A DNA stretch of 64,000 bases, from the IMG/VR virus record IMGVR_UViG_3300043467_001216. The stretch is one strand, 5' to 3'. Numbering within the stretch: position 1 is the first letter of the stretch; every line of letters begins with the position of its first letter. This DNA is from a virus. Taxonomy: Duplodnaviria > Heunggongvirae > Uroviricota > Caudoviricetes. Both the position numbers and the translations under genes were made by a program. Positions 1-64,000 of this stretch are shown here, piece after piece. The notes beneath the pieces are model-generated. The model searched no databases. It saw only the letters and a list, made by a program, of their open reading frames with translations, and had not been told where the DNA came from.

Positions 1-18
1 GCTATTGAGATTGGGGCG

Positions 19-978
19 ATGACTGCCTTAGTTGCGGTAACAAATAGAATTAAAGGTGGTGTTTGGTTAATGTTTGGATTGGTTACGTTCATTCAAATGG
101 TGGGTAATATATTCTTCTCATATAAGGAAGTTGATACTGCGAGTTACTTATTTAAATCTTGGATTGAATTAACGGCACCTATTTGGGAGGCGTTAGGTTC
201 GGACTCTACTGATTTAGTTGCTATGAAACGATGGATTGCGTTTTTGGAAGGTGGTTTACTACCAATCATTTCACTAACATCATTACACTTCTTTGTTAAG
301 TTTGATGATGGTAAACCTAAGATTGAACAAGCGGTTAATGACCAAATTACCGATTCGGTAACTCAATCAATTGAAGAAGATGTTGAACCTATGATTCATC
401 CTGAAGCTATTGAAAATGGGGTTTACGAGACAAGTAAAATAGTTAATGAACATAAGGAAGATGAAGCTAAAAAAGTTTGGAATAAAGTTCGTGAATTAAG
501 AGAAGAAGGTAAATTACCTACACCTACTCAGGAAGATTTGGAAGATGAACCAACGGCATTAGCTTTCACACCATATGAAGTTGAAGAAGAATCACCAATC
601 GTTGAAACATTTGTTAGTGAAGATGAATATCTTGATTTACAAGATAGTCATTCATTAGTAAGTGAACCTGTAAGTGAACCTGTAAGTGAACCTGTAAATG
701 AGGTTGTAAATGAGGTTGTAAATGAATCTGAAACTGAGGGAATAACTGAGGGAATAACTGAGGGTGTAAATGAGGGTGTAAATGAGGGTGTAGAACCGAT
801 TATTGAAACAACTGAAACTATTAATGACGATATTCGAGAGATATTGGAAGAAATTGGTGATGAGGTTATTTCACAAGATGAAACAGAAGAACAAGTAATT
901 AATGTTGAAGAGATTATTTCACAAGACGAACCGGAAGAAAATAAAGTAAGACGTTTGAGTTATGTGAAAAAATCATAA
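19..978 (+). CDS. acidic repeat protein (SEPV x3, NEVV x2, TEGI x2, NEGV x3 peptide repeats); may begin upstream of the window
   Basis: Long ORF with a highly acidic C-terminal half. The 12-bp tandem DNA repeats at 655-800 are in frame. Confidence 0.5.
   Translation: MTALVAVTNRIKGGVWLMFGLVTFIQMVGNIFFSYKEVDTASYLFKSWIELTAPIWEALGSDSTDLVAMKRWIAFLEGGLLPIISLTSLHFFVKFDDGKPKIEQAVNDQITDSVTQSIEEDVEPMIHPEAIENGVYETSKIVNEHKEDEAKKVWNKVRELREEGKLPTPTQEDLEDEPTALAFTPYEVEEESPIVETFVSEDEYLDLQDSHSLVSEPVSEPVSEPVNEVVNEVVNESETEGITEGITEGVNEGVNEGVEPIIETTETINDDIREILEEIGDEVISQDETEEQVINVEEIISQDEPEENKVRRLSYVKKS
655..800 (+). repeat. in-frame 12-bp tandem repeats (agtgaacctgta x3, aatgaggttgta x2, actgagggaata x2, aatgagggtgta x3)
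   Basis: Direct inspection. Encodes SEPV/NEVV/TEGI/NEGV peptide repeats. Confidence 0.8.
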
Positions 979-991
979 CACATATTTATAA

Positions 992-1606
992 ATGAAAAAA
1001 TATGGGTTGATGGTAGACATTATTGAATATAAAAATTTTAAATCGTTAAGTGAGAATACTGATAAAAAACAAATCATATTAACTCACACTTCAAGGTATA
1101 TTAACGATTATCTACAATCATTAAAATATAGACATAATGGGGATTATACTAAAATCCCCAATTATGTTATTGGTCGGGATGGTAAAATTCTTCAATTATT
1201 AAACAATGAAGAATGTTCTCAAATATTTAAAAACCCTGACATAGATAATAAATCAATTGTAATTTCATTAGAAAATTTAGGGTGGGTTCAAAAAGAACCC
1301 TTAACAAACCATTACGTTAACTGGATTGGTGATATTTATAATGGAGAGGTGTTTGAGAGAAAATGGAGAGATTACTATTTTTGGCAACCATACACTGATG
1401 GACAGATTAATTCATTAGTGTCTTTGTGTAAAAAAATATTTGGTGAAACCAAGATTGAATTTCAATTCATCGGTCATAATACAAAAATAACTGATTTTCA
1501 TAAATATGAGGGGTTATTAACAAGAAGTAATTACGATGTTTCATTTACAGATGTTAGTCCAGCCTTTAATTTTGAAGATTTTATAAAAAAAATAGAAAAT
1601 GGGTAA
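992..1606 (+). CDS. putative N-acetylmuramoyl-L-alanine amidase (Amidase_2/PGRP-like)
   Basis: Loose match to the PGRP/amidase-2 pattern (ILTHTS ... NYVIGRDGKILQLL ... SIVISLENLGW). Weak, by eye only. Confidence 0.35.
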   Translation: MKKYGLMVDIIEYKNFKSLSENTDKKQIILTHTSRYINDYLQSLKYRHNGDYTKIPNYVIGRDGKILQLLNNEECSQIFKNPDIDNKSIVISLENLGWVQKEPLTNHYVNWIGDIYNGEVFERKWRDYYFWQPYTDGQINSLVSLCKKIFGETKIEFQFIGHNTKITDFHKYEGLLTRSNYDVSFTDVSPAFNFEDFIKKIENG

Positions 1607-2219
1607 TTCACACGACGAAATTAAAAGATTATTAAAAGCCTCAAGAACATTATTATCTAACGATAAATTAAATGAGGAGTATGAAGATATTAGAATCAAA
1701 TATAACATATTATCAGAACAATCAGTGGTTGGTGATAGATATAATGTTGGTCAGAGTATTGAGGATGAAATCGAAGATGACGAATATGAAACCGCAGAAA
1801 CGGAAGATGAGGAAATTGAAGATGAAGGGAGTGGTAGTGACAAGAAACAAGGTTATAGAGTTTCAGGGGGTATTTTAGTTTTACACGGTAAAGAACAAAC
1901 CGATTTAGAATTAACTACAGACGAGAAAATCACATTTCAAGAAACTATGGATGAATTTGTTACTGAAGTTTCAGATTTGGTTGATTTTAATAAACTAAAC
2001 ATTTATCCAAAAAACGTGGAGTGGTCAGGTAAAATCATTGATTTTGACATTGAATTTTATTTTAGTATTGGTGAGGAAAATGGGGTTTATATTGATAGTC
2101 AAATGGTTAAAGTTGATGAACAGTTTTTAGACTTATTAACTAAATTACAACAATACTACGAGAAATTCAAATCTAAATGGTCTAAAGTATTAGCGAGTAG
2201 AAAACGAACAACAGTATAA
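1599..2219 (+). CDS. hypothetical acidic protein
   Basis: ORF overlaps the upstream stop by 8 nt. There is a D/E-rich stretch. Confidence 0.5.
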   Translation: MGNSHDEIKRLLKASRTLLSNDKLNEEYEDIRIKYNILSEQSVVGDRYNVGQSIEDEIEDDEYETAETEDEEIEDEGSGSDKKQGYRVSGGILVLHGKEQTDLELTTDEKITFQETMDEFVTEVSDLVDFNKLNIYPKNVEWSGKIIDFDIEFYFSIGEENGVYIDSQMVKVDEQFLDLLTKLQQYYEKFKSKWSKVLASRKRTTV

Positions 2220-2238
2220 TAAATTAAATTAGAATGAT

Positions 2239-2487
2239 ATGGCTTTAAGTACAACTGACAAACGAGAAATTGAAAATATTGTTAGAAAAGAAATAAAAGA
2301 CTTCTTGGGTTCTAATACTATTAAACAATTTGAAAATAAATTATTGGATATAATTGCTAGTGAATTAAATAACCGTAGTAAAGTTAATACTAATGTTAAA
2401 GAGATTGTGGTTAAAGTTTTTAGAGAATTCTATTACTATATGTGGTCTCAAAAAAGTTCTTGGGAACCTAAATTAAGAAATGCTTAA
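2239..2487 (+). CDS. hypothetical protein
   Basis: ORF in a compact operon, overlapping the next start. Confidence 0.45.
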   Translation: MALSTTDKREIENIVRKEIKDFLGSNTIKQFENKLLDIIASELNNRSKVNTNVKEIVVKVFREFYYYMWSQKSSWEPKLRNA

Positions 2488-3121
2488 AAAAATGGAAAGT
2501 ATTGTTAAAAGATTAGTTGATGGGTTTAATAAAAATAGTTCAGGTAAATTAACAGGTATGGAAGGTGCCTTGGCGAAGAATGATTTTATGAGAGATATTA
2601 GTGAAGAAGATATGGATGAAAAATGGTCTGAAAATTTTAAGAAAAGTATCGACTGTGATAATCCAAAAGGGTTTTCTCAAAAAGCTCATTGTCAGGGTAA
2701 AAAGAAAAAAGGTGAACATCAAGAATCAACAGGTGCTGCAAGTGCCGGTGGTTATTCCGCACCATTGTTTGGTGAGTCTGACGGGGAAATCACTAAAGTT
2801 GAGGCTAATGAAGTGACAAGTAGTTCTTCTGTTGGTGCGTATGACGCTCCTGGTTTTGAAGATGTTAAGATGAGAGGTAATCATACTCGTGGTTCAGGTA
2901 GGTCTTATAAAAAGACACAAGTACCAGGTGGTTCTTTTGTACAGGTTAAATCAAAATGTAAGAAATTTCCATATTGTAATCAAGGTATTGGAGCAATTAA
3001 ACTATATGGAGGTAAAAAACTGAACGAGGCAATATCCAAAGTGAGTAATAAAATGAATATAAGTGAAGATACCGTTAGAGAAATCATTGCTTATGAATAT
3101 AGAAATTTACTTTCAAAGTAA
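2480..3121 (+). CDS. hypothetical protein
   Basis: 213-aa ORF. The internal alternate-frame ORF 2601..2816 is judged spurious. Confidence 0.5.
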   Translation: MLKKMESIVKRLVDGFNKNSSGKLTGMEGALAKNDFMRDISEEDMDEKWSENFKKSIDCDNPKGFSQKAHCQGKKKKGEHQESTGAASAGGYSAPLFGESDGEITKVEANEVTSSSSVGAYDAPGFEDVKMRGNHTRGSGRSYKKTQVPGGSFVQVKSKCKKFPYCNQGIGAIKLYGGKKLNEAISKVSNKMNISEDTVREIIAYEYRNLLSK

Positions 3122-3161
3122 TTTAAAATAAAAACTAAATATTTATATAAAAAAATATAAA

Positions 3162-4898
3162 ATGAAAAGAGAAAATAGTTTAATATCAAAATTAGTTGAT
3201 AAAGTATTAAATGAAACAATCGAAGAAAGAGCCAATTCTTTAGTTTCAAGATTAAAACATAAAGAAATGAAAGAAACTCATACAGGTTCAAAAATCAAAG
3301 GTATTATCAATAGTATGAAAGGTGAGGTTAACGAACTTGGAGGTATGGATGATGGTCATCCAAAATTAGGTGGTAAAAGATTTAAAAAAGATATGTCAGA
3401 TGACGAAATTGATGATATCCTTAGTCAATTAAGAATGGGTGATGATGATGATTTTGAAGATGGTGTTGATGAAATGCCACCATTTAAAAGAGGACGTGAT
3501 TATGAGGATGATGATTTTGACAATGAACTTGATGAAAATTACGATAGTGAAGAATTACAAAGTCATTTTGATGATAAGGAATATGATGACTTTGATTTTG
3601 AATCGAGTAAAGGTAGACTTAGACCTAATTTAAGAGATTTAGAAGGTGGAACAACGCACGGACGTGAATTTATGAAAGATTTTAAAGATAGAAGTGATTT
3701 TGCTAAGAAATTAAGACGTGGGTTTAGAGGTGAAGAAAACGAGGAACAACTATACGAAATCGAAATGGAACCTCAAGGTGAAGTATGTGAGTGTGGTGGT
3801 GATATGTATGAGGGTGTTTGTAATGAGTGTGGTACATCTTTAGGAATGATGGAAGAATCTGAAGATATTGAAATGAAAGAAACAAATGCTGAAGGATGTA
3901 AGACTGTTAAAGAAGTTGTTAAATCACAAAACGGTGAAGTTACTGAATTAGACCAAGAATTAATGGAAAGATATAATTGTGGTTCTTTAAAAGAATCTTT
4001 AATCCGTAGAGGTCTTATGAAAGAATCTTTAAAAGGTAATCAGAAAAAAATTGACAAAAACAAAAATAATAAAATTGATGCTGAAGATTTTGCGTTATTA
4101 AGAAAAGGTAAAAAAACTGAGACTAAAGAATCATTAAAAGGTGGACAGAAAAAACTTGATAAAAACAAGAATAATAAGATTGACTCTGAAGATTTTGAGA
4201 TGTTAAGAAATGGTAAAAAATCTAAAGATAAAGAAACTGTTACAGTAACTGAAAGTGAGTTGATTTCATTAATTGAAGAAATGGTTAATGAGGAGTTTGA
4301 AACTATTGGTACTAAACCAAGAGGTTTATCTGAATATGAACGAGCTCATAAAAAATCAGGAAGTGAAAACAAAGAGTATTTCAAGTCATTGAAGAAAAAA
4401 ATGGATGATTATCTAAAAGATGGTTCTAAAGGTGATTATGAAGAAAACCCAAAACATTTTCCAAAAGGTAATGGTGAGTTAGAAAAAATGAAAGCTAAAA
4501 AATATACTATGTCTAAAGATGGTGATGAGTTCATTGATGATTTTATGAGACCTGGTATGGAAAATTTAGATTACGATGAAATTCACCCTGACGAAAAATG
4601 GATGGAGGATAATATTGAAGGTTCATCAAGAACAGGAAATAATCCTAAATGGGGTAATGCTGAAGAAACTGAATTAGGTAAAAAACTTAATAAAAAACGT
4701 AAAGACAATAAATTTGCTAAAGCAACTAGACAAGCTTATAATAAATCTGCTCAACCTGTTATATCAGATAAAACGGGTGAAGATAGTGGTAAAGGTCTTA
4801 ATATTAAATTAGAATCTACTGATAAGAAAGAAAAAGTTTTAAATGAAGAATTCATCAAGATTAAAAACTTGATGAGTTACAATAGAAAAACTCAATAA
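3162..4898 (+). CDS. hypothetical protein with tandem EF-hand-like loops (DKNKNNKIDxEDF x2) and a CxxC-x9-CxxC zinc ribbon
   Basis: A 42-aa direct repeat KESLKGxQKKxDKNKNNKIDxEDFxxLRxGKK occurs twice, with a partial third copy. CECGGDMYEGVCNECG forms a zinc ribbon. Very acidic N-terminus. Confidence 0.55.
   Translation: MKRENSLISKLVDKVLNETIEERANSLVSRLKHKEMKETHTGSKIKGIINSMKGEVNELGGMDDGHPKLGGKRFKKDMSDDEIDDILSQLRMGDDDDFEDGVDEMPPFKRGRDYEDDDFDNELDENYDSEELQSHFDDKEYDDFDFESSKGRLRPNLRDLEGGTTHGREFMKDFKDRSDFAKKLRRGFRGEENEEQLYEIEMEPQGEVCECGGDMYEGVCNECGTSLGMMEESEDIEMKETNAEGCKTVKEVVKSQNGEVTELDQELMERYNCGSLKESLIRRGLMKESLKGNQKKIDKNKNNKIDAEDFALLRKGKKTETKESLKGGQKKLDKNKNNKIDSEDFEMLRNGKKSKDKETVTVTESELISLIEEMVNEEFETIGTKPRGLSEYERAHKKSGSENKEYFKSLKKKMDDYLKDGSKGDYEENPKHFPKGNGELEKMKAKKYTMSKDGDEFIDDFMRPGMENLDYDEIHPDEKWMEDNIEGSSRTGNNPKWGNAEETELGKKLNKKRKDNKFAKATRQAYNKSAQPVISDKTGEDSGKGLNIKLESTDKKEKVLNEEFIKIKNLMSYNRKTQ
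3990..4225 (+). repeat. in-frame ~117-bp tandem duplication, with a partial third copy, encoding EF-hand-like units
   Basis: aaagaatctttaaaaggtaatcagaaaaaaattgacaaaaacaaaaataataaaattgatgctgaagattttg is repeated with ~85% identity. Confidence 0.75.
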
Positions 4899-4945
4899 TT
4901 TACTTTACAAAATAACTAATTATTATTTCTCCATAGACTAACTCT

Positions 4946-5410
4946 ATGGAGAATTTTTTTAACTATATAACAAAACCTGTGAGACCTGAAGATGTTGATG
5001 TGTGGTTTAGAAGTAATAACATTATTCCTGAAAAATTGGAATTATTTTATGATTTTACCTATTCACTTAATAAGACAATTGTTGATACGTATTTAGGTAG
5101 TACAACAGGTAATGAAACTAAAATAGTTATGACAACTGATGACATTGAAAATCATTTTAAATGGTGTTGGAATAGAACAGTTGAAAACTTCAAGAAAGAA
5201 AGTATCACATTCAATATTACAGGTGAACATTATGAATATTATAATTCATTTTTCTTAGATACTTTTTATAATCAAAAGAATGATGAGATAAGAAACTCAA
5301 TTGACGGTTTCTTTGATGATTTATTTGATACTCAAAAACCATTTACTAAATCCGATTTAGATATGATATCATCTATCTACAAAGTATTGGAAAAAAATAT
5401 TAGTAAGTAA
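4946..5410 (+). CDS. hypothetical protein
   Basis: ORF. Confidence 0.5.
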   Translation: MENFFNYITKPVRPEDVDVWFRSNNIIPEKLELFYDFTYSLNKTIVDTYLGSTTGNETKIVMTTDDIENHFKWCWNRTVENFKKESITFNITGEHYEYYNSFFLDTFYNQKNDEIRNSIDGFFDDLFDTQKPFTKSDLDMISSIYKVLEKNISK

Positions 5411-5488
5411 AAAAATCCCCCTACTATTTACATTAACGACTATAAAATTAAATTATAGTATAATAATAAAATTAAACAATTTAATTAA

Positions 5489-5668
5489 ATGGAAACATTA
5501 GAACAAATCAAAACTTTGACTGAGGAATTGTCAGTTGACGCAACTAAGTTCTTTAAAGGTAATAACAGTGCGGGAACAAGAGCGAGACAATCGGCTCAAA
5601 AATTAAAGAATTTATTACAATCTTTAAGAGAAGAGATTTTAACGGAAAGAAAAAAAGAGGAGAAGTAA
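5489..5668 (+). CDS. histone H1-like Hc1-family small DNA-binding protein (59 aa, below the ORF-track cutoff)
   Basis: METLEQIKTLTEELSVDATKFFKGNNSAGTRARQSAQKLKNLLQSLREEIL resembles the chlamydial Hc1 N-terminal domain (..KAEKGNKAAAQRVRTESIKLEK..). Lys/Arg-rich. Confidence 0.45.
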   Translation: METLEQIKTLTEELSVDATKFFKGNNSAGTRARQSAQKLKNLLQSLREEILTERKKEEK

Positions 5669-5828
5669 TGAACGACTTTAATACAATATATCTTTTTGTA
5701 TTTATCTTTTCAATGTTAACTGTGTTAAGAACAGTTTTCAGGTTTATAGTTTCCCTTCTACAAGAATCACCACAAAAATTGGTTCTTAGTAGTAGGGAAC
5801 TAATATTCCTTGCCATTTCAATATCATA

Positions 5829-6308
5829 TTGTTTAACGTATATAATAAAATTTTAATTATGAGTTTATTTACTGAATTTTCTACATTGTTTCCTTATCTA
5901 CAATCTGTTAGAAAATTAAAAAATTATTTAAGTTTTGATGTACATTTTCCAACTAGTTGGAAAATACCTAAGAAGTTTGTTAATGAACAAAAAGTTGTGG
6001 AACAAGAATCTAAATTAGATGGCCATAGATTAATTTCTTTTGTGTCGGAAATTAGTGAAACGTCTGTTGCTGATACGACATCTGATATTCAAAATATTAT
6101 TAAATATAATTTAGATAGGGAAGAAAAAGATAAGTTATTTCAAACTAAGGTTAACGAATTAAAGACTATCTTTGAAAAACAAAATTTAAACAAATTAAAG
6201 AATTTAGTATTTGATTATAAATCTGAAAGAATAACGTTAGATGACGATGATGACACCGAAGAATCCGTTGACGAAGGAAGAGAGATTGTTGGAGAGGGAC
6301 AGGATTAA
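5829..6308 (+). CDS. hypothetical protein (acidic C-terminus)
   Basis: ORF. The upstream overlapping ORFs 5553..5816(-) and 5668..5856(+) are uncertain. Confidence 0.4.
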   Translation: MFNVYNKILIMSLFTEFSTLFPYLQSVRKLKNYLSFDVHFPTSWKIPKKFVNEQKVVEQESKLDGHRLISFVSEISETSVADTTSDIQNIIKYNLDREEKDKLFQTKVNELKTIFEKQNLNKLKNLVFDYKSERITLDDDDDTEESVDEGREIVGEGQD

Positions 6309-6410
6309 AATGTTTAATGAATTGGAACGTCAAAAGTTACAATTCATTAATAATATTAAACAACAAACTAAAGAGGGTATTTTACCTAAAAAACCTGAAA
6401 AGAAATCGTT

Positions 6411-6677
6411 ATGGAAGAGAATTATAAAAGTGTTGATGGGATAATTGAGAAACTAGCGTTGATTAGTGATGCTGTTGACTCGTTATTTCCTGATGGTAGA
6501 AGTGCGGTTGTGTTTCAATTGAAGACTGAGGAGTTTAAGAAAGTACAAAGTAATTTTAGAGAAATTGATAGGGAACACAAACAATTTAAAATTGATATCT
6601 CTGGTGTTGAATTTATTTTTTTTGAGGAAACGTCGTTGACTGACGAAATAAATACTGTTTCGGATAACCAAGATTAA
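6411..6677 (+). CDS. hypothetical protein
   Basis: ORF. The same-frame ORF 6310..6444 may be a separate tiny gene or part of a split gene. Confidence 0.35.
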   Translation: MEENYKSVDGIIEKLALISDAVDSLFPDGRSAVVFQLKTEEFKKVQSNFREIDREHKQFKIDISGVEFIFFEETSLTDEINTVSDNQD

Positions 6678-7251
6678 CTAACATATCGTAAAGATATTTT
6701 CGTTGTGGGGTGGATGAATCTTTAATAAAGATACAATCCATCCTTTTTTCATTTATATACTTTTGAGATAAGTTATCTATGAAACGTGACGAATCAATTT
6801 CATTCTTAAATGTGAAAAGATTTGTGTTCTCATTTAGTTGAACGATTACCTTATTATTTAGTTTTGAAACCATTTTTAATCCGTCACCCCTTAAATACTT
6901 TTTAATTAATTCCTCACAATTGATTTTCTTTTTAGTGGAATAATCGACAAACTCTTCGTTTATTTTGTAATTGTTTATTTGTAACATACAGTAATCATCG
7001 TCTTCTACGGTAACCTTACTTTGTCTACCAAATTCATCTTTAATGTATATTGTGTTATTTTTTGATTTAGGTCCTAACAACCCTAATTCAAAGGTACTAT
7101 GATACCCGTTTTCGTGTTGTCTGTCAAAAATAACCTCATCACTAATAGATAATAGATTATTATAATACTTTTGAGCCCTATCAATTGTTTTAAATTTCTT
7201 GATAATTTTCTTTTTTAATCTATTTTTGAATAACACTATTATATAGTCCAT
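6613..7251 (-). CDS. hypothetical protein
   Basis: 212-aa ORF on the - strand, convergent with upstream genes. Confidence 0.5.
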   Translation of the reverse strand: MDYIIVLFKNRLKKKIIKKFKTIDRAQKYYNNLLSISDEVIFDRQHENGYHSTFELGLLGPKSKNNTIYIKDEFGRQSKVTVEDDDYCMLQINNYKINEEFVDYSTKKKINCEELIKKYLRGDGLKMVSKLNNKVIVQLNENTNLFTFKNEIDSSRFIDNLSQKYINEKRMDCIFIKDSSTPQRKYLYDMLVNLGYPKQYLFRQSTTFPQKK

Positions 7252-7284
7252 ACATAATAAATAATTTTATAAATAAATAAGTAA

Positions 7285-8208
7285 ATGCAAACAAATTATT
7301 ACGACGTACTTGGAGTTAAAGAAAACTCAGACCAAGACACGATTAAAAAAGCTTATAGGTCTTTGGCGAAAAAACATCATCCAGATAAAGGTGGTAATGA
7401 TGAGATGTTTAAGAAAGTTTCTGAAGCTTATGATGTTTTAGGGGATGAAAATAAACGAAGACAATATGATACCCAAAAACAAAACCCATTTCATAATGCA
7501 AGAGGTGGTGGGAATGGATTTAATCCATTTGATGAAATGTTCAATATGTTTAATGGTGGTCGACAAAGACAGAGAACTGTTCCTGATAAAATAATTGATA
7601 TTTTAATAACACCTGTAGAATCCTATAATGCGGTTGATAAACATATTAAATATCAAAGAAAACATATGTGTGTTGATTGTCACGGTAATGGGGGTGATAG
7701 ACAACACTGTGGACATTGTAATGGTACTGGTGTGATAACACAACGAATTGGTACGGGAATGTTTATTCAAATGGTTCAATCGCATTGTAATGTTTGTAAT
7801 GGTGTTGGTTATACATATACTAGAGTTTGTGGGACTTGTAAAGGTTCTTGTACTACTGAAAAAATGGACAGTATTAGTGTTAAATTACCTCACGGAATTG
7901 ATGACGGTCAATTTTTGAAAGTTCAAGGGAGAGGTGATTTTAGTAATGGTATTTATGGTAATTTAATTATTAGAATTAAAGTTAAAAATGATAGTAATTT
8001 TGAGAAATTTGGGGATGATTTAATTTATAATAAATTTTTGAACTTAGATGAATTAAAAGTGGATTCGTTTGTAGTCCCACATCCTTCAGGTGACTTATCA
8101 ATAAAAATACCACCAGTATTTGATTCATCAATACCTTTAAGAGTTAAATCTAAAGGTTATAATAATGGTGAGTTGTATATTAAATTATATGTAAAGTTCA
8201 CACGTTAA
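7285..8208 (+). CDS. DnaJ-like chaperone (J domain plus four CxxCxGxG zinc-finger repeats)
   Basis: N-terminal J domain YYDVLGV...HPDK with the HPD motif. Four repeats: [35 protein letters not shown]. Confidence 0.85.
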
Positions 8209-8433
8209 TTAACGTGTGAACAATGATGCGATATCTTTAACAATTTGAACTAAACCGTAAAATCCAAGAAATAATATTGCAACACCAATGGCAACTAATT
8301 TAAGGTTACCTGATGATAAAGCTTTATTTTTGCAACTTTTACATTCCTTTTTATTTTTATTAGGTTCTGTGTAGTTAGGGACTTCAACTAAGGTTGAAAA
8401 AATTTCTTCTTGATTTGTTTCTTGATTTTCCAT
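8209..8433 (-). CDS. small membrane protein
   Basis: C-terminal hydrophobic helix. Convergent with the dnaJ-like gene. Confidence 0.4.
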   Translation of the reverse strand: MENQETNQEEIFSTLVEVPNYTEPNKNKKECKSCKNKALSSGNLKLVAIGVAILFLGFYGLVQIVKDIASLFTR

Positions 8434-8504
8434 ATATTTTAGTATTATTAAATAATAATAATTAGTATTTTTCTAATTTTAAATAATTAAACAAAAAATA
8501 AAAT

Positions 8505-9344
8505 ATGTTATCTTATATTGGTGGTAAAAGTAAAATTGGTAAATGGATAGTTCCATTCATACCTAAAGACATTGAAACGTATGTCGAACCATTTAGTGGT
8601 ATGTATTGGGTTTTCTTCAATATGGATTTGAAAGAGTATCCTAACCTAAAGAAAGTTGTTTACAACGACTTTAACCCACTAAATTATAACCTATTCAAGT
8701 GTGTTCAGAACCCCCAAGAGTTGTTGAAGGCAATCAATTCAATTGAGTGTCAACAATTCGGAGTTGAGGTAACACCACCACACTTAAAAGAACAATTTAT
8801 CAGCTTTCAGGCTGAAATTTTTAAGGAAGGTTTCAGCGTAGAACCTGGTGATTATGTGGTCGCGGCTAAGTATGTGTATGTGTTGACTCAGGTGTTCTCA
8901 GGTTCAAAACCTGAAACCTCATCATATATTGACTTGAAAGGTAAATACAAATCAAAGTATCTAACATTTAGAGATAAGTTAAGTAAACCTGATTGGGTAG
9001 AACATTTCTTAAAGATAACTCACGTTGAGAATATGGACTTTGCTGATGTAATAACTAAGTATGATGGTGAGAAAAGTTATTTCTATACTGACCCGCCATA
9101 TTGGAAGACTGAGAATTACTATTCAAATCACGACTTCGATAGAAACGACCACGAGAGATTGGCAAATACACTAAAAGGTATTCAAGGTAAGTTCTCATTA
9201 TCTTATTATGATTTTGAAATATTATCTGAGTGGTTTCCAAAAAATGAGTATATTTGGGAGAGTAAACTATTCGCCAAAGCGGCAGCAGCTAAAAAAGGTA
9301 AAACACAAACTATGGGTGAAGAGTTATTAATTATGAATTATTAA
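8505..9344 (+). CDS. dam: DNA adenine methyltransferase, Dam/D12 class
   Basis: N-terminal YIGGK motif and the DPPY catalytic motif (YTDPPYW). Confidence 0.8.
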   Translation: MLSYIGGKSKIGKWIVPFIPKDIETYVEPFSGMYWVFFNMDLKEYPNLKKVVYNDFNPLNYNLFKCVQNPQELLKAINSIECQQFGVEVTPPHLKEQFISFQAEIFKEGFSVEPGDYVVAAKYVYVLTQVFSGSKPETSSYIDLKGKYKSKYLTFRDKLSKPDWVEHFLKITHVENMDFADVITKYDGEKSYFYTDPPYWKTENYYSNHDFDRNDHERLANTLKGIQGKFSLSYYDFEILSEWFPKNEYIWESKLFAKAAAAKKGKTQTMGEELLIMNY

Positions 9345-9385
9345 TTATTTTTGAATTTAGTAATATTTATAGATAAAAATAAAGT

Positions 9386-10771
9386 ATGAAAATAACATCA
9401 GTTTTAAGGAACATATTATTAGAAGATTCACGATTTGAAAATTTATATACTAAATTTGTTGAACCTGCTCCGTCGAAAGACCCTGCTAAACCAAATAAAC
9501 CTAAACTTAAATTCGATACGTTAAAGCAATTTATATTTGCTGACCCTACGTCAAAGATGCCTGAGGATGTTGATGCTGAAGGTTTATCGTTAGCCGATAT
9601 TAGAAATTTAGGTAATAAGTTTAAAGTAGGTGCTTATACTCAATGGTTGTTGAAAAACTTCTTTAAACCGACTTTCCAAGGAGACCAAGCGAATGTTGAC
9701 CCATCAAGTCCTGAATATAAGGAAATGGTGAAGGAATTCAGACGTTTATTCCTTGAGGATTTGTTTAAGATGAATGATATTATCGGAAAGTTTGAACGTG
9801 TTAAACCATTAATACCGGCAGAACAACGTGATATTAATTCATATACACCGACAACGTTAACAAATTTAATTCTTAATTTACCTGAAGAATTAAAAGCTAA
9901 GATTCAAACTAAGGATGTAAAATCTCAGGCGAGAGAAGAAAGAAAGGCTAACAGATTCGCCCATCCAGGTGCTACAATTATGAAAGAGGGTACTAACTAT
10001 ACTTTAATTAAAATTGAAGGGACTGATACACCTCAGAAAGAGGCGGCACAGTGGTATGGTGGATTCTATGACTATATGAATGGTGAGTCACATTGGTGTA
10101 CTTCACCTCCGGGGTCTAACTACTTTATGACTTACGCATCGGCAGGTCCATTATATGTGATTATGGCTAACGATGATAAAGGACAGGTGGGTGCAAGAAC
10201 AGGACTTCCAACTGAAAGATACCAAATCAACTTCCCTAAAAACCAATTTATGGATAGAATGGACGGTAGATTTGATGTTGTTGAGAAATTCAATGGAGAC
10301 TTCGCTGAGTTTAAAGAAATCCTTAAACCTGAATTTGCAAAAGGATTCGTTATTCCAAATACTGATGAGGTTGAAATTACATATCCTGGAAGTTCTGCGG
10401 GTGTATTCATCGCATTATATGGATTTGATGATTTGATTAAATCATTACCAAAAACTATTAAACAGTTACACGTAAGTAATACTTCAAACACACCTGTTTA
10501 TTTAGATTTAAGTGATGCTATTGGTGAATTCACTGAATTAGATACGATATTATTACATAATGTTGTAAAAGAAATTCCTGAGTCAATCGGTAATCTTAGA
10601 AACTTAGATATATTGTCATTGACTGATAATAAAGAATTGAGAACATTACCAAAATCTATTCTTAATTTAGAAAATCTAACTTTCTTAGTGTTAACAGGTA
10701 GTAATGTTGATTTAGGTGATATGTCAGAGAACTTTTTTGAAACTGCTGACGGAGTTTATGCACTTGCTTAA
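9386..10771 (+). CDS. hypothetical protein with C-terminal leucine-rich repeats
   Basis: LRR-like LxxLxxLxLxxN units in the last ~90 aa. The internal - and + ORFs 10132..10491 and 10173..10436 are judged spurious. Confidence 0.5.
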   Translation: MKITSVLRNILLEDSRFENLYTKFVEPAPSKDPAKPNKPKLKFDTLKQFIFADPTSKMPEDVDAEGLSLADIRNLGNKFKVGAYTQWLLKNFFKPTFQGDQANVDPSSPEYKEMVKEFRRLFLEDLFKMNDIIGKFERVKPLIPAEQRDINSYTPTTLTNLILNLPEELKAKIQTKDVKSQAREERKANRFAHPGATIMKEGTNYTLIKIEGTDTPQKEAAQWYGGFYDYMNGESHWCTSPPGSNYFMTYASAGPLYVIMANDDKGQVGARTGLPTERYQINFPKNQFMDRMDGRFDVVEKFNGDFAEFKEILKPEFAKGFVIPNTDEVEITYPGSSAGVFIALYGFDDLIKSLPKTIKQLHVSNTSNTPVYLDLSDAIGEFTELDTILLHNVVKEIPESIGNLRNLDILSLTDNKELRTLPKSILNLENLTFLVLTGSNVDLGDMSENFFETADGVYALA

Positions 10772-10786
10772 TAAAAAAACATAAAT

Positions 10787-11083
10787 ATGAAAAATTTAGA
10801 AGTTGATTTATACATCACACAATTTAGAGGTTTCTTCGATAAGAACCCAAATGACTTACTCTCTTTGATTGGTGATGTTTTGGTTGAAGATTTTTTTAAA
10901 CGTGTTGAAGAACAATGTTATAAAAATCTTGAGAAAGGTGATGAAGTATCTGTGACTAGACAACAACTAATTGATATTGTTGTCGACCTTAAATCGGAGG
11001 AGTCTGAATTTGAGAAAGACTTTAAGAGTTCAATCACAAAAGTATTCGAACATACTAAATTTGGAGACATCTGTCTTAACTAA
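10787..11083 (+). CDS. hypothetical protein
   Basis: ORF followed by a strong terminator. Confidence 0.45.
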   Translation: MKNLEVDLYITQFRGFFDKNPNDLLSLIGDVLVEDFFKRVEEQCYKNLEKGDEVSVTRQQLIDIVVDLKSEESEFEKDFKSSITKVFEHTKFGDICLN

Positions 11084-11087
11084 TTAA

Positions 11088-11114
11088 AACCCCCAAGACC
11101 TGGGGGTTTTTTAT
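11088..11114 (+). terminator. intrinsic terminator AAACCCCCAAGACCTGGGGGTTTTTTATT
   Basis: GC stem plus a T-run after the stop of the 10787..11083 gene. Confidence 0.8.
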
Positions 11115-11178
11115 TATCTGAAAAAAAAAACAATTATTTTTTGTTGGGTGCTTGTACAATTAGATTTTATACATATCT

Positions 11179-11967
11179 TTGATAAACCAAAACGATAGAG
11201 ATATGAGAAACACAGTTATGACATTAGACCAAGTAAAAGAAGTAGCACCATCAGTATTCGCTACAAGTGCATCACCAAAAGTATCTAACAGATACACATT
11301 CGTTCCAACCGTGGACATCGTAGAGAACTTCCAAAGAGAGGGATGGGAGATTGCAAGTGTTAAACAAACAGGTAAAGGTGTTCACGGATTACACGAAATC
11401 AAATTCCGTAATGGTGAGTTACCAAAAGTTGGTGACACATTGGTTGAGGCTATCGTTAAGAACTCACACAATGGTATGGCAACATTAAATATCTCCGCAG
11501 GACTACACAGATTGGTATGTGCTAACGGATTGACTGTCCCAACTTCATTGTCTGAGTCATTCAAAGTAAGACACACAGGTTTCGAGTTAGACGACGTTAA
11601 ACGTTTGACTGAGGACTTCTCAAAAAGATTACCATTAATCGAAGGGTCAGTGAACCGAATGATGGAGAGAGAGTTATCAACTGACGAGAAGTTGGACTTC
11701 GTTAGAAAATCCGCTGAGCTTCGTTGGAAAACAGGTTCAATTCCTGTGACATTGGACTACGAGGAAATCTTGAATCCATTGAGAGATGCTGACAACGGGG
11801 ATTCACTTTGGCAAGTATTCAACGTGGTTCAAGAGAAGTGGGTTAGAGGAGGTATCCAATACAAATCTAACGGTGGTCGTAAAACACAACTTAGAACGTT
11901 GAACGACATCTTGAACACCAACCGAATCAACACAAAACTTTGGGAGTTGGCTGAGGAAATGTTCTAA
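11179..11967 (+). CDS. DUF932-like phage/plasmid protein
   Basis: N-terminal VAPSVFATSASPKVSNRYTFVPTVDIVE resembles the DUF932/TIGR03299 signature. Confidence 0.4.
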   Translation: MINQNDRDMRNTVMTLDQVKEVAPSVFATSASPKVSNRYTFVPTVDIVENFQREGWEIASVKQTGKGVHGLHEIKFRNGELPKVGDTLVEAIVKNSHNGMATLNISAGLHRLVCANGLTVPTSLSESFKVRHTGFELDDVKRLTEDFSKRLPLIEGSVNRMMERELSTDEKLDFVRKSAELRWKTGSIPVTLDYEEILNPLRDADNGDSLWQVFNVVQEKWVRGGIQYKSNGGRKTQLRTLNDILNTNRINTKLWELAEEMF

Positions 11968-11968
11968 G

Positions 11969-11992
11969 ACAATGGGGAGTAAAATCCCCTTT
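11969..11992 (+). terminator. intrinsic terminator GGGGAGTAAAATCCCCTTTTTTT
   Basis: Stem-loop plus a T-run after the 11179..11967 gene. Confidence 0.65.
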
Positions 11993-12020
11993 TTTTATTA
12001 TCAGGTATTGAATTATTTAT

Positions 12021-12028
12021 TATATTTG
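12021..12028 (+). promoter_or_regulatory. TATATTTG motif (Bacteroidetes sigma-A -7-like) upstream of 12033 gene
   Basis: TAnnTTTG consensus. It sits only 5 nt before the annotated ATG, so either the true start is further downstream or the transcript is leaderless. Confidence 0.3.
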
Positions 12029-12032
12029 TGGT

Positions 12033-13772
12033 ATGGAAGTATTGTTAGACATTAAATCAGTTAAAAGTTCTGTAAATATATACAAGAATTATTGCCCATT
12101 AGAAATTGAAGATATTTTCGGGAAAGGGTCTTTTGATGCTAAAACGTTATATTCAGATAGTAAAAGACATACACATTACGAATTTGATAAATCTGAGGAA
12201 ATAAGTGGTTCTGACTTGTTTGACAAATATAAAAACGACCAATTATGTTCACCTTCAATAAATAGAAAAAGTGTTGAGGTATTAAAGAGTAATGAAAAGG
12301 TGACGATTAAAATTTATCGTTACAATTTACATAGAGAAATAGGGAAACCGTATTTCAGAAAATCAACCTCGTATGTTTCATTAACATATAATATTAAACG
12401 TAATCAGTTTTATTTCTTTCTTATTAACAATTATCACAAGAAAAGAAATTTTAGTAAAACACTTAGATGTCTTAGTCCGTACTTGATATTGAATCATTTC
12501 CGACACCACTTAGTTGATACTTTATCTAATCGTGATGATGTTGATAAAGTCTTTAATGTTTTTTTTAAAGGTATTTACGAAGATATGGTTAATTACGTTG
12601 ATTTACTTGAATACGTTGTTAAAAAACAAGGGTTTAAATTACCGAACAATTTTGATGTATTCGCTGATGCTATCGGTGGTAATGGTTTCTATGGTAGAAC
12701 ACCAACTAAATTAGATGGTAAGAGAAATGGGTTTAAATATATTGATACCATTATGGGTATTAACATTTTGAAGGGGGATAAACTTAGACGAGTATTACAT
12801 AAGGTATCAGGATTTAATTTGGGTTTATATTATGAAATGGCTAGTTACTTTAAGGATGATTTTATTTTATCAAGACCTGATGAGGACCTAATTAAAATCT
12901 TTAATTCAAATATTAGTTATTCATCATTAAATGGGAGTGTCTTGATGACTAGGCAAGAAAAAATTAATATGTATAATATTATTATGGAGTTGATTAATAC
13001 TAATAGTAGTGATTTGTATTCAATTTCTGACCATTTAAATATTAAAAATAAATTGTCTAAATACGAAACTGTGAAGTGGAAATCTAAAACATATGATGAG
13101 TTTGTTGATGAGCACGACGAATGGTCACGTAATTTAGATTCATACACTAAAGGTGTAACACAAAGAAGATATAATAAAGAGTTCCTTAATCACATTGAAA
13201 AACCGTTTGAAATGGATGGTATTAAATACTACCCTGTTGTTTTAAACAGTAGTGATGATTATAATAGAGAATCAACTGTTCAAACAAACTGTGTTAGAAC
13301 TTATATCCATTATGCTCATTCATTGATTGTGTCATTACGTAGAGATAGTAAAGACAGTTATGAAAGATTAACTATTGAGGTGAATTTAATACCTGATGAG
13401 GATGTTAGATTATTAAGAAAACAAACTAAGGCAAAGAGAAATTCAACACCTGACGATAGTTGGAGTTTAGCGACTCGTGAACTTGATGACAGAATTGAGT
13501 TTATTAATAAGAATGGGTTATTTACTTTACCTGAAATGGACGTAATTTATACACGAGGTTTACCTAGACACGCAAAGGTTGATAATAGACTGATTCACAA
13601 TGATGGTTACAGTTATTGGACTGTATGTTGGGATGATGAAGAAGTTGACTCTATTACTGGTCTGTCATATTTCCCTGTGATTGATGATGAGGTAACCCAA
13701 GATGAAATTGATTATTTATTAACTAATAACACTCCGAATTATGTTACGGAGGATGATGATTTACCATTATGA
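12033..13772 (+). CDS. hypothetical protein (579 aa)
   Basis: Long ORF. Confidence 0.5.
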   Translation: MEVLLDIKSVKSSVNIYKNYCPLEIEDIFGKGSFDAKTLYSDSKRHTHYEFDKSEEISGSDLFDKYKNDQLCSPSINRKSVEVLKSNEKVTIKIYRYNLHREIGKPYFRKSTSYVSLTYNIKRNQFYFFLINNYHKKRNFSKTLRCLSPYLILNHFRHHLVDTLSNRDDVDKVFNVFFKGIYEDMVNYVDLLEYVVKKQGFKLPNNFDVFADAIGGNGFYGRTPTKLDGKRNGFKYIDTIMGINILKGDKLRRVLHKVSGFNLGLYYEMASYFKDDFILSRPDEDLIKIFNSNISYSSLNGSVLMTRQEKINMYNIIMELINTNSSDLYSISDHLNIKNKLSKYETVKWKSKTYDEFVDEHDEWSRNLDSYTKGVTQRRYNKEFLNHIEKPFEMDGIKYYPVVLNSSDDYNRESTVQTNCVRTYIHYAHSLIVSLRRDSKDSYERLTIEVNLIPDEDVRLLRKQTKAKRNSTPDDSWSLATRELDDRIEFINKNGLFTLPEMDVIYTRGLPRHAKVDNRLIHNDGYSYWTVCWDDEEVDSITGLSYFPVIDDEVTQDEIDYLLTNNTPNYVTEDDDLPL

Positions 13773-14119
13773 TACCAGAACATTGTATAAAATATTTTGA
13801 AGCGAAATATGAAATTTATCCCTCCAATTGTCAGGTGATAATGTCTGAGGAATTATTTAAAAAATTAGTTAGTCGTAGTGAATTACTTTGGTGTAGACAC
13901 TCAATAACAGGTGGTGTGGATAAAATGGAATCGTCATTACATTCTTTTCACGAAACAGGTATTTATATTTACTTAGATGAAATAAGGGCGAACCAAATCG
14001 GTGCGTCGACTAAAACAATAAATGAGTATAAAGTTTACTTTATGTATGAAATTAGTAAAAAACATATCGTTGACTTTACAATAAACCAAATAATAAAACA
14101 AAACAAAAATGGAAATTAG
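13769..14119 (+). CDS. hypothetical protein
   Basis: ORF with a 4-nt overlap. Confidence 0.45.
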   Translation: MIPEHCIKYFEAKYEIYPSNCQVIMSEELFKKLVSRSELLWCRHSITGGVDKMESSLHSFHETGIYIYLDEIRANQIGASTKTINEYKVYFMYEISKKHIVDFTINQIIKQNKNGN

Positions 14120-14432
14120 TAGTTCTGAATTACAAGAAAAAATTAACAAAGGTGAAAAATTAGTAGTTGACTTTTGGGCTGAGTGGTGTGGACCGTGTAG
14201 AATGCAAAAACCAATCTTCGAACAAGTTAGTCAGACAGCTATCGAAAACAAGTCAGAGGTGTCGTATTACACATTCAACGTCGAATCTGATAAAATATTC
14301 GCAGCGTCATTAGGTATTAGAAGTATTCCAACAATCAAATCATTTTCAAATGGTGGTGAGGTTACTACTAAAGTTGGTCTTATGGATGAATCACAATTAA
14401 AATCATTAGAGTCAATATTAATTAATGGGTAA
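14109..14432 (+). CDS. trxA: thioredoxin
   Basis: WCGPC active site. ~107 aa, thioredoxin fold length. Confidence 0.8.
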   Translation: MEISSSELQEKINKGEKLVVDFWAEWCGPCRMQKPIFEQVSQTAIENKSEVSYYTFNVESDKIFAASLGIRSIPTIKSFSNGGEVTTKVGLMDESQLKSLESILING

Positions 14433-14712
14433 GTTATTAATTTTATATACGATGGACGGTTGTCCTTTCTGTCAAATGATGAAAGAGAAGTTAATTGAAT
14501 CTAACATCATTTATTATGAACGTGACATTGACGAGCATAAAGATGAGTATGACTTGTTTGTGGAAATTACGGAAAACGATTATGTTCCTGCGTTTATGAT
14601 AATAGAGGGTGATGATGAAAAACAACCAATTACATCATTGTACGCACCTGATAGGGATTTCAACGACTTAGATGAAGGTATTGAAATAATTAAAAACAAA
14701 ATGATTCTATAA
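14425..14712 (+). CDS. glutaredoxin/NrdH-like redoxin
   Basis: CPFC active-site motif close to the N-terminus. ~95 aa. Confidence 0.55.
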   Translation: MGKLLILYTMDGCPFCQMMKEKLIESNIIYYERDIDEHKDEYDLFVEITENDYVPAFMIIEGDDEKQPITSLYAPDRDFNDLDEGIEIIKNKMIL

Positions 14713-14714
14713 AA

Positions 14715-14745
14715 AACCCCCAATTAAATGGGGGTTTTGTTTTAA
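14715..14745. terminator. bidirectional intrinsic terminator AAAAAACCCCCAATTAAATGGGGGTTTTGTTTT between convergent genes
   Basis: The stem is flanked by an A-run and a T-run. Confidence 0.75.
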
Positions 14746-15548
14746 AAGATAATACAGTTATTTGTTTGGTCTTTAAATAACCAAGGTTTAGGACCGAAGG
14801 GTTCGTCAATATCTTTGGTGAACTCATATGTTGATAATGTATGTTTGAATGATTCTAAATCAAAATTAAATACATCTAGCACCATTGATTTAATTACTTC
14901 ATCATTATACATTGAATCCGTTTTAATCTCAATCATAAAATCTTCATCTTCATCAATCCTTGTTGAGATTTTAAATGTTAATTTTTTTGAACTAATACTT
15001 GTCATAATGTTATGGGCGATATATTCAGAATAATAATAATGTATTCGACCCATATTTAGACTGTAACCGTGAGGGAATTCAGATGTGATTGTTATTGGGG
15101 GGTAAATGAAATTAGGTAATACGTCAATATCGGTACTTAAAAAATCAATTTCATATACTAAATCATTTGTGATTGAAAGGGAATTATCTAAACTTGCGTT
15201 TTGAATTATGAAGTCGGAGTATATTGGTCTTGATGTGTTATAGAATGTGAACCAATAGTCTTCTTGTTTTTTAGGACTAACGTCGTATTCGACTAAATCA
15301 ACAAGGTTAAGGTCTTTATATCCCAACACCTCTAAAACGTCTTTATTTTCTTTTAAAAACGATTCTTTAATGTGTGTAAGGTCTAATGGTTTCTCATATG
15401 ACGTGAATCCGTTAATTATAACAAATTTACCACAATCTGAGGTTTCAATTACAGAGTCATAATCACCTAACTTATTAATTTCATTTAGGATATGGTCCGC
15501 AAATTTGTTAACTATACCTCTATTTCTTTTAGGGTTAATGTATTTCAT
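14742..15548 (-). CDS. hypothetical protein
   Basis: 268-aa ORF on the - strand. The internal + ORF 14815..15033 is judged spurious. Confidence 0.5.
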   Translation of the reverse strand: MKYINPKRNRGIVNKFADHILNEINKLGDYDSVIETSDCGKFVIINGFTSYEKPLDLTHIKESFLKENKDVLEVLGYKDLNLVDLVEYDVSPKKQEDYWFTFYNTSRPIYSDFIIQNASLDNSLSITNDLVYEIDFLSTDIDVLPNFIYPPITITSEFPHGYSLNMGRIHYYYSEYIAHNIMTSISSKKLTFKISTRIDEDEDFMIEIKTDSMYNDEVIKSMVLDVFNFDLESFKHTLSTYEFTKDIDEPFGPKPWLFKDQTNNCIIF

Positions 15549-15607
15549 ATTAAATATTTTTCTTAATTAATATTCAATTAAATTAACACTCTAAATAGTT
15601 AAACAAA

Positions 15608-15634
15608 AAATGGGAGTCACTGACCCCCATTTTA
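15608..15634 (-). terminator. hairpin terminator for the small - strand Cys-rich ORF
   Basis: AATGGGAGTCACTGACCCCCATTTT, A/T-flanked. Confidence 0.5.
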
Positions 15635-15654
15635 ATCGAATATCTTAACACCTT

Positions 15655-15804
15655 ACCTTTTCGTGTAGTATTTCTCAACTACTTTCTTAATTGACTCTTG
15701 AATCGTTTGGTTTTGAGGTTGAGCACCTCCTTGTTCCGGTTGTGGTTGAGCTCCTCCTTGTTGTGGTGCTTGATTTCCTTTATTTTTGCATCCGCATCCC
15801 ATTG
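15655..15804 (-). CDS. small Cys-rich protein MGCGCKNKGNQAPQQGGAQPQ... (49 aa, not in the ORF track)
   Basis: ATG on the - strand at 15804. QGGAQPQ repeats. A terminator hairpin lies immediately downstream on the - strand (15608-15634). Confidence 0.3.
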
Positions 15805-15888
15805 TATTTTTGTTTTAAAGTTTATTCATCAATAAATATCTTACAAACAACTTAATTGTAAATAATAGATAATTATTAATATAATTAA

Positions 15889-17400
15889 TTGATATTTATT
15901 GATATGAAAAATTTTAAACTAATAGAGTCGGACCTTAGAAAACTAGTCAGATTAATCATAGAAGAAACTGAGAATGAATCCGAAAGTGAAATTGTTAAGA
16001 TATTACCTACTGAGTTTTTAAAATTATTTAAATACACCAATAGTGTTGATGCGATTTTAAATCAAAAAAAATATAAAGATAAAAAGGTTGTGATTGCTGG
16101 TGACCTTAACTTTCCAAGTAATGATAAAGTTAAAACATTGGGTAAATTACACGGTGTTGAGGGTCGTTTGGATGTTAGTAGATTATCCAATCTACAGTCA
16201 TTAGGTGAATTAGATTTTGTTGACGGAGTTTTAGATATTTCAAGTACTAAAGTTAGTACGGTTGAAGGAGTTAGAGTTAGTGGTTCAATTAGAGATTGGG
16301 GAACACCTATTGAAACCGCAAGGTTGAGAAAAGAATTTCAAAGTAAATTAGATGAAGCTAATGAAAGACGTGAAAGTGGTGAGTGGGATGATGTTGAAAA
16401 TGATGATGAGTCAGCAAAAGCACACGCGTTACTAGAATACATTGATAATAATGAGCGTATTGATATATGGGATGAGGAGTCCAGAGAGGAATTTGATGGG
16501 TTGAAACGTAGATTAGAATTACTTAACGACCAATATAATGAGACTGATGATGATGATAGGATTGTTGAATTAACTAGTGAAATTGATGAAATTGAAGCTA
16601 GAATTGATGAGATGACAGGTCTTTATTATGACGTATACGATGCGTTACCAACAGGTTATAGTCATTATGGTGAAATGACTGTGTTTAATTTTAGAGACCA
16701 AGGTAATTTAGGTAATTTAAAAGAATATGCTGTAGGAACAAACGATGAAGCTGATAAGGCGTTAAAAGAATATTGGGAGAATTTATTGGATGACATTGGG
16801 GTTGATGGTATTCAACAATACATAATTGAAAATAACATTGATGGTGATAGGGTTGCTGAAGAGTTTGAAGAATATTATGAAGGTGATATTCGAGATAATT
16901 TAGATGTGTATTTTAATCTTGATGATTTGGAATTAAGTCCGGAACAAGAAAGTAGAAAAAGAGATATGGAATCATATATTGAAGAATTGGAATCATATAT
17001 TGAGGAAATGGAAGAAAAACAATCATCACTTGAAGATGAGATTGAAGACCCTGATGAATATTCTCAAGAATATGATAGGATTCAAGAATTAATTGATGAG
17101 GCTGAAAAGAAAAAAGAAGATGCTCAAGAGGAGATTGATGAAATGAGGGGTGAAGTTACTGATGAAATGATTGAATCTGAAGTTCAAGATAAATTATATG
17201 ATATTAGACAAGACCCATATGATTTCTTAAAAAATCAAATGGGTTATGACAGTAGAAGTATTCGTGATTATATTGATATGGATGGTGTTGTGGAAGATTT
17301 ATCTCGTGATAGTGATTATGGTGATTTAAATGGTTATGATGGGAGTTATGACGAAATTAAAATTGGAGGTGATTATTACGTTGTGATGAGAATTAATTAA
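15889..17400 (+). CDS. acidic coiled-coil protein
   Basis: D/E-rich with heptad-like repeats (SYIEELESYIEEME). Confidence 0.5.
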   Translation: MIFIDMKNFKLIESDLRKLVRLIIEETENESESEIVKILPTEFLKLFKYTNSVDAILNQKKYKDKKVVIAGDLNFPSNDKVKTLGKLHGVEGRLDVSRLSNLQSLGELDFVDGVLDISSTKVSTVEGVRVSGSIRDWGTPIETARLRKEFQSKLDEANERRESGEWDDVENDDESAKAHALLEYIDNNERIDIWDEESREEFDGLKRRLELLNDQYNETDDDDRIVELTSEIDEIEARIDEMTGLYYDVYDALPTGYSHYGEMTVFNFRDQGNLGNLKEYAVGTNDEADKALKEYWENLLDDIGVDGIQQYIIENNIDGDRVAEEFEEYYEGDIRDNLDVYFNLDDLELSPEQESRKRDMESYIEELESYIEEMEEKQSSLEDEIEDPDEYSQEYDRIQELIDEAEKKKEDAQEEIDEMRGEVTDEMIESEVQDKLYDIRQDPYDFLKNQMGYDSRSIRDYIDMDGVVEDLSRDSDYGDLNGYDGSYDEIKIGGDYYVVMRIN

Positions 17401-17443
17401 TTGATTAAATAACAATCAATCGTTATAATTAAATAAAAAAAAT

Positions 17444-18208
17444 ATGACTAAGAGTAGGAAAAATGATTTCATAATGGACACCGATTGGTTGTTTCAAGGA
17501 ATCATTGATGCGGAGCAAAAACAATATATCCTGTTAGATTATTTTCAAAAGTTAAATAAGGATTTTGATGAAATGAAAATATATCCAATGTTTATTGAGT
17601 TGTCATTACATTTGGGTAATATGCAAACATTGTTAACCCAAGACAAAATATTATATACCGAAAAGAAATTCACTACACCTGACGATGAATTATTGTTATC
17701 GGATTTAAAATTGAAAGAGATACCGGTATTAACTGATGAAGAAGTTGATGAGTATAAAAAGATTTTAAAACATTTCCAACCACAAATTCACGACTACTTC
17801 AACTTTGCAAAATCATTATGGACAATAGTATATGATTCTGTAACACTTAAAGTTGTTAAAAACGTTGAGAATATTGAAAAGAAGATTGGTTTTTTCTATA
17901 TTAAATACAATGAGAAAAACTACGTATGGAGATATGACAAAAAACGTGGATATAAATCACAACCTGAAGGTAGAACTGAATTAAAATTAATTTATAAAAC
18001 ATTTGATGATAATTTTGATGTGAATGAGATAATCTCGACACATTCAAAAACATATGATAAGAATAAAGAATCGGAAAGTCCGGTCTTTGAAGTTGTTTGT
18101 GATAATATATTTCCACTAAAAGAAACTGTTATTCCAATTGTGAAAAGAAAAATTTTAGCGTATATTAGCCAAACTAAAAAAGAGAAGAAACTAATAATGA
18201 TTGACTAA
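17444..18208 (+). CDS. hypothetical protein
   Basis: ORF. Confidence 0.5.
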   Translation: MTKSRKNDFIMDTDWLFQGIIDAEQKQYILLDYFQKLNKDFDEMKIYPMFIELSLHLGNMQTLLTQDKILYTEKKFTTPDDELLLSDLKLKEIPVLTDEEVDEYKKILKHFQPQIHDYFNFAKSLWTIVYDSVTLKVVKNVENIEKKIGFFYIKYNEKNYVWRYDKKRGYKSQPEGRTELKLIYKTFDDNFDVNEIISTHSKTYDKNKESESPVFEVVCDNIFPLKETVIPIVKRKILAYISQTKKEKKLIMID

Positions 18209-18405
18209 TGAGCTTTCATAAAAGATATATTAATATCGACACAACAAAAGAATATTTAAACCGAGGGGATTTAGACGAACTATATAACGCTGACGCATAC
18301 TTCTTCAATGATGATTTGAGTTACGATGTATATAGGATGTATTTAGAGGAGTTGACTGATAAAGAAATCAAATTAAAACTAAATAACTATGGACAAAACA
18401 ATTAA
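18208..18405 (+). CDS. hypothetical protein
   Basis: ORF abutting the upstream stop. Confidence 0.4.
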   Translation: MSFHKRYINIDTTKEYLNRGDLDELYNADAYFFNDDLSYDVYRMYLEELTDKEIKLKLNNYGQNN

Positions 18406-18577
18406 ATTATTACAGTCGAAACTTAGAAGACCAATTCACATTACCTACATTTCAGAACACATCTTGAAGAAAGATATTACTGAAACAAGAAAATTAGTAA
18501 CCAAACTTATGGAAGATGGTTATATGTTTGAAAGTGAAACATCTAAAGATTATTTTTATATTAAACCAAATGAGTAA
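18389..18577 (+). CDS. hypothetical protein
   Basis: ORF. Confidence 0.35.
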   Translation: MDKTIKLLQSKLRRPIHITYISEHILKKDITETRKLVTKLMEDGYMFESETSKDYFYIKPNE

Positions 18578-18800
18578 AGAACACGTAAATCACCCAACAC
18601 ATTACGGGGGAGAAGGTAACCCTTACGAAGCAATCAAAGTGATTGATGCTTGGGAATTGGGTTTTAGTTTAGGTAATACTGTGAAGTATATCTCAAGAGC
18701 TGGTAAGAAAGAGTCTGACAAAGAATTACAAGACCTTAAAAAAGCAATGTGGTATCTTCAACACCACATCGAAGAGTTGGAGAAAAAACAATCTAATTAA
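18570..18800 (+). CDS. DUF3310-family phage protein
   Basis: NHPTHYGG...EAIKVIDAW...NTVKYISRAGKK...DLKKAMWYL matches the DUF3310 signature. Start moved to the internal ATG at 18570. Confidence 0.55.
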   Translation: MSKEHVNHPTHYGGEGNPYEAIKVIDAWELGFSLGNTVKYISRAGKKESDKELQDLKKAMWYLQHHIEELEKKQSN

Positions 18801-18870
18801 TTATACAGAATAAAATAGTCTGGACTTATATTTATTAATAAAAATAAATTAAAGTTCAGATTATTTTTAG

Positions 18871-20751
18871 ATGGCTAATCAAAAAGTCCCCCAATTACCC
18901 GTATTAACCGCTATCACAGGTAGTGATTTATTTTACGTTGTTGACGTTAGTGATATAACGGATGACCCAACGGGTAGTTCCAAACAGATTACAAGAGACG
19001 AAATATTAACAAGTGTTAATCAAATAGATTTTAACTTAACTGCCGTAACAACACACGAGGAAGGTCGAGTTTCTTGGAATGATGATATTAAATCATTAGA
19101 AATTGATACTGAAAACCCTGAAGTTCAAGTCCAAGTAGGACACGAAATGGTTATTAGAGTTAACAATCAAACAGGTTCTATTTTAACTAAAGGGACTGTT
19201 GTGTATATCAACGGTGCTCAAGGTCAAAGACCTACAGTGACTAAGGCGGATTATAGTGCTGATACGTCATCAGCGTCAGTTATTGGTTTAGTTGCAGCTG
19301 ACATAAATAATGGTGATAATGGTTATGTTATCACATCAGGAATTCTTGAAGGTGTCAACACAATTGATTATACGGCAGGAACATCATTATATTTGTTCAC
19401 AGGTGGGACGTATTCCTCAAATAAACCGCAAGCCCCTGACCACGATGTTCGTATTGGTAAAGTGGTTGTGTCAAACGCAACTACGGGTTCTATATATGTT
19501 AATGTTCAGAATGGTTATGAACTAGATGAATTGCACGACGTTAGAATCACAAGTGTGTCTGAGAATGATGTCTTGGTTCGTAGTACCTATAACGGTTCAC
19601 CTGTTTGGGTGAATACTAAAACAATTTCAGGTCTTACATATGTGCAGGCGACAACAATATCTGCAACGACATATCAAAATTTACCACCTGACTTATGGAC
19701 TCAGAATGGTAGTAGTATATACTATAATGGTGGGAATGTTGGTATTGGTCAAAGTAACCCAACTAGAAAGTTTGAGGTTGTAGATGGTGCTAGTTTAGCT
19801 TATTTTAACTTAACTGGTACAAGTGGACCAGCAGCTGTTATTAGTACTACAGACCTTACAAAATTAACTAGATTTATTGCAACTGATGGGACTAATTCAA
19901 TAAATATTGGTATTAGAACATCTGGTGAAACTGATAATCCTACTGTTGGTGGACAAGGTGATGCATTTATTTATGTTAATGCAAGTGCTAAGGGTTTAAG
20001 TATTGTTAATGCACCTTTTACAGGTATTAATAATGATTATATTAGATTATATGCGGGTTTACTTGCGACTCAAGGTATATCACATTTACACGTGCAAGGT
20101 TCTGGAACTACTAAAGGGTTTATCGGAATAAATAATGAAAATCCTATTGCACGACTACATGTAAGTGGTGATACACTCATAGATGGTGTTTTATCAGCGA
20201 CAACAATATCAGCAACAACCGCATCAATATCAGGTTCAGGTCAAAATGTTTTAACTGTTACAGGTTCAGGTAATAGTACCTCATCACCAATATTTAAAGT
20301 TATTGGTTCACAAGGAGAATTGTTTAGTGTTACTGATTCATTAACAGGTTTATTACAAAGTGTTAATAATATCTCAGGTTTACCAATTTGGCAAGTATAT
20401 TCTGATAATACCATATTAATGGGAACGTATTTAGCACCTTCGTTAAACACGACCGTTAGGGTATCATTAACTGCTGGAACTAATACTGTCTATTCAATAC
20501 CGACAAGTGCCTATACAGGTGGTTTCTTTGATTATACTGTGATTAGTAGTGGAGGTGCGGGAGCTAGAGCGGGAACTGTTATGTCTATATGGAGTGGTAC
20601 TACGGCTGAATACACTGATGTATCAACTAATGATATTGGTAATACATCGGGGATATCATTTTCAGTTGCGGTTTCCGGTGGTAATTCAGTGTTAAGTTGT
20701 TCCGCAACTACTACGGGTTGGATATTAAAAACTATAGTTAGAAGTATATGA
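18871..20751 (+). CDS. putative tail fibre / receptor-binding structural protein
   Basis: 626 aa, Ser/Thr/Gly/Asn-rich and beta-rich. Repeated TISATT(YQNLP) motifs are shared with ORF 22515..22985. Confidence 0.55.
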   Translation: MANQKVPQLPVLTAITGSDLFYVVDVSDITDDPTGSSKQITRDEILTSVNQIDFNLTAVTTHEEGRVSWNDDIKSLEIDTENPEVQVQVGHEMVIRVNNQTGSILTKGTVVYINGAQGQRPTVTKADYSADTSSASVIGLVAADINNGDNGYVITSGILEGVNTIDYTAGTSLYLFTGGTYSSNKPQAPDHDVRIGKVVVSNATTGSIYVNVQNGYELDELHDVRITSVSENDVLVRSTYNGSPVWVNTKTISGLTYVQATTISATTYQNLPPDLWTQNGSSIYYNGGNVGIGQSNPTRKFEVVDGASLAYFNLTGTSGPAAVISTTDLTKLTRFIATDGTNSINIGIRTSGETDNPTVGGQGDAFIYVNASAKGLSIVNAPFTGINNDYIRLYAGLLATQGISHLHVQGSGTTKGFIGINNENPIARLHVSGDTLIDGVLSATTISATTASISGSGQNVLTVTGSGNSTSSPIFKVIGSQGELFSVTDSLTGLLQSVNNISGLPIWQVYSDNTILMGTYLAPSLNTTVRVSLTAGTNTVYSIPTSAYTGGFFDYTVISSGGAGARAGTVMSIWSGTTAEYTDVSTNDIGNTSGISFSVAVSGGNSVLSCSATTTGWILKTIVRSI

Positions 20752-21476
20752 GTACACATTATAAACCAAGGATTATTACTGATAATTTAATTTATTATGT
20801 TGACGGTGCTAATACCTCATCATACCCTGGAACAGGAACTATTTGTGATGATTTATCACGTCGTCAATTATTAGAACTGTCTTTAGTTAATGGGGTTGCA
20901 TTTGAAAATAATAATGGTGGTGTTTTTACATTTGATGGTGTTGATGACTTAATGTTATCTGATGTTACGATGAACGGTAAAATGACTAGTGGTATGACAT
21001 TTGATGTTTGGTTTAAACGAACTCAAGATATGAACGCATTTAATATGGTGGTTTCAAATCCGGTTCCTTATATTGCGTTTAGAGGTTCGGGTGCGGGTGT
21101 TAACTCTCAATATTTTTTATTTTCATTTTTAACTAGAATATCTTCAACTAATACGCAACGTTATTTATATTCTAATAATACGTTTAGTAATAATGTTTGG
21201 TATAATGTTGTTTGTACGTTATCTCAAAATACGACAACACAAGTGGTTGATGCTAAAATGTATGTTAATGGTGAATTAAACAATACTATAAGTGTTGGTT
21301 CGGCAACTGATAGTGTGTATCAACCCACTGCTGGGACTTTTTTTAGATTGGCGAATTACGCTCCAGCGGCATATCCGTTTAAAGGTAATATTTCGTCAGT
21401 TAAAATGTATGATAAATTACTAACGTCTGATGAAATTTTACAAAATTATAATACATTAAAAAATAGATTTAATTAA
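20748..21476 (+). CDS. LamG/concanavalin-like domain protein (paralog A)
   Basis: Paralogous to 21502..22185, with a shared C-terminal ..DEI(L/N)QNYN(T/A)(L/T)K.R.. and FDG(V/I)DD motifs. Composition suggests a lectin-like beta-sandwich. Confidence 0.45.
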   Translation: MSTHYKPRIITDNLIYYVDGANTSSYPGTGTICDDLSRRQLLELSLVNGVAFENNNGGVFTFDGVDDLMLSDVTMNGKMTSGMTFDVWFKRTQDMNAFNMVVSNPVPYIAFRGSGAGVNSQYFLFSFLTRISSTNTQRYLYSNNTFSNNVWYNVVCTLSQNTTTQVVDAKMYVNGELNNTISVGSATDSVYQPTAGTFFRLANYAPAAYPFKGNISSVKMYDKLLTSDEILQNYNTLKNRFN

Positions 21477-21501
21477 ATATAAAAAAAATAGTTAGAATTG
21501 T

Positions 21502-22185
21502 ATGAGTTCATTTTCAGGTCCAAAAATAGATATTAATAACCTTGTGTTGTATTTAGATGCGGGAAACTCTGATTCTTATGTTAGTGGTTCTACCACATGG
21601 TATGATTTAAGTGGTAATAATTATAATGGTACGTTAATTAATGGTACGGGTTTTAGTAGTGAAAAAAATGGTTGTATGACATTTGATGGTATTGACGATA
21701 TGGTTAGAACAAATTTTCAAACAATAACTGTAAATAGTAGTTTTGAGATATGGGCTAATAGAACTGAGAGTGTCAACGCATATAATATGATGGCTGGTAT
21801 GTATCTACCTTATTTTGCTATGAATAGTGGTAATACTTTACACTTTTCTAATTCAATAGGTGGTGTTCAAAGAAGTGCTTTTTCTTCACCATCAGGAACT
21901 TTAATGGATAATACTTGGTATTGTTTTCATTTTGTAAATTCATATGATGGTGTTAATACAACAATGAAATCGTATATTAACGGCACTTTAGTTCGTAGTA
22001 TTACTAATACAGGTCAAACGATTACAACAACTTTTCTTCCTCTAGTTATTGGTGGTTGGAGGTCTAATTTACCAACTGATTATCCATTTAAAGGTAAAAT
22101 ATCAATTGTTAAGGTTTATAATAAAGAATTAACACAAGATGAAATTAATCAAAACTATAATGCAACAAAAGGTAGATATTTATAA
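21502..22185 (+). CDS. LamG/concanavalin-like domain protein (paralog B)
   Basis: See paralog A. Confidence 0.45.
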   Translation: MSSFSGPKIDINNLVLYLDAGNSDSYVSGSTTWYDLSGNNYNGTLINGTGFSSEKNGCMTFDGIDDMVRTNFQTITVNSSFEIWANRTESVNAYNMMAGMYLPYFAMNSGNTLHFSNSIGGVQRSAFSSPSGTLMDNTWYCFHFVNSYDGVNTTMKSYINGTLVRSITNTGQTITTTFLPLVIGGWRSNLPTDYPFKGKISIVKVYNKELTQDEINQNYNATKGRYL

Positions 22186-22187
22186 TT

Positions 22188-22457
22188 ATGGAAACAATAT
22201 TACAAGATTACGAAAACAGAAAATTTATGATATTTAACGTATCTGAATTGGGCTTGATTGATTTTACACAAGTTTATCAAACATCAATTGATACTGTTAG
22301 AAAATCAGTTGATGGAACTAAAACATTGGTTAAATGGGATTCGGATGGAATACCATCATCAGTTAATCAACTAACAACCAAAGAAGGTCCATATACTTAT
22401 GATGAAATAATCGTTATTTTAAATACTTCTGAATGGAGTGGGACAATACCTGAATAA
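22188..22457 (+). CDS. hypothetical protein
   Basis: ORF. Confidence 0.4.
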   Translation: METILQDYENRKFMIFNVSELGLIDFTQVYQTSIDTVRKSVDGTKTLVKWDSDGIPSSVNQLTTKEGPYTYDEIIVILNTSEWSGTIPE

Positions 22458-22514
22458 ATTAATAATTGATGGTATTTATACATAAATAAACCTGGATAGG
22501 GAAAGGTAAAAATT

Positions 22515-22985
22515 ATGTCAAACGAATTTAATATAAAGAATGGGTTTATCTCAAACTCAGATTCTAGAGTGATTGGTGGTTTCACCGCTAACACAATATC
22601 AGCAACAACTTATCAAAACTTACCTGTTGACCCCAATTATTATGTAACTGCGTTCACGTATAGTAATAACGTATTTACGGTTAAGCAAACAGGACAATCT
22701 GATTTAACGGCAACAATAAATTCTGTAACAGGGTGGACTGTTAATGGTGTTTTAACTGTTACGGGTGATACATCATTACAGGGTGTTACTGCAAATACCA
22801 TATCGGCAACAACAATATCAGGTGGGACTATGGTTATAACAACAACACCAACTACTGATAATACGTTAACTCAAGTATTATCAAGAGACCCAGTAACGGG
22901 AACTGTCGAATTAGTCGATACAACATCATTCCCATTCAACTATGGGTTGGCAAACGCAATAATGACAGGAACTTTTTTAACATAA
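22515..22985 (+). CDS. small tail-fibre-like protein
   Basis: Contains TISATTYQNLPVD, identical to the motif in 18871..20751, plus TISATTISGG. Confidence 0.45.
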   Translation: MSNEFNIKNGFISNSDSRVIGGFTANTISATTYQNLPVDPNYYVTAFTYSNNVFTVKQTGQSDLTATINSVTGWTVNGVLTVTGDTSLQGVTANTISATTISGGTMVITTTPTTDNTLTQVLSRDPVTGTVELVDTTSFPFNYGLANAIMTGTFLT

Positions 22986-23011
22986 AAATAAAAATAAAAA
23001 TAAAGTAATAT

Positions 23012-23434
23012 ATGGCAAATACATCATTAAATACACAACCAATTTATACGGCATCCGCTGATACTCAATGGATTGGAGGGGCTTTAACTGCGAACACAAC
23101 TAAAGACTTAACATCAGGAACTGCTTATTTGGCGTTTACTGCGTCAGCGAATGGGGGGTATGTTCAAAGATTAAGATTAAGACCATTAGGGACTAACGTC
23201 GCATCATTGGCTAGAATATTTATTAATAATGGTGATGTTACAGGAACAACCGCGAATAATATTCTTTGGGATGAGATATCATTACCGGCAACAACAGTTT
23301 CTGAGACATCGGCTTTACCTACTTATGAAATTCCATTAAATTTTGCATTACCCGCAGGTTACAGATTGTTTGTGACTATTGCTACGGGTGTGGCCGCAGG
23401 TTTTGCGATAACAGTTATAGGTGGAAAATATTAA
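23012..23434 (+). CDS. hypothetical structural protein
   Basis: ORF in the structural block. Confidence 0.4.
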   Translation: MANTSLNTQPIYTASADTQWIGGALTANTTKDLTSGTAYLAFTASANGGYVQRLRLRPLGTNVASLARIFINNGDVTGTTANNILWDEISLPATTVSETSALPTYEIPLNFALPAGYRLFVTIATGVAAGFAITVIGGKY

Positions 23435-23437
23435 GAT

Positions 23438-23616
23438 ATGAACGAGTATATATTGTGGGAGTTTGAATACGGATACACAGGTCAAGTGTATCAGGAAATC
23501 AATAACGGACAAGTTATTAGATATTGTGATTTGGATGGGAATACTTTAACACTTGAAGGTGCTTACGGGTATAATTTAATAAATGTAACACCAGAAAGAC
23601 CAAGTTGGGCGTTATA
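23438..23616 (+). CDS. small hypothetical protein (59 aa, not in the ORF track)
   Basis: ATG at 23438, stop at 23614-23616. Fills the gap before the Gly-rich genes. Confidence 0.3.
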
Positions 23617-23618
23617 AT

Positions 23619-24539
23619 ATGATAGATACTTTTAACATAAATGACGGTAGTTTAAACAACCAAGTGTTCAACTATAATGGGAATACAGGGTGGCAAGTAT
23701 GGAACAAACCACCTAAATGTAATTTAGTGAATTTCTTTTTAGTTGGTGGTGGTGCCGGTGGTCAAGGTGGTATTATTAATTCTGCCGCCAATCGTAATGG
23801 AGGTGCGGGAGGTGGTTCTGCCGCCTTTTCATATATAACCGTTCCAGCATTTGCAATTCCCGATACTTTATATATATTAGTGGCAAGTGGTGGAACAGGA
23901 GGTGCGTCAAGTGGTGGTGCCGGTGGTCAAGGAAGTCTTAGTTATGTCTGTTCTGTACCTGATACGTCAACTGTTAATAATATATTAATGAGGAGTGGTT
24001 CGGCGAATGCGGGTGTTACAACAACAACAACTGCGGGTGCGGCAATTACTGTTGCGGATATTTTATTAGCTGAGGCTGCGTTTATTTCAGGATATGCGGG
24101 TCAAACAGGTGGTGCGGGTGGTGTAACAAGTACTCCTGCGGTTGATATAACACCAACAGGTATTCCATTCACATCAGGTGCGGGTGGTGCTGGATGTGGT
24201 TCGACAGGAACGTTAGGTGTTGCGGGGGATATCGTAGGTATTTTAGATTTCCCAATTATCTCAGGTGGTACAAATACATCATCGGCAGGTGCGACTGCGG
24301 GTTCGGGAAATAACGGATTTTCGACAAGAGAAAGTTTTACTAGCCAAAATTATAAATATCCTATGTTCTTTACAGGAGGTGCCGGTGGTGGTGCAGCCTC
24401 TAACGCAACAGGTGTTGGAGGACGTGGTGGTGATGGAGCCTATGGTTGTGGTGGAGGAGGTGGTGGTGCCGGTGGAAACACAACTGCGGGACGTGGTGGT
24501 GATGGTGGTCACGGATTAGTTATAATTACAGTTACATAA
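23619..24539 (+). CDS. glycine-rich protein, tandem paralog 1
   Basis: Conserved N-terminus MIDTFNINDGS..QVF...WNKP..C..V.F.L.GGG and conserved C-terminus AYGCGGGGGGAG..GGDG..VIIT. The Gly-rich middle is highly variable. Confidence 0.55.
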   Translation: MIDTFNINDGSLNNQVFNYNGNTGWQVWNKPPKCNLVNFFLVGGGAGGQGGIINSAANRNGGAGGGSAAFSYITVPAFAIPDTLYILVASGGTGGASSGGAGGQGSLSYVCSVPDTSTVNNILMRSGSANAGVTTTTTAGAAITVADILLAEAAFISGYAGQTGGAGGVTSTPAVDITPTGIPFTSGAGGAGCGSTGTLGVAGDIVGILDFPIISGGTNTSSAGATAGSGNNGFSTRESFTSQNYKYPMFFTGGAGGGAASNATGVGGRGGDGAYGCGGGGGGAGGNTTAGRGGDGGHGLVIITVT

Positions 24540-24542
24540 AAT

Positions 24543-25487
24543 ATGATAGATACTTTTCACATATCAGATGGTAGTGTCAATAGACAAGTGTTCTATGCGA
24601 CAGGACCGAATACCTTCCAAACTTGGAATAAACCCCAAAACTGTAAATTCGTTTACTTCGTATTAATCGGAGGTGGCGGAGGTGGCGGAGGTGGTCAAAG
24701 TGGTGGAACAGGAACCTCTCGTAGAGGTGGTGGTTCAGGTGGTTCAGGTGGATTAACTAAAGGTATGTTTCCCTCTTCAATTATTCCTGATAGATTATAT
24801 ATTCAAGTTGGTTCAGGTGGAACTGCTGGTGTTGGTGGTACGACTAACAGTGATGGTGGTACTGCTGGTATATCATATGTTATGGTTACACCTGACACTA
24901 CTGAAACTGCACAAAATATACTACTACAAAGTAGTTTGGCGGCTGCGGGTGGTGGTCGTTCAGGTTTAAATGGTGGTGCTCTTGGTGCTGCTGCAACGGC
25001 TTGGGTATTCACTAATAATATTTTTTATAAATTTGGGTTGGTTGATACTTATGCGGGTCAAGCGGGTGTTTTAGGTCAAACAACGGCATTACCAACTAAC
25101 TTAACAATTAGTGGTATTGTAAGTGGTGGTGGTCCAGGTGCGGGTCAAAACGGTGCAACTGCACAAGAGGGTGGTTCAGTTGTTGGTGGTGGGTCAATAC
25201 CTACAATGACAGGAGGACCAGCGGGTGGTTCAGCGACATCAACAACACCCGGAGGTAATGGTAGTGGTGGATATATGACATTTACCCCTAACACACTTGG
25301 ATACACAACAGAACCATTGATATTTATCGGTGGTGCTGGTGGTGGTTCATCAGATGGTGGACCCGGAGGTTCAGGAGCTGGCGGAGCCTATGGTTGTGGT
25401 GGTGGAGGAGGTGGAGCCGGAATAACTAACCAAGGTGGTAATGGTGGTAAAGGTGGTGACGGAATAGTCATAATAACGTGGTGGTAA
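24543..25487 (+). CDS. glycine-rich protein, tandem paralog 2
   Basis: Same architecture as paralog 1. Ends GGDGIVIITWW. Confidence 0.55.
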   Translation: MIDTFHISDGSVNRQVFYATGPNTFQTWNKPQNCKFVYFVLIGGGGGGGGGQSGGTGTSRRGGGSGGSGGLTKGMFPSSIIPDRLYIQVGSGGTAGVGGTTNSDGGTAGISYVMVTPDTTETAQNILLQSSLAAAGGGRSGLNGGALGAAATAWVFTNNIFYKFGLVDTYAGQAGVLGQTTALPTNLTISGIVSGGGPGAGQNGATAQEGGSVVGGGSIPTMTGGPAGGSATSTTPGGNGSGGYMTFTPNTLGYTTEPLIFIGGAGGGSSDGGPGGSGAGGAYGCGGGGGGAGITNQGGNGGKGGDGIVIITWW

Positions 25488-25496
25488 TATTATAAA

Positions 25497-26459
25497 ATGA
25501 TAGATACATTCAATTTACCTGGAAAGGAAAGGTATACACAAATTTTTACAGTAAACTCAAGTGGGTCAACAGGTTGGGAAACTTGGAATAAACCATCAAA
25601 CATTTCTTACATCCATATTTTATGTATTGGTGGTGGAGGAGGTGGAGGAGGGGCTCGTGGTAGTTCGCTGAATACCGCAACAGGAGGAGGTGGTGGAGGT
25701 TCTGCAGCTCACTCAATTGGATTATTTCCTGCGGTTTTATTACCTGATACATTATTCGTTCAGGTGGGTAAAGGAGGTGCTAGTGGTGTTGGTGGTGCTA
25801 AGGGTGTTAACGGAACTGATGGTGGTTCGGGAGAACATTCTTATGTGTCAGTTATACCATCAACGGGAACTACTGCGGTATTGATGAAAAACGGTACTGC
25901 GGGTGCTGATGGTGGTAATGGTGGACAAAGTTCAGTTCAAGGTGCTGCGGGAACTGCGGGAACAACTTGGACTTATAACACAACATTTATATTTCCCCAA
26001 TTAGGACAGATATCACCATTTGCTGGTCAAAATGGTGGTATCGGTGGTTCAACAGGTGGTGGTAATGGTGGTTCGATAACTATTACAGGTCCAACAACAG
26101 GTGGTGGTGGTGGAGGTGGAACAACAAGTGGTGGCTCATCAGGTGGTGGTGGTTCAATTACGGGTGTTGGGATAATACCAACTATTGTTGGTGGAACTGC
26201 GAATTCATTAACGGCTAGTAATGGTGCGGGTGGTTATGGTATGAATTTATTAACAACTGAATCAAGTTCACCAAGTCCTTTATTTTTTACGGGAGCTGCG
26301 GGTGGTGGTGGTGCTGGTCCAAATGCTGATAGAGAAGGTGGTGACGGAGGTCACGCTGCTTACGGTTCAGGAGGTGGAGGTGGAGGTGCATCTTATAATG
26401 GTAAAGGTGGTGACGGAGGTAAAGGTGGTGATGGTGTTGTAATTATTACTTGTTGGTAG
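25497..26459 (+). CDS. glycine-rich protein, tandem paralog 3
   Basis: Same architecture. Ends GGDGVVIITCW. Confidence 0.55.
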   Translation: MIDTFNLPGKERYTQIFTVNSSGSTGWETWNKPSNISYIHILCIGGGGGGGGARGSSLNTATGGGGGGSAAHSIGLFPAVLLPDTLFVQVGKGGASGVGGAKGVNGTDGGSGEHSYVSVIPSTGTTAVLMKNGTAGADGGNGGQSSVQGAAGTAGTTWTYNTTFIFPQLGQISPFAGQNGGIGGSTGGGNGGSITITGPTTGGGGGGGTTSGGSSGGGGSITGVGIIPTIVGGTANSLTASNGAGGYGMNLLTTESSSPSPLFFTGAAGGGGAGPNADREGGDGGHAAYGSGGGGGGASYNGKGGDGGKGGDGVVIITCW

Positions 26460-26493
26460 TTGACATTTCAATTTAAAAAGTCTAAAATTATTT

Positions 26494-27357
26494 ATGGAAA
26501 ATTATATAGGAAAAATTATAAATGGTGATTGTGTTGATGTTATGTCAGAAATGCCAATAAACTCAATTGACTTAATTGTAACGTCACCCCCATACGGAGT
26601 TGGGATTGCCTATGATGTTCACGATGATGATATGTATATTGATGAATATTTGAAATTTACAACCAAATGGTTAACACAAGCATATCAGATATTAAAAGAT
26701 GATGGAAGGATTGCGATAAACATTCCTTATGAAATTAATAGACAGGACAAAGGTGGAAGAATTTTCTTTTGTTCTGAGGTTTATCAGGTAATGAAAAGAA
26801 TTGGATTTAAATTCTTTGGTATTGTTGACCTTGAAGAAGATTCTCCTCATCGTAGTAAAACTACGGCTTGGGGTAGTTGGATGTCACCTTCAAGTCCTTA
26901 CATATATAATCCAAAAGAATGTGTTATATTAGCCTACAAACACAAACATATTAAAACAGTTAAAGGTGAACCACAATGGAAAGGAATGCCAACTGAGATT
27001 GAACAAGAAGATGGGACAGTTAAGAAAAAAGTTGTCTATGATGAAATGGATAAGAAAGAGTTTATGGAATTGGTGTTTGGTCAGTGGAAATATTTTGCTG
27101 ATACTAAATCGTTAACAAAAGCGACTTTCTCTATGGATATCCCAACTAAGGCGATTAAAATATTGTCATATAAGAATGACGTAATATTGGACCCATTTGC
27201 GGGTTCAGGAACAAGTTTGGTTGCTGCTGAAACATTGGATAGACGATGGGTGGGTATTGAATTATCACCAAATTATGCTGAGATAGCTTGGAAACGAGTC
27301 CAAGGATTTGTGGACCAAAAAAAACAACAAGAATTAGAATTCGAAAAGGGGGAATAA
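26494..27357 (+). CDS. DNA amino-methyltransferase, beta-class (N6-adenine or N4-cytosine)
   Basis: Motif IV SPPY (DLIVTSPPYGV) precedes motif I DPFAGSGTS, the beta-class order. Confidence 0.8.
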   Translation: MENYIGKIINGDCVDVMSEMPINSIDLIVTSPPYGVGIAYDVHDDDMYIDEYLKFTTKWLTQAYQILKDDGRIAINIPYEINRQDKGGRIFFCSEVYQVMKRIGFKFFGIVDLEEDSPHRSKTTAWGSWMSPSSPYIYNPKECVILAYKHKHIKTVKGEPQWKGMPTEIEQEDGTVKKKVVYDEMDKKEFMELVFGQWKYFADTKSLTKATFSMDIPTKAIKILSYKNDVILDPFAGSGTSLVAAETLDRRWVGIELSPNYAEIAWKRVQGFVDQKKQQELEFEKGE

Positions 27358-27366
27358 AAATCCCCC
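27334..27366 (+). terminator. intrinsic terminator AAGGGGGAATAAAAATCCCCCTTTTTTTTG
   Basis: After the methyltransferase gene. Confidence 0.75.
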
Positions 27367-27403
27367 TTTTTTTGTTTTCATAATATTTATAATAAAAAAT
27401 GTT

Positions 27404-28477
27404 ATGAGCCATTATATTATTAATAAACACGAATTTAAAGACGTTGTTAATAAAATTTACTTAGAAGAACAAAAAAACATTTTAAATGAGAAATGGTCTA
27501 AATTAAGTAAAGGGGAAAAAATATTCGTATTAGAATTTCTAAAAGTCATATATCCTGATAAATCTAAATTAATACAAGAATCTAAATGGTATAATACTTT
27601 AGGTGATATTGCCGGTATTTTTGACCCTACAGGTGTGATTGATGTTATCAACGGTATTAGTTATTGGAGACAAGATGATAAGTTATTTGCGTTACTGTCT
27701 TGGATTTCTGTAGTACCATTAATCGGTGACGTGATTGGTAAACCTGTTATTGGTGCATTAAAATTAGGTGGTGATACTGCTAAAATGTTTAAAGCCGCAG
27801 CTCTTGCGGGTGATGCTGCTAAAGTTGCTGAAACTGCAACTAAATCAGGTGGAGCTATTGGTAAATTTGTTAGTACTTCACCTACTTGGGGTGTTAAATT
27901 ATTAGAAATTTTAAAAAATGCGGGAAACAAAGTTCCAATACTAAGACGAATGTTTAAGTTAATTGAGGAATATGTTTCAGTGTTTGTAACCGCTAGTAAA
28001 GAAATGAAACTTGGTGCTGAGGTAACCAAAGGTATCGGTCTTGCGGAAAAGGAAACGTTAAAAAATACTTTTAGAGGGTTTAGAGATTTTGGTGGGTTTA
28101 AAAATAAATACCTCAAGTACATTTCATCTAAGGACGTATCACTCTGGAAAAAATTCACTGCGGGAGCACCACGAATATTTGGTGGTAATCCGGCTACTAG
28201 GTCATTAATGAGAAGAACTAAATGGTATTTAGGGTTTCTTGATTTCTTAGGTATTGGTGATTTTAAAACAACACCTGATGAATTAATGATTAAGTATCCG
28301 AATATAGAACAACAAGTTAATAAGTATAATCAAACTGAAAAGGCTCAACAAACATGGAATCAAGATTTTGGTTCAGGTGGTGATACACAAACCCAACAAA
28401 CAGATGGTGGGTTAAATACTCAAGATATTATGGGTATAAACCCGTTAGAAGTTTTTTTAAATCCTTTGTTTAAATAA
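27404..28477 (+). CDS. hypothetical protein
   Basis: 357-aa ORF. The antisense ORFs inside it are judged spurious. Confidence 0.5.
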   Translation: MSHYIINKHEFKDVVNKIYLEEQKNILNEKWSKLSKGEKIFVLEFLKVIYPDKSKLIQESKWYNTLGDIAGIFDPTGVIDVINGISYWRQDDKLFALLSWISVVPLIGDVIGKPVIGALKLGGDTAKMFKAAALAGDAAKVAETATKSGGAIGKFVSTSPTWGVKLLEILKNAGNKVPILRRMFKLIEEYVSVFVTASKEMKLGAEVTKGIGLAEKETLKNTFRGFRDFGGFKNKYLKYISSKDVSLWKKFTAGAPRIFGGNPATRSLMRRTKWYLGFLDFLGIGDFKTTPDELMIKYPNIEQQVNKYNQTEKAQQTWNQDFGSGGDTQTQQTDGGLNTQDIMGINPLEVFLNPLFK

Positions 28478-29922
28478 TGAAAAAAATAGTAAGATTAAAT
28501 GAGAATCAAATGACCGATGTCATTAAACGAATGATAATGGAGTCAGGGATTCGTGATATTAATAAAATCGCTGAGAGATATCGAAAAGCTAAAATTTATT
28601 TTCATCAAGATTTGGATGGTGTAACAACTGCGATTGCGATGAAAGAATATTTAAAACAATATGGGATTGAAACCGTTGATTGTGAGGTAATACAATACGG
28701 TGATAAAGAATGGTCGATTAAAAAACCTGAAGGTAGTGGTGATGTTATGCCTGTATTGGTTGACTTTGCTCACGGTAAACCAATGTTTGTTATTCACACA
28801 GACCACCACGACACACAAGCGGGTGTTGAATCAGGGACTGCAACAAACTTTAAATCATCACGTTCAAATGTTGAAACTATATCACAATCAATATCACCAA
28901 AAGAATTATTCCCAAGTGATGATTTGTTATTAATCTCGACGGTTGACTCGGCGAATTTTGCACCAAACGATATCACAGTTGATGAGGTTAATAATTACAT
29001 CTTCAACTTAGATAAAGAAAAATCAGTTCCAAAAAACAAAATGGCTCTTGGTTTGACGATTAATAAATTATTATTGGCGTTTAAAAACAAACCTGATTTC
29101 TTAGAAGAATTGGTTATGGAATCAACACCATCTTTACTTAATATCTTAACTAACATTAAGAGAATTATGAAAGAGAAGGGGTTTGCGTCAGTTGATGTTC
29201 TACAACAAAATAGAGACAACTACGTTCAATCAATGAAGAATCATCCTAACGTTAAAGTTATGGATAATATCATTGTTCAATACGGTGGTGGTAATATGAT
29301 GAAACCTGGTTCTTATGATAGGTATACACCATTTAAAAACAATCCTGAAGCTGACTTTATAGTTATTGCTTGGCCGTTGGGGTTAGTTCAAGCGTCTTGT
29401 AATCCATTCAAAAAAGAGAGAGCATTGAAAGGTGTTAACTTAGGTGAGGTTAAAGATGAGGTGTTATCTAAATGGGAAACACAATTAAAACAAAAAGAAA
29501 TTCCATTATCTACAATCAAATGGGTATCTGAGAACAAATTAAATACTGAGTCAGTTGGTTTTACGTTTAAAGATTTTGAAGCATTGTATGGTGAAAAATT
29601 TAGTAAGATTAACAACGGACCTGAATTATTAAACATTATTAGTAATATAATGCAAAGACATTATAATAGTTTAAGTGATAAACAAAAATCTATTATGGAG
29701 AAAGTAACTGTTAGTGCTTGGGATATAATTCAAGCTAATAGTGGTGGACACAAATGTATTACGAATATATCAGGTCTTAGTTATTTAGGTAAGAACCCTC
29801 AGAAATTATCAGGAGGTGGAAGTTACCAAAAAAGTGAAGATGATTCACCATCGGTTAAGTTTACAAAAATGATTCAAAACGAATTTGTAAGAGTATTACA
29901 ACAAAAAATACAAGAAGGTTAA
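28477..29922 (+). CDS. hypothetical protein (481 aa)
   Basis: ORF abutting the upstream stop. Confidence 0.5.
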   Translation: MKKIVRLNENQMTDVIKRMIMESGIRDINKIAERYRKAKIYFHQDLDGVTTAIAMKEYLKQYGIETVDCEVIQYGDKEWSIKKPEGSGDVMPVLVDFAHGKPMFVIHTDHHDTQAGVESGTATNFKSSRSNVETISQSISPKELFPSDDLLLISTVDSANFAPNDITVDEVNNYIFNLDKEKSVPKNKMALGLTINKLLLAFKNKPDFLEELVMESTPSLLNILTNIKRIMKEKGFASVDVLQQNRDNYVQSMKNHPNVKVMDNIIVQYGGGNMMKPGSYDRYTPFKNNPEADFIVIAWPLGLVQASCNPFKKERALKGVNLGEVKDEVLSKWETQLKQKEIPLSTIKWVSENKLNTESVGFTFKDFEALYGEKFSKINNGPELLNIISNIMQRHYNSLSDKQKSIMEKVTVSAWDIIQANSGGHKCITNISGLSYLGKNPQKLSGGGSYQKSEDDSPSVKFTKMIQNEFVRVLQQKIQEG

Positions 29923-30260
29923 AATTCTATTCGGTCGTCAAGTTTAATACCTAAACGTTTGCATGTACCACCTTTAACTTCTAAAATCATATCACCTTCA
30001 CCACAATAGTTTCCACAATCTTTTGATTTACAAGGGGGACAATTGTGGTGGATGTTTGATATCATACCATCTTTAATAAAGATTATATCCAAAGGTATCA
30101 CACAATTTTTCATCCAAAAACAATGGTCGGCATCATCCATTAAAAATAACATACCTTGATTTGGTGATGTAAACTTTTTTCCCATCATACCGTTTGATTT
30201 ATCCTTGGGGGTAATCATAGTTTTTACTACAAACTTGTTATTATTAATTCGAATATTCAT
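29919..30260 (-). CDS. DUF192-like protein with a Cys-rich C-terminal extension
   Basis: GMMGKKF...MLFLM...IPLDIIFI resembles DUF192 (COG1430). The C-terminus has CPPCKSKDCGNYCGEGD. Confidence 0.45.
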   Translation of the reverse strand: MNIRINNNKFVVKTMITPKDKSNGMMGKKFTSPNQGMLFLMDDADHCFWMKNCVIPLDIIFIKDGMISNIHHNCPPCKSKDCGNYCGEGDMILEVKGGTCKRLGIKLDDRIEF

Positions 30261-30307
30261 ATCTATAAATATTGTGAGGTTAAATAAAATTAACTATATT
30301 TGTTACT

Positions 30308-30742
30308 ATGAAATCGAGAGTGAATATAGTTAACAAGAAAGTTAAGTTTGAATACTTTTTCGTTGAGACATTTGTCGTTGGGGTTAAACTACAGGGTTCT
30401 GAGGTTAAGTCAATCAGTGACTCAAAAGTTTCAATGACTGATACGTATTGTTACTTTAAGAATGGTGAGTTATATGTTAAAGGGTTAAACATTGCTAGTT
30501 CTAATGTGTCATACGCTCACGAACCTATGAGGGAACGTAAATTGTTAATGAAGAAGAAAGAATTGCGTAAACTTGAGAACGAATTAATTAATGGGTTAAC
30601 GATTGTTCCGTATAGATTGTATCGTAATGAGACCGGGTTGATTAAGATGGAGATTGTATTAGCCAAAGGTAAGAAGTTGTGGGATAAGAGAGATTCGATT
30701 AAAGAACGAGATATAAATAGAGAATTAAAACGAGGTCTATGA
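30308..30742 (+). CDS. smpB: SsrA-binding protein SmpB
   Basis: Aligns along its whole length with bacterial SmpB: NKK.KFEYF..E....G..L.GSEVKS, NI....A...P.R.RKLL....EL.KL, LT.VP..LY......K.E..LAKGKK..DKR.SIKERD. 144 aa. Confidence 0.85.
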   Translation: MKSRVNIVNKKVKFEYFFVETFVVGVKLQGSEVKSISDSKVSMTDTYCYFKNGELYVKGLNIASSNVSYAHEPMRERKLLMKKKELRKLENELINGLTIVPYRLYRNETGLIKMEIVLAKGKKLWDKRDSIKERDINRELKRGL

Positions 30743-30978
30743 CAAAGGTATTAAAAGGTAAAATAGTCCACCAAGGTGGTGAACTAATGGTGGAACATTC
30801 ACCAAAGAAAATATTTGCAGAATTAAAAGGGGAGTCAATTGAAAAAGTCTTTTACAAGTATGATATTCTTAACCCCTTCACTGAACACAATTTAAAGGAG
30901 GGTGATGAGGTTGAATTTGTGTTTGAATTATATATTGATAATGGAGGTTCATTTAAATTTTGTGAAATAGTAAAATAG
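30739..30978 (+). CDS. hypothetical protein
   Basis: ORF overlapping the smpB stop. Confidence 0.4.
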   Translation: MTKVLKGKIVHQGGELMVEHSPKKIFAELKGESIEKVFYKYDILNPFTEHNLKEGDEVEFVFELYIDNGGSFKFCEIVK

Positions 30979-31121
30979 TGTTATATTTGTTGAAATAATT
31001 AAAGGATATGAAAACAATAGAGATAACACCACAAGAATTAAGAATGGCTACAAGACCTAACATCTATCGTAATAAGAAAAAATATTACAGAAAGAGTAAG
31101 CACAAGAATTCAGAAATTTAG

Positions 31122-31129
31122 TATATTTG
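31122..31129 (+). promoter_or_regulatory. TATATTTG -7-like promoter element upstream of the 31152 gene
   Basis: TAnnTTTG ~23 nt before the ATG. A second copy at 30982-30989 precedes a 37-aa Lys-rich ORF (31008-31121). Confidence 0.4.
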
Positions 31130-31151
31130 TTGAACATTTAAAATTTGAGAT

Positions 31152-31430
31152 ATGGTGATTAATAGTTTTCATAACATTAAAATAGAACACGAAAAGTTTG
31201 GAGTAGTATTAGATGAGACATTCATTGATGGAACACAATTCAAATTATTCCTTAAAGCGATTCACGGGTGTTTAGTTGAGAAAGAGGATTTGACATTCTT
31301 CAACGGGACTGATTTTTTAGTTCACGTCCCATTTAAACATTTGGTTGATTCGATAATCAAAACAGGTAAGACCGAGTATACCTCATCTGACCACGTTAAA
31401 AGTAAAATCGAAGCATTGGTAACAAAATGA
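31152..31430 (+). CDS. hypothetical protein
   Basis: ORF downstream of a TATATTTG promoter motif. Confidence 0.4.
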   Translation: MVINSFHNIKIEHEKFGVVLDETFIDGTQFKLFLKAIHGCLVEKEDLTFFNGTDFLVHVPFKHLVDSIIKTGKTEYTSSDHVKSKIEALVTK

Positions 31431-31876
31431 TGAAACTAATTTACATATTGTTGGTGGTGTTGGGGGTAAGTTCTTGTTATAAAGAAGACCCCCAACCAAA
31501 AGAGTCTAAACCTATTATCGTTTACCCATATGTGACTGATACAGTTACTGATTCAATACCAACATTGAAAGGGTCAACTTGGGTATTAACGGGAATCAGA
31601 ATTGGAGGTATAGGTAATCCTCAAACAGTTAGTGATACGTTACAATTTATATCAAACACAAGTTATAAATACAACGGGTATAGTTCAAAATATTCGTTGT
31701 ATTACACAGGTGGTGGTTTTAATATGAGTATTAACGGAACGTCTTGGGGTAATTTAAGTGGGACAATCTATGAATACAATTTAAAGAGTGGTAAAATCGA
31801 AGGGTTGAAATTTATTGATATTACACCTGGTTCGAGTAACCAAACAAATTATTTTCTTTGGATGAATAAAATCTGA
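31427..31876 (+). CDS. putative lipoprotein
   Basis: Signal peptide with a lipobox-like LGVSSC. Confidence 0.5.
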   Translation: MMKLIYILLVVLGVSSCYKEDPQPKESKPIIVYPYVTDTVTDSIPTLKGSTWVLTGIRIGGIGNPQTVSDTLQFISNTSYKYNGYSSKYSLYYTGGGFNMSINGTSWGNLSGTIYEYNLKSGKIEGLKFIDITPGSSNQTNYFLWMNKI

Positions 31877-31936
31877 TTGATAGTTTGAAATATTATATAT
31901 AAGTTTATTAACAATTAAAAATCTATTAGTTATGAA

Positions 31937-32170
31937 ATGAAAAGTTGGTTAAATTTAAGTAGTAATGGTTGGTTGGTATTGGCCTCTACGATTGTCTACA
32001 TCAGTGTCCTTACAATAATATTTGAATATGTTATTAGTAGAGAATTTCCGATGTTCTTACAAATGATATCAGTGTTTTTTGGGTTATTTTACACTGTGTC
32101 TCAATTAAAAATAATATCCAAATATGTTATAAATTTATTTAATTTTAAAGAAAAAGAAGAAGAAGTATGA
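31937..32170 (+). CDS. small membrane protein
   Basis: Two hydrophobic helices. Confidence 0.4.
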   Translation: MKSWLNLSSNGWLVLASTIVYISVLTIIFEYVISREFPMFLQMISVFFGLFYTVSQLKIISKYVINLFNFKEKEEEV

Positions 32171-33069
32171 TTACAATTATTTTATTAGTATTGTCATTGG
32201 TTGTTGCAGGTGTAATGATTTTTAGAGGTGTTGCGAATGATGACACTGTGAGTTTAAGAAACGGGATTATCGTTGGTGTATTGGGGATTGTTATCTCATT
32301 AATTCAACCATTCTCAACAGAACGAGTGGATACAGGTAACGTTGGTATCAAAGTTAATTTAACAGGTGATGCTCGTGGTGTATCGAAGTATGAGTACAAA
32401 ACAGGTTGGGTAGTTTATAACTCTTGGACTGAAACAATGTATGAGTTCCCTGTGTTCCAACAACACATTGAGTATGGTGACCAAATGGTGATTACTAAGG
32501 GTGGATTTACCACAACTATTAACCCTACGTTTAACTACAAATTGAAATCTAGTACAGTTGGGGATATGTTCCAAAACTTGAGATTACCGATTAAAGAAGT
32601 GGAGCAAGGATGGTTGAAAAATGCAATCGTTGGAGCGGTGAATGACGTGGCGAATACTTGGTCTGTCGATAGTATCTTTAACCACCGTGAAAATTTCGAG
32701 TCTAATATCGTAGTCGAATGTAATAAACGATTGATTAAATGGTTTGACGTATCTCAGTTGAGAACTAACATTACACCTCCTGAGGCATTACAAGAATCAA
32801 TTATCGCAAAAACAAGAGCCATCCAACAAGCGGAAGCATCTAAACAACAAGCAATTGCTGCTCAGGCTGATGGTCAACGTAAAGTTGCGGTTGCAAAGGC
32901 TGACTCCGCAGAGACTGTTATCAACGCATCCGCTAAGGCGAGAGCGATGGATTTAACACAACAAAAGTTAACACCTTTGTATGTTGAATATAAGAAAATT
33001 GAGAAATGGGATGGTCAATTACCTTCAACAGTTGCGGGTGGAACAGGAACATTCTTGAATATAAAATAA
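32167..33069 (+). CDS. SPFH/band-7 (prohibitin-like) membrane protein
   Basis: N-terminal TM helix. C-terminal Ala/Gln-rich coiled region (AIQQAEASKQQAIAAQADGQRKVAVAKAD) typical of the SPFH family. Confidence 0.5.
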   Translation: MITIILLVLSLVVAGVMIFRGVANDDTVSLRNGIIVGVLGIVISLIQPFSTERVDTGNVGIKVNLTGDARGVSKYEYKTGWVVYNSWTETMYEFPVFQQHIEYGDQMVITKGGFTTTINPTFNYKLKSSTVGDMFQNLRLPIKEVEQGWLKNAIVGAVNDVANTWSVDSIFNHRENFESNIVVECNKRLIKWFDVSQLRTNITPPEALQESIIAKTRAIQQAEASKQQAIAAQADGQRKVAVAKADSAETVINASAKARAMDLTQQKLTPLYVEYKKIEKWDGQLPSTVAGGTGTFLNIK

Positions 33070-33140
33070 TAAACATAATACAATATGGTAACGACAATGG
33101 TGTCGTTACCATTAATAACCAACAACCAAAACTTATAGAT

Positions 33141-33656
33141 ATGAAATTAGATGTGTCAAATTTATTATTAAACGATTTAGTTGAACTTAGAGATAAAATC
33201 AATGGTTTAATTTGGGAATATAAAGATGGACACATCTACATCTGTAAGGTTAGGTCTTATGGTCGTAATTGGGAAGAAAAGGGTATTACTAATATAAGTA
33301 GATTGAGAGACTTATGTTATGAATATGATGGTGAAAACGGTATTGTTGACATCTACACGACAAATACTGACTTAGGTGAAGGTTTTTATAACTATGGTGA
33401 TACTAAAGTTATAAAATCACTTGAGGACTATGAGAAGTGGAATAAACACAAGGGATTAACTATACTCCTTCAAAGGATGGAAGAAGAATTACGTGATGAT
33501 GCTGAGGACCAAGAGAAACCTTATAATCAACGACGTTCTCATTTTAGAACATACTACACTCAGGAAATGGTTGATGAACTGAAGGAAGATATAAAAAACC
33601 TTCCAATGGATTTTGAACCTCCAAGAAATTATTTTCAGTATGAGGATGCTGAGTAA
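33141..33656 (+). CDS. hypothetical protein
   Basis: The ORF-track ORF 33006..33656 is trimmed to the first in-frame ATG after the upstream stop. The start is uncertain. Confidence 0.4.
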   Translation: MKLDVSNLLLNDLVELRDKINGLIWEYKDGHIYICKVRSYGRNWEEKGITNISRLRDLCYEYDGENGIVDIYTTNTDLGEGFYNYGDTKVIKSLEDYEKWNKHKGLTILLQRMEEELRDDAEDQEKPYNQRRSHFRTYYTQEMVDELKEDIKNLPMDFEPPRNYFQYEDAE

Positions 33657-33669
33657 TTGAAATTTTGTT

Positions 33670-33677
33670 TATATTTG
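33670..33677 (+). promoter_or_regulatory. TATATTTG -7-like promoter element upstream of the 33703 gene
   Basis: TAnnTTTG 26 nt before the ATG. Confidence 0.4.
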
Positions 33678-33702
33678 TATATATAAATAAAAACAAACGG
33701 AT

Positions 33703-33927
33703 ATGAGTTCAGAGACATTAGGTACATTAGCAGTGATAGGTTTTGGTGGGTATATGATTTTCAAATTTTGGAAGACAGCAATAAAATTAGTGATTGGATT
33801 AATTTGTTTTTGTATTGTTTACACTTATTTTTCATTGAAAAAATATTTTAACGGTTCAACTGAAGGTAAACAAAAAATTGAACAAGTTGTTGAAGAAACT
33901 GTTAAAGAATCAACACCTGGTTATTAG
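33703..33927 (+). CDS. small membrane protein
   Basis: Two TM helices. A promoter motif lies upstream and a terminator downstream. Confidence 0.45.
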   Translation: MSSETLGTLAVIGFGGYMIFKFWKTAIKLVIGLICFCIVYTYFSLKKYFNGSTEGKQKIEQVVEETVKESTPGY

Positions 33928-33985
33928 GAAATAACGTTTCTTTGTATCGTATAACAAAGTGGTGGATGTGCCTCTATGGCCCCAA

Positions 33986-34013
33986 AGGGAGATTTCGGTC
34001 TCCCTTTTTTTAT
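33986..34013 (+). terminator. intrinsic terminator AGGGAGATTTCGGTCTCCCTTTTTTTATTT
   Basis: After the 33703..33927 gene. Confidence 0.75.
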
Positions 34014-34041
34014 TTAGATATATTTATAAATAAAAGGTATT

Positions 34042-34398
34042 ATGGGAACAATTATTATAAATGAAAAACAATTAGAAACTTTAGTTAATAGATTGAAAAA
34101 TAACATTAATGAAGGTGGTAATCACAATAACTCTCGATATATGTTCTTTAGTAATTTGGAACAAATTAAAAGACAATGTGAAATGTTATTGGAAATGGAT
34201 GAATCAACAATTAATGAGATATTAGAAAACGGTCACGATTGGGCTCAGGACCATATTGCTGAAGCAAAAAACAATATGGACCAAGTATTTGATTTCTTAA
34301 TGAATGAGACAAAAGGTGAAGGTGAGGATGATGAAGATTACGAAGATGATGATTACGAAGATGATGATGAGGACGTTGATTTCGGTGACGATTTTTAA
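34042..34398 (+). CDS. acidic hypothetical protein
   Basis: C-terminal run DDEDYEDDDYEDDDEDVDFGDDF. Confidence 0.45.
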   Translation: MGTIIINEKQLETLVNRLKNNINEGGNHNNSRYMFFSNLEQIKRQCEMLLEMDESTINEILENGHDWAQDHIAEAKNNMDQVFDFLMNETKGEGEDDEDYEDDDYEDDDEDVDFGDDF

Positions 34399-34455
34399 TT
34401 AACAAATGTTTGATATTATAAAACCTTTATCCTATAATTAGATAAAGGTTTTTTT

Positions 34456-34977
34456 ATGGAATATCCCCAAGTTAATTTCAATCAGGTGTTTGTGGACCAC
34501 CGAGGAACATTCACTCCACTATCTTTAAATTCCTACGATAAGGAATGGTTACAAAGTAACATTAGTATTAACCCCCAAATGTTTACTCTAAGAGGTTTAC
34601 ACTTCCAAGTTGGGGATAAGGCTCAGTCCAAACTAATTAAGGTGATTACAGGGTCTATTGTTGATTTCATAGTTGATATTCGTGAGGATTCACCTGAGTA
34701 TATGAAATTGTATCATTATAATATGGTGTCGGGTTCTGAATTACTAGTACCGAGGGGTTTTGCTCACGGGTTTATGACAACGCAACCAAATACGGTAGTT
34801 CAGTATTTAGTTGACAATGTTTATTCACCCGAATCGGAAGGGTCGATTTATTGGAAAGAGATTGAAGGGTTGTACGATGTGTTGAATTTTGCGTCATATT
34901 TTAAAGAATTAGAAGATGAAGACATTATAATGTCGGTTAAAGATTATAAAACTATAAATTTTAAATTAAACAAATAA
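34456..34977 (+). CDS. dTDP-4-dehydrorhamnose 3,5-epimerase-like cupin (RmlC family)
   Basis: RGLHFQ...QSKLIKV.TGSIVDFIVDIR..SP.......S.....L.VPRGFAHGF matches conserved RmlC blocks. Confidence 0.6.
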   Translation: MEYPQVNFNQVFVDHRGTFTPLSLNSYDKEWLQSNISINPQMFTLRGLHFQVGDKAQSKLIKVITGSIVDFIVDIREDSPEYMKLYHYNMVSGSELLVPRGFAHGFMTTQPNTVVQYLVDNVYSPESEGSIYWKEIEGLYDVLNFASYFKELEDEDIIMSVKDYKTINFKLNK

Positions 34978-34988
34978 AATATAGAGGT

Positions 34989-35207
34989 ATGTTATACGAA
35001 AATGAAATTAAAAAATTAGATGTGTATTTTGAAGGGAAGTATCTTATTGATGAAGAGAAAGACCTTGAGTTAAAGAAAATACTAAGTTACGTTATTGAAG
35101 AACGTAAGAAGTTCAAACAGATGGTGAATGAAACCCCAAACGATATGGACTTAGGTAAACTAGTAAGAAGTTATTATAGAAATTTAAATGAAGGTGAAAC
35201 GATTTAA
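34989..35207 (+). CDS. hypothetical protein
   Basis: ORF. Confidence 0.35.
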   Translation: MLYENEIKKLDVYFEGKYLIDEEKDLELKKILSYVIEERKKFKQMVNETPNDMDLGKLVRSYYRNLNEGETI

Positions 35208-35385
35208 ATTTGATATTCCAACTTTAATTGTTGGTAAATCAATAGATGAGGCTCGAAAGATATGTTTGGCGGAAGGTTATGTTTTAAGTTTGGGTGACAA
35301 GGTGGATATGAATGAAACTTATCTTATTAATGTAACAGAATTAGGACCTGATGGTAAAATATTAAACGCCAAATACGGTAAATAA
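35188..35385 (+). CDS. hypothetical protein
   Basis: ORF. Confidence 0.35.
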   Translation: MKVKRFKFDIPTLIVGKSIDEARKICLAEGYVLSLGDKVDMNETYLINVTELGPDGKILNAKYGK

Positions 35386-35421
35386 GGGTATTGGGTATAT
35401 TTATAAATAAAAGTTTATAAA

Positions 35422-35889
35422 ATGGAAAAAGTTTTTAGTAAAAAATCAATATTGAATAAAAGACTATTCGAACAGGAAGAGGAAAAGGATGATACTAACG
35501 TTGAAAAATCTGAAGGTAAAGTAAGCGGGTCATTTGTTGATATAGTTTCAGGGATTTTACATTCAAGAACTCAAATACATATATATCATTTACAAACAAA
35601 ATCGTTTGCGGTTCATAAAGCCTTAAATGATTATTATGATGGTGTTGTTGATTTATTTGACGGTTTAGTTGAATCATATCAAGGTAAACACGGAATTGTT
35701 GAGGATTATAAATGTGATGGTTACGATAATTACACTAGTGTTAATAGTGCAATTGAATACTTACAGAAATTGGATAAAACAATTGAGAGTTCAAGAAAAT
35801 CAGTTAAAGAAAGTTTCATTCAAAATCAAATAGACACAGTTCAAGAATTAATTTACTCAACTATTTATAAGTTGAAATTCTTGGAATAA
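35422..35889 (+). CDS. hypothetical protein (possibly ferritin/Dps-like, helical)
   Basis: IYHLQTKSFAVHKALNDYYD has His/Asp spacing reminiscent of a Dps ferroxidase site. Weak. Confidence 0.4.
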   Translation: MEKVFSKKSILNKRLFEQEEEKDDTNVEKSEGKVSGSFVDIVSGILHSRTQIHIYHLQTKSFAVHKALNDYYDGVVDLFDGLVESYQGKHGIVEDYKCDGYDNYTSVNSAIEYLQKLDKTIESSRKSVKESFIQNQIDTVQELIYSTIYKLKFLE

Positions 35890-35916
35890 TTTACTTTTCA
35901 TAGTATTTTAATTTTT

Positions 35917-35947
35917 ACCCCAATTTTAATTAGTTGGGGTTTTTTAT
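35917..35947 (+). terminator. intrinsic terminator CCCCAATTTTAATTAGTTGGGGTTTTTTATT
   Basis: Stem plus a T-run. Confidence 0.7.
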
Positions 35948-35955
35948 TATATTTG
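35948..35955 (+). promoter_or_regulatory. TATATTTG -7-like promoter element
   Basis: Immediately after the terminator at 35917-35947 and before the ATG at 35960. Confidence 0.4.
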
Positions 35956-35959
35956 TTTT

Positions 35960-36286
35960 ATGGATGCGAAAGGAAAATATAAGTTAGCCGAATTGCTTGT
36001 TGATAAGACAAAATTAGCCGTAAATTATGAAGGGATTAACTTCATCCAATTCAGAATTGAATTTCCATTTTTAAAAGGTGGTGTTTGTAAGGATTACTAT
36101 TTAAAACTTGAGTTGGAAAAAAATTCTTGGAATTTTGGAATGCCACCTAATTATCACTTAATCACTTACTTAGAAACTTTATTCAGAATTAAAGATGAAT
36201 CAATAATAAACGAGATTCGTGAATTATATCTTGATATATTTGAAGAAAGAATTAAAAATTTACAAGTATATCTATTGACACATTGA
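35960..36286 (+). CDS. hypothetical protein
   Basis: ORF. Confidence 0.4.
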   Translation: MDAKGKYKLAELLVDKTKLAVNYEGINFIQFRIEFPFLKGGVCKDYYLKLELEKNSWNFGMPPNYHLITYLETLFRIKDESIINEIRELYLDIFEERIKNLQVYLLTH

Positions 36287-36329
36287 AATAAAATCTATAT
36301 GATTGTTATATAAGAAAAAAGATAATAAT

Positions 36330-36764
36330 ATGACAATCAAACAGGCGTTAAAGGAGAAGAACCGATTGATTAAAGCAATCGACGATGAGTTCAAAAAAGT
36401 GTACTCATACAACTCAATAGATGAGGGTAATGTTAGACCATACTCAACGGTTACGGCATTAGAAAACATAATGACTTTGGAAGAAGGTCTAATCGACATC
36501 AAAACAAAAATCCATAGAGCAAATATGGGTGTTTACAATAAGATTTTCAGATTGTCTGAGTTGAAATCTTTGGCGAAAAGATTAACCCAAATTAATTGTG
36601 ATGAAGGTAAAGTAACTGACAGATACCATAGAGGTACTGAACCATCAATTAAAACTGCGGAAGTGTCAGTTGTTGATAGAGACTCACGAGTTAAAATGAT
36701 TGAAGAAGAGATTGAACAATTGCAAGAAGAGTTAGATACTCACAACGCAACCACATCAATATAA
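36330..36764 (+). CDS. hypothetical protein
   Basis: ORF 36303..36764 trimmed to the internal ATG. Confidence 0.45.
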   Translation: MTIKQALKEKNRLIKAIDDEFKKVYSYNSIDEGNVRPYSTVTALENIMTLEEGLIDIKTKIHRANMGVYNKIFRLSELKSLAKRLTQINCDEGKVTDRYHRGTEPSIKTAEVSVVDRDSRVKMIEEEIEQLQEELDTHNATTSI

Positions 36765-36936
36765 TCGGACTTGTTGTTGACTAATAAATCATTACTAAAT
36801 TCTTCAGAGATGTTCGATGTTTATGACCGTGATGCCGACTCAAAGTTCAACCATCAAATTTATTCAAGGTTCACTAATTAAAAATTAAAACTCGTCTACC
36901 TGGGATTTGTTTTTCAACACAATAAGATTATATTTC

Positions 36937-36968
36937 CCCCCATCTGTTAAAGGTGGGGGTTTTTTTAT
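36937..36968 (+). terminator. intrinsic terminator CCCCCCATCTGTTAAAGGTGGGGGTTTTTTTATT
   Basis: Stem plus a T-run. It sits 175 nt after the 36764 stop, implying a long 3' UTR. Confidence 0.7.
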
Positions 36969-36969
36969 T

Positions 36970-36977
36970 ATATTTGT
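36970..36977 (+). promoter_or_regulatory. TATATTTG -7-like promoter element
   Basis: After the terminator at 36937-36968 and before the ATG at 36998. Confidence 0.4.
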
Positions 36978-36997
36978 ATTTAGTAATATTTATTGAT

Positions 36998-37678
36998 ATG
37001 GAAGACAAAAAATATATAGAAATCTTTAACAAATACTCTAAAAACGCGGTTGATATTGAAGGTATCAAATTTACGTTGATAGGTATCAATAACCCTGGTG
37101 TTGGAAACCAATTAATCAACGAACAATTGGTGTTTAGAATGTCAAATGTAGATGATTTATCTTATAATATATTTTCGTTAGTTGAATTAATTCGGGATAA
37201 AGTTCTAAAGTTTAACAGGTTATTTAGTTTGGGGAATTTTGGTTTTGATGAAATTGAAATTGAAAATGCTGATGGAGTTTACATTGGTAAAGGTGATAAT
37301 GTGGGGGAATTAATTAGTGGTGTGTTTGAGAATACTACAAAATTAAAAACACACAAATATTACTCAACTGATTATGGTCAAGAAGTGGTAGATGTGTTTA
37401 TGGTTAAACACATTTCATTTAAATATGAAATGGATGGTGACTTTATTAGATTTGTGAATAAAGTAAGACCAATTAAAGCTTATGTTGTTGGGGTTAATTC
37501 AAGACAACCTGTTGGTGAACTTGACCTTGAAGATGCTGAATATGTGTATCAGGAAGGTTTTACTGGTTCGTATGAGGAAACTGAATTGAATTATACTAAG
37601 ATGGATTACCTTGATTTTCCTAAAAGGTTTATGGATGGAGATTTCCAATCAACTTATGTCTATACCGATTTCTTATAA
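36998..37678 (+). CDS. hypothetical protein
   Basis: ORF 36953.. trimmed to the ATG at 36998, which is downstream of the terminator and promoter motif. Confidence 0.45.
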   Translation: MEDKKYIEIFNKYSKNAVDIEGIKFTLIGINNPGVGNQLINEQLVFRMSNVDDLSYNIFSLVELIRDKVLKFNRLFSLGNFGFDEIEIENADGVYIGKGDNVGELISGVFENTTKLKTHKYYSTDYGQEVVDVFMVKHISFKYEMDGDFIRFVNKVRPIKAYVVGVNSRQPVGELDLEDAEYVYQEGFTGSYEETELNYTKMDYLDFPKRFMDGDFQSTYVYTDFL

Positions 37679-37683
37679 AAAAA

Positions 37684-37707
37684 CCCCCAAGATAGGGGGT
37701 TTTTCTT
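37684..37707. terminator. bidirectional terminator AAAAAACCCCCAAGATAGGGGGTTTTTC between convergent genes
   Basis: A/T-flanked GC stem. Confidence 0.75.
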
Positions 37708-38314
37708 ATTTGATATCAGTTGATTCTAATAATGTGTAACTAAATTTGTTACCGTGAATTTTAAGTGCTTTTTTACAGATTTTCATAAACTCGTTAAAGT
37801 CTTTAACTCTTTTGAATACTTGACATCCTTCAGACCAGTTTTCAACCCAAGTAGAATCTGTTCCTGCTTTATGGATGTTAATACCAAACATACCTTCATC
37901 AATTAAAGTCTCTTCGAATATTAAATCTTTATTAGCGTCTCTCCATACTTTTACTTTCGCCAATCTTTGACAAAGAGCTTCGTATTTTCCTTGATGTAAA
38001 TCAACCGCCCAAGTAGTTCTATATTGATTTGGAACTAATCTAGCAACACCTTTTTTATTGTGGAATTGTTGAACTCCTTTTTTACCTGGGTCACAGGTTG
38101 CGTTCCAGCAATAGAATTGCCAAACACCTTTCTCATCTTTAAATGAAATTGTGATATGGTCATCAAATACGTTAGTTACTTTTTTAGCAACTGATGGTGC
38201 GTTGTTTCTAACACCAACGATATTAACATCATAACTTTTATTTGATTTGTCCTCAAACCACACATAACCTTTAGCTTTTAAAGCTGATTCAATCTGTTCT
38301 CTTGTATAAGACAT
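37706..38314 (-). CDS. putative cell-wall L,D-peptidase (YkuD/L,D-transpeptidase catalytic fold)
   Basis: GINIHKAGTDSTWVENWSEGCQVF fits the YkuD catalytic signature H-x-G...S-x-G-C-[IV]. Confidence 0.4.
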   Translation of the reverse strand: MSYTREQIESALKAKGYVWFEDKSNKSYDVNIVGVRNNAPSVAKKVTNVFDDHITISFKDEKGVWQFYCWNATCDPGKKGVQQFHNKKGVARLVPNQYRTTWAVDLHQGKYEALCQRLAKVKVWRDANKDLIFEETLIDEGMFGINIHKAGTDSTWVENWSEGCQVFKRVKDFNEFMKICKKALKIHGNKFSYTLLESTDIK

Positions 38315-38463
38315 AATTTAAATTTTTTTGTTTATTTAATTATAAATATGTAGTCGGTTATATTTATTGGTTTAAAAACCCCCGAACTAATGGAAGATAT
38401 TATTGAAGAATTTGAAGAATTTGGTGACCACCTTATTTGTTCTTTTTAAGAGTGGTTATTGAT

Positions 38464-38631
38464 ATGGATGAAACTATTGGAAAATTGATTAAGAAGATAA
38501 TTGATAAACAATTAAACTCGCCGCGGTGTGGCGAGTATTCATCTCAAATTGATTATGATAAAATCATAAAAGATTTAAAGAAATTGAAAAAACGGTTGAG
38601 TTCTGGTATGGTTATTGATGATGATAAGTAA
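38464..38631 (+). CDS. small hypothetical protein
   Basis: ORF trimmed to the internal ATG. Confidence 0.3.
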   Translation: MDETIGKLIKKIIDKQLNSPRCGEYSSQIDYDKIIKDLKKLKKRLSSGMVIDDDK

Positions 38632-38739
38632 AACTTATATTATGATACACAATACCGAAGCCATATTACAAACAACATTAGGTTCTGTTGTTATTTTAGT
38701 TGTAATCACACAATTGATTGTTAGTAAAGTGAAGGGGAA

Positions 38740-39237
38740 TTAAATTGGTTTAACATCACGGTTGTAAATACCCCAATCATCCATTGAACCATCTAAATGG
38801 TCCTGACTCATTTCTTGACCACTAAATAAATCTAACGCACCATCATATTCTAATTCCTTAAATAGATTAATAGCGTCGGAACTATCACCATACGACTCAA
38901 TTTCTTGTGAGTATTCAGTTCTCATTATAATACTTTCAACAACCCAATATGGTACTTGATAAGTATTATATTGAGGTTCAATTAAATTATCGTAATCTTC
39001 GTTTGCTAAACTATCGTCGTTTAATTTAATAAAATTAACAATGTATGATGTGTCAAGTCTTAAATCATCAGATTTAATACCAAATAATTTAAGTAATTTA
39101 CTAACTTGATTTAATATATCACCATATTCGATATAATCAAACTCACGGTCTAAGATATTTTCAAGTAAATCTGTGGTTTTATAAAAACGTTTAACAATCG
39201 CGTGTCTTAATTTTTCGGGTTGTTCTCCTAATCTCAT
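38740..39237 (-). CDS. acidic hypothetical protein
   Basis: ORF on the - strand. Confidence 0.45.
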   Translation of the reverse strand: MRLGEQPEKLRHAIVKRFYKTTDLLENILDREFDYIEYGDILNQVSKLLKLFGIKSDDLRLDTSYIVNFIKLNDDSLANEDYDNLIEPQYNTYQVPYWVVESIIMRTEYSQEIESYGDSSDAINLFKELEYDGALDLFSGQEMSQDHLDGSMDDWGIYNRDVKPI

Positions 39238-39310
39238 AATGTTAAATTTATATGTATAAATAGTTGAGTTGTATAATAAATTTAGTTACCTTTATTAAAA
39301 AGAAAATTAT

Positions 39311-39526
39311 ATGCAAACATTAGTATTTAACACAACAACAAAAACTGCAAAACTTTATGAAGGTATTGCGGAAAGTACAACCCTAATCGCTCACTACACT
39401 GACGTTCCAACTGTGAAAGTTATGGATGATGGGTATTACCAAGTAATGCAAAGAGACGCATTAGAAAAACAATTACCTGTATTAAGAGTTCCAATCGCAA
39501 ACACAAATATGTTTATTAAAGAGTAA
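39311..39526 (+). CDS. hypothetical protein
   Basis: ORF. Confidence 0.35.
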   Translation: MQTLVFNTTTKTAKLYEGIAESTTLIAHYTDVPTVKVMDDGYYQVMQRDALEKQLPVLRVPIANTNMFIKE

Positions 39527-39837
39527 TGAAATCAATCGGTCAAATTTTTAGAAGTAATAGACAATTAATGGATGAACCTGAAGTTCAGGTGTTAATAGAA
39601 TATTGCCGTGAATTGGAAGGGCAAGTTATGGATAGAAAGATTGATGATAATTACGATAAGGAACACGTTCTACGTAGTATGTTAAAGGACATTAGAACAG
39701 GTATTGATGACACATTAAAAGACGACGAGGAATCAATCAGGTTCAATGAAACACCAAGAGTTGATTTCAAAGATGCTATGTTGAATTTGAAAAAATTCCT
39801 TGCCGAAATGTGTTTAATTAACAAAATTATTTTATGA
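39526..39837 (+). CDS. hypothetical protein
   Basis: ORF. Confidence 0.4.
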   Translation: MKSIGQIFRSNRQLMDEPEVQVLIEYCRELEGQVMDRKIDDNYDKEHVLRSMLKDIRTGIDDTLKDDEESIRFNETPRVDFKDAMLNLKKFLAEMCLINKIIL

Positions 39838-40220
39838 AGAAAAGAGTTTATTTAGTCGATATTGATGGGACTATCTGTGATGATATAAAGAATGAAGAGA
39901 GTCATTTATATCCTGACGCTAAAGTATATGATGGTGCTTTAGAAGAATTAAATAAGTTGTATGATGAAGGTAATATAATTACATTCTTCACTGCCAGAGA
40001 AAGTAAAGACCGTGAGGTTACGGAAAAGTGGTTGAACGATAATGGGTTCAAGTATCACGGATTAATCACTGATAAACCAAGAATCAAAGATGCTCAGGAG
40101 TATGTTTGGATTGATAACATTCCAATCAGAGGTATTACCTATAAAGGTAAGTGGTCACCAATCATTGAGAAACAATTATTCTGTGATGAGGTGAAATCAA
40201 TGTTGATGTTTAAGAAATGA
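39834..40220 (+). CDS. HAD-superfamily phosphatase-like protein
   Basis: N-terminal motif I LVDIDGTI (DxDGT). Confidence 0.5.
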   Translation: MKKRVYLVDIDGTICDDIKNEESHLYPDAKVYDGALEELNKLYDEGNIITFFTARESKDREVTEKWLNDNGFKYHGLITDKPRIKDAQEYVWIDNIPIRGITYKGKWSPIIEKQLFCDEVKSMLMFKK

Positions 40221-40248
40221 AAAAAGGGGTCTAATTCGACCCCTTTTC
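40221..40248. terminator. bidirectional terminator AAAAAGGGGTCTAATTCGACCCCTTTTC
   Basis: Lies between the HAD gene stop and the stop of the RlpA-like - strand gene. Confidence 0.7.
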
Positions 40249-40596
40249 AATTGGAATTACTTTTACTCTGATACGTCCCACTTGGTGGTTTGCTAACTTG
40301 CCAAATGATTTTTTACTTAAATCAATTCTGTTTTGTGATTTATTACCCATCCTATCGGTAATTTCAACAGTGTCTGATTTATTGTTTGATAAGTTAACAA
40401 CGATTGCTTTTGAACGTAGTGGTAAGTAATTGTAAGCTGCCGTCGAATATTCTCTATGAACTTTTGGATGTCCTGTTGTATCATACCAAGTTGCGGTGTG
40501 AACGTCAGGTTGAGTGTTCGTTAGTGAGGTTAATGACAGACATAATAAAATAAATATTACTCTCATAGTGTATAAGTATACGTATAATCTTGACAA
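40231..40596 (-). CDS. RlpA-like double-psi beta-barrel protein (secreted)
   Basis: Signal peptide. TATWYDTTGH...TAAYNYLPL...VVNLSNNKSDTVEITDRMGNKSQNRIDLS matches the RlpA/DPBB_1 signature. Confidence 0.6.
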   Translation of the reverse strand: MSRLYVYLYTMRVIFILLCLSLTSLTNTQPDVHTATWYDTTGHPKVHREYSTAAYNYLPLRSKAIVVNLSNNKSDTVEITDRMGNKSQNRIDLSKKSFGKLANHQVGRIRVKVIPIEKGSN

Positions 40597-40633
40597 AAGG
40601 AAACCATTGAGTATTTATTAATAAAAATCTGAT

Positions 40634-41836
40634 ATGAAACATAAAATAATGATTACTGAATCTCAGTATAAAAAATTATTGAGGGGTATTAATGAACAAC
40701 AGAATAAAAATTTTTCACCTCAGTTAAGTTTTGGGCGTAAATCAGCACCTTGGTTGAGTGCAATTTTTGGAAATAAGCAAGATGGTTATACTATTTATTT
40801 ACCACAGTCAATAAAAACTGAAGAAGTTAACAGTCTTATTAGTGACGATGAAGTTAAAGAGTTAAATAAAAGTGGGTATGGGCAAAGATTATCTTATCAA
40901 TTGGGTGAACGTAACGGAAGTCATTTTATGGGTACAATGAGACAAATAAACCCAAAATACCGAGCTCTAATAATTAAAACGTATCAAATGCTTATTGAAA
41001 GTGGGGTTAAAAATCCGAAACTTAAATTTGAGAGAACTGAAAAAACAACAACAACTAAACCAACAGGTGAACCTGGAGGTGAAATACCGTTTACTAAAAA
41101 GTTTCCTGTTAAAGATGATTTAAAAAGTGAAAAATATTTTGTTGATAATAGTTGGGCGTTAGATATACAATTTGTTACAAAATTTAGAGAAACTACCCTT
41201 AAAAATATTAAAGATGAATTGTCAAATACACCTAACGGTCAAGGTGTTTTAAATGGAATCACAGTTAGAACATCTTGTTCAACATTACCTAATGGTAAAT
41301 CACCTGATGGTAAAGTTCACACATTTGCTGAATTATCTAAATTAAGAAACAAATCGGCAAAAGATTTTGTTCTTAAAGAATTACAATCAATTGGGGTTAA
41401 GATATCACCTGAATTAATTTATGAAGATGATTGGGAAGGTGGTCTTACGGGTAAATATTTAGGGGCGTCAAGTAACAGTGGTAATATTTGGGGTCAACCT
41501 GGAGCGTCAAAAAACACTGATGATTATGAACAGGATAAATATTTAGAAATTGCCTTAGATTTGGTTATTTCAGGTAAGAGAAAAATCCCTATTGACCCAA
41601 CTAATGAGGATGGAACGAAAAATGTTAGTTATGATTATGTTGCGGCATTTTATGTTCCTGATATTCCACGTACTATACCAACTATTGACCTTGCTTGGGT
41701 TTGGAATCCAAAAACCCAATCTAAATGTAAAATTGGTGAACCAAATACTCAAATGAAATGTGAAACTTGGGGTGAAGGTCCTAAAGATTGGTCAACCAAT
41801 ATGAAAGGTAAAATTCATTGGGGAACTGAAGATTAA
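40634..41836 (+). CDS. hypothetical protein (400 aa)
   Basis: ORF. Confidence 0.5.
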   Translation: MKHKIMITESQYKKLLRGINEQQNKNFSPQLSFGRKSAPWLSAIFGNKQDGYTIYLPQSIKTEEVNSLISDDEVKELNKSGYGQRLSYQLGERNGSHFMGTMRQINPKYRALIIKTYQMLIESGVKNPKLKFERTEKTTTTKPTGEPGGEIPFTKKFPVKDDLKSEKYFVDNSWALDIQFVTKFRETTLKNIKDELSNTPNGQGVLNGITVRTSCSTLPNGKSPDGKVHTFAELSKLRNKSAKDFVLKELQSIGVKISPELIYEDDWEGGLTGKYLGASSNSGNIWGQPGASKNTDDYEQDKYLEIALDLVISGKRKIPIDPTNEDGTKNVSYDYVAAFYVPDIPRTIPTIDLAWVWNPKTQSKCKIGEPNTQMKCETWGEGPKDWSTNMKGKIHWGTED

Positions 41837-41842
41837 TAAAAA

Positions 41843-41868
41843 AAGGGAGATAATACTCCCTTTTTTTA
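41843..41868. terminator. bidirectional terminator AAAAAGGGAGATAATACTCCCTTTTTTT
   Basis: Between convergent genes. Confidence 0.7.
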
Positions 41869-42423
41869 TTTACAACGAATTACTATGTGAATGGTTGAGT
41901 CTTCAAGAGTGAATCCAAAACCAAATTCTTTGTATTTTTCGTCAAGTAATATTGACATATGTGGTTTAGATGCTACAAAGATATCGAAGATACATTCAGA
42001 TACTAATTTATTGAAGTCACCATCAGTTTTTTTGATTAGTGTGAACGTTTCGATAGGTAACATACTAATACATTCGGCACCTTTAGTTATCTTATCGTGA
42101 CAGTACTTCTTTACTAATTTTTTAGAGTATTTTTGACAATCAATGGTTAATTGTTTGTCTTCAACAACTGAACATTTACCATAGTCATTTCTGAATTCAT
42201 TGAATGATTCAAACAAATATGATTTTATTTTGTTAGTGTCTATTTTTGAATTAACTGAGTCTAAGTAGTCATATCTAAAACTAACTAAACCGTTTATTGG
42301 TTGAACAACTGAAGTTTTACTGTTGAAGTCAAATAACCATACTTTAGAGTGTAGTTTGTAACCACTTTGAGCGTTAACGTTTAACGTTACTAAGATTGTC
42401 AATATCAAGATTAATGTTTTCAT
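41866..42423 (-). CDS. secreted hypothetical protein
   Basis: N-terminal signal peptide MKTLILILTILVTLNVNAQ. Confidence 0.45.
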   Translation of the reverse strand: MKTLILILTILVTLNVNAQSGYKLHSKVWLFDFNSKTSVVQPINGLVSFRYDYLDSVNSKIDTNKIKSYLFESFNEFRNDYGKCSVVEDKQLTIDCQKYSKKLVKKYCHDKITKGAECISMLPIETFTLIKKTDGDFNKLVSECIFDIFVASKPHMSILLDEKYKEFGFGFTLEDSTIHIVIRCK

Positions 42424-42507
42424 AGTATGATGTGTTTGTCTTATAAAAATACAATAATTATTCTTTACTCAAACAATTTCTTGAATATTTATTAATAAAC
42501 TTTTAGA

Positions 42508-44172
42508 ATGAGAAATATATTAGCCGAACAAATTAGTAAGATGCAATCTATGATGGGTATTCAAGATGACTTACTACTTGAAGCTTCGAAATTAAAAATA
42601 TTAACAGACAAAGAAGGTTTAGACCAAGACCAAGCGGAATTACTTGATGAGTTATGCGGTGGGTTATCGGTTTGGATGTTAAGTAAGATAAAAGATTTCC
42701 AAAGAGAAACGGCTAGAATTAGAAATATGGAGGATTTATCCGATAAAGCAATGATTAATTTAATAAATGTCAATGGGTTAACTAGTAGGATAAGACCAAA
42801 CATTATTAATGTTATGGATTGGGTTCGAGTTGGGTTGAATAGTAATGTTAAACCATTTAAAAACTTAACATTACAAGAGTTAGATAAGAAAGCTAAGGAA
42901 TGGCACGAATCATTGAGTATTGGTCAAGGTGATATTAATTATGTTGAGAAAAATGACATAATTAAAGACTTCCGTGATGAAAATGGTAATGGGTTTTATT
43001 GGGCTGACTTGAATACTAAGGATTCGAAGGAAGAGTCTGAAAGAATGGGTCACTGTGGTCGTTCAAATTATGGGTATATATATTCATTAAGAGAAACAAA
43101 ACCTATTAATGATAAATTCAAAATCAATAGAAGTCATTTAACAACCGCAATTGGACATGATGGTATTATGTATCAATTAAAAGGTCCTAAGAACTCTAAA
43201 CCTAAAGAAGAATACCATAACTACATTTTACCATTGTTTTATGTGTTAGGTGGTGAAGGTGAAGAAGATGATTATTTAGTTAAAGGATTTGGAACCGAAT
43301 ACGCGTCACAACAGGATTTCAAATTAAGTGACTTACCTGATGATGTTATCAGAGAGTTATATCGAAATAGACCTGAATTGTTTGAAGGTAGAGTGATGAT
43401 GAGAAAATTGGTTGATATGGGTATAATTGATGCTCCTAATGTTAACTATAATATTACACTTAATATAGACCCTGATGATGTTACAAGATATGTTGATGGT
43501 GATTACGTTTATAGAAGATATAAGAAAAAGGTTACAACACCTGCGGGTCAAGAATATGAAAGAACTGTTGAAGTTACAATGTTTGAATTAATATTAGCGG
43601 GAGAAACTTGGGATTTATATTATAATGACTATACGGATTGGAGAGATTGTCTTAACTATTACGTAGATGATAAGAATGAACAAGAAATTAGAGAAATTTT
43701 AAGAAAAGTTGCTGAACGTGATGATGATGAATTCATTGCTGAAGATTTTGACGAAATGGATATTGAGGATATTATTGAAGAATATGATGATAATCATAGT
43801 ATACAAAGTGCGTTAGGTAATGCTCAAAGTAACGCTGAAGCGGATGATTACTCTAATTATTTATATGGATTATTAAAAGATGCGTTACAAGAATATGGGA
43901 CAATTGAGAAAATGAATGATGAGGGGGTAATCTTACATATAGATACACAACGATATTTTGATGATGTTCATTCTGATTATCTTGATGAATATTTTGAAAG
44001 ATGTGATGATGATATTGAATGTACCTTTAAGGAACTTGCGTATGAAGGTGAAATTGAAAAACCAAAGTGGGACCCTGATGATAGATGGTATCCAAGCGTT
44101 GATAAAAATAACTATAATGAAATGTTATCCGATTATCTCTACGATGTAAGAAGTGAATATAATGTAAAATAA
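42508..44172 (+). CDS. hypothetical protein (554 aa, acidic C-terminus)
   Basis: ORF. Confidence 0.5.
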   Translation: MRNILAEQISKMQSMMGIQDDLLLEASKLKILTDKEGLDQDQAELLDELCGGLSVWMLSKIKDFQRETARIRNMEDLSDKAMINLINVNGLTSRIRPNIINVMDWVRVGLNSNVKPFKNLTLQELDKKAKEWHESLSIGQGDINYVEKNDIIKDFRDENGNGFYWADLNTKDSKEESERMGHCGRSNYGYIYSLRETKPINDKFKINRSHLTTAIGHDGIMYQLKGPKNSKPKEEYHNYILPLFYVLGGEGEEDDYLVKGFGTEYASQQDFKLSDLPDDVIRELYRNRPELFEGRVMMRKLVDMGIIDAPNVNYNITLNIDPDDVTRYVDGDYVYRRYKKKVTTPAGQEYERTVEVTMFELILAGETWDLYYNDYTDWRDCLNYYVDDKNEQEIREILRKVAERDDDEFIAEDFDEMDIEDIIEEYDDNHSIQSALGNAQSNAEADDYSNYLYGLLKDALQEYGTIEKMNDEGVILHIDTQRYFDDVHSDYLDEYFERCDDDIECTFKELAYEGEIEKPKWDPDDRWYPSVDKNNYNEMLSDYLYDVRSEYNVK

Positions 44173-44176
44173 TTTA

Positions 44177-44205
44177 AACCCCCAGGTAAAATTGGGGGTT
44201 TTTTA
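44177..44205 (+). terminator. intrinsic terminator AAACCCCCAGGTAAAATTGGGGGTTTTTTATT
   Basis: After the 42508..44172 gene. Confidence 0.8.
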
Positions 44206-44229
44206 TTTGGTAGATGTTTGGATATGTAT

Positions 44230-44237
44230 TATATTTG
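44230..44237 (+). promoter_or_regulatory. TATATTTG -7-like promoter element
   Basis: After the terminator at 44177-44205 and before the lipoprotein ATG at 44255. Confidence 0.4.
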
Positions 44238-44254
44238 TTAAAAATGTAACGGAT

Positions 44255-44560
44255 ATGAGAAAAGTAGTTTTATTAGGGTTGTTAGTTTTGGGGGTGGTGT
44301 CTTGTAAAAAAGAAGATAAAGTATTAATGAAGTATGCCTACATCACTCAGGACAACGTAGACTATAAAAACGAGAAAGGTTACGGTGTTATAACAACACA
44401 CTTATGTCCGGTAGATAAGTCAGTATCTTCTGTAGATATTGAGAACGAGAGAAGTAATCAAAAATACTTAACTGAAATGAAAGGTAAAGAAATATTGGCT
44501 GACACCTTGGTTGATATTAATTCTGATGTTACCAAAATTTTATTTAGTAGATTAAAATAA
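44255..44560 (+). CDS. putative lipoprotein
   Basis: MRKVVLLGLLVLGVVSC lipobox. Start moved downstream of the promoter motif at 44230. Confidence 0.45.
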   Translation: MRKVVLLGLLVLGVVSCKKEDKVLMKYAYITQDNVDYKNEKGYGVITTHLCPVDKSVSSVDIENERSNQKYLTEMKGKEILADTLVDINSDVTKILFSRLK

Positions 44561-44749
44561 TATTTATACATTTGTAAAAACGATAAGAGTTATGGAAAGA
44601 TTTTCAATGAGAGAAGTGTTAAAGGAGAAATACGGTGAAACTGAGAAAAACACTAAAACTGCCAAGTCAACTAAGAAAGTTGAGAAGAAGGGTAACTATG
44701 TTGTGAAGATAGTAGATGGTGTTAAATATATGGTTTTAAAATAATAGAT

Positions 44750-45082
44750 ATGTTAAATATAGTTTCAAAAACATTAATGGTTGATATTGAGAATGATATC
44801 ACATTACATAACGGAGCGATTACAATGAAGGTATTACATCAAGCGTATATTAATCAAGATAATGAAGGTGAAATTTACGTTGATGTTGAATTAACCGACT
44901 ACTTAAACGTTAAATTTTTAGGTAAAGAAATTGATTATTCAAAGTTGAAATTAAATTTGAAACAGTTAGATGTTGACCTTGACGAATTAGTTCAAAATTC
45001 AGTGGTAGATATTGTAACTGATGAGGATGTAGAATATTTAAAACAATTGTATTTAACAATTAAATCACCATATACGAAATAA
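44750..45082 (+). CDS. hypothetical protein
   Basis: ORF. Confidence 0.4.
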   Translation: MLNIVSKTLMVDIENDITLHNGAITMKVLHQAYINQDNEGEIYVDVELTDYLNVKFLGKEIDYSKLKLNLKQLDVDLDELVQNSVVDIVTDEDVEYLKQLYLTIKSPYTK

Positions 45083-45085
45083 GAT

Positions 45086-45622
45086 ATGCAAAACAGGGCT
45101 AAAACAGGTATTGAATTTGAAAACTTAGTTCAAGTTGATGGTTGGGTGAAAAAAACCAAATCACCAAGAATGAAGTGGAGTGGTAAAGGTAGAACTATAT
45201 TCGACAAGATTAAGTCGGTAGATTACGACCCAACTCGTTTTATCTTGGACGAGACGGTTGAGATTAGTAAATATGATATCTTTCACCCTGAAACAAAAAG
45301 ATATCGTGAGGTAAAGAAATATAATAAAGACACGTTTAATGGTTGGTTATTATATTCTGAACCGTATTTTAAAATGGCTTCGAAACATTTTTTACATAAA
45401 ATAAATGTTGAAGATTATAATAACTTTGTTGAGGAGTTTTATAATCATAATCTTAATACCGGTTTATTTGATAGAGTTATCAAATTGATAAATGAAAAAA
45501 GTGAGGGGATTAGGGTTGTTGATGGGTTTATACCCAAGGAAGAGTTAGAGTTTAGAACAATTATTGATAGAAACAATTGGATGGGTTATTATAGAATTAC
45601 TATTCAAGTAAAAAGAAAGTGA
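45086..45622 (+). CDS. hypothetical protein
   Basis: ORF. Confidence 0.45.
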   Translation: MQNRAKTGIEFENLVQVDGWVKKTKSPRMKWSGKGRTIFDKIKSVDYDPTRFILDETVEISKYDIFHPETKRYREVKKYNKDTFNGWLLYSEPYFKMASKHFLHKINVEDYNNFVEEFYNHNLNTGLFDRVIKLINEKSEGIRVVDGFIPKEELEFRTIIDRNNWMGYYRITIQVKRK

Positions 45623-45623
45623 T

Positions 45624-45944
45624 ATGACATTTGAAAATTTTTTTAAGATACTTGATTGTTACAAGAGAGGGTCTGAAATGATATCAGACCTTCACGATTT
45701 TGGTTTTGATTTGATGGAGGGTAAATTTAAATTATCCGATATTTTATACGAACAATTACAACACTCAATACGTTCTGTTTATGGTGATGAAGGATTGGAT
45801 TGGGTGGAATGGTTCATATTTGAAAATAAGTATGGTGAGGGTGATTTTGTTATGGAGGCTTGGCACGAAGATGAATTAATCTGTCAAACATATGAAGAAT
45901 TATATAAATATTTAGAAAAACATCATAAATTATGTACACATTAA
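45624..45944 (+). CDS. hypothetical protein
   Basis: ORF. Confidence 0.4.
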   Translation: MTFENFFKILDCYKRGSEMISDLHDFGFDLMEGKFKLSDILYEQLQHSIRSVYGDEGLDWVEWFIFENKYGEGDFVMEAWHEDELICQTYEELYKYLEKHHKLCTH

Positions 45945-46222
45945 AAAGAAGTGATGGTTTAGTTAAAAGGTCCGAAGATATTAGATGGATTGAGTTTAAC
46001 GAAGAAGGTAGTGGTAAAGAAATGCACGAAAAACCTGATGTTGGTTTAAGTTTAATTATGTCACCATTCAATATGTTTTATACTTGGATGACAACTGAGG
46101 TTACAGAACTATTGGAAAGTTCAGAAAATTATATTAAATTTAGGACTAAGAATAGTGATTACGAATTAATTAAAGAAGACGATGACTTGGATAAACCCGG
46201 AAGCTTGGATGAAGAATCTTGA
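45932..46222 (+). CDS. hypothetical protein
   Basis: ORF. Confidence 0.4.
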   Translation: MYTLKRSDGLVKRSEDIRWIEFNEEGSGKEMHEKPDVGLSLIMSPFNMFYTWMTTEVTELLESSENYIKFRTKNSDYELIKEDDDLDKPGSLDEES

Positions 46223-46577
46223 TGCCAAGCCAATTAACTTTAACTTAGATACTAAACTTAAAACTTATGATGAGTATCTTAAAGATAACTTCTTCTATAA
46301 GTTTGGTGAGGTGTTTAGAACCTTAGTCGGGACTAAATTTATGTGTTACGAAGGTGATGAATTAATTACTAAAACAATTAAGGAAATCAAGTTCAACGCT
46401 GATATAGTATACGATGAGGTCCGTAAAGAATATGTTGATAAGAAAAACAAATTTGTTGCTTTACACGAGTTACCAATGCCGAATGATTACACAGGATATA
46501 AATTGTTTATGTTTGTAATTAGTGATGACGACATTCAATATAATTTTAGTGAAATTTATTTAAAACCTGAGAAATGA
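46209..46577 (+). CDS. hypothetical protein
   Basis: ORF trimmed to an internal ATG. Confidence 0.4.
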   Translation: MKNLDAKPINFNLDTKLKTYDEYLKDNFFYKFGEVFRTLVGTKFMCYEGDELITKTIKEIKFNADIVYDEVRKEYVDKKNKFVALHELPMPNDYTGYKLFMFVISDDDIQYNFSEIYLKPEK

Positions 46578-46721
46578 GAAGAGTTAAAATCCCCATTGAT
46601 GCGGCAGTCAAGGTAATACCTGAGATTGCTAACATAGGTAGTTTACCAAGAAAGAAAAAGAAACAAATGAAAAAGTACTTTGATAAAGTCTTTATGGATA
46701 AATTTTATAAATGGTTAGAAA

Positions 46722-46940
46722 ATGGAAAACGATAAATATGATAAAATGTTGGAGCGTTTAATTGAGGATGCTTTAAAATATGGTTCAGGTTTGGAGGCGG
46801 CTATAGACCATCTTAATCTGGGTTTTGTTCATCTGTATAGACATTTAAATGGTGATGATAAACAAAATCTGTTACAAGACTTACAGGAGTATAATGAAAA
46901 ACTAAAAAAGATATTAGTGGATGAAGGAGATAGCGTTTAG
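46722..46940 (+). CDS. hypothetical protein
   Basis: ORF. Confidence 0.35.
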   Translation: MENDKYDKMLERLIEDALKYGSGLEAAIDHLNLGFVHLYRHLNGDDKQNLLQDLQEYNEKLKKILVDEGDSV

Positions 46941-47104
46941 TATTGGTGGTTTGTTGGTATTCTTAACTGTTATATTAATGGTTAATTATTCTTTGAGATT
47001 AAAAAGTTTTGGGTTCGATAATAAGAAGTATTTTAATTTTTTAGTATATTTGTTATTCGTAGAAATGTTATTATTAGGAATCAGTCAAATTATACTTTAA
47101 GATT

Positions 47105-47359
47105 ATGGCAGCAATTACAATGAGTGAGGTGAAGATAGGTAGAACAACATATCCTGTTAAGAGTGGTGATTATATTTTATATAATGGTGCTTGTTATCAG
47201 TTTATAGCTGGTGATGGTAGAACTTTGAAACAAGAAGGTTTTACCGGTTATAGTAATTTGAAAATGCCTATGACATTAATTAAGAAAATACCGTTCATCA
47301 GAATGACAAAAGTTAGTTTCAATAAAAATGGGGTGGATTTAGTAAAATGGTATTTCTAA
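47105..47359 (+). CDS. hypothetical protein
   Basis: ORF. Confidence 0.4.
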   Translation: MAAITMSEVKIGRTTYPVKSGDYILYNGACYQFIAGDGRTLKQEGFTGYSNLKMPMTLIKKIPFIRMTKVSFNKNGVDLVKWYF

Positions 47360-47685
47360 ATATAAGGATTACCAAACTCTTTTAAACTATTAAACATATC
47401 TTCGATACGTTTACATTCTTTAATGAAGTTAGATGCAATCTCAGGGGGTAATTGGAACCATTCAGTTCCCCCTTCCAACAAATACTTAAAGTAATCTCGT
47501 TTCATTACCGTTTCAATTTTTGTGTAGTATTCTGATTGGTGTTTACGTAGTAAGACTAACTCGTGAGGGTTTGAAGTCTGATGGGCTTTTAGTCTTAATT
47601 GGGGGTCATTTTTTGAGATACCGATTTTATATCGTTCAGGTTCGGAACCCCATTCAACTATTAGATATACATAACCATAATCCAT
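47356..47685 (-). CDS. T5orf172/MUG113 (GIY-YIG-like) domain protein
   Basis: YVYLIVEWG....YKIGISKNDPQLRLKAHQTSNPHEL matches the T5orf172 signature. Confidence 0.5.
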   Translation of the reverse strand: MDYGYVYLIVEWGSEPERYKIGISKNDPQLRLKAHQTSNPHELVLLRKHQSEYYTKIETVMKRDYFKYLLEGGTEWFQLPPEIASNFIKECKRIEDMFNSLKEFGNPYI

Positions 47686-47720
47686 ATGGTTAAATGTAAA
47701 TCAAGGGGATTTTAAGTAAA

Positions 47721-48191
47721 TTATTCTTCCTTTCTTATGAATTTTATTTTATTAACATCAATATCAACACTACCCATATATTCAGGGTCTAATTCACCAT
47801 TATAGTACATTTTTGTGTAGAATTTATATTCTTTTGGTAAATATCTGTGATACTTGTTAAGTTGTTTTTTTAAGTCAAAATAGTCCTTAAAACAAGGTCT
47901 GTTTTCAAAACCATCCATTGATGAGTATTGTAGTGGTGCACATAAAGAATAACCAGTCCTCATAAATTCATATTCACTAAAATAGCTAATTACAGGTACT
48001 TTAAAATAATCAGATAATTTATCAACATCTACTATAATATCAATACCAACTATTGTTGAATATCTATTAGGTTCATTATCGGTAAATTCCCAACCAACAA
48101 TATACGGGTATTTTTTATGAATTGTTTTAAGCAACATATCAATACCTTTTAATTGGTTTTCGGTTGGTTCATCTCTAAAAATCTTGAACAT
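47721..48191 (-). CDS. hypothetical protein
   Basis: ORF on the - strand. Confidence 0.45.
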   Translation of the reverse strand: MFKIFRDEPTENQLKGIDMLLKTIHKKYPYIVGWEFTDNEPNRYSTIVGIDIIVDVDKLSDYFKVPVISYFSEYEFMRTGYSLCAPLQYSSMDGFENRPCFKDYFDLKKQLNKYHRYLPKEYKFYTKMYYNGELDPEYMGSVDIDVNKIKFIRKEE

Positions 48192-48253
48192 ACAAATAAA
48201 TAGTTTTGTTTTTAAAATTAAAAAGTTATCTTTGTTCTATAAATATATCACTT

Positions 48254-48493
48254 ATGAGAAAGACGTGTAATGTAGTTGAAATGTTAGAATACGCAAATAT
48301 GCAATTGGCTAGAACTGATGAGTTTGCAACTAAAGATTTTAAAGTCGGTATTAGTGTAATGATTGAACATATATTACACTTAACAGGTAATTATTCAGGG
48401 TTTATGTTTATTAATAACGAAGATTCTGACACAGGAACGTTAGGTTATTACAGTAGATATTATTTTACTAACAGAAAATTGGAGAAAAAATGA
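48254..48493 (+). CDS. hypothetical protein
   Basis: ORF trimmed to an internal ATG. Confidence 0.3.
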   Translation: MRKTCNVVEMLEYANMQLARTDEFATKDFKVGISVMIEHILHLTGNYSGFMFINNEDSDTGTLGYYSRYYFTNRKLEKK

Positions 48494-48867
48494 CATACGA
48501 TGAAATGAAAGAGTTTTTGGAGTCCATTGGTGGACTTGAAAATGGGTTTTTTACTGACAGACCCCCAATCACTGACCCACATTTTTTTGGTGTTAAGGAA
48601 GGTTGGTATCAATTAATCAAAGACTTGATTGTGGACCTAAATGAAATGGGTTGGGATAAACAGGTGATGCAAGTTAAAGAGAAATTTGGTGGGTTAAGAT
48701 TCTATGTGAATTCACATATTGAAAATGATGATTTACACAATAGAGTATTCAAAGCAGAAAAAGATAGTTATAAAATTTGTGAAGTATGTGGGGAACCTGG
48801 TAGAGTAAGAAATAACGGGTGGTATATGACCTTATGTTATTCACACAGAAGAGAAGGAGACGATTGA
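48490..48867 (+). CDS. hypothetical protein with a C-terminal Cys/His zinc-ribbon-like motif
   Basis: CEVCGEPGRVRNNGWYMTLCYSH. Confidence 0.4.
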   Translation: MTYDEMKEFLESIGGLENGFFTDRPPITDPHFFGVKEGWYQLIKDLIVDLNEMGWDKQVMQVKEKFGGLRFYVNSHIENDDLHNRVFKAEKDSYKICEVCGEPGRVRNNGWYMTLCYSHRREGDD

Positions 48868-49272
48868 ATGAAAAAGGTTAGTTTTGATTATGATGGAACA
48901 TTGGCATTACCCGCAGTGGAGGAGTTTGCTAAGGAGTTAGTGGACCAAGGTTATGATGTTTGGGTGGTCACTTCAAGAGTGGGTGATGACAATTTAGATA
49001 AGTCATTCCAACCTTGGAAATCACCTGATTGGAATAAAGATTTGTGGGACACTTGTTTAAATGTGGGTATACCTAAAAGTAAAGTTGTATTCACAAGTTT
49101 TGTGGATAAGATTGAATTTTTAAAAGGAAAGAATTATATTTTTCATTTAGATGATGATTTGTATGAGTTAACCGCAATTATGGAATCCAAAGATGGTTGT
49201 ATGCCATTGAATGTTGGTCACTCAGATTGGAAAAGAAATTGTTTAGAAGAATTAGAAAAACATAAAATATGA
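48868..49272 (+). CDS. HAD-superfamily hydrolase-like protein
   Basis: N-terminal motif I VSFDYDGTL. Confidence 0.45.
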   Translation: MKKVSFDYDGTLALPAVEEFAKELVDQGYDVWVVTSRVGDDNLDKSFQPWKSPDWNKDLWDTCLNVGIPKSKVVFTSFVDKIEFLKGKNYIFHLDDDLYELTAIMESKDGCMPLNVGHSDWKRNCLEELEKHKI

Positions 49273-49634
49273 AAAAAAACAGACGTAGAGCGGTCCACGC
49301 TGAGTTAATTAGAGAAAGTAGAGATAACCCAGGTTATTTCAGGTATAACATTACCATCAGGGAAAAAGATGGAATGGAACACATAGTTCCTGCTTATGGT
49401 AAAGATATGCAAGATGCGATTGAAAGATTGTTATGGAATGAACGTGTTGGTAAGGTAACCAAATCAAAAATAATGGCACCAAGTTTTGCTATATTATTAC
49501 TTGCCGTTGTTGCATTATCAGGTATGACGGGTGTAATCTACGACAATCCATTATGGGTTGCTGGTGGTCTTGGATTTTGTGGTGTTTCATTATTATTAAC
49601 ATCATTGGTGGATAAATATTTAAATAGAAAATAA
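49269..49634 (+). CDS. membrane protein
   Basis: Two C-terminal TM helices. Confidence 0.4.
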   Translation: MKKNRRRAVHAELIRESRDNPGYFRYNITIREKDGMEHIVPAYGKDMQDAIERLLWNERVGKVTKSKIMAPSFAILLLAVVALSGMTGVIYDNPLWVAGGLGFCGVSLLLTSLVDKYLNRK

Positions 49635-49635
49635 T

Positions 49636-49872
49636 ATGACAAGTAGAGATTTTGCGTTTTGGTTGCAAGGATTCTTTGAAGTTGCAAACCCAATTTCTAT
49701 CGGTTCAAAAGAAACTGAAATGATTAAGAGACATTTAAATCTTGTTTTCAAACACGAGATTGACCCGGCAATGGGTGATGAAAAACACCAACAAGTGTTG
49801 AATGAAATTCATACACCAAGTAAATGGCCGTCAACATTTTCAAATCCTGATAAAGAAATATTACGTTGTTGA
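49636..49872 (+). CDS. hypothetical protein
   Basis: ORF. Confidence 0.35.
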   Translation: MTSRDFAFWLQGFFEVANPISIGSKETEMIKRHLNLVFKHEIDPAMGDEKHQQVLNEIHTPSKWPSTFSNPDKEILRC

Positions 49873-49874
49873 TT

Positions 49875-50063
49875 ATGAGTGAATTTGAATTACCTAATTA
49901 TACTACATCAGAGTGTAGTGATGGACCTAAGTCAGGTGCTGTTGTATTAAAAGAGTTCGTTGTTCGATGGGATTACAATGGTGATGGTAGTATCACCGTA
50001 TCATTGAATAATAGTGACGATAAACTAATCCAAAGTTTGGAACATACAAAATCAAAAGTATGA
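49875..50063 (+). CDS. hypothetical protein
   Basis: ORF trimmed to the internal ATG. Confidence 0.3.
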   Translation: MSEFELPNYTTSECSDGPKSGAVVLKEFVVRWDYNGDGSITVSLNNSDDKLIQSLEHTKSKV

Positions 50064-50320
50064 GAATTGATTATTTAACGGAGAATTTTGAAGGTGAAGA
50101 TTTTTTGGTTGCGGATGGTTTTGACGATGCCATTATTGGTGTTGACGAAAATAGTATGAGAATTATATATTCTGTGACTAAATCCATTGAAATTTTAATG
50201 AAAGAAAATATGACATATGAAGAAGCTAATGAGTATTTTTACTTTAATGTTAGTGGTTCTTATGTTGGTGATAAGACACCGATTTGGTGTTACGATAATT
50301 GTTTAACAAACCAAAACTGA
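50060..50320 (+). CDS. hypothetical protein
   Basis: ORF. Confidence 0.35.
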   Translation: MRIDYLTENFEGEDFLVADGFDDAIIGVDENSMRIIYSVTKSIEILMKENMTYEEANEYFYFNVSGSYVGDKTPIWCYDNCLTNQN

Positions 50321-50480
50321 TATTATGTTAGAACTAGTAAAAATAAGTCACAACGCTGATAAAGCAACTGCGATTAGACTAATATCGCAAACATTGGAAA
50401 ATTATGGGTTAGTGGTTAAAGTCCACGAGATTAATGATGAAGAAACGGTATATTCAATTGATGTTTTAAAATAAAAAAGT

Positions 50481-50750
50481 ATGGGTATTTCAATTCACGT
50501 TGATTTAGATGAGGTTTACGACCAAATGGATTCTTGGGATAAAAAAGAAATGGTTAGTTTCCTTCGTCATGATGGTTATTTAACTGAGGAAAAAACACCT
50601 ATTAATGAAGGTGTTAGAATAGAAATACCATTGGATGCGACATTTGAACAGGAACAACATTTAAGGATGATTTCAAAGTTAGGTGGATTATTTTATCGTA
50701 TCAGTGATGAGGATATGGAAATAATTCGTAATATTGTAAAAAAGTATTAG
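50481..50750 (+). CDS. hypothetical protein
   Basis: ORF. A 49-aa unlisted ORF at 50326..50475 precedes it. Confidence 0.35.
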   Translation: MGISIHVDLDEVYDQMDSWDKKEMVSFLRHDGYLTEEKTPINEGVRIEIPLDATFEQEQHLRMISKLGGLFYRISDEDMEIIRNIVKKY

Positions 50751-50754
50751 TGTT

Positions 50755-50976
50755 ATGAAGAAAAAAGATTTCAAATTCAATACAAAAGAACGTAAGTCAG
50801 TTAACGCAGACTTAAATGATTTCTGTTATTTGGCAAAACCTCACGACTTCATTGAAGTTACTGATTGGTCCAATCTTGATGGTTATGATATCACATTAAA
50901 TGATAAACATATCTCATTAACAAGAGGTGAGTTGGATGCAATTAAAGCGTTAGTTAAAAAATTAAATAAATTATGA
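50755..50976 (+). CDS. hypothetical protein
   Basis: ORF. Confidence 0.35.
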   Translation: MKKKDFKFNTKERKSVNADLNDFCYLAKPHDFIEVTDWSNLDGYDITLNDKHISLTRGELDAIKALVKKLNKL

Positions 50977-51458
50977 ACTTATACGAAACATATCTTAATA
51001 CTAAATCATCAGGTTCAGTTGAAGATAGAATTGAGGTGATGAACGACATCATCAGACAAAATCCTAAGTTAATGGATTATATTGAAACCAAGATTGATTC
51101 CTGTTATGGGACTCACATTGTTTACTTGGTTAATATGAGGGTTAACGGTGAAGATATGTTGAAGATAGGTTATACCAAGAATTCTGTTGATGGTAGATTT
51201 GGTGAACATAGATATGCCGGTAGAGATAGTTTGGAGATTGTTGAGAAAATCCGAGAAGGTAAGTTACAAGCCAAAGGTGCGATTGAGTTTGAGAAATCAC
51301 TAAAAGAGAAGTTTAAAGACTTCAAAATCACGACTGATTTAACACTACCTGGTAAAGGTGAATTTTATGACATCGTATTCTATGATGAAATGATAAGGAT
51401 ATACGACGAAGAATATCCCAAATTTATAAATGTTATCGGTTTAAAGTCCCCTAATTAA
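50973..51458 (+). CDS. T5orf172/MUG113 (GIY-YIG-like) domain protein, second copy
   Basis: THIVYLVNMRVNGEDMLKIGYTKNSVDGRFGEH matches the T5orf172 signature. Confidence 0.45.
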   Translation: MNLYETYLNTKSSGSVEDRIEVMNDIIRQNPKLMDYIETKIDSCYGTHIVYLVNMRVNGEDMLKIGYTKNSVDGRFGEHRYAGRDSLEIVEKIREGKLQAKGAIEFEKSLKEKFKDFKITTDLTLPGKGEFYDIVFYDEMIRIYDEEYPKFINVIGLKSPN

Positions 51459-51479
51459 TGTTAGGGGATATTTATTTAT

Positions 51480-52028
51480 ATGAAAGTTATAATTACGGAA
51501 TCTAATTTAAAATATGTGATATTCAGATATTTTGATAATCAAAAAAGTAAAGGTCAACAACCTTATGTAAGTAGTAGACTGTATAAATTATTTAAAAGTG
51601 ATGAAGACACTTTGTTGGATTACTTATTTGATTACCTTGGTGGTAGAGACGGTGCTACTGAGGTTGCTAAAAAAATGTTAAAAGAATTACCTGATAGGAT
51701 TAAAATAAATGATGCACAATTTGAGGGTGAGTTTTATTATTCAATCTATGATGTAGGTAGTGAGATTAACCCATATGATGGTTATTTACCTGTGTTTATA
51801 GATTGTTATGGTGATGTTAATGGTGCTCCTGTATGGAATGATGATAATGGAGATTACGATTATATTGATACTACATTATATGATTGGTATTCGGAGTTGG
51901 ATATGACTGAAGGTTGGGAAGTAAAAGATACTTTTGTTTCAGATATTAATGGTCAATTTTTTGATTTGATAACACGATATACGGGTGTACCAATTAATGT
52001 TGAAGGATTCTCAGTAATTGATGGATAA
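51480..52028 (+). CDS. hypothetical protein
   Basis: ORF. Confidence 0.45.
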   Translation: MKVIITESNLKYVIFRYFDNQKSKGQQPYVSSRLYKLFKSDEDTLLDYLFDYLGGRDGATEVAKKMLKELPDRIKINDAQFEGEFYYSIYDVGSEINPYDGYLPVFIDCYGDVNGAPVWNDDNGDYDYIDTTLYDWYSELDMTEGWEVKDTFVSDINGQFFDLITRYTGVPINVEGFSVIDG

Positions 52029-52035
52029 AAAATAA

Positions 52036-52059
52036 ACCCCCTTAATTGGGGGTTTTTTG
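52036..52059. terminator. bidirectional terminator AAACCCCCTTAATTGGGGGTTTTTTG
   Basis: Between the 51480..52028 gene and the convergent 3D-domain gene. Confidence 0.75.
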
Positions 52060-52581
52060 TTATAGTTTACATAGAAGAATATCGTTGAATTTATATTGGG
52101 GAGTTCCTTCAGTTTCAAGGATGTCAATTCTATTAACATATCGTTTATTCATTGTGTCGGTTACTTTATACACACCTGATTTTTTACCAGCATTAGTAAT
52201 CAAAACCTCATCACCATAATCAAATTGACCTCCCCATCTTTTTAATAAGTTACGACTCATAGCAATCCATTTATGTTGACTTGCTTTCTTTGGGTTTATC
52301 TTATACATTCCCGCAGTTACCAATGGGTCCTTATCACATTGTTTGATTACCGGGTAATACATTGTTGCGGTTAAATGTTTCAAAACCTTTTTACTTTTCT
52401 TCAAGGTTTTAAACTGCATAGTTACCTCAACTGATTTAGGTTTCTCAACCTTAACAACTTTTTGTGTTTTGTGTTTTTCATTTAATTCCTTGGCTAAGTT
52501 CATCATATAGACTACATAGGAATGGTAATACATACCTAACACTAAAATAATTGCCGATTTAAAAAGTTCTTTCACATTCAT
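52060..52581 (-). CDS. 3D-domain cell-wall-binding/lytic protein (membrane-anchored)
   Basis: N-terminal TM helix. C-terminal 3D-domain-like block IAMSRNLLKRWGGQFDYGDEVLITNAGKKSGVYKVTDTMNKRYVNRIDIL. Confidence 0.5.
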   Translation of the reverse strand: MNVKELFKSAIILVLGMYYHSYVVYMMNLAKELNEKHKTQKVVKVEKPKSVEVTMQFKTLKKSKKVLKHLTATMYYPVIKQCDKDPLVTAGMYKINPKKASQHKWIAMSRNLLKRWGGQFDYGDEVLITNAGKKSGVYKVTDTMNKRYVNRIDILETEGTPQYKFNDILLCKL

Positions 52582-52676
52582 ACGTTTTATATTTAAGGGT
52601 TACGAATACGAAGATAGTTAATATTTAAAATTTGGGGGTCTTTTAATTTCCGAAATAAATTACTATAATTAGAGAT

Positions 52677-53063
52677 ATGAGTAGAGTTAATTTGATTGCA
52701 TCAACAGGGTTAATCTTCAATGAAGATAAGTCAATGGTATTAGGTGTGTCACGTAAAGACGATAAAACTAAATTTGGTTTACCTGGTGGTAAGGTTGATG
52801 AAGGTGAAACAATGTATGAAGCATTGGTTAGAGAGTTGAAAGAAGAAACAGGATTGGATGTTATTAAGGCGGTCCCGATATATTTCAGAGAAGATGGTAT
52901 ATACGTGACCGTGGTTTATTTGATTAGTGAATATTCAGGTGATATATATACAGAAGAGGCCGGTGTCGTTAAATGGGTTACATTTGAAGAATTGAAACAC
53001 GGGGCGTTCTCAGAATACAATACAATGTTGGAGGAACATTTGAAATTTATAAATTATATATGA
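52677..53063 (+). CDS. Nudix hydrolase
   Basis: Nudix box GLPGGKVDEGETMYEALVRELKEETGL (Gx5Ex7REUxEExGU). Confidence 0.75.
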   Translation: MSRVNLIASTGLIFNEDKSMVLGVSRKDDKTKFGLPGGKVDEGETMYEALVRELKEETGLDVIKAVPIYFREDGIYVTVVYLISEYSGDIYTEEAGVVKWVTFEELKHGAFSEYNTMLEEHLKFINYI

Positions 53064-53818
53064 ATATGAAGAAATTAATTTATTTTACATTAGGTAATAA
53101 TCCAAATTACTTAAAATTGGCTGATATGTGTATTAACAGTTTATATCATAATGGTTATGATGGTGATTTTTTATTTATAACTGACTTAAAGAATGAGATT
53201 TTAAACCAAATCAATTTTAAAACTCAACCTTATTTTTTAGAATTAAAAGAATCTTCATTGTTAGAATCGTCGGCGAATAAACTTAAAGTTTATTCATTTA
53301 ATAAAATAAATGAATATGATAAAATTATATTTTCAGATTTAGATATTTTATGGGTGTCGAACCCTGAAATAATTTTTAATCTTATTGATGAGGATAAATT
53401 TTATATGAGTAATGAAGAAGGGTTAATGACTGATGAATTATGGGGTGGTTTGTTGTTAACTGATACTGAAAAAATTGAAATTGACCAATTGAAAATTTTT
53501 GGGTTAAATTGTGGTCTATTTGCGTTTAATAACAAAATGATACCGTATTTAGAGCAGGTTGATTTATTTTTGAATAATAATTTAGAGTTACAAAATGTGT
53601 GTTTAGAACAACCATTTTTGAATGTTTATGTTTATCGTAATAATTTATATAATAATAAATTGAATGGTTTGGTTAGTCATAAAGGTTATCATTTTGTTAA
53701 TTCACCTTTAGATTTAATCAAATATGATGGTGTTGTTTTACATTTTGCAGGTGGTCCTGGTAATTATGATTTTAAATATGAAAAAATGTTGATTTATTTT
53801 AACGAATATTTTAAATAA
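53060..53818 (+). CDS. putative glycosyltransferase (GT-A fold, DxD)
   Basis: IIFSDLDILW DxD-type motif and GT8-like layout. By eye only. Confidence 0.5.
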   Translation: MNMKKLIYFTLGNNPNYLKLADMCINSLYHNGYDGDFLFITDLKNEILNQINFKTQPYFLELKESSLLESSANKLKVYSFNKINEYDKIIFSDLDILWVSNPEIIFNLIDEDKFYMSNEEGLMTDELWGGLLLTDTEKIEIDQLKIFGLNCGLFAFNNKMIPYLEQVDLFLNNNLELQNVCLEQPFLNVYVYRNNLYNNKLNGLVSHKGYHFVNSPLDLIKYDGVVLHFAGGPGNYDFKYEKMLIYFNEYFK

Positions 53819-53830
53819 ATAACGTGTTAT

Positions 53831-54031
53831 ATGTTGGTTGAGGGGGAATATAATTATGCTAAACTAATTACTATTGAAGGTGATGTTGTCGCGGTTGCGG
53901 TTATGGAAGTAGGTTCAGAGAATGAAGCTGGTGTTGTTAATTGGGCTTTAGATAATGATTTCACCTTAGTTAAGATTGACGAACAAGAGTTTTTGGATTT
54001 TGAAAGTGATTATGATATTGAACTTGAATAA
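53831..54031 (+). CDS. hypothetical acidic protein
   Basis: ORF. Confidence 0.3.
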   Translation: MLVEGEYNYAKLITIEGDVVAVAVMEVGSENEAGVVNWALDNDFTLVKIDEQEFLDFESDYDIELE

Positions 54032-54069
54032 AATTTTCACTCAGGTGTTGTGCATATCCAAAAGATAGT

Positions 54070-54077
54070 TATATTTG
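54070..54077 (+). promoter_or_regulatory. TATATTTG -7-like promoter element driving the ORF-free ncRNA candidate
   Basis: TAnnTTTG followed by an ORF-free 220-nt region and a terminator. Confidence 0.4.
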
Positions 54078-54084
54078 TAGTGTG

Positions 54085-54307
54085 TGAGTGTCACACAGGA
54101 TGTCAGAACTCCTAACTTACAATCTGACCATTAAGTATCAGGTGAGATGATACGGGTTGATTACCCCAACTTAGTAAGTGAAACCATCAGGATGTCAGAA
54201 CTCCTAGTTCACAATCTGACCACTAAGAATCGGGTGAGGCGGTTCGGGTTAAACACCTCAATCCAAAGGATGAAATTTAAACCCCCAAGTACATTGGGGG
54301 TTTTTTG
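54085..54307 (+). ncRNA. candidate structured ncRNA with its own promoter and terminator, containing two tandem ~70-nt homologous units
   Basis: No ORF. A TATATTTG -7 motif sits at 54070-54077. A 5' hairpin GTGTGA-gtg-TCACAC opens the transcript. Units at 54096-54166 and 54188-54258 share AGGATGTCAGAACTCCTA..ACAATCTGACCA.TAAG.ATC.GGTGAG..CGGGTT.A..ACC. Each unit forms GTCAGA/TCTGAC and GGTG/CACC helices. An intrinsic terminator lies at 54279-54307. Confidence 0.5.
54279..54307 (+). terminator. intrinsic terminator AAACCCCCAAGTACATTGGGGGTTTTTTG ending the ncRNA candidate
   Basis: Stem plus a T-run. Confidence 0.8.
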
Positions 54308-54328
54308 TTTTATCTAATATTTATTGAT

Positions 54329-54805
54329 ATGAAAATAATATTAACTGAGAATAAGTTAGATAAAATAATTGAAAAATATGGTATAGTTAAAACCATTAGA
54401 AATATTGGTGGGTATAAAAATTTTGATAAAATATACCCTGATTATTTTTATTCAGGTGATACATCACAATGGGATAGAGAACGTGTTATTAATTTTTTAA
54501 ATGAATGTGTTGAGGTTAATAACAGAATAGAAAATGAATCAAGTATTTATCTTCACGACTATTGGGAAGATATCTTATATCAAAGTTGGAGTGATTATAA
54601 TGAAGATGCTGGTAGAGAGTTTCAGTATGAATCTAGAATAATGTCTATTAGTACTGATTTTGCACATACTGAAGTGTGGCAATATGATGAGGAAGGTGAA
54701 ATGTTTGATGAAGCTTACGATTATAATGATATACCTTTGAATAGATTGGAAACTAGGTTTTTAAGTAAAATATTTGGGCAACTTTGGGGGGTATTTAAAT
54801 TATGA
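54329..54805 (+). CDS. hypothetical protein
   Basis: ORF trimmed to the ATG downstream of the terminator at 54279-54307. Confidence 0.4.
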   Translation: MKIILTENKLDKIIEKYGIVKTIRNIGGYKNFDKIYPDYFYSGDTSQWDRERVINFLNECVEVNNRIENESSIYLHDYWEDILYQSWSDYNEDAGREFQYESRIMSISTDFAHTEVWQYDEEGEMFDEAYDYNDIPLNRLETRFLSKIFGQLWGVFKL

Positions 54806-55278
54806 AGTTATTAAAATTATTATCGACATTAATTACTGAGAGTAGGTTATTTGACAGATTTGTTGTCAACGGTCTTGTTGTTGATGTAACCAGCACTCGT
54901 GAGTCTGATGTTGCGGTAATGGATAATACAACATTCGGTAGAGTTCCCAAAGAAGAAATATTAGAATCAATGAGAGATATCATTGAAGTTATTGTAACAC
55001 AAGGATTGGTGGTATTAGATACTTGTGAAAGAAGATGTGGTTTATTAGTAAGTGATTATTCAATGGGGTTCGATTACCAACTTTGGGTAACATTGAAGAC
55101 TAATAAATTAGAATTGAAAATTAACACATCAATCAAACATCCAAAACAATTATTTAACGATAAACACAAAACAAGACGTGTTATCGTAACTAGAGACGGT
55201 GAGACCGTTATCAGAGAATCATTAGAACATTATCGTTCAGTTAAAATCGGAAAAAAAATCGTTTATTTTATAGACTAA
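54802..55278 (+). CDS. hypothetical protein
   Basis: ORF. Confidence 0.4.
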   Translation: MKLLKLLSTLITESRLFDRFVVNGLVVDVTSTRESDVAVMDNTTFGRVPKEEILESMRDIIEVIVTQGLVVLDTCERRCGLLVSDYSMGFDYQLWVTLKTNKLELKINTSIKHPKQLFNDKHKTRRVIVTRDGETVIRESLEHYRSVKIGKKIVYFID

Positions 55279-55337
55279 ATCGTAAATTATCTATAACTTT
55301 AGTCATAAAAGAAATTTTAGATTAAATACTAACGATT

Positions 55338-55535
55338 ATGAATAAGCATAGAATTAACATTATCAACAAACAGAGTAGTAGGTTGATACATAAGAACCAC
55401 TTAGATAGTTGTTTAGAACATTTATCAATCGCTCACTTTCACTTATCAAAACATCTTAAAGGTAAGAATGATATGGGGTTATTGACTAACATATTGAACT
55501 CATCTTTTGAGATAAAAAAACATTTAAAACGATGA
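55338..55535 (+). CDS. hypothetical protein
   Basis: ORF. Confidence 0.3.
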   Translation: MNKHRINIINKQSSRLIHKNHLDSCLEHLSIAHFHLSKHLKGKNDMGLLTNILNSSFEIKKHLKR

Positions 55536-55958
55536 ATGGATAAAAAGATTGGATTTACGTGTTCCTGTTTTGATTTATTTCATGCGGGACATATTATGAT
55601 GCTTAAAGAAGCTAAAAGTGTTTGTGATTACTTAATAGTTGGTTTACAGAGTGACCCCACGTTAGACAGACCTGAGAAGAATAAACCTGTTCAAAGTATA
55701 GTTGAAAGATTTATTCAATTGGATGCTTGTAAGTATGTTGATGAGATTGTGGTTTATGCGACAGAAAAAGATTTAATGGACGTATTGTTATCGTATCCAA
55801 TCAATGTTAGGATTGTTGGGGATGAATACGCTGAAGTTAATTTTACAGGTAAAAACTTACAACATATTGAAATTTATTATAATACAAGACGACATTCATT
55901 TTCAACAACAGAATTAAGAAAACGAGTAATTGAATTATCAAATGGACAAAGTAAGTGA
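55536..55958 (+). CDS. HxGH-motif nucleotidyltransferase (cytidylyltransferase/NMNAT-like)
   Basis: GFTCSCFDLFHAGHIMMLKEAK matches the (T/H)xGH nucleotidyltransferase motif of TagD/RfaE-II/NadM-like enzymes. Confidence 0.6.
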   Translation: MDKKIGFTCSCFDLFHAGHIMMLKEAKSVCDYLIVGLQSDPTLDRPEKNKPVQSIVERFIQLDACKYVDEIVVYATEKDLMDVLLSYPINVRIVGDEYAEVNFTGKNLQHIEIYYNTRRHSFSTTELRKRVIELSNGQSK

Positions 55959-56478
55959 TATATTGGTTAAACAATTTTCCTTGTCGGATGAGTTTAAAGA
56001 TTACATTCAAGATAATATTAATAATTCAGGTTGTTCTAACATTGAATTTTTAGAATTTAATAATGGTTTGTTTGGTGTTTCATTACACGATGGTATAATA
56101 CTAAATGATACGTTGTTAAAATATCCATTATCGTTATGTATTTTCATAATACTACACGAATTAACACACCAATTACAATTTAATAAATATGGTGTTGACA
56201 AGATGTATCTTTATTTAAATGATGTGAGTGATGATGAGGTTAGTGAATTCATTTTAAAACAAGAAATCGTTGCTGATAGATTGGCATCACTGAAAATACG
56301 TCAATTACAAAAGAAAGGTTTAATTAGTAAAGATTTTACACCAATACAGATTCATAAAAAGGTCGACCCAAAACTCTTTAAACAAAAGATTGTAAATTAT
56401 AGAAACCTGATGAGAGAACAAAACGTTAGAACACCTGACGATGTTAGTTGTTTTTTTAAATCATTAATATTATATTAG
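55942..56478 (+). CDS. putative HEXXH zinc metallopeptidase-like protein
   Basis: IILHELTHQLQ (HExxH). Confidence 0.45.
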   Translation: MDKVSDILVKQFSLSDEFKDYIQDNINNSGCSNIEFLEFNNGLFGVSLHDGIILNDTLLKYPLSLCIFIILHELTHQLQFNKYGVDKMYLYLNDVSDDEVSEFILKQEIVADRLASLKIRQLQKKGLISKDFTPIQIHKKVDPKLFKQKIVNYRNLMREQNVRTPDDVSCFFKSLILY

Positions 56479-56482
56479 TAAA

Positions 56483-57196
56483 ATGAAAAAGAAAATTGTT
56501 GTATTCACAGGTGCTGGTGTTTCAAGAGAAAGTGGTGTCTTGACATTTAGAGATAGTGTGGATGGGTTATGGGAGAATCATAGTATTGATGATGTTTGTA
56601 CACCTTCAGGATGGAAAAAAGACCGTGAGAAGGTTTTGAATTTTTATAACGATAGACGAAGACAATTACCTACGGTTGAACCTAACTCAGCCCACACAGG
56701 TTTGGTTAAGTTAGAGGACAAATATGACGTAACAATCGTTACCCAAAATGTTGATGACCTACACGAAAGAGCGGGTTCATCTAAGATATTACATTTACAC
56801 GGTGAGTTGACTAAAGCCAGAGGTGCGATGTATAGTCATAAGACAAGTCCATTGGATAATATCGTGGTGATTGGTTATAATGATATTAACATTGGTGATA
56901 AGTGTGAGATAACAGGTTCACAGTTGAGACCCCACATTGTTTGGTTTGAAGAGATGCCATTCAACGTCGAGGAAAGTTATGACGCAATAACCGAATCTGA
57001 TGTGTTAATCATTATCGGAACTAGTTTGATGATTGGTTACACATTAAATCTATTATCAAGTGTTAGTGATGAGTGTAAGATTTATTATATTGACCCCCAA
57101 CCAAGTAGGTATTTGGACCATTTAGGTAAAGATATTACTTACATTGAGAAACCGGCAACGGAAGGTGTTGAATTAATTTTAAATGAATTGTTATGA
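56483..57196 (+). CDS. Sir2-family (sirtuin-like) NAD-dependent protein
   Basis: VVFTGAGVSRESGVLTFRD, QNVDDLHERAG and HLHG Sir2 blocks. No obvious Zn-ribbon Cys tetrad. Confidence 0.75.
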   Translation: MKKKIVVFTGAGVSRESGVLTFRDSVDGLWENHSIDDVCTPSGWKKDREKVLNFYNDRRRQLPTVEPNSAHTGLVKLEDKYDVTIVTQNVDDLHERAGSSKILHLHGELTKARGAMYSHKTSPLDNIVVIGYNDINIGDKCEITGSQLRPHIVWFEEMPFNVEESYDAITESDVLIIIGTSLMIGYTLNLLSSVSDECKIYYIDPQPSRYLDHLGKDITYIEKPATEGVELILNELL

Positions 57197-57600
57197 AAAG
57201 AAATATACCTGATATGAAGAACCAATTGTTGTTCTATATGGATAAGTGGGGTGAAAAAGGAAACAAGTCTGACCGAACACCTGAAAAGTATGAGGAAACT
57301 ATGATTAATCTTGAGAAGAAGATTGAGAAGGATATGATTGAGGTTTTATCTAAAATGGGGATTAATGCCAGTGTTAAGACTGATAGATATTCATTACCAC
57401 ATCAGTTTCAAATTAAAACTACACAATACGGAGAATCATATTTGAATGGGGCATTCGAATCTGTTAAATTATATCGTGCGGTTTTAAAAGAAATGACTAC
57501 TTTGAATTTATATAAAATTAGATTTTATATTTTAGCCGAGGTCGAAGATTGTTTACCTATAGGTAAGGTTAATTATTACTTCAATTATTATATTCACTAA
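57193..57600 (+). CDS. hypothetical protein
   Basis: ORF. Confidence 0.4.
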   Translation: MKRNIPDMKNQLLFYMDKWGEKGNKSDRTPEKYEETMINLEKKIEKDMIEVLSKMGINASVKTDRYSLPHQFQIKTTQYGESYLNGAFESVKLYRAVLKEMTTLNLYKIRFYILAEVEDCLPIGKVNYYFNYYIH

Positions 57601-57613
57601 AAACAAATAAAAA

Positions 57614-57973
57614 ATGAAAAAATTAACATATCACGAAATTAAAGAACGTGAACTGAAAGTTGTTGAGAAGTATGATGACAAAGATTTCGATAGGTATATT
57701 AAATTATTAATACTTGCTAAAAAAATCTTCTCTGAAAAAATATTATGGGTTGTTAGTTTCATACCCTTTTTAATTATTTGGGGGATATTTTATTTATTTG
57801 GAGCCATTAAATTAGATTTACCAACTATCATCACTTTTGTTATTTCACATATGATATATTGGATATTTGCTGGTAAGAAAAGTACTCAAAAATTGATTAA
57901 TAATGTTGTTCCCGAATTAGAAATGGTTATTGATGCGATAAAAGAAATTAAAGAAGAACGTTTAAAAAAATAA
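57614..57973 (+). CDS. membrane protein
   Basis: Two TM helices. Confidence 0.4.
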   Translation: MKKLTYHEIKERELKVVEKYDDKDFDRYIKLLILAKKIFSEKILWVVSFIPFLIIWGIFYLFGAIKLDLPTIITFVISHMIYWIFAGKKSTQKLINNVVPELEMVIDAIKEIKEERLKK

Positions 57974-57977
57974 TATT

Positions 57978-58466
57978 ATGTCAATAGATTTAGATAACCT
58001 CAAAAAACATATTGAGGAATTAAATAAAAAAACTGAAGCGATGATGCAAACTCCTGAGTGGGAAGAATATGCTAAATTAAAAAAAGATTTTGACGGGTTT
58101 GTTTCTCATATGAAACAACGAAGAATTGATAAACTATACACATACGTGATTGGTTTAATCAACGATTCAAGTTCATATGAGGTTAAAGTACGTAGACCTG
58201 CGGAAGATAAGATTGAGGAATGGTTGGAACGTCTTGATGGTCACAGAAGTAATTTATATCGTAATGGTCTTAAAAAAGGTTACATTGCTTGTGAATCTAA
58301 CGCTTTAGATTTATTGTGGGAAATGTTCAGTAAGTATGGTCTAAAAAGTGATTATTCTGACACTTTTACCGATGCCGCTTATACTCTTAATATCTACACA
58401 ATGGAAATGTATTCAGGTCAAGGTGAATATGGTTATCACATACATAAATTAACACAGGTATTATGA
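57978..58466 (+). CDS. hypothetical protein
   Basis: ORF. Confidence 0.4.
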   Translation: MSIDLDNLKKHIEELNKKTEAMMQTPEWEEYAKLKKDFDGFVSHMKQRRIDKLYTYVIGLINDSSSYEVKVRRPAEDKIEEWLERLDGHRSNLYRNGLKKGYIACESNALDLLWEMFSKYGLKSDYSDTFTDAAYTLNIYTMEMYSGQGEYGYHIHKLTQVL

Positions 58467-58607
58467 GCGAATTAAGTATTTGGAACAAATTAAAGTTACG
58501 CATTGGTGCGGTGGCTTTCGGTATATTCATTTGGTCTATGGGAATGACTGATGAAGAATATTTTGATGCGATTTACGAACAAGAAAAAAAGTTAAAAGAA
58601 AAGACCG

Positions 58608-58790
58608 ATGAGCAAGAGAATTAAGATTAATTTTGAAACAGTTAATGAAGGTGAATACACAGTTATTCATCCGAAAGAAATTGCTGAAATAAATAGAAGG
58701 ATTAAAATTGAAATGACACCATTTATTGAGGAGTTTAAAAAGAAAGAATACGAATCTTGGTTACAAGCTGGTAAAACTATTATGAAATGA
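58608..58790 (+). CDS. hypothetical protein
   Basis: ORF. An unlisted 53-aa ORF at 58463..58624 overlaps upstream. Confidence 0.3.
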   Translation: MSKRIKINFETVNEGEYTVIHPKEIAEINRRIKIEMTPFIEEFKKKEYESWLQAGKTIMK

Positions 58791-59107
58791 GTTCAAAAAA
58801 AATCAAAATCGGTGACTCTCAATTCACATTTGTGTTAAGACATCGTTGGGAGAAAGGTAGTAAATCTATTTTAGATAATTACGATGCGAACAAGTTAAGA
58901 AAAGAATTATCACTAGGTGTTTGGTTTAAGAAAGATAAGGTCGTTGGTAGGGTTAAGAAGGGTTCAGACAAAGGTGAAACGGTAAAGAATACCTTCAATG
59001 TTGATAATATGGTTAATGATTACTACGTTGGTCTCAACTTGATTGTTTGTAAATTTTGGGTTAATTTTTCATTTAAACCAACATTTGGTTCGAATTATAA
59101 AGGATAA
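58787..59107 (+). CDS. hypothetical protein
   Basis: ORF. Confidence 0.35.
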   Translation: MSSKKIKIGDSQFTFVLRHRWEKGSKSILDNYDANKLRKELSLGVWFKKDKVVGRVKKGSDKGETVKNTFNVDNMVNDYYVGLNLIVCKFWVNFSFKPTFGSNYKG

Positions 59108-59110
59108 GAT

Positions 59111-59464
59111 ATGAGTGATTGGAAAGACGAAATTGAATTACCCTCAGATGATGAGTATTCAAAGTTTATGGATAAAATTACAGGTAAAGAGGGGTTTAAG
59201 AATGAAGCAATAAAAGTGTTGGACCATTATATCGGTTCAGAATTTGAAGAGACGTTAATGAAGAAGATACAATCTGATTTAGATGTTGTCTTAAATAACT
59301 ATTTGAAGGATGTCCCAATGTATAAAACAGATTTCCCAATTAGTTTTAACCACGATATCGGTGAATTTATTATATCCGAAAATGGGTATGTTGCATTTCT
59401 ACCTAAGAAAACTCCCCAATACATTGAAGTAAATATAACAATAAATAAAACAGGTGAATTATGA
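59111..59464 (+). CDS. hypothetical protein
   Basis: ORF. Confidence 0.35.
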   Translation: MSDWKDEIELPSDDEYSKFMDKITGKEGFKNEAIKVLDHYIGSEFEETLMKKIQSDLDVVLNNYLKDVPMYKTDFPISFNHDIGEFIISENGYVAFLPKKTPQYIEVNITINKTGEL

Positions 59465-59537
59465 TATCAAGGTATATGATGATATAAAAAGTTTAACAGA
59501 AAATTTGGTTAGAGTTTTGAAATCAAAATAAGTTTTC

Positions 59538-59545
59538 TATATTTG
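59538..59545 (+). promoter_or_regulatory. TATATTTG -7-like promoter element
   Basis: ~20 nt before the ATG at 59565. Confidence 0.35.
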
Positions 59546-59564
59546 TAAGACAAAACACAGAGAT

Positions 59565-59831
59565 ATGGAAATTACACGCTTCGACAGACACGAATCAATG
59601 AACGATGAAACTCGTTCTGAAATCTTACAAGTAATTAGAACGTTATCATTTAGTGATGAGTCGTCTTTTAAACTTGAAAATTACTTATACGGTTTGTTCG
59701 ATGGGTATGATTACACACCATTCATCTTAAACTCTGAGGACTTCAAGAACATTAAGGACAAAGAGTTGACTGATAGAGTTACAAAAATCTTGGATGAGGT
59801 TAACAAATATCCAAGAGTGGTTTATAAATAA
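59565..59831 (+). CDS. hypothetical protein
   Basis: ORF downstream of a TATATTTG motif. Confidence 0.35.
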   Translation: MEITRFDRHESMNDETRSEILQVIRTLSFSDESSFKLENYLYGLFDGYDYTPFILNSEDFKNIKDKELTDRVTKILDEVNKYPRVVYK

Positions 59832-59925
59832 ATTATTGTGTTGTTCCCTTGAGAAAGGAACTAGGGTAAAAACGGAGCATAGGAAGGGTGAAGATTGCTA
59901 CAACACAGAGGCTCTCAACCTCAAA

Positions 59926-60012
59926 TAGTCAGGTAATGCGTAATGGGAAAACGGTTATCTCATCCAACTAAAAAGGGTTGCATCGTTGTGGGTTCGAGTC
60001 CCACCCTGGCTA
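59926..60012 (+). tRNA. tRNA-like element 0 (T-arm GTGGGTTCGAGTCCCAC; 7-bp acceptor AGTCAGG/CCTGGCT with one G-U)
   Basis: Perfect T-arm and pairing termini. I could not fold the D and anticodon arms canonically by eye. 87 nt. Confidence 0.4.
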
Positions 60013-60271
60013 CAACTTCGCTGGTTAATGGGGGTAGTTTGCATCTTGCAACTCAAGTGGTTAAGTTCGGCGTTAAGATATTAATCCTACTATGGTGATT
60101 GATTGAAATGTACGGCTCACACCAACCTCTGCAAGTTAAAACAAACTGTACTACACATTCAAAGATGGGTTACACAATAGAATTTATTCTATAAGATGCT
60201 GTGTCAAATTGAGATATGTGTAAGTATAACATCTGAAGTTTGCCTCAATGGTATTTTTAGTAAGATGTATT

Positions 60272-60371
60272 TAGTCAGGTGGCGTAATGGTAAAAGCGTT
60301 GGTCAGTGGGTTTAAACACCTAACGGTAAAAATGGGTACCAGATATACAGGTTCGAATCCTGTCCTGACTA
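60272..60371 (+). tRNA. tRNA-like element 1 (Leu-type D-arm; shared termini AGTCAGGTGGCG ... ACAGGTTCGAATCCTGTCCTGACT); 100 nt
   Basis: Acceptor AGTCAGG/CCTGACT (7 bp). T-arm ACAGG-TTCGAAT-CCTGT. D-arm GCG-TAATGGTAAAAG-CGT. The interior is longer than a class II tRNA. Confidence 0.45.
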
Positions 60372-60441
60372 CTGACAATAAAACTTTGGGGTCAGGGTTT
60401 TGTTGGCACTGAAAGGTGTGTGTTTTCAACGGTTCGAGTCC

Positions 60442-60553
60442 GAGTCAGGTGGCGGAATTGGTAGACGCTAACGGTGGTAAGTGTGATAGTCAGAGCTCGG
60501 GAACTCCTATCAAAAAGTTTGGTTCACACATACAGGTTCAAGTCCTGTCCTGA
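60442..60553 (+). tRNA. tRNA-like element 2 (D-arm GGTGGCGGAATTGGTAGACGC identical to canonical tRNA-Leu); 112 nt
   Basis: Same termini as element 1. The 63-nt region between the D- and T-arms includes a long hairpin GTGTGA...TCACAC. No canonical anticodon arm found by eye. Confidence 0.45.
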
Positions 60554-60569
60554 CTACTAAAAATAAGAT

Positions 60570-60800
60570 ATGAATAATAGAGAACAAAAATTGATTGATT
60601 TAATGTTTGAAATGGTGTTAGTGACAACAAACGACCCCGTATTTTGTAAAAGACCAAGAGGTGAAAGAATGGCTTGGGTTGCAGATAATTTGAGGGGTTC
60701 GGGATTTGATACACATCCAATCGGAATGAGTTGGGGGGTTTTGGTTGACTCTTCATTCAGGGACACAATTGATGTTAAAACAGAAAATTTAGATAATTAA
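60570..60800 (+). CDS. small hypothetical protein embedded in the tRNA-like island
   Basis: 76-aa ORF between tRNA-like elements 2 and 3. The antisense ORFs 60538..60766 are judged spurious. Confidence 0.25.
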   Translation: MNNREQKLIDLMFEMVLVTTNDPVFCKRPRGERMAWVADNLRGSGFDTHPIGMSWGVLVDSSFRDTIDVKTENLDN

Positions 60801-60805
60801 CTAAC

Positions 60806-60949
60806 AGTCAGGTGGTGGAATGGTAGACGTGTAATGGGTGATTTGATTAATGGGGCCGTGAGACATCACATTAAATATGTTGACCATCCCCAAGAACCGA
60901 ATAAAATCGGTCTTTTCAAATCGTACAGGTTCGAATCCTGTCCTGACTG
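60806..60949 (+). tRNA. tRNA-like element 3; 144 nt, with internal direct repeat TAATGGG
   Basis: Same termini (AGTCAGGTGGTGGAATGGTAGACG ... ACAGGTTCGAATCCTGTCCTGACT). Very long interior. Confidence 0.4.
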
Positions 60950-61119
60950 CTGAATTAGCCCTCTGGTGGTGCACCGCTAAGGAACGAAGATAGAGATTAC
61001 AGATATGGGTTGAAATAAAAAGACCTTCGGGTTTACACATATGTTGGCGTGGACGCTCTCCGAATCGTATGTCGGCATAGTTTGTGTGTTCTAGGGATAA
61101 TTTAAAAACACACATTTTT

Positions 61120-61232
61120 AGTCAGGTGGCGGAAGGGATTGAGGTAACTCGGTCGTTGGTAGACGCACATATCCATACAGGGATGATGCAGTACTGTATT
61201 ACTGTGTCTTACAAGTTCGAATCTTGTCCTGA
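61120..61232 (+). tRNA. tRNA-like element 4; 113 nt, with a ~22-nt insertion inside the D-loop
   Basis: GGTGGCGGAA-[GGGATTGAGGTAACTCGGTCG]-TTGGTAGACGC. T-arm ACAAG-TTCGAAT-CTTGT, where compensatory changes keep the stem paired. Acceptor AGTCAGG/CCTGACT. Confidence 0.4.
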
Positions 61233-61296
61233 CTACAAAAAATAACGAAGGTATTGTTTAATTAAATAAAAAAACATATCTTTGAAATGTTAATAT

Positions 61297-61412
61297 AGAT
61301 AGGTGGCGGATGGGTAGACGCAGAGGTGAGGGGATATAGTAACACTCTGAAAGTAGCAGTCTCGTTACGTCCTACGGTGAAATCGAACAGGTTCGAATCC
61401 TGTCCTATCTAC
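61297..61412 (+). tRNA. tRNA-like element 5; 116 nt, acceptor AGATAGG/CCTATCT
   Basis: D-arm GCG-GATGGGTAGA-CGC. T-arm ACAGG-TTCGAAT-CCTGT. Acceptor changed at two base pairs with full compensation. Confidence 0.45.
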
Positions 61413-61460
61413 ACTATAATGAATTTGGGTAACGATTTAGATACAAGAATTCATATAGTT

Positions 61461-61530
61461 AAGCGGAGTAGTGTAATTGGTAACATATTGGATTGTCTCC
61501 TTTGATGTGGGTTCGAGTCCCATCGCCGCA
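61461..61530 (+). tRNA. candidate tRNA (T-arm GTGGGTTCGAGTCCCAT, D-loop AATTGGTAAC)
   Basis: tRNA-like D- and T-loops. The acceptor pairing is imperfect by eye and the isotype is undetermined. Confidence 0.35.
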
Positions 61531-61545
61531 ACTAAAATTTAAATT

Positions 61546-62076
61546 ATGAAAACAGTTCTTACATTCTTATTATTACTTGCGTTTAATACATTCGCACAGG
61601 ACGTTACAGTATTGGGTAGAATCTATATTGATACGGCAGTTATGTCACCAACTGAGTATACAACTTGTGATACAACAAAGACACTCAGAATTATGACTGA
61701 TAACGACCTTTCAAATATTGCCTCAGATAGGTTATCCAAAATGTATAGTTTATCTAACGATTATGATAATGAATTTTTAAATGGGGGGTTTGATTTCTGT
61801 AAAAAAGTTGCGGTAGATTCAAGTAAGAATATATTACTAATCTATGTTGATGTTAGTAATAGTTACAAGATAGATGCTATTGAAGCTATTATGGAATATG
61901 TTGATGAAGATAAAGTATTACATAAAGACATTAAAGAACTAACACCTAAAATGATTTACACAAATTATTTCCAAGTGTTTACAAGTACCTCTAAACGTGA
62001 ACACGTTGTGGTTACGTTAGTGTTACCTAATGATGAAAATAAAAAGTATTACTACATAGATACTATACCTGAATAA
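61546..62076 (+). CDS. secreted hypothetical protein
   Basis: Signal peptide MKTVLTFLLLLAFNTFAQD. Confidence 0.45.
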   Translation: MKTVLTFLLLLAFNTFAQDVTVLGRIYIDTAVMSPTEYTTCDTTKTLRIMTDNDLSNIASDRLSKMYSLSNDYDNEFLNGGFDFCKKVAVDSSKNILLIYVDVSNSYKIDAIEAIMEYVDEDKVLHKDIKELTPKMIYTNYFQVFTSTSKREHVVVTLVLPNDENKKYYYIDTIPE

Positions 62077-62079
62077 ATT

Positions 62080-62313
62080 ATGACAAAGAAAGAATTAGTA
62101 GAGATATTAAGTCAGTATGACGATGATATGTTAATCTTGATACCAGGTTATGAAAACGGTTTTAATTTAACTGGTTATGTTACTTCAACACTCGTTATGA
62201 AACGACCTAGAGCTAGTTGGTGGGATGGTGAATATTTGGTATTAAATGATTCACAACTAACACCAAATGGTATATTATTACATCCAAGAGAAAGGGATAA
62301 TGAAAAAGGTTAA
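62080..62313 (+). CDS. hypothetical protein
   Basis: ORF. Confidence 0.35.
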   Translation: MTKKELVEILSQYDDDMLILIPGYENGFNLTGYVTSTLVMKRPRASWWDGEYLVLNDSQLTPNGILLHPRERDNEKG

Positions 62314-62593
62314 TATTAAAGGTCGTGAATTCAAGTATATAGTTCAAAATCAATGTAGTGAATATGGTGATTACTATTGGACTGAGTTTTATGAGGAAAC
62401 ATATACTAAAACATATAAAAAGTATTGGTTATTTGGTCCGACATTGACTAAGGAAGAACCAATTGTGTTATTTCAATTATCTTTAAATGTTGAAGACGAG
62501 TATTACACCAAATCAGATATTAGGTCAAAAATTTTAAGACAACTTGAATTGCTGGATAGGAAAGAACAAATTGAAAGAGGTGAATTGATATGA
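62300..62593 (+). CDS. hypothetical protein
   Basis: ORF trimmed to an internal ATG. Confidence 0.35.
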   Translation: MKKVNIKGREFKYIVQNQCSEYGDYYWTEFYEETYTKTYKKYWLFGPTLTKEEPIVLFQLSLNVEDEYYTKSDIRSKILRQLELLDRKEQIERGELI

Positions 62594-62961
62594 AAAATCG
62601 TTATAATGATATAATTGATGAGGTGTATGACAAATACGATGAGTTATTTGATTCATATTATCCTGCGTTTAGTGCTCCATATCCAAAAAGATTAACCAAA
62701 GAAGAATTGGTTCAGGAAATAAAGAATGGTGGTAGTGTTCTTAAAGAGTTCCAATTGGATGTTAAGATAACTGAACGTGAGTTGAGTTTGGAGGAAAGGT
62801 TTAATCTAAGATATCCTGGTGGTAAATTCTCGGTATTCCAAGAGAACTACCCCAACACACACAAAAGAAATGACCCAAATGGGTTATTAGATGCTTTCGA
62901 TATCCCCACCAAAAAATATAGACTTGAATATAAAAACGAAATTGTTGAATATTATGAATGA
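62590..62961 (+). CDS. hypothetical protein, tandem paralog family member 1 (ends YKNEIVEYYE)
   Basis: N-terminus MKNRYNDIIDEVYDKYDE and C-terminus YKNEIVEYYE are shared with the next gene. Confidence 0.4.
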   Translation: MKNRYNDIIDEVYDKYDELFDSYYPAFSAPYPKRLTKEELVQEIKNGGSVLKEFQLDVKITERELSLEERFNLRYPGGKFSVFQENYPNTHKRNDPNGLLDAFDIPTKKYRLEYKNEIVEYYE

Positions 62962-63394
62962 AAGATATAATCAAATAATTGATGAGGTATATAATGGGTA
63001 TTTAGTTCATACTATCTCAGGTGTTGAAAATGGTTTTGATAAAATCAAAGGTTATTTAGATAAATGTTTAGTTGAATTTGATGGTGAGTACGAACATTTT
63101 AATAATCCATCATTTCAATATGGGTATCGTCCACATACACAAGAAGAGTTCGTCAACAAAATCAAAACAGATGATGAGTTTGGTGAAAAGTGGGGTAAAA
63201 TAACTGAACGTGAGTTGAGTTTTAAAGAAAGACAGAACTATGGTATTGATATTCTTGGATATGAGAGCTTATTAGATTATGGTCATTCACAAAATGATGA
63301 TGATATAATATTAGAATTATTAAATATTTGGAATGTTCCCACCAAAGTAATAACACTTGATTATAAAAACGAAATTGTTGAATATTATGAATGA
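62954..63394 (+). CDS. hypothetical protein, tandem paralog family member 2
   Basis: MNERYNQIIDEVYNGY ... YKNEIVEYYE. The start overlaps the previous stop through the repeated junction ttgaatattatgaatga. Confidence 0.4.
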   Translation: MNERYNQIIDEVYNGYLVHTISGVENGFDKIKGYLDKCLVEFDGEYEHFNNPSFQYGYRPHTQEEFVNKIKTDDEFGEKWGKITERELSFKERQNYGIDILGYESLLDYGHSQNDDDIILELLNIWNVPTKVITLDYKNEIVEYYE

Positions 63395-63611
63395 CGAAAC
63401 GAGAGTGCTTGACCACATAGATTATAAAGGTTATTGTTATGTATATGAAAGACGACCTGGTAAAAATGGTGAAATATGTTTGGCGACTAAAGACCCTACG
63501 AAATATTGTAATGGTTTTTATTCTTTCTCAAGTAAAGACCCAGGTAGTGGTGTTGCTTTCGTTGTAATTGCTCACGATAATCCAAATGAAGATTGGTATG
63601 AAAATTATTAA
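63387..63611 (+). CDS. hypothetical protein (the same junction sequence is reused at its start)
   Basis: Start sits in a third copy of the junction motif GAATATTATGAATGA. Confidence 0.35.
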   Translation: MNDETRVLDHIDYKGYCYVYERRPGKNGEICLATKDPTKYCNGFYSFSSKDPGSGVAFVVIAHDNPNEDWYENY

Positions 63612-63801
63612 TAAATTTAAAGTCGGTGATAAGTTAAAGGCTAGTGATTATGATAAAGAACATCACGGTTTGGAATTTGTAACAATTACCTCAATAAACG
63701 AGGAGAATGAAGTTTACCATTGGGAATCACCTTGTCCTTATTTAGGTGGTAAAATACATTCGGGTTATTTTTTTAATGAAGCGGAAAGTTATGAGTATTG
63801 A
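63598..63801 (+). CDS. hypothetical protein
   Basis: ORF. The start is uncertain. Confidence 0.3.
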   Translation: MKIINKFKVGDKLKASDYDKEHHGLEFVTITSINEENEVYHWESPCPYLGGKIHSGYFFNEAESYEY

Positions 63802-63970
63802 AGTTAAAAAATGTGTTGGTGAAATCATTGATACATTATGTGATAGAGGTGGATTCGATGATTGGTGGTATAACCTTGATGATGAGGTTGAAAAAGAAAT
63901 CACCGACAAGTTAGAAGAAATTGTTAAACGAAGATTTGAGAAATACAATGGGGGTAGTGGTAAGTTATAA
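63794..63970 (+). CDS. hypothetical protein
   Basis: ORF trimmed to an internal ATG. Confidence 0.3.
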   Translation, partial: SIEVKKCVGEIIDTLCDRGGFDDWWYNLDDEVEKEITDKLEEIVKRRFEKYNGGSGKL

Positions 63971-64000
63971 AGAAGAAAGATACTCAGGTAGAGTATATGA

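What the first reader, a model, noticed from the sequence alone, without database searches (positions are those of the whole stretch)
59926..61530. Island of tRNA-like elements with identical termini and divergent, oversized interiors
The 1.7-kb segment contains one small ORF and at least seven elements with tRNA acceptor/T-arm architecture. Five of them (60272, 60442, 60806, 61120, 61297) share almost the same 5' block AGTCAGGTGGCGGAATTGGTAGACGC, which is the canonical tRNA-Leu D-arm. They also share the same 3' block ACAGGTTCGAATCCTGTCCTGACT. Their interiors are 45-95 nt and unrelated to one another. Total lengths of 100-144 nt exceed even class II tRNAs. Element 4 carries a ~22-nt insertion inside the D-loop. 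Element 5 has two fully compensated acceptor base-pair changes (AGATAGG/CCTATCT). Element 4 has compensated T-stem changes (ACAAG/CTTGT). This means the stems are under selection to pair. I could not place a canonical 5-7-5 anticodon arm in any of them. Several interpretations fit what I see. They could be tRNA genes carrying short, non-group-I insertions. They could be a family of RNase P/RNase Z-processable minihelix scaffolds (acceptor plus T-arm) that deliver variable small RNAs. They could be degenerate copies of one tRNA-Leu. Or one of them could be a disguised tmRNA-like RNA, given that a phage smpB lies at 30.3 kb. The spacer regions 60013-60271 and 60950-61119 are also ORF-free and contain hairpins (TTGCATCTTGCAA, GACC-TTCG-GGTT).
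Basis: seen in the sequence. Interest (0 to 1): 0.8.

Follow-up and report, generated by a model that had tools for sequence, protein, structure and literature searches.

The report
Phage tRNA-scaffold RNAs with swappable cargo
This stretch of a giant phage genome encodes six small RNAs built on one tRNA-leucine-like frame whose anticodon part is replaced by unrelated structured inserts, and the same design recurs in hundreds of copies in uncultivated phages without, as far as I could find, having been described.

Summary
Five + strand elements (plus a sixth, divergent one) share a tRNA-Leu-type acceptor stem, D arm and T arm but have unrelated 45-95 nt interiors and no anticodon arm. It is one array of a large family. 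The exact 3' block occurs in at least 120 IMG/VR contigs. I extracted about 245 distinct elements whose interiors fall into about 185 unrelated groups.

Elements always lie in phage tRNA gene clusters, on the tRNA strand. They carry the same leader and trailer signature as the true tRNAs beside them (T at -1, C after the discriminator, no encoded CCA). Relatives found through their interiors keep the cargo nearly unchanged while flanks are unrelated. Their scaffold helices change only by compensatory substitutions (element 2: 5 of 7 acceptor pairs).

Between close relatives the arrays are reshuffled, with break points inside the scaffold repeats.

Best reading: tRNA-processed, tRNA-scaffolded small RNAs with exchangeable cargo. 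The frame retains every E. coli-type leucine identity element.

Intron-bearing tRNA, pseudogene and tmRNA readings fail. No Rfam family or paper covers them. T4 RNA C is the nearest known analogue. Cargo function and expression remain untested.

The parts
59927..60012 (+). Element 0: divergent family member. Acceptor AGTCAGG/CCTGGCT, T arm GTGGG-TTCGAGT-CCCAC, and a D region that is not Leu-like.
   Evidence: Sequence. Acceptor and T arm form in the MFE fold. The cargo ends match L002, L038 and L064, which carry the standard ACAGG/CCTGT T arm; that is three pairs compensated on both sides.
60273..60371 (+). Element 1 (99 nt). The scaffold is followed by a 5-bp closing stem (TTGGT/ACCAG) enclosing a 34-nt loop in place of the 7-nt anticodon loop.
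   Evidence: Rfam tRNA scores 49.5 bits with 33 nt skipped. Orthologues L188-L191 have a 47-nt interior that is 100% identical, while D arm, T arm and flanks differ.
60372..60442 (+). Conserved 71-nt spacer between elements 1 and 2: a long hairpin, a GAAA hairpin and a 3-bp T-loop-like hairpin. It would be released by the two flanking tRNA-type cuts.
   Evidence: Fold. The same unit occurs after different elements in L081 and L192.
60443..60556 (+). Element 2 (114 nt), with a full tRNA-Leu D arm (GGCGGAATTGGTAGACGC).
   Evidence: Orthologue L200 has the same cargo on acceptor GATTGAG/CTCAATC: 5 of 7 pairs are changed on both sides and all remain paired.
60570..60800 (+). 76-aa ORF inside the array. 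It is a passenger gene, not a partner of the elements.
   Evidence: No Pfam match. It has 68 homologues of about 76 aa. It lies between elements in L144-L147, L152, L159 and L160 but among ordinary genes in L162-L166.
60806..60949 (+). Element 3 (144 nt, discriminator G), the largest cargo.
   Evidence: z = -2.4. No relative was found. The element after the conserved ORF differs in every relative.
61120..61235 (+). Element 4 (116 nt). The cargo forms two hairpins. An extra hairpin, GGATTGAG-GTAA-CTCGGTC, sits in the D loop at 61136-61154. T stem ACAAG/CTTGT.
   Evidence: Fold z = -2.7. The L192 orthologue is about 95% identical but carries a different hairpin at the same D-loop site. The 19-nt hairpin recurs in tmRNA genes and elsewhere.
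61297..61411 (+). Element 5 (115 nt), acceptor AGATAGG/CCTATCT.
   Evidence: Orthologues L192-L196 carry the same cargo (one change) on AGTCAGG/CCTGACT. That is two pairs compensated on both sides.
61462..61532 (+). Canonical tRNA-Thr(UGU) closing the array.
   Evidence: ARAGORN. Rfam tRNA 41.9 bits.

Best explanation
The island is an array of genes for small non-coding RNAs built on a tRNA-Leu-derived chassis. The chassis keeps the acceptor stem, D arm, T arm and the tertiary core. The anticodon and variable arms are replaced by an unrelated structured insert ('cargo'). Sometimes a second hairpin sits in the D loop after position 16/17.

Inferred pathway: the elements are transcribed together with the phage tRNAs. 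RNase P cuts at the 5' end, the tRNA 3'-end pathway cuts at the 3' end, and CCA is added. Each then accumulates as a stable L-shaped RNA that displays its cargo.

The chassis supplies processing and stability. It probably also supplies recognition by tRNA-binding proteins. It keeps every E. coli-type leucine identity element, so charging by LeuRS is plausible.

The cargo is the specific effector. Most likely it is a protein- or RNA-binding module serving host takeover or anti-defence. The repeated chassis sequences also act as recombination points that reshuffle cargo between and within phage genomes.

Shown here: the family, its genomic context, selection at the RNA level, the tRNA-type flank signature, and shuffling at the scaffold. 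Inferred: transcription, processing, charging and cargo function.
For: Family size:
- The exact 3' block occurs in at least 120 IMG/VR contigs, often several per contig.
- 276 elements (245 distinct) were found in 200 sources.
- 210 sequences fall into 185 interior clusters.

Genomic context:
- 68 of 68 elements with a neighbouring true tRNA are on its strand, and none of the 58 multi-element loci has elements on both strands.

Flank signature, which was not used for detection:
- -1 is T in 78% of elements and 65% of true tRNAs.
- The base after the discriminator is C in 98% and 97%.
- CCA is encoded in 6 of 237 and 14 of 178.

RNA-level selection on the scaffold:
- A D stem is present in 193 of 236 elements against 72 after shuffling, and it covaries (GCG/CGC, GTG/CAC, GCT/AGC, GCA/TGC, ATG/CAT).
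- The A15:U48 pair occurs 184 times and G15:C48 8 times.
- G:U pairs that work only on the + strand are common; G49:U65 occurs in 34 distinct elements.

Cargo-anchored orthologues:
- e1: cargo 100% identical, scaffold and flanks differ.
- e2: 5 acceptor pairs compensated on both sides.
- e5: 2 acceptor pairs compensated on both sides.
- Other ortholog groups: the element is conserved and the flanks are unalignable.
- RNAalifold on one cargo group: 8 of 27 pairs changed on both sides and kept.

Link between oversize and scaffold: in loci found through an ORF rather than the scaffold, 21 of 22 oversized units have the AGTCAGG-type acceptor, and 9 of 10 normal-size tRNAs do not.

Shuffling: the ORF is 82-93% identical in relatives, but the element after it differs each time. 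Homology between the window and L152 or L192 breaks inside scaffold blocks.

Leucine identity: the consensus has A73 (216 of 236), A15:U48, G18G19, the GGTAGA D loop and a TTCGAAT T loop. E. coli tRNA-Leu lacking the anticodon and variable arms is still charged (review PMC9976931).

Cargo is structured: 21 of 81 tetraloops are GNRA.
Against: - There are no expression or RNA-end data of any kind.
- No cargo has a known target or partner.
- No protein family is consistently nearby; the best candidate, DUF932, occurs in 17 of 139 loci.
- Cargo shows no excess antisense matches to the window, to E. coli rRNA or to the phage tRNAs.
- Folding z-scores of e0, e2 and e5 are unremarkable, -0.5 to -1.1.
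- e3 has no relative.
- Most loci were found through the exact 3' block, so scaffold invariance is partly an effect of how they were sampled. L200 and L187 show that other acceptor stems exist.
- Scaffold identity could be kept by recombination rather than by a reader protein.
- Leucine identity rules are known for E. coli, and the host here is unknown.
Confidence: 0.7

Rival explanations
1. The chassis, not the cargo, is the effector. The RNAs would be anticodon-less tRNA-Leu mimics that act through charging: titrating LeuRS or EF-Tu, donating leucine to a non-ribosomal acceptor, or decoying enzymes that attack class II tRNAs. The cargo would only tune this or be tolerated.
For: All E. coli-type leucine identity elements are kept across the family (PMC9976931). 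The scaffold is far more uniform than the acceptor stems of the neighbouring true tRNAs. Phage tRNA clusters can act as anti-defence loci against nucleases that cut class II tRNAs (abstract of PMC13096335).
Against: Individual cargos are conserved more strictly than the scaffold. e1 has 47 of 47 interior bases identical while its D and T arms differ. e2 keeps its cargo on a fully different acceptor stem. Cargo helices covary. One genome carrying six different cargos is not needed for a pure decoy. Anticodon-loop-like hairpins are not enriched; 11 of 61 seven-base loops fit the pattern.
Confidence: 0.15
2. The elements are selfish or purely DNA-level repeats, such as tRNA-derived miniature mobile elements or recombination cassettes, with no function as RNA.
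For: The termini are an inverted repeat. Copies with identical termini sit in unrelated flanks. Arrays are reshuffled at the repeats. GIY-YIG-like endonuclease genes occur nearby in 11 loci.
Against: Strand bias towards the tRNAs is absolute (68 of 68; no mixed arrays). Copies are never seen inside genes. Helices are maintained through G:U pairs that exist only in the + strand RNA. The tertiary 15:48 pair covaries. The tRNA-type leader and trailer signature is kept. No target-site duplications are seen in the alignments.
Confidence: 0.07
3. They are decoding tRNAs (tRNA-Leu or others) interrupted by short introns or carrying giant anticodon or variable arms.
For: Some family members keep a CTTAAG remnant of a tRNA-Leu(UAA) anticodon loop.
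Against: Default ARAGORN calls none of the six and only 52 of 257 in the family, with scattered isotypes and 2- or 4-base 'anticodons'. The proposed introns sit at position 32, and the isotypes contradict the Leu-type frame. Bacterial tRNA introns are group I introns of more than 200 nt (established knowledge), and no Rfam intron or ribozyme matches even at E up to 10. Many members have GNRA hairpins or nothing where the anticodon arm should be.
Confidence: 0.04
4. They are tmRNA-like RNAs that work with the phage SmpB on stalled ribosomes.
For: SmpB is encoded at 30308-30742 (PF01668, E = 1.4e-44). The architecture, acceptor plus T arm with an insert, resembles the tRNA-like domain of tmRNA. 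The D-loop hairpin of e4 also occurs in tmRNA genes. A tmRNA gene sits beside two elements in L065.
Against: Pair 3:70 is U-A, not G:U. There is no tag reading frame. There is no Rfam tmRNA match. ARAGORN finds a tmRNA only as implausible calls at 70% threshold. A full D stem is present, unlike in tmRNA. SmpB lies 30 kb away and is not a consistent neighbour of elements.
Confidence: 0.04
5. They are decaying duplicates of one phage tRNA-Leu gene.
For: The D arm and discriminator are of tRNA-Leu type, and there is no anticodon arm.
Against: Termini and cargo are both under purifying selection while flanks are unalignable. Helices change by compensation. Processing signals are retained. The same cargos occur in different phages.
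Confidence: 0.02

Closest known systems
Phage T4 RNA C (species 1 RNA, rnaC) and RNA D, stable RNAs of the T4 tRNA gene cluster
   Same: They are encoded inside a phage tRNA cluster on the tRNA strand. rnaC ends in a canonical T arm (CCGGG-TTCGAAT-CCCGG) next to a terminal helix formed by the 5' and 3' ends, and has two long internal hairpins where the other arms would be (z = -4.6). Its function is still unknown (PMC3014915; PMC9697503).
   Different: rnaC has no tRNA-type D arm, and its terminal helix is imperfect (two U:U mismatches). rnaD shows no T arm. The T4 pair is a one-off, not a family with one frame and hundreds of cargos. Direct sequence similarity was not tested.
Engineered 'tRNA scaffold' for recombinant RNA expression in E. 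coli (Ponchon and Dardel; see PMC3753655)
   Same: A foreign structured RNA replaces the anticodon arm of a tRNA. The chimera is processed and protected like a tRNA (own knowledge; abstract of PMC3753655 seen).
   Different: That is a laboratory design. Here the same layout appears to have evolved naturally, on a tRNA-Leu frame, with a second insertion site in the D loop.
Bacterial class II tRNA-Leu
   Same: The D arm GGCGGAATTGGTAGACGC, A15:U48, G18G19, T loop TTCGAAT, A73 and a 7-bp acceptor stem. Remnants of a UAA anticodon loop remain in some members.
   Different: There is no 5-bp/7-nt anticodon arm, and lengths run from 54 to 196 nt. The terminal pair is A1:U72. The bona fide tRNA-Leu(UAA) genes in the same loci use other acceptor stems.
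tmRNA tRNA-like domain
   Same: The acceptor stem and T arm are formed by the two ends of the RNA with a large insert between them, and there is no anticodon arm.
   Different: No alanine identity pair, no tag frame, no pseudoknots detected, and a full D stem is present.
Murid gammaherpesvirus 68 tRNA-miRNA-encoding RNAs (TMERs)
   Same: A virus uses a tRNA-like unit and host tRNA processing enzymes to make small non-coding RNAs (own knowledge).
   Different: It is a eukaryotic virus. Its cargo hairpins lie downstream of the tRNA-like unit and are cut off by tRNase Z. Here the cargo lies inside the unit.

Membership tests
Canonical tRNA (class II tRNA-Leu) | 7-bp acceptor stem with a discriminator base | tested here: met
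   All six elements. A73 in 216 of 236 family members.
Canonical tRNA (class II tRNA-Leu) | D arm with G18G19, T arm with a TTCRANY loop, and the 15:48 tertiary pair | tested here: met
   D stem in 193 of 236 against 72 after shuffling. GG in 180 of 193 D loops. TTCGAAT in 192 of 236. A15:U48 in 184 and G15:C48 in 8. Element 0 lacks a Leu-type D arm.
Canonical tRNA (class II tRNA-Leu) | Anticodon arm (5-bp stem, 7-nt loop) at positions 27-43 | tested here: not met
   ARAGORN calls none of the six. Rfam skips 33-53 nt. With introns allowed the calls are inconsistent. Only 52 of 257 family members are called, with mixed isotypes.
Canonical tRNA (class II tRNA-Leu) | Aminoacylation by LeuRS and decoding on the ribosome | not testable with these tools
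   The sequence determinants known for E. coli are present (PMC9976931). Charging itself needs an enzyme assay.
tmRNA | G3:U70 alanine identity pair | tested here: not met
   Pair 3:70 is T-A in AGTCAGG/CCTGACT.
tmRNA | Internal tag reading frame with resume codon, and a match to tmRNA models | tested here: not met
   No Rfam tmRNA match in the window. ARAGORN finds a tmRNA only at 70% threshold, with implausible permuted calls.
T4 RNA C-type stable RNA of phage tRNA clusters | Encoded in a phage tRNA gene cluster on the tRNA strand | tested here: met
   68 of 68 on the same strand. T4 layout.
T4 RNA C-type stable RNA of phage tRNA clusters | Terminal helix plus 3' T arm enclosing non-tRNA hairpins | tested here: met
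   Window elements. T4 rnaC.
T4 RNA C-type stable RNA of phage tRNA clusters | Accumulates as a stable processed RNA in infected cells | not testable with these tools
   Shown for T4 by Northern blot (PMC9697503). No expression data exist for this phage.
T4 RNA C-type stable RNA of phage tRNA clusters | Sequence homology to rnaC or rnaD | not tested
   The window region has no blastn match in 50,697 phage records, T4 included. No dedicated comparison was made.
Group I intron-containing tRNA-Leu | Self-splicing intron of more than 200 nt in the anticodon loop | tested here: not met
   Interiors are 20-140 nt. No Rfam intron match at E up to 10.
Y RNA-like (YrlA) tRNA mimics | Match to RF02553, with the tRNA-like module internal and the 5'/3' ends forming the Ro-binding stem | tested here: not met
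   No match in the window. The only hit was 26 bits (gathering score 69) over true tRNAs in L039. Here the ends form the acceptor stem.

The most novel reading that the evidence does not exclude
Phages have evolved a natural modular 'RNA display' system. A chargeable, anticodon-less tRNA-Leu chassis is matured by the host tRNA machinery. Exchangeable aptamer or decoy modules are plugged into it at two sites, the anticodon/variable region and the D loop. These modules include copies of host RNA hairpins, such as the tmRNA-associated hairpin in element 4. They are traded between phages by recombination in the chassis as an RNA-based counter-defence or host-takeover repertoire. T4 RNA C would be a lone, degenerate representative of this kind, which would give its 50-year-old open function a comparative handle.
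Probability: 0.3. Interest if true: 0.92.

Novelty: new variant of a known kind. Interest (0 to 1): 0.82.

Why it matters
If these are what they appear to be, uncultivated phages (many of them jumbo phages) carry a large, unannotated layer of small RNAs. Standard tRNA finders and Rfam miss them or mislabel them as odd tRNAs.

The design matches the laboratory 'tRNA scaffold' used to express recombinant RNAs. That suggests nature found the same solution for making stable, precisely processed RNAs.

The hundreds of conserved, structured cargos are candidates for RNA aptamers, decoys or regulators that act on host factors. Their turnover between close relatives is typical of arms-race loci.

The family also gives a comparative route to the still unknown role of T4 RNA C and RNA D. 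It raises a directly testable question: are anticodon-less tRNA-Leu frames charged in vivo?

Tried and rejected
- DNA similarity to 50,697 deposited phage genomes: no match.
- Literature: exact-sequence strings and five keyword searches found no description. The 10,006-candidate viral RNA survey mentions only five ARAGORN-overlapping tRNA-like candidates (PMC10690425).
- Rfam at permissive thresholds on the island and on 16 rich loci: only tRNA, tmRNA and a near-threshold freshwater-1 match. Nothing matched the cargos.
- Antisense targets: no complementarity longer than 12 nt to the rest of the window. There was no enrichment over shuffles against E. coli 16S, 23S and 5S or against 178 phage tRNAs.
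- Anticodon-loop mimicry: not enriched.
- Partner protein by neighbourhood: clustering 2306 ORFs from 139 loci gave no cluster in more than 17 loci (DUF932; adjacent to an element in only 3). Terminase and GIY-YIG-like genes are incidental.
- The 76-aa ORF inside the array looked like a partner. It also occurs in ordinary gene context, so this was rejected.
- Host tRNA or attP origin of the 3' block: rejected. There were only 18 hits in 185,579 species genomes, all on MAG contigs.
- Relatives of element 3: none found.
- PHROGs and Pfam on 30 window proteins: no tRNA-processing enzyme apart from SmpB.
Full report
**What is in the window.**
Reading 59700-61800 confirms five + strand elements. 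They lie at 60273-60371, 60443-60556, 60806-60949, 61120-61235 and 61297-61411. Each begins AGTCAGGTGGCGGAAT(T)GGTAGACGC or a close variant. Each ends ACAGGTTCGAATCCTGTCCTGACTA or a close variant. The interiors between these blocks are unrelated to one another.

The two blocks occur only in this island and only on the + strand. Counts are 5 and 4 matches, against 0.00 and 0.03 expected by chance. A sixth, more divergent element lies at 59927-60012. A normal tRNA-Thr(UGU) lies at 61462-61532.

Default ARAGORN calls none of the six elements a tRNA. Rfam's tRNA model aligns to their termini only and skips 33-53 nt. When each element is folded alone, the acceptor stem and T arm appear in every minimum-energy structure. 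The interiors form one to three hairpins. The D-loop insertion of element 4 is a 7-bp hairpin with a GUAA loop (61136-61154).

**It is one array of a large family.**
Several copies per contig are common, for example 7 in 5 kb of L010.

A generic scan for 'acceptor stem plus T arm' units gave the following:
- 257 elements in 145 loci, later 276 elements (245 distinct) in 200 sources.
- Lengths of 54-196 nt with a median of 102. The other units in the same loci, mostly true tRNAs, have a median of 74.
- 185 interior clusters from 210 sequences.

In 185,579 species genomes the 3' block occurs only 18 times, always on contigs of metagenome-assembled genomes. Half of those are binned as Bacteroidota. 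So the block is not a host tRNA or an attachment site.

The window itself comes from a large phage. Identical copies of the region lie on contigs of up to 195 kb. The cargo of element 1 occurs on IMG/VR contigs of 343-373 kb. Most large proteins in the window have no PHROG or Pfam match.

**Context and processing signals.**
Elements sit inside phage tRNA gene clusters. All 68 elements with a non-family tRNA within 1.5 kb share its strand. No locus has elements on both strands.

The flanks were not used for detection, yet they carry the same signature as the true tRNAs of the same loci:

| Feature | Family elements | True tRNAs |
|---|---|---|
| T at -1 | 78% | 65% |
| A at -2 | 65% | 58% |
| A at -4 | 66% | 60% |
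| C after the discriminator | 98% | 97% |
| CCA encoded | 6 of 237 | 14 of 178 |

This is the strongest indirect evidence that the elements pass through the same 5' and 3' maturation and CCA addition as tRNAs.

**Selection acts on the RNA.**
The D stem was never used for detection. It is present in 193 of 236 distinct elements, against 72 after shuffling. It covaries: GCG/CGC, GTG/CAC, GCT/AGC, GCA/TGC, ATG/CAT.

The tertiary 15:48 pair is A:U in 184 elements and G:C in 8. Many helices use G:U pairs that exist only in the + strand transcript; G49:U65 occurs in 34 distinct elements.

In four ortholog groups, the whole element including its interior is conserved while the flanks cannot be aligned. 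RNAalifold on one group finds 8 of 27 pairs changed on both sides and kept, including pairs within the cargo hairpins.

**Relatives of the window's own elements.**
These were searched through interior strings, so the scaffold was not pre-selected.
- Element 1: L188-L191 have an identical 47-nt interior but a different D arm and T arm and unrelated flanks.
- Element 5: L192-L196 carry the same cargo on AGTCAGG/CCTGACT.
- Element 2: L200 carries the same cargo on GATTGAG/CTCAATC, with five of seven pairs changed on both sides.
- Element 0: it shares its cargo ends with L002, L038 and L064, but its T stem is GTGGG/CCCAC rather than ACAGG/CCTGT.
- Element 3: no relative was found.

**The oversized units and the scaffold go together.**
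In loci reached through a protein rather than through the scaffold, 21 of 22 units longer than 92 nt have an acceptor within one mismatch of AGTCAGG. Of 10 units shorter than 78 nt, 9 do not. Other acceptors do exist (L200, L187). The near-invariance seen in the first 120 loci is therefore partly due to how they were found.

**Modular shuffling.**
The 76-aa ORF at 60570-60800 is 82-93% identical in relatives. The element just after its stop codon is different in each of them. Homology between the window and L152 ends about 10 nt into the scaffold of element 3.

L192 comes from a 187-kb contig of a related phage. Its order is: spacer motif, element 5 cargo, right flank of element 3, element 4. 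The window's order is: spacer motif, element 2, ORF, element 3, flank, element 4, then element 5. The break points lie inside scaffold blocks.

The L192 copy of element 4 is about 95% identical to the window's. It carries a different hairpin at the same D-loop site. Hairpins are inserted at that same site in L187, L024, L068 and L103.

The ORF itself also occurs among ordinary genes without any elements. It is therefore a passenger.

**How it most likely works.**
The consensus frame keeps each element shown to specify leucine identity in E. coli: A73, A15:U48, G18G19, A20a and the D-loop/T-loop contacts. [quoted passage not shown]

The layout, a foreign RNA in place of the anticodon arm, is that of the engineered tRNA scaffold for recombinant RNA expression (PMC3753655; own knowledge).

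I therefore commit to tRNA-processed, tRNA-scaffolded small RNAs whose cargo is the effector. The frame gives processing and stability and possibly charging and EF-Tu binding. The repeated frame also serves as a recombination point.

Cargo function is unknown. Cargos are structured, with 21 of 81 tetraloops of GNRA type. They show no excess antisense matches to the window, to rRNA or to tRNAs and no excess of anticodon-like loops. This favours binding modules over base-pairing regulators.

**Rivals.**
Five rival readings were considered; four are contradicted and one is kept as a minority view.
- Intron-bearing tRNAs fail. ARAGORN with introns gives Leu, Tyr and Ala calls with 'introns' at position 32, and no intron family matches.
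- Pseudogenes fail on cargo conservation.
- A tmRNA-like role fails on the 3:70 pair, the absence of a tag frame and the absence of model matches. This holds even though the phage encodes SmpB.
- Purely DNA-level repeats are hard to square with the strand bias, the G:U pairs, tertiary covariation and the flank signature.
- The reading in which the chargeable frame itself is the effector is kept as a minority view.

**Comparison with what is known.**
No Rfam family covers these RNAs. I found no paper describing them.

The nearest known analogue is T4 RNA C. It lies in the T4 tRNA cluster on the tRNA strand. It ends in a canonical T arm beside a terminal helix and holds two long internal hairpins. 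Its role is still unknown (PMC3014915; PMC9697503).

The present family differs from it in three ways. It has a full tRNA-Leu core. It has one shared frame with hundreds of cargos. It shows evident cargo exchange. I rate it a new variant of a known kind.

**Limits.**
- There are no expression data.
- The host is unknown.
- The database scans were capped, so family size and scaffold diversity are lower bounds and are biased by sampling.
- Leucylation is an inference from E. coli rules.

Noticed in passing
window 59832-59925: A conserved structured motif lies directly upstream of the array: TTGTGTTGTTCCCTTGAGAAAGGAA ... variable ... CTACAACACAGAGGYTCTCAACCTCAAA. It occurs in at least 14 other loci, all from tRNA-cluster regions, and twice in L192. 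GTGTTGT/ACAACAC can pair, and the loops UUGAGAA and UUCUCAA are complementary (possible pseudoknot). No Rfam match.
   Followed up: partly
window 60372-60442: The 71-nt spacer between elements 1 and 2 is a conserved unit. It also follows different elements in L081 and L192. It folds into a 13-bp hairpin, a GAAA-loop hairpin and a 3-bp T-loop-like hairpin abutting the next element. tRNA-type cuts on both sides would release it as a discrete RNA.
   Followed up: partly
window 61136-61154; L167-L187: The 19-nt D-loop hairpin of element 4 (GGATTGAGGTAACTCGGTC) occurs exactly in 21 IMG/VR contigs. In two-piece betaproteobacterial-type tmRNA genes it is an insertion relative to the Rfam consensus, just 5' of the tag frame (ANDERFLMAA). 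It also occurs as a hairpin-plus-terminator unit, and in the D loop of a tRNA-like element with another acceptor stem (L187). The tmRNA contigs hold no family elements, so the phage may have copied a host RNA hairpin.
   Followed up: partly
window 30308-30742 (+), with 29919-30260 (-) and 28477-29922 (+): The phage encodes SmpB (PF01668, E = 1.4e-44) next to a DUF192 protein and a weak DHH-like protein. No tmRNA gene lies in the 64-kb window.
   Followed up: partly
L016 4124-4186: A freshwater-1 RNA (RF02979) match of 70.1 bits, just under the gathering score of 72, lies inside a phage tRNA cluster that also holds family elements.
   Followed up: no
window 60950-61119: This ORF-free spacer after element 3 contains a GACC-UUCG-GGUU hairpin. 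It is about 95% identical in L192, where it follows a different element.
   Followed up: no
L152 4523-4927; L153, L154: A YqeY/GatB-like domain protein (PF09424) is encoded right after an element in a relative's array.
   Followed up: no
L002 8896-9702, L095, L118; window 11203-11964: DUF932 genes are the most frequent protein neighbour of the elements (17 of 139 loci). In three loci an element starts 11-13 nt after the stop codon. In the window the DUF932 gene lies far from the array.
   Followed up: partly
window 23619-26459 and 20748-22185: Three tandem paralogues with a glycine-rich domain (PF21722) and two tandem Laminin_G_3 proteins.
   Followed up: no
L148 2550-2640; L152 2695-2770: Units with two T-arm-like hairpins (GGTTCGAATCC twice) in one tRNA-shaped element. 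T-loop hairpins also occur inside several cargos, including L024, L032, L058, L085 and L091.
   Followed up: no
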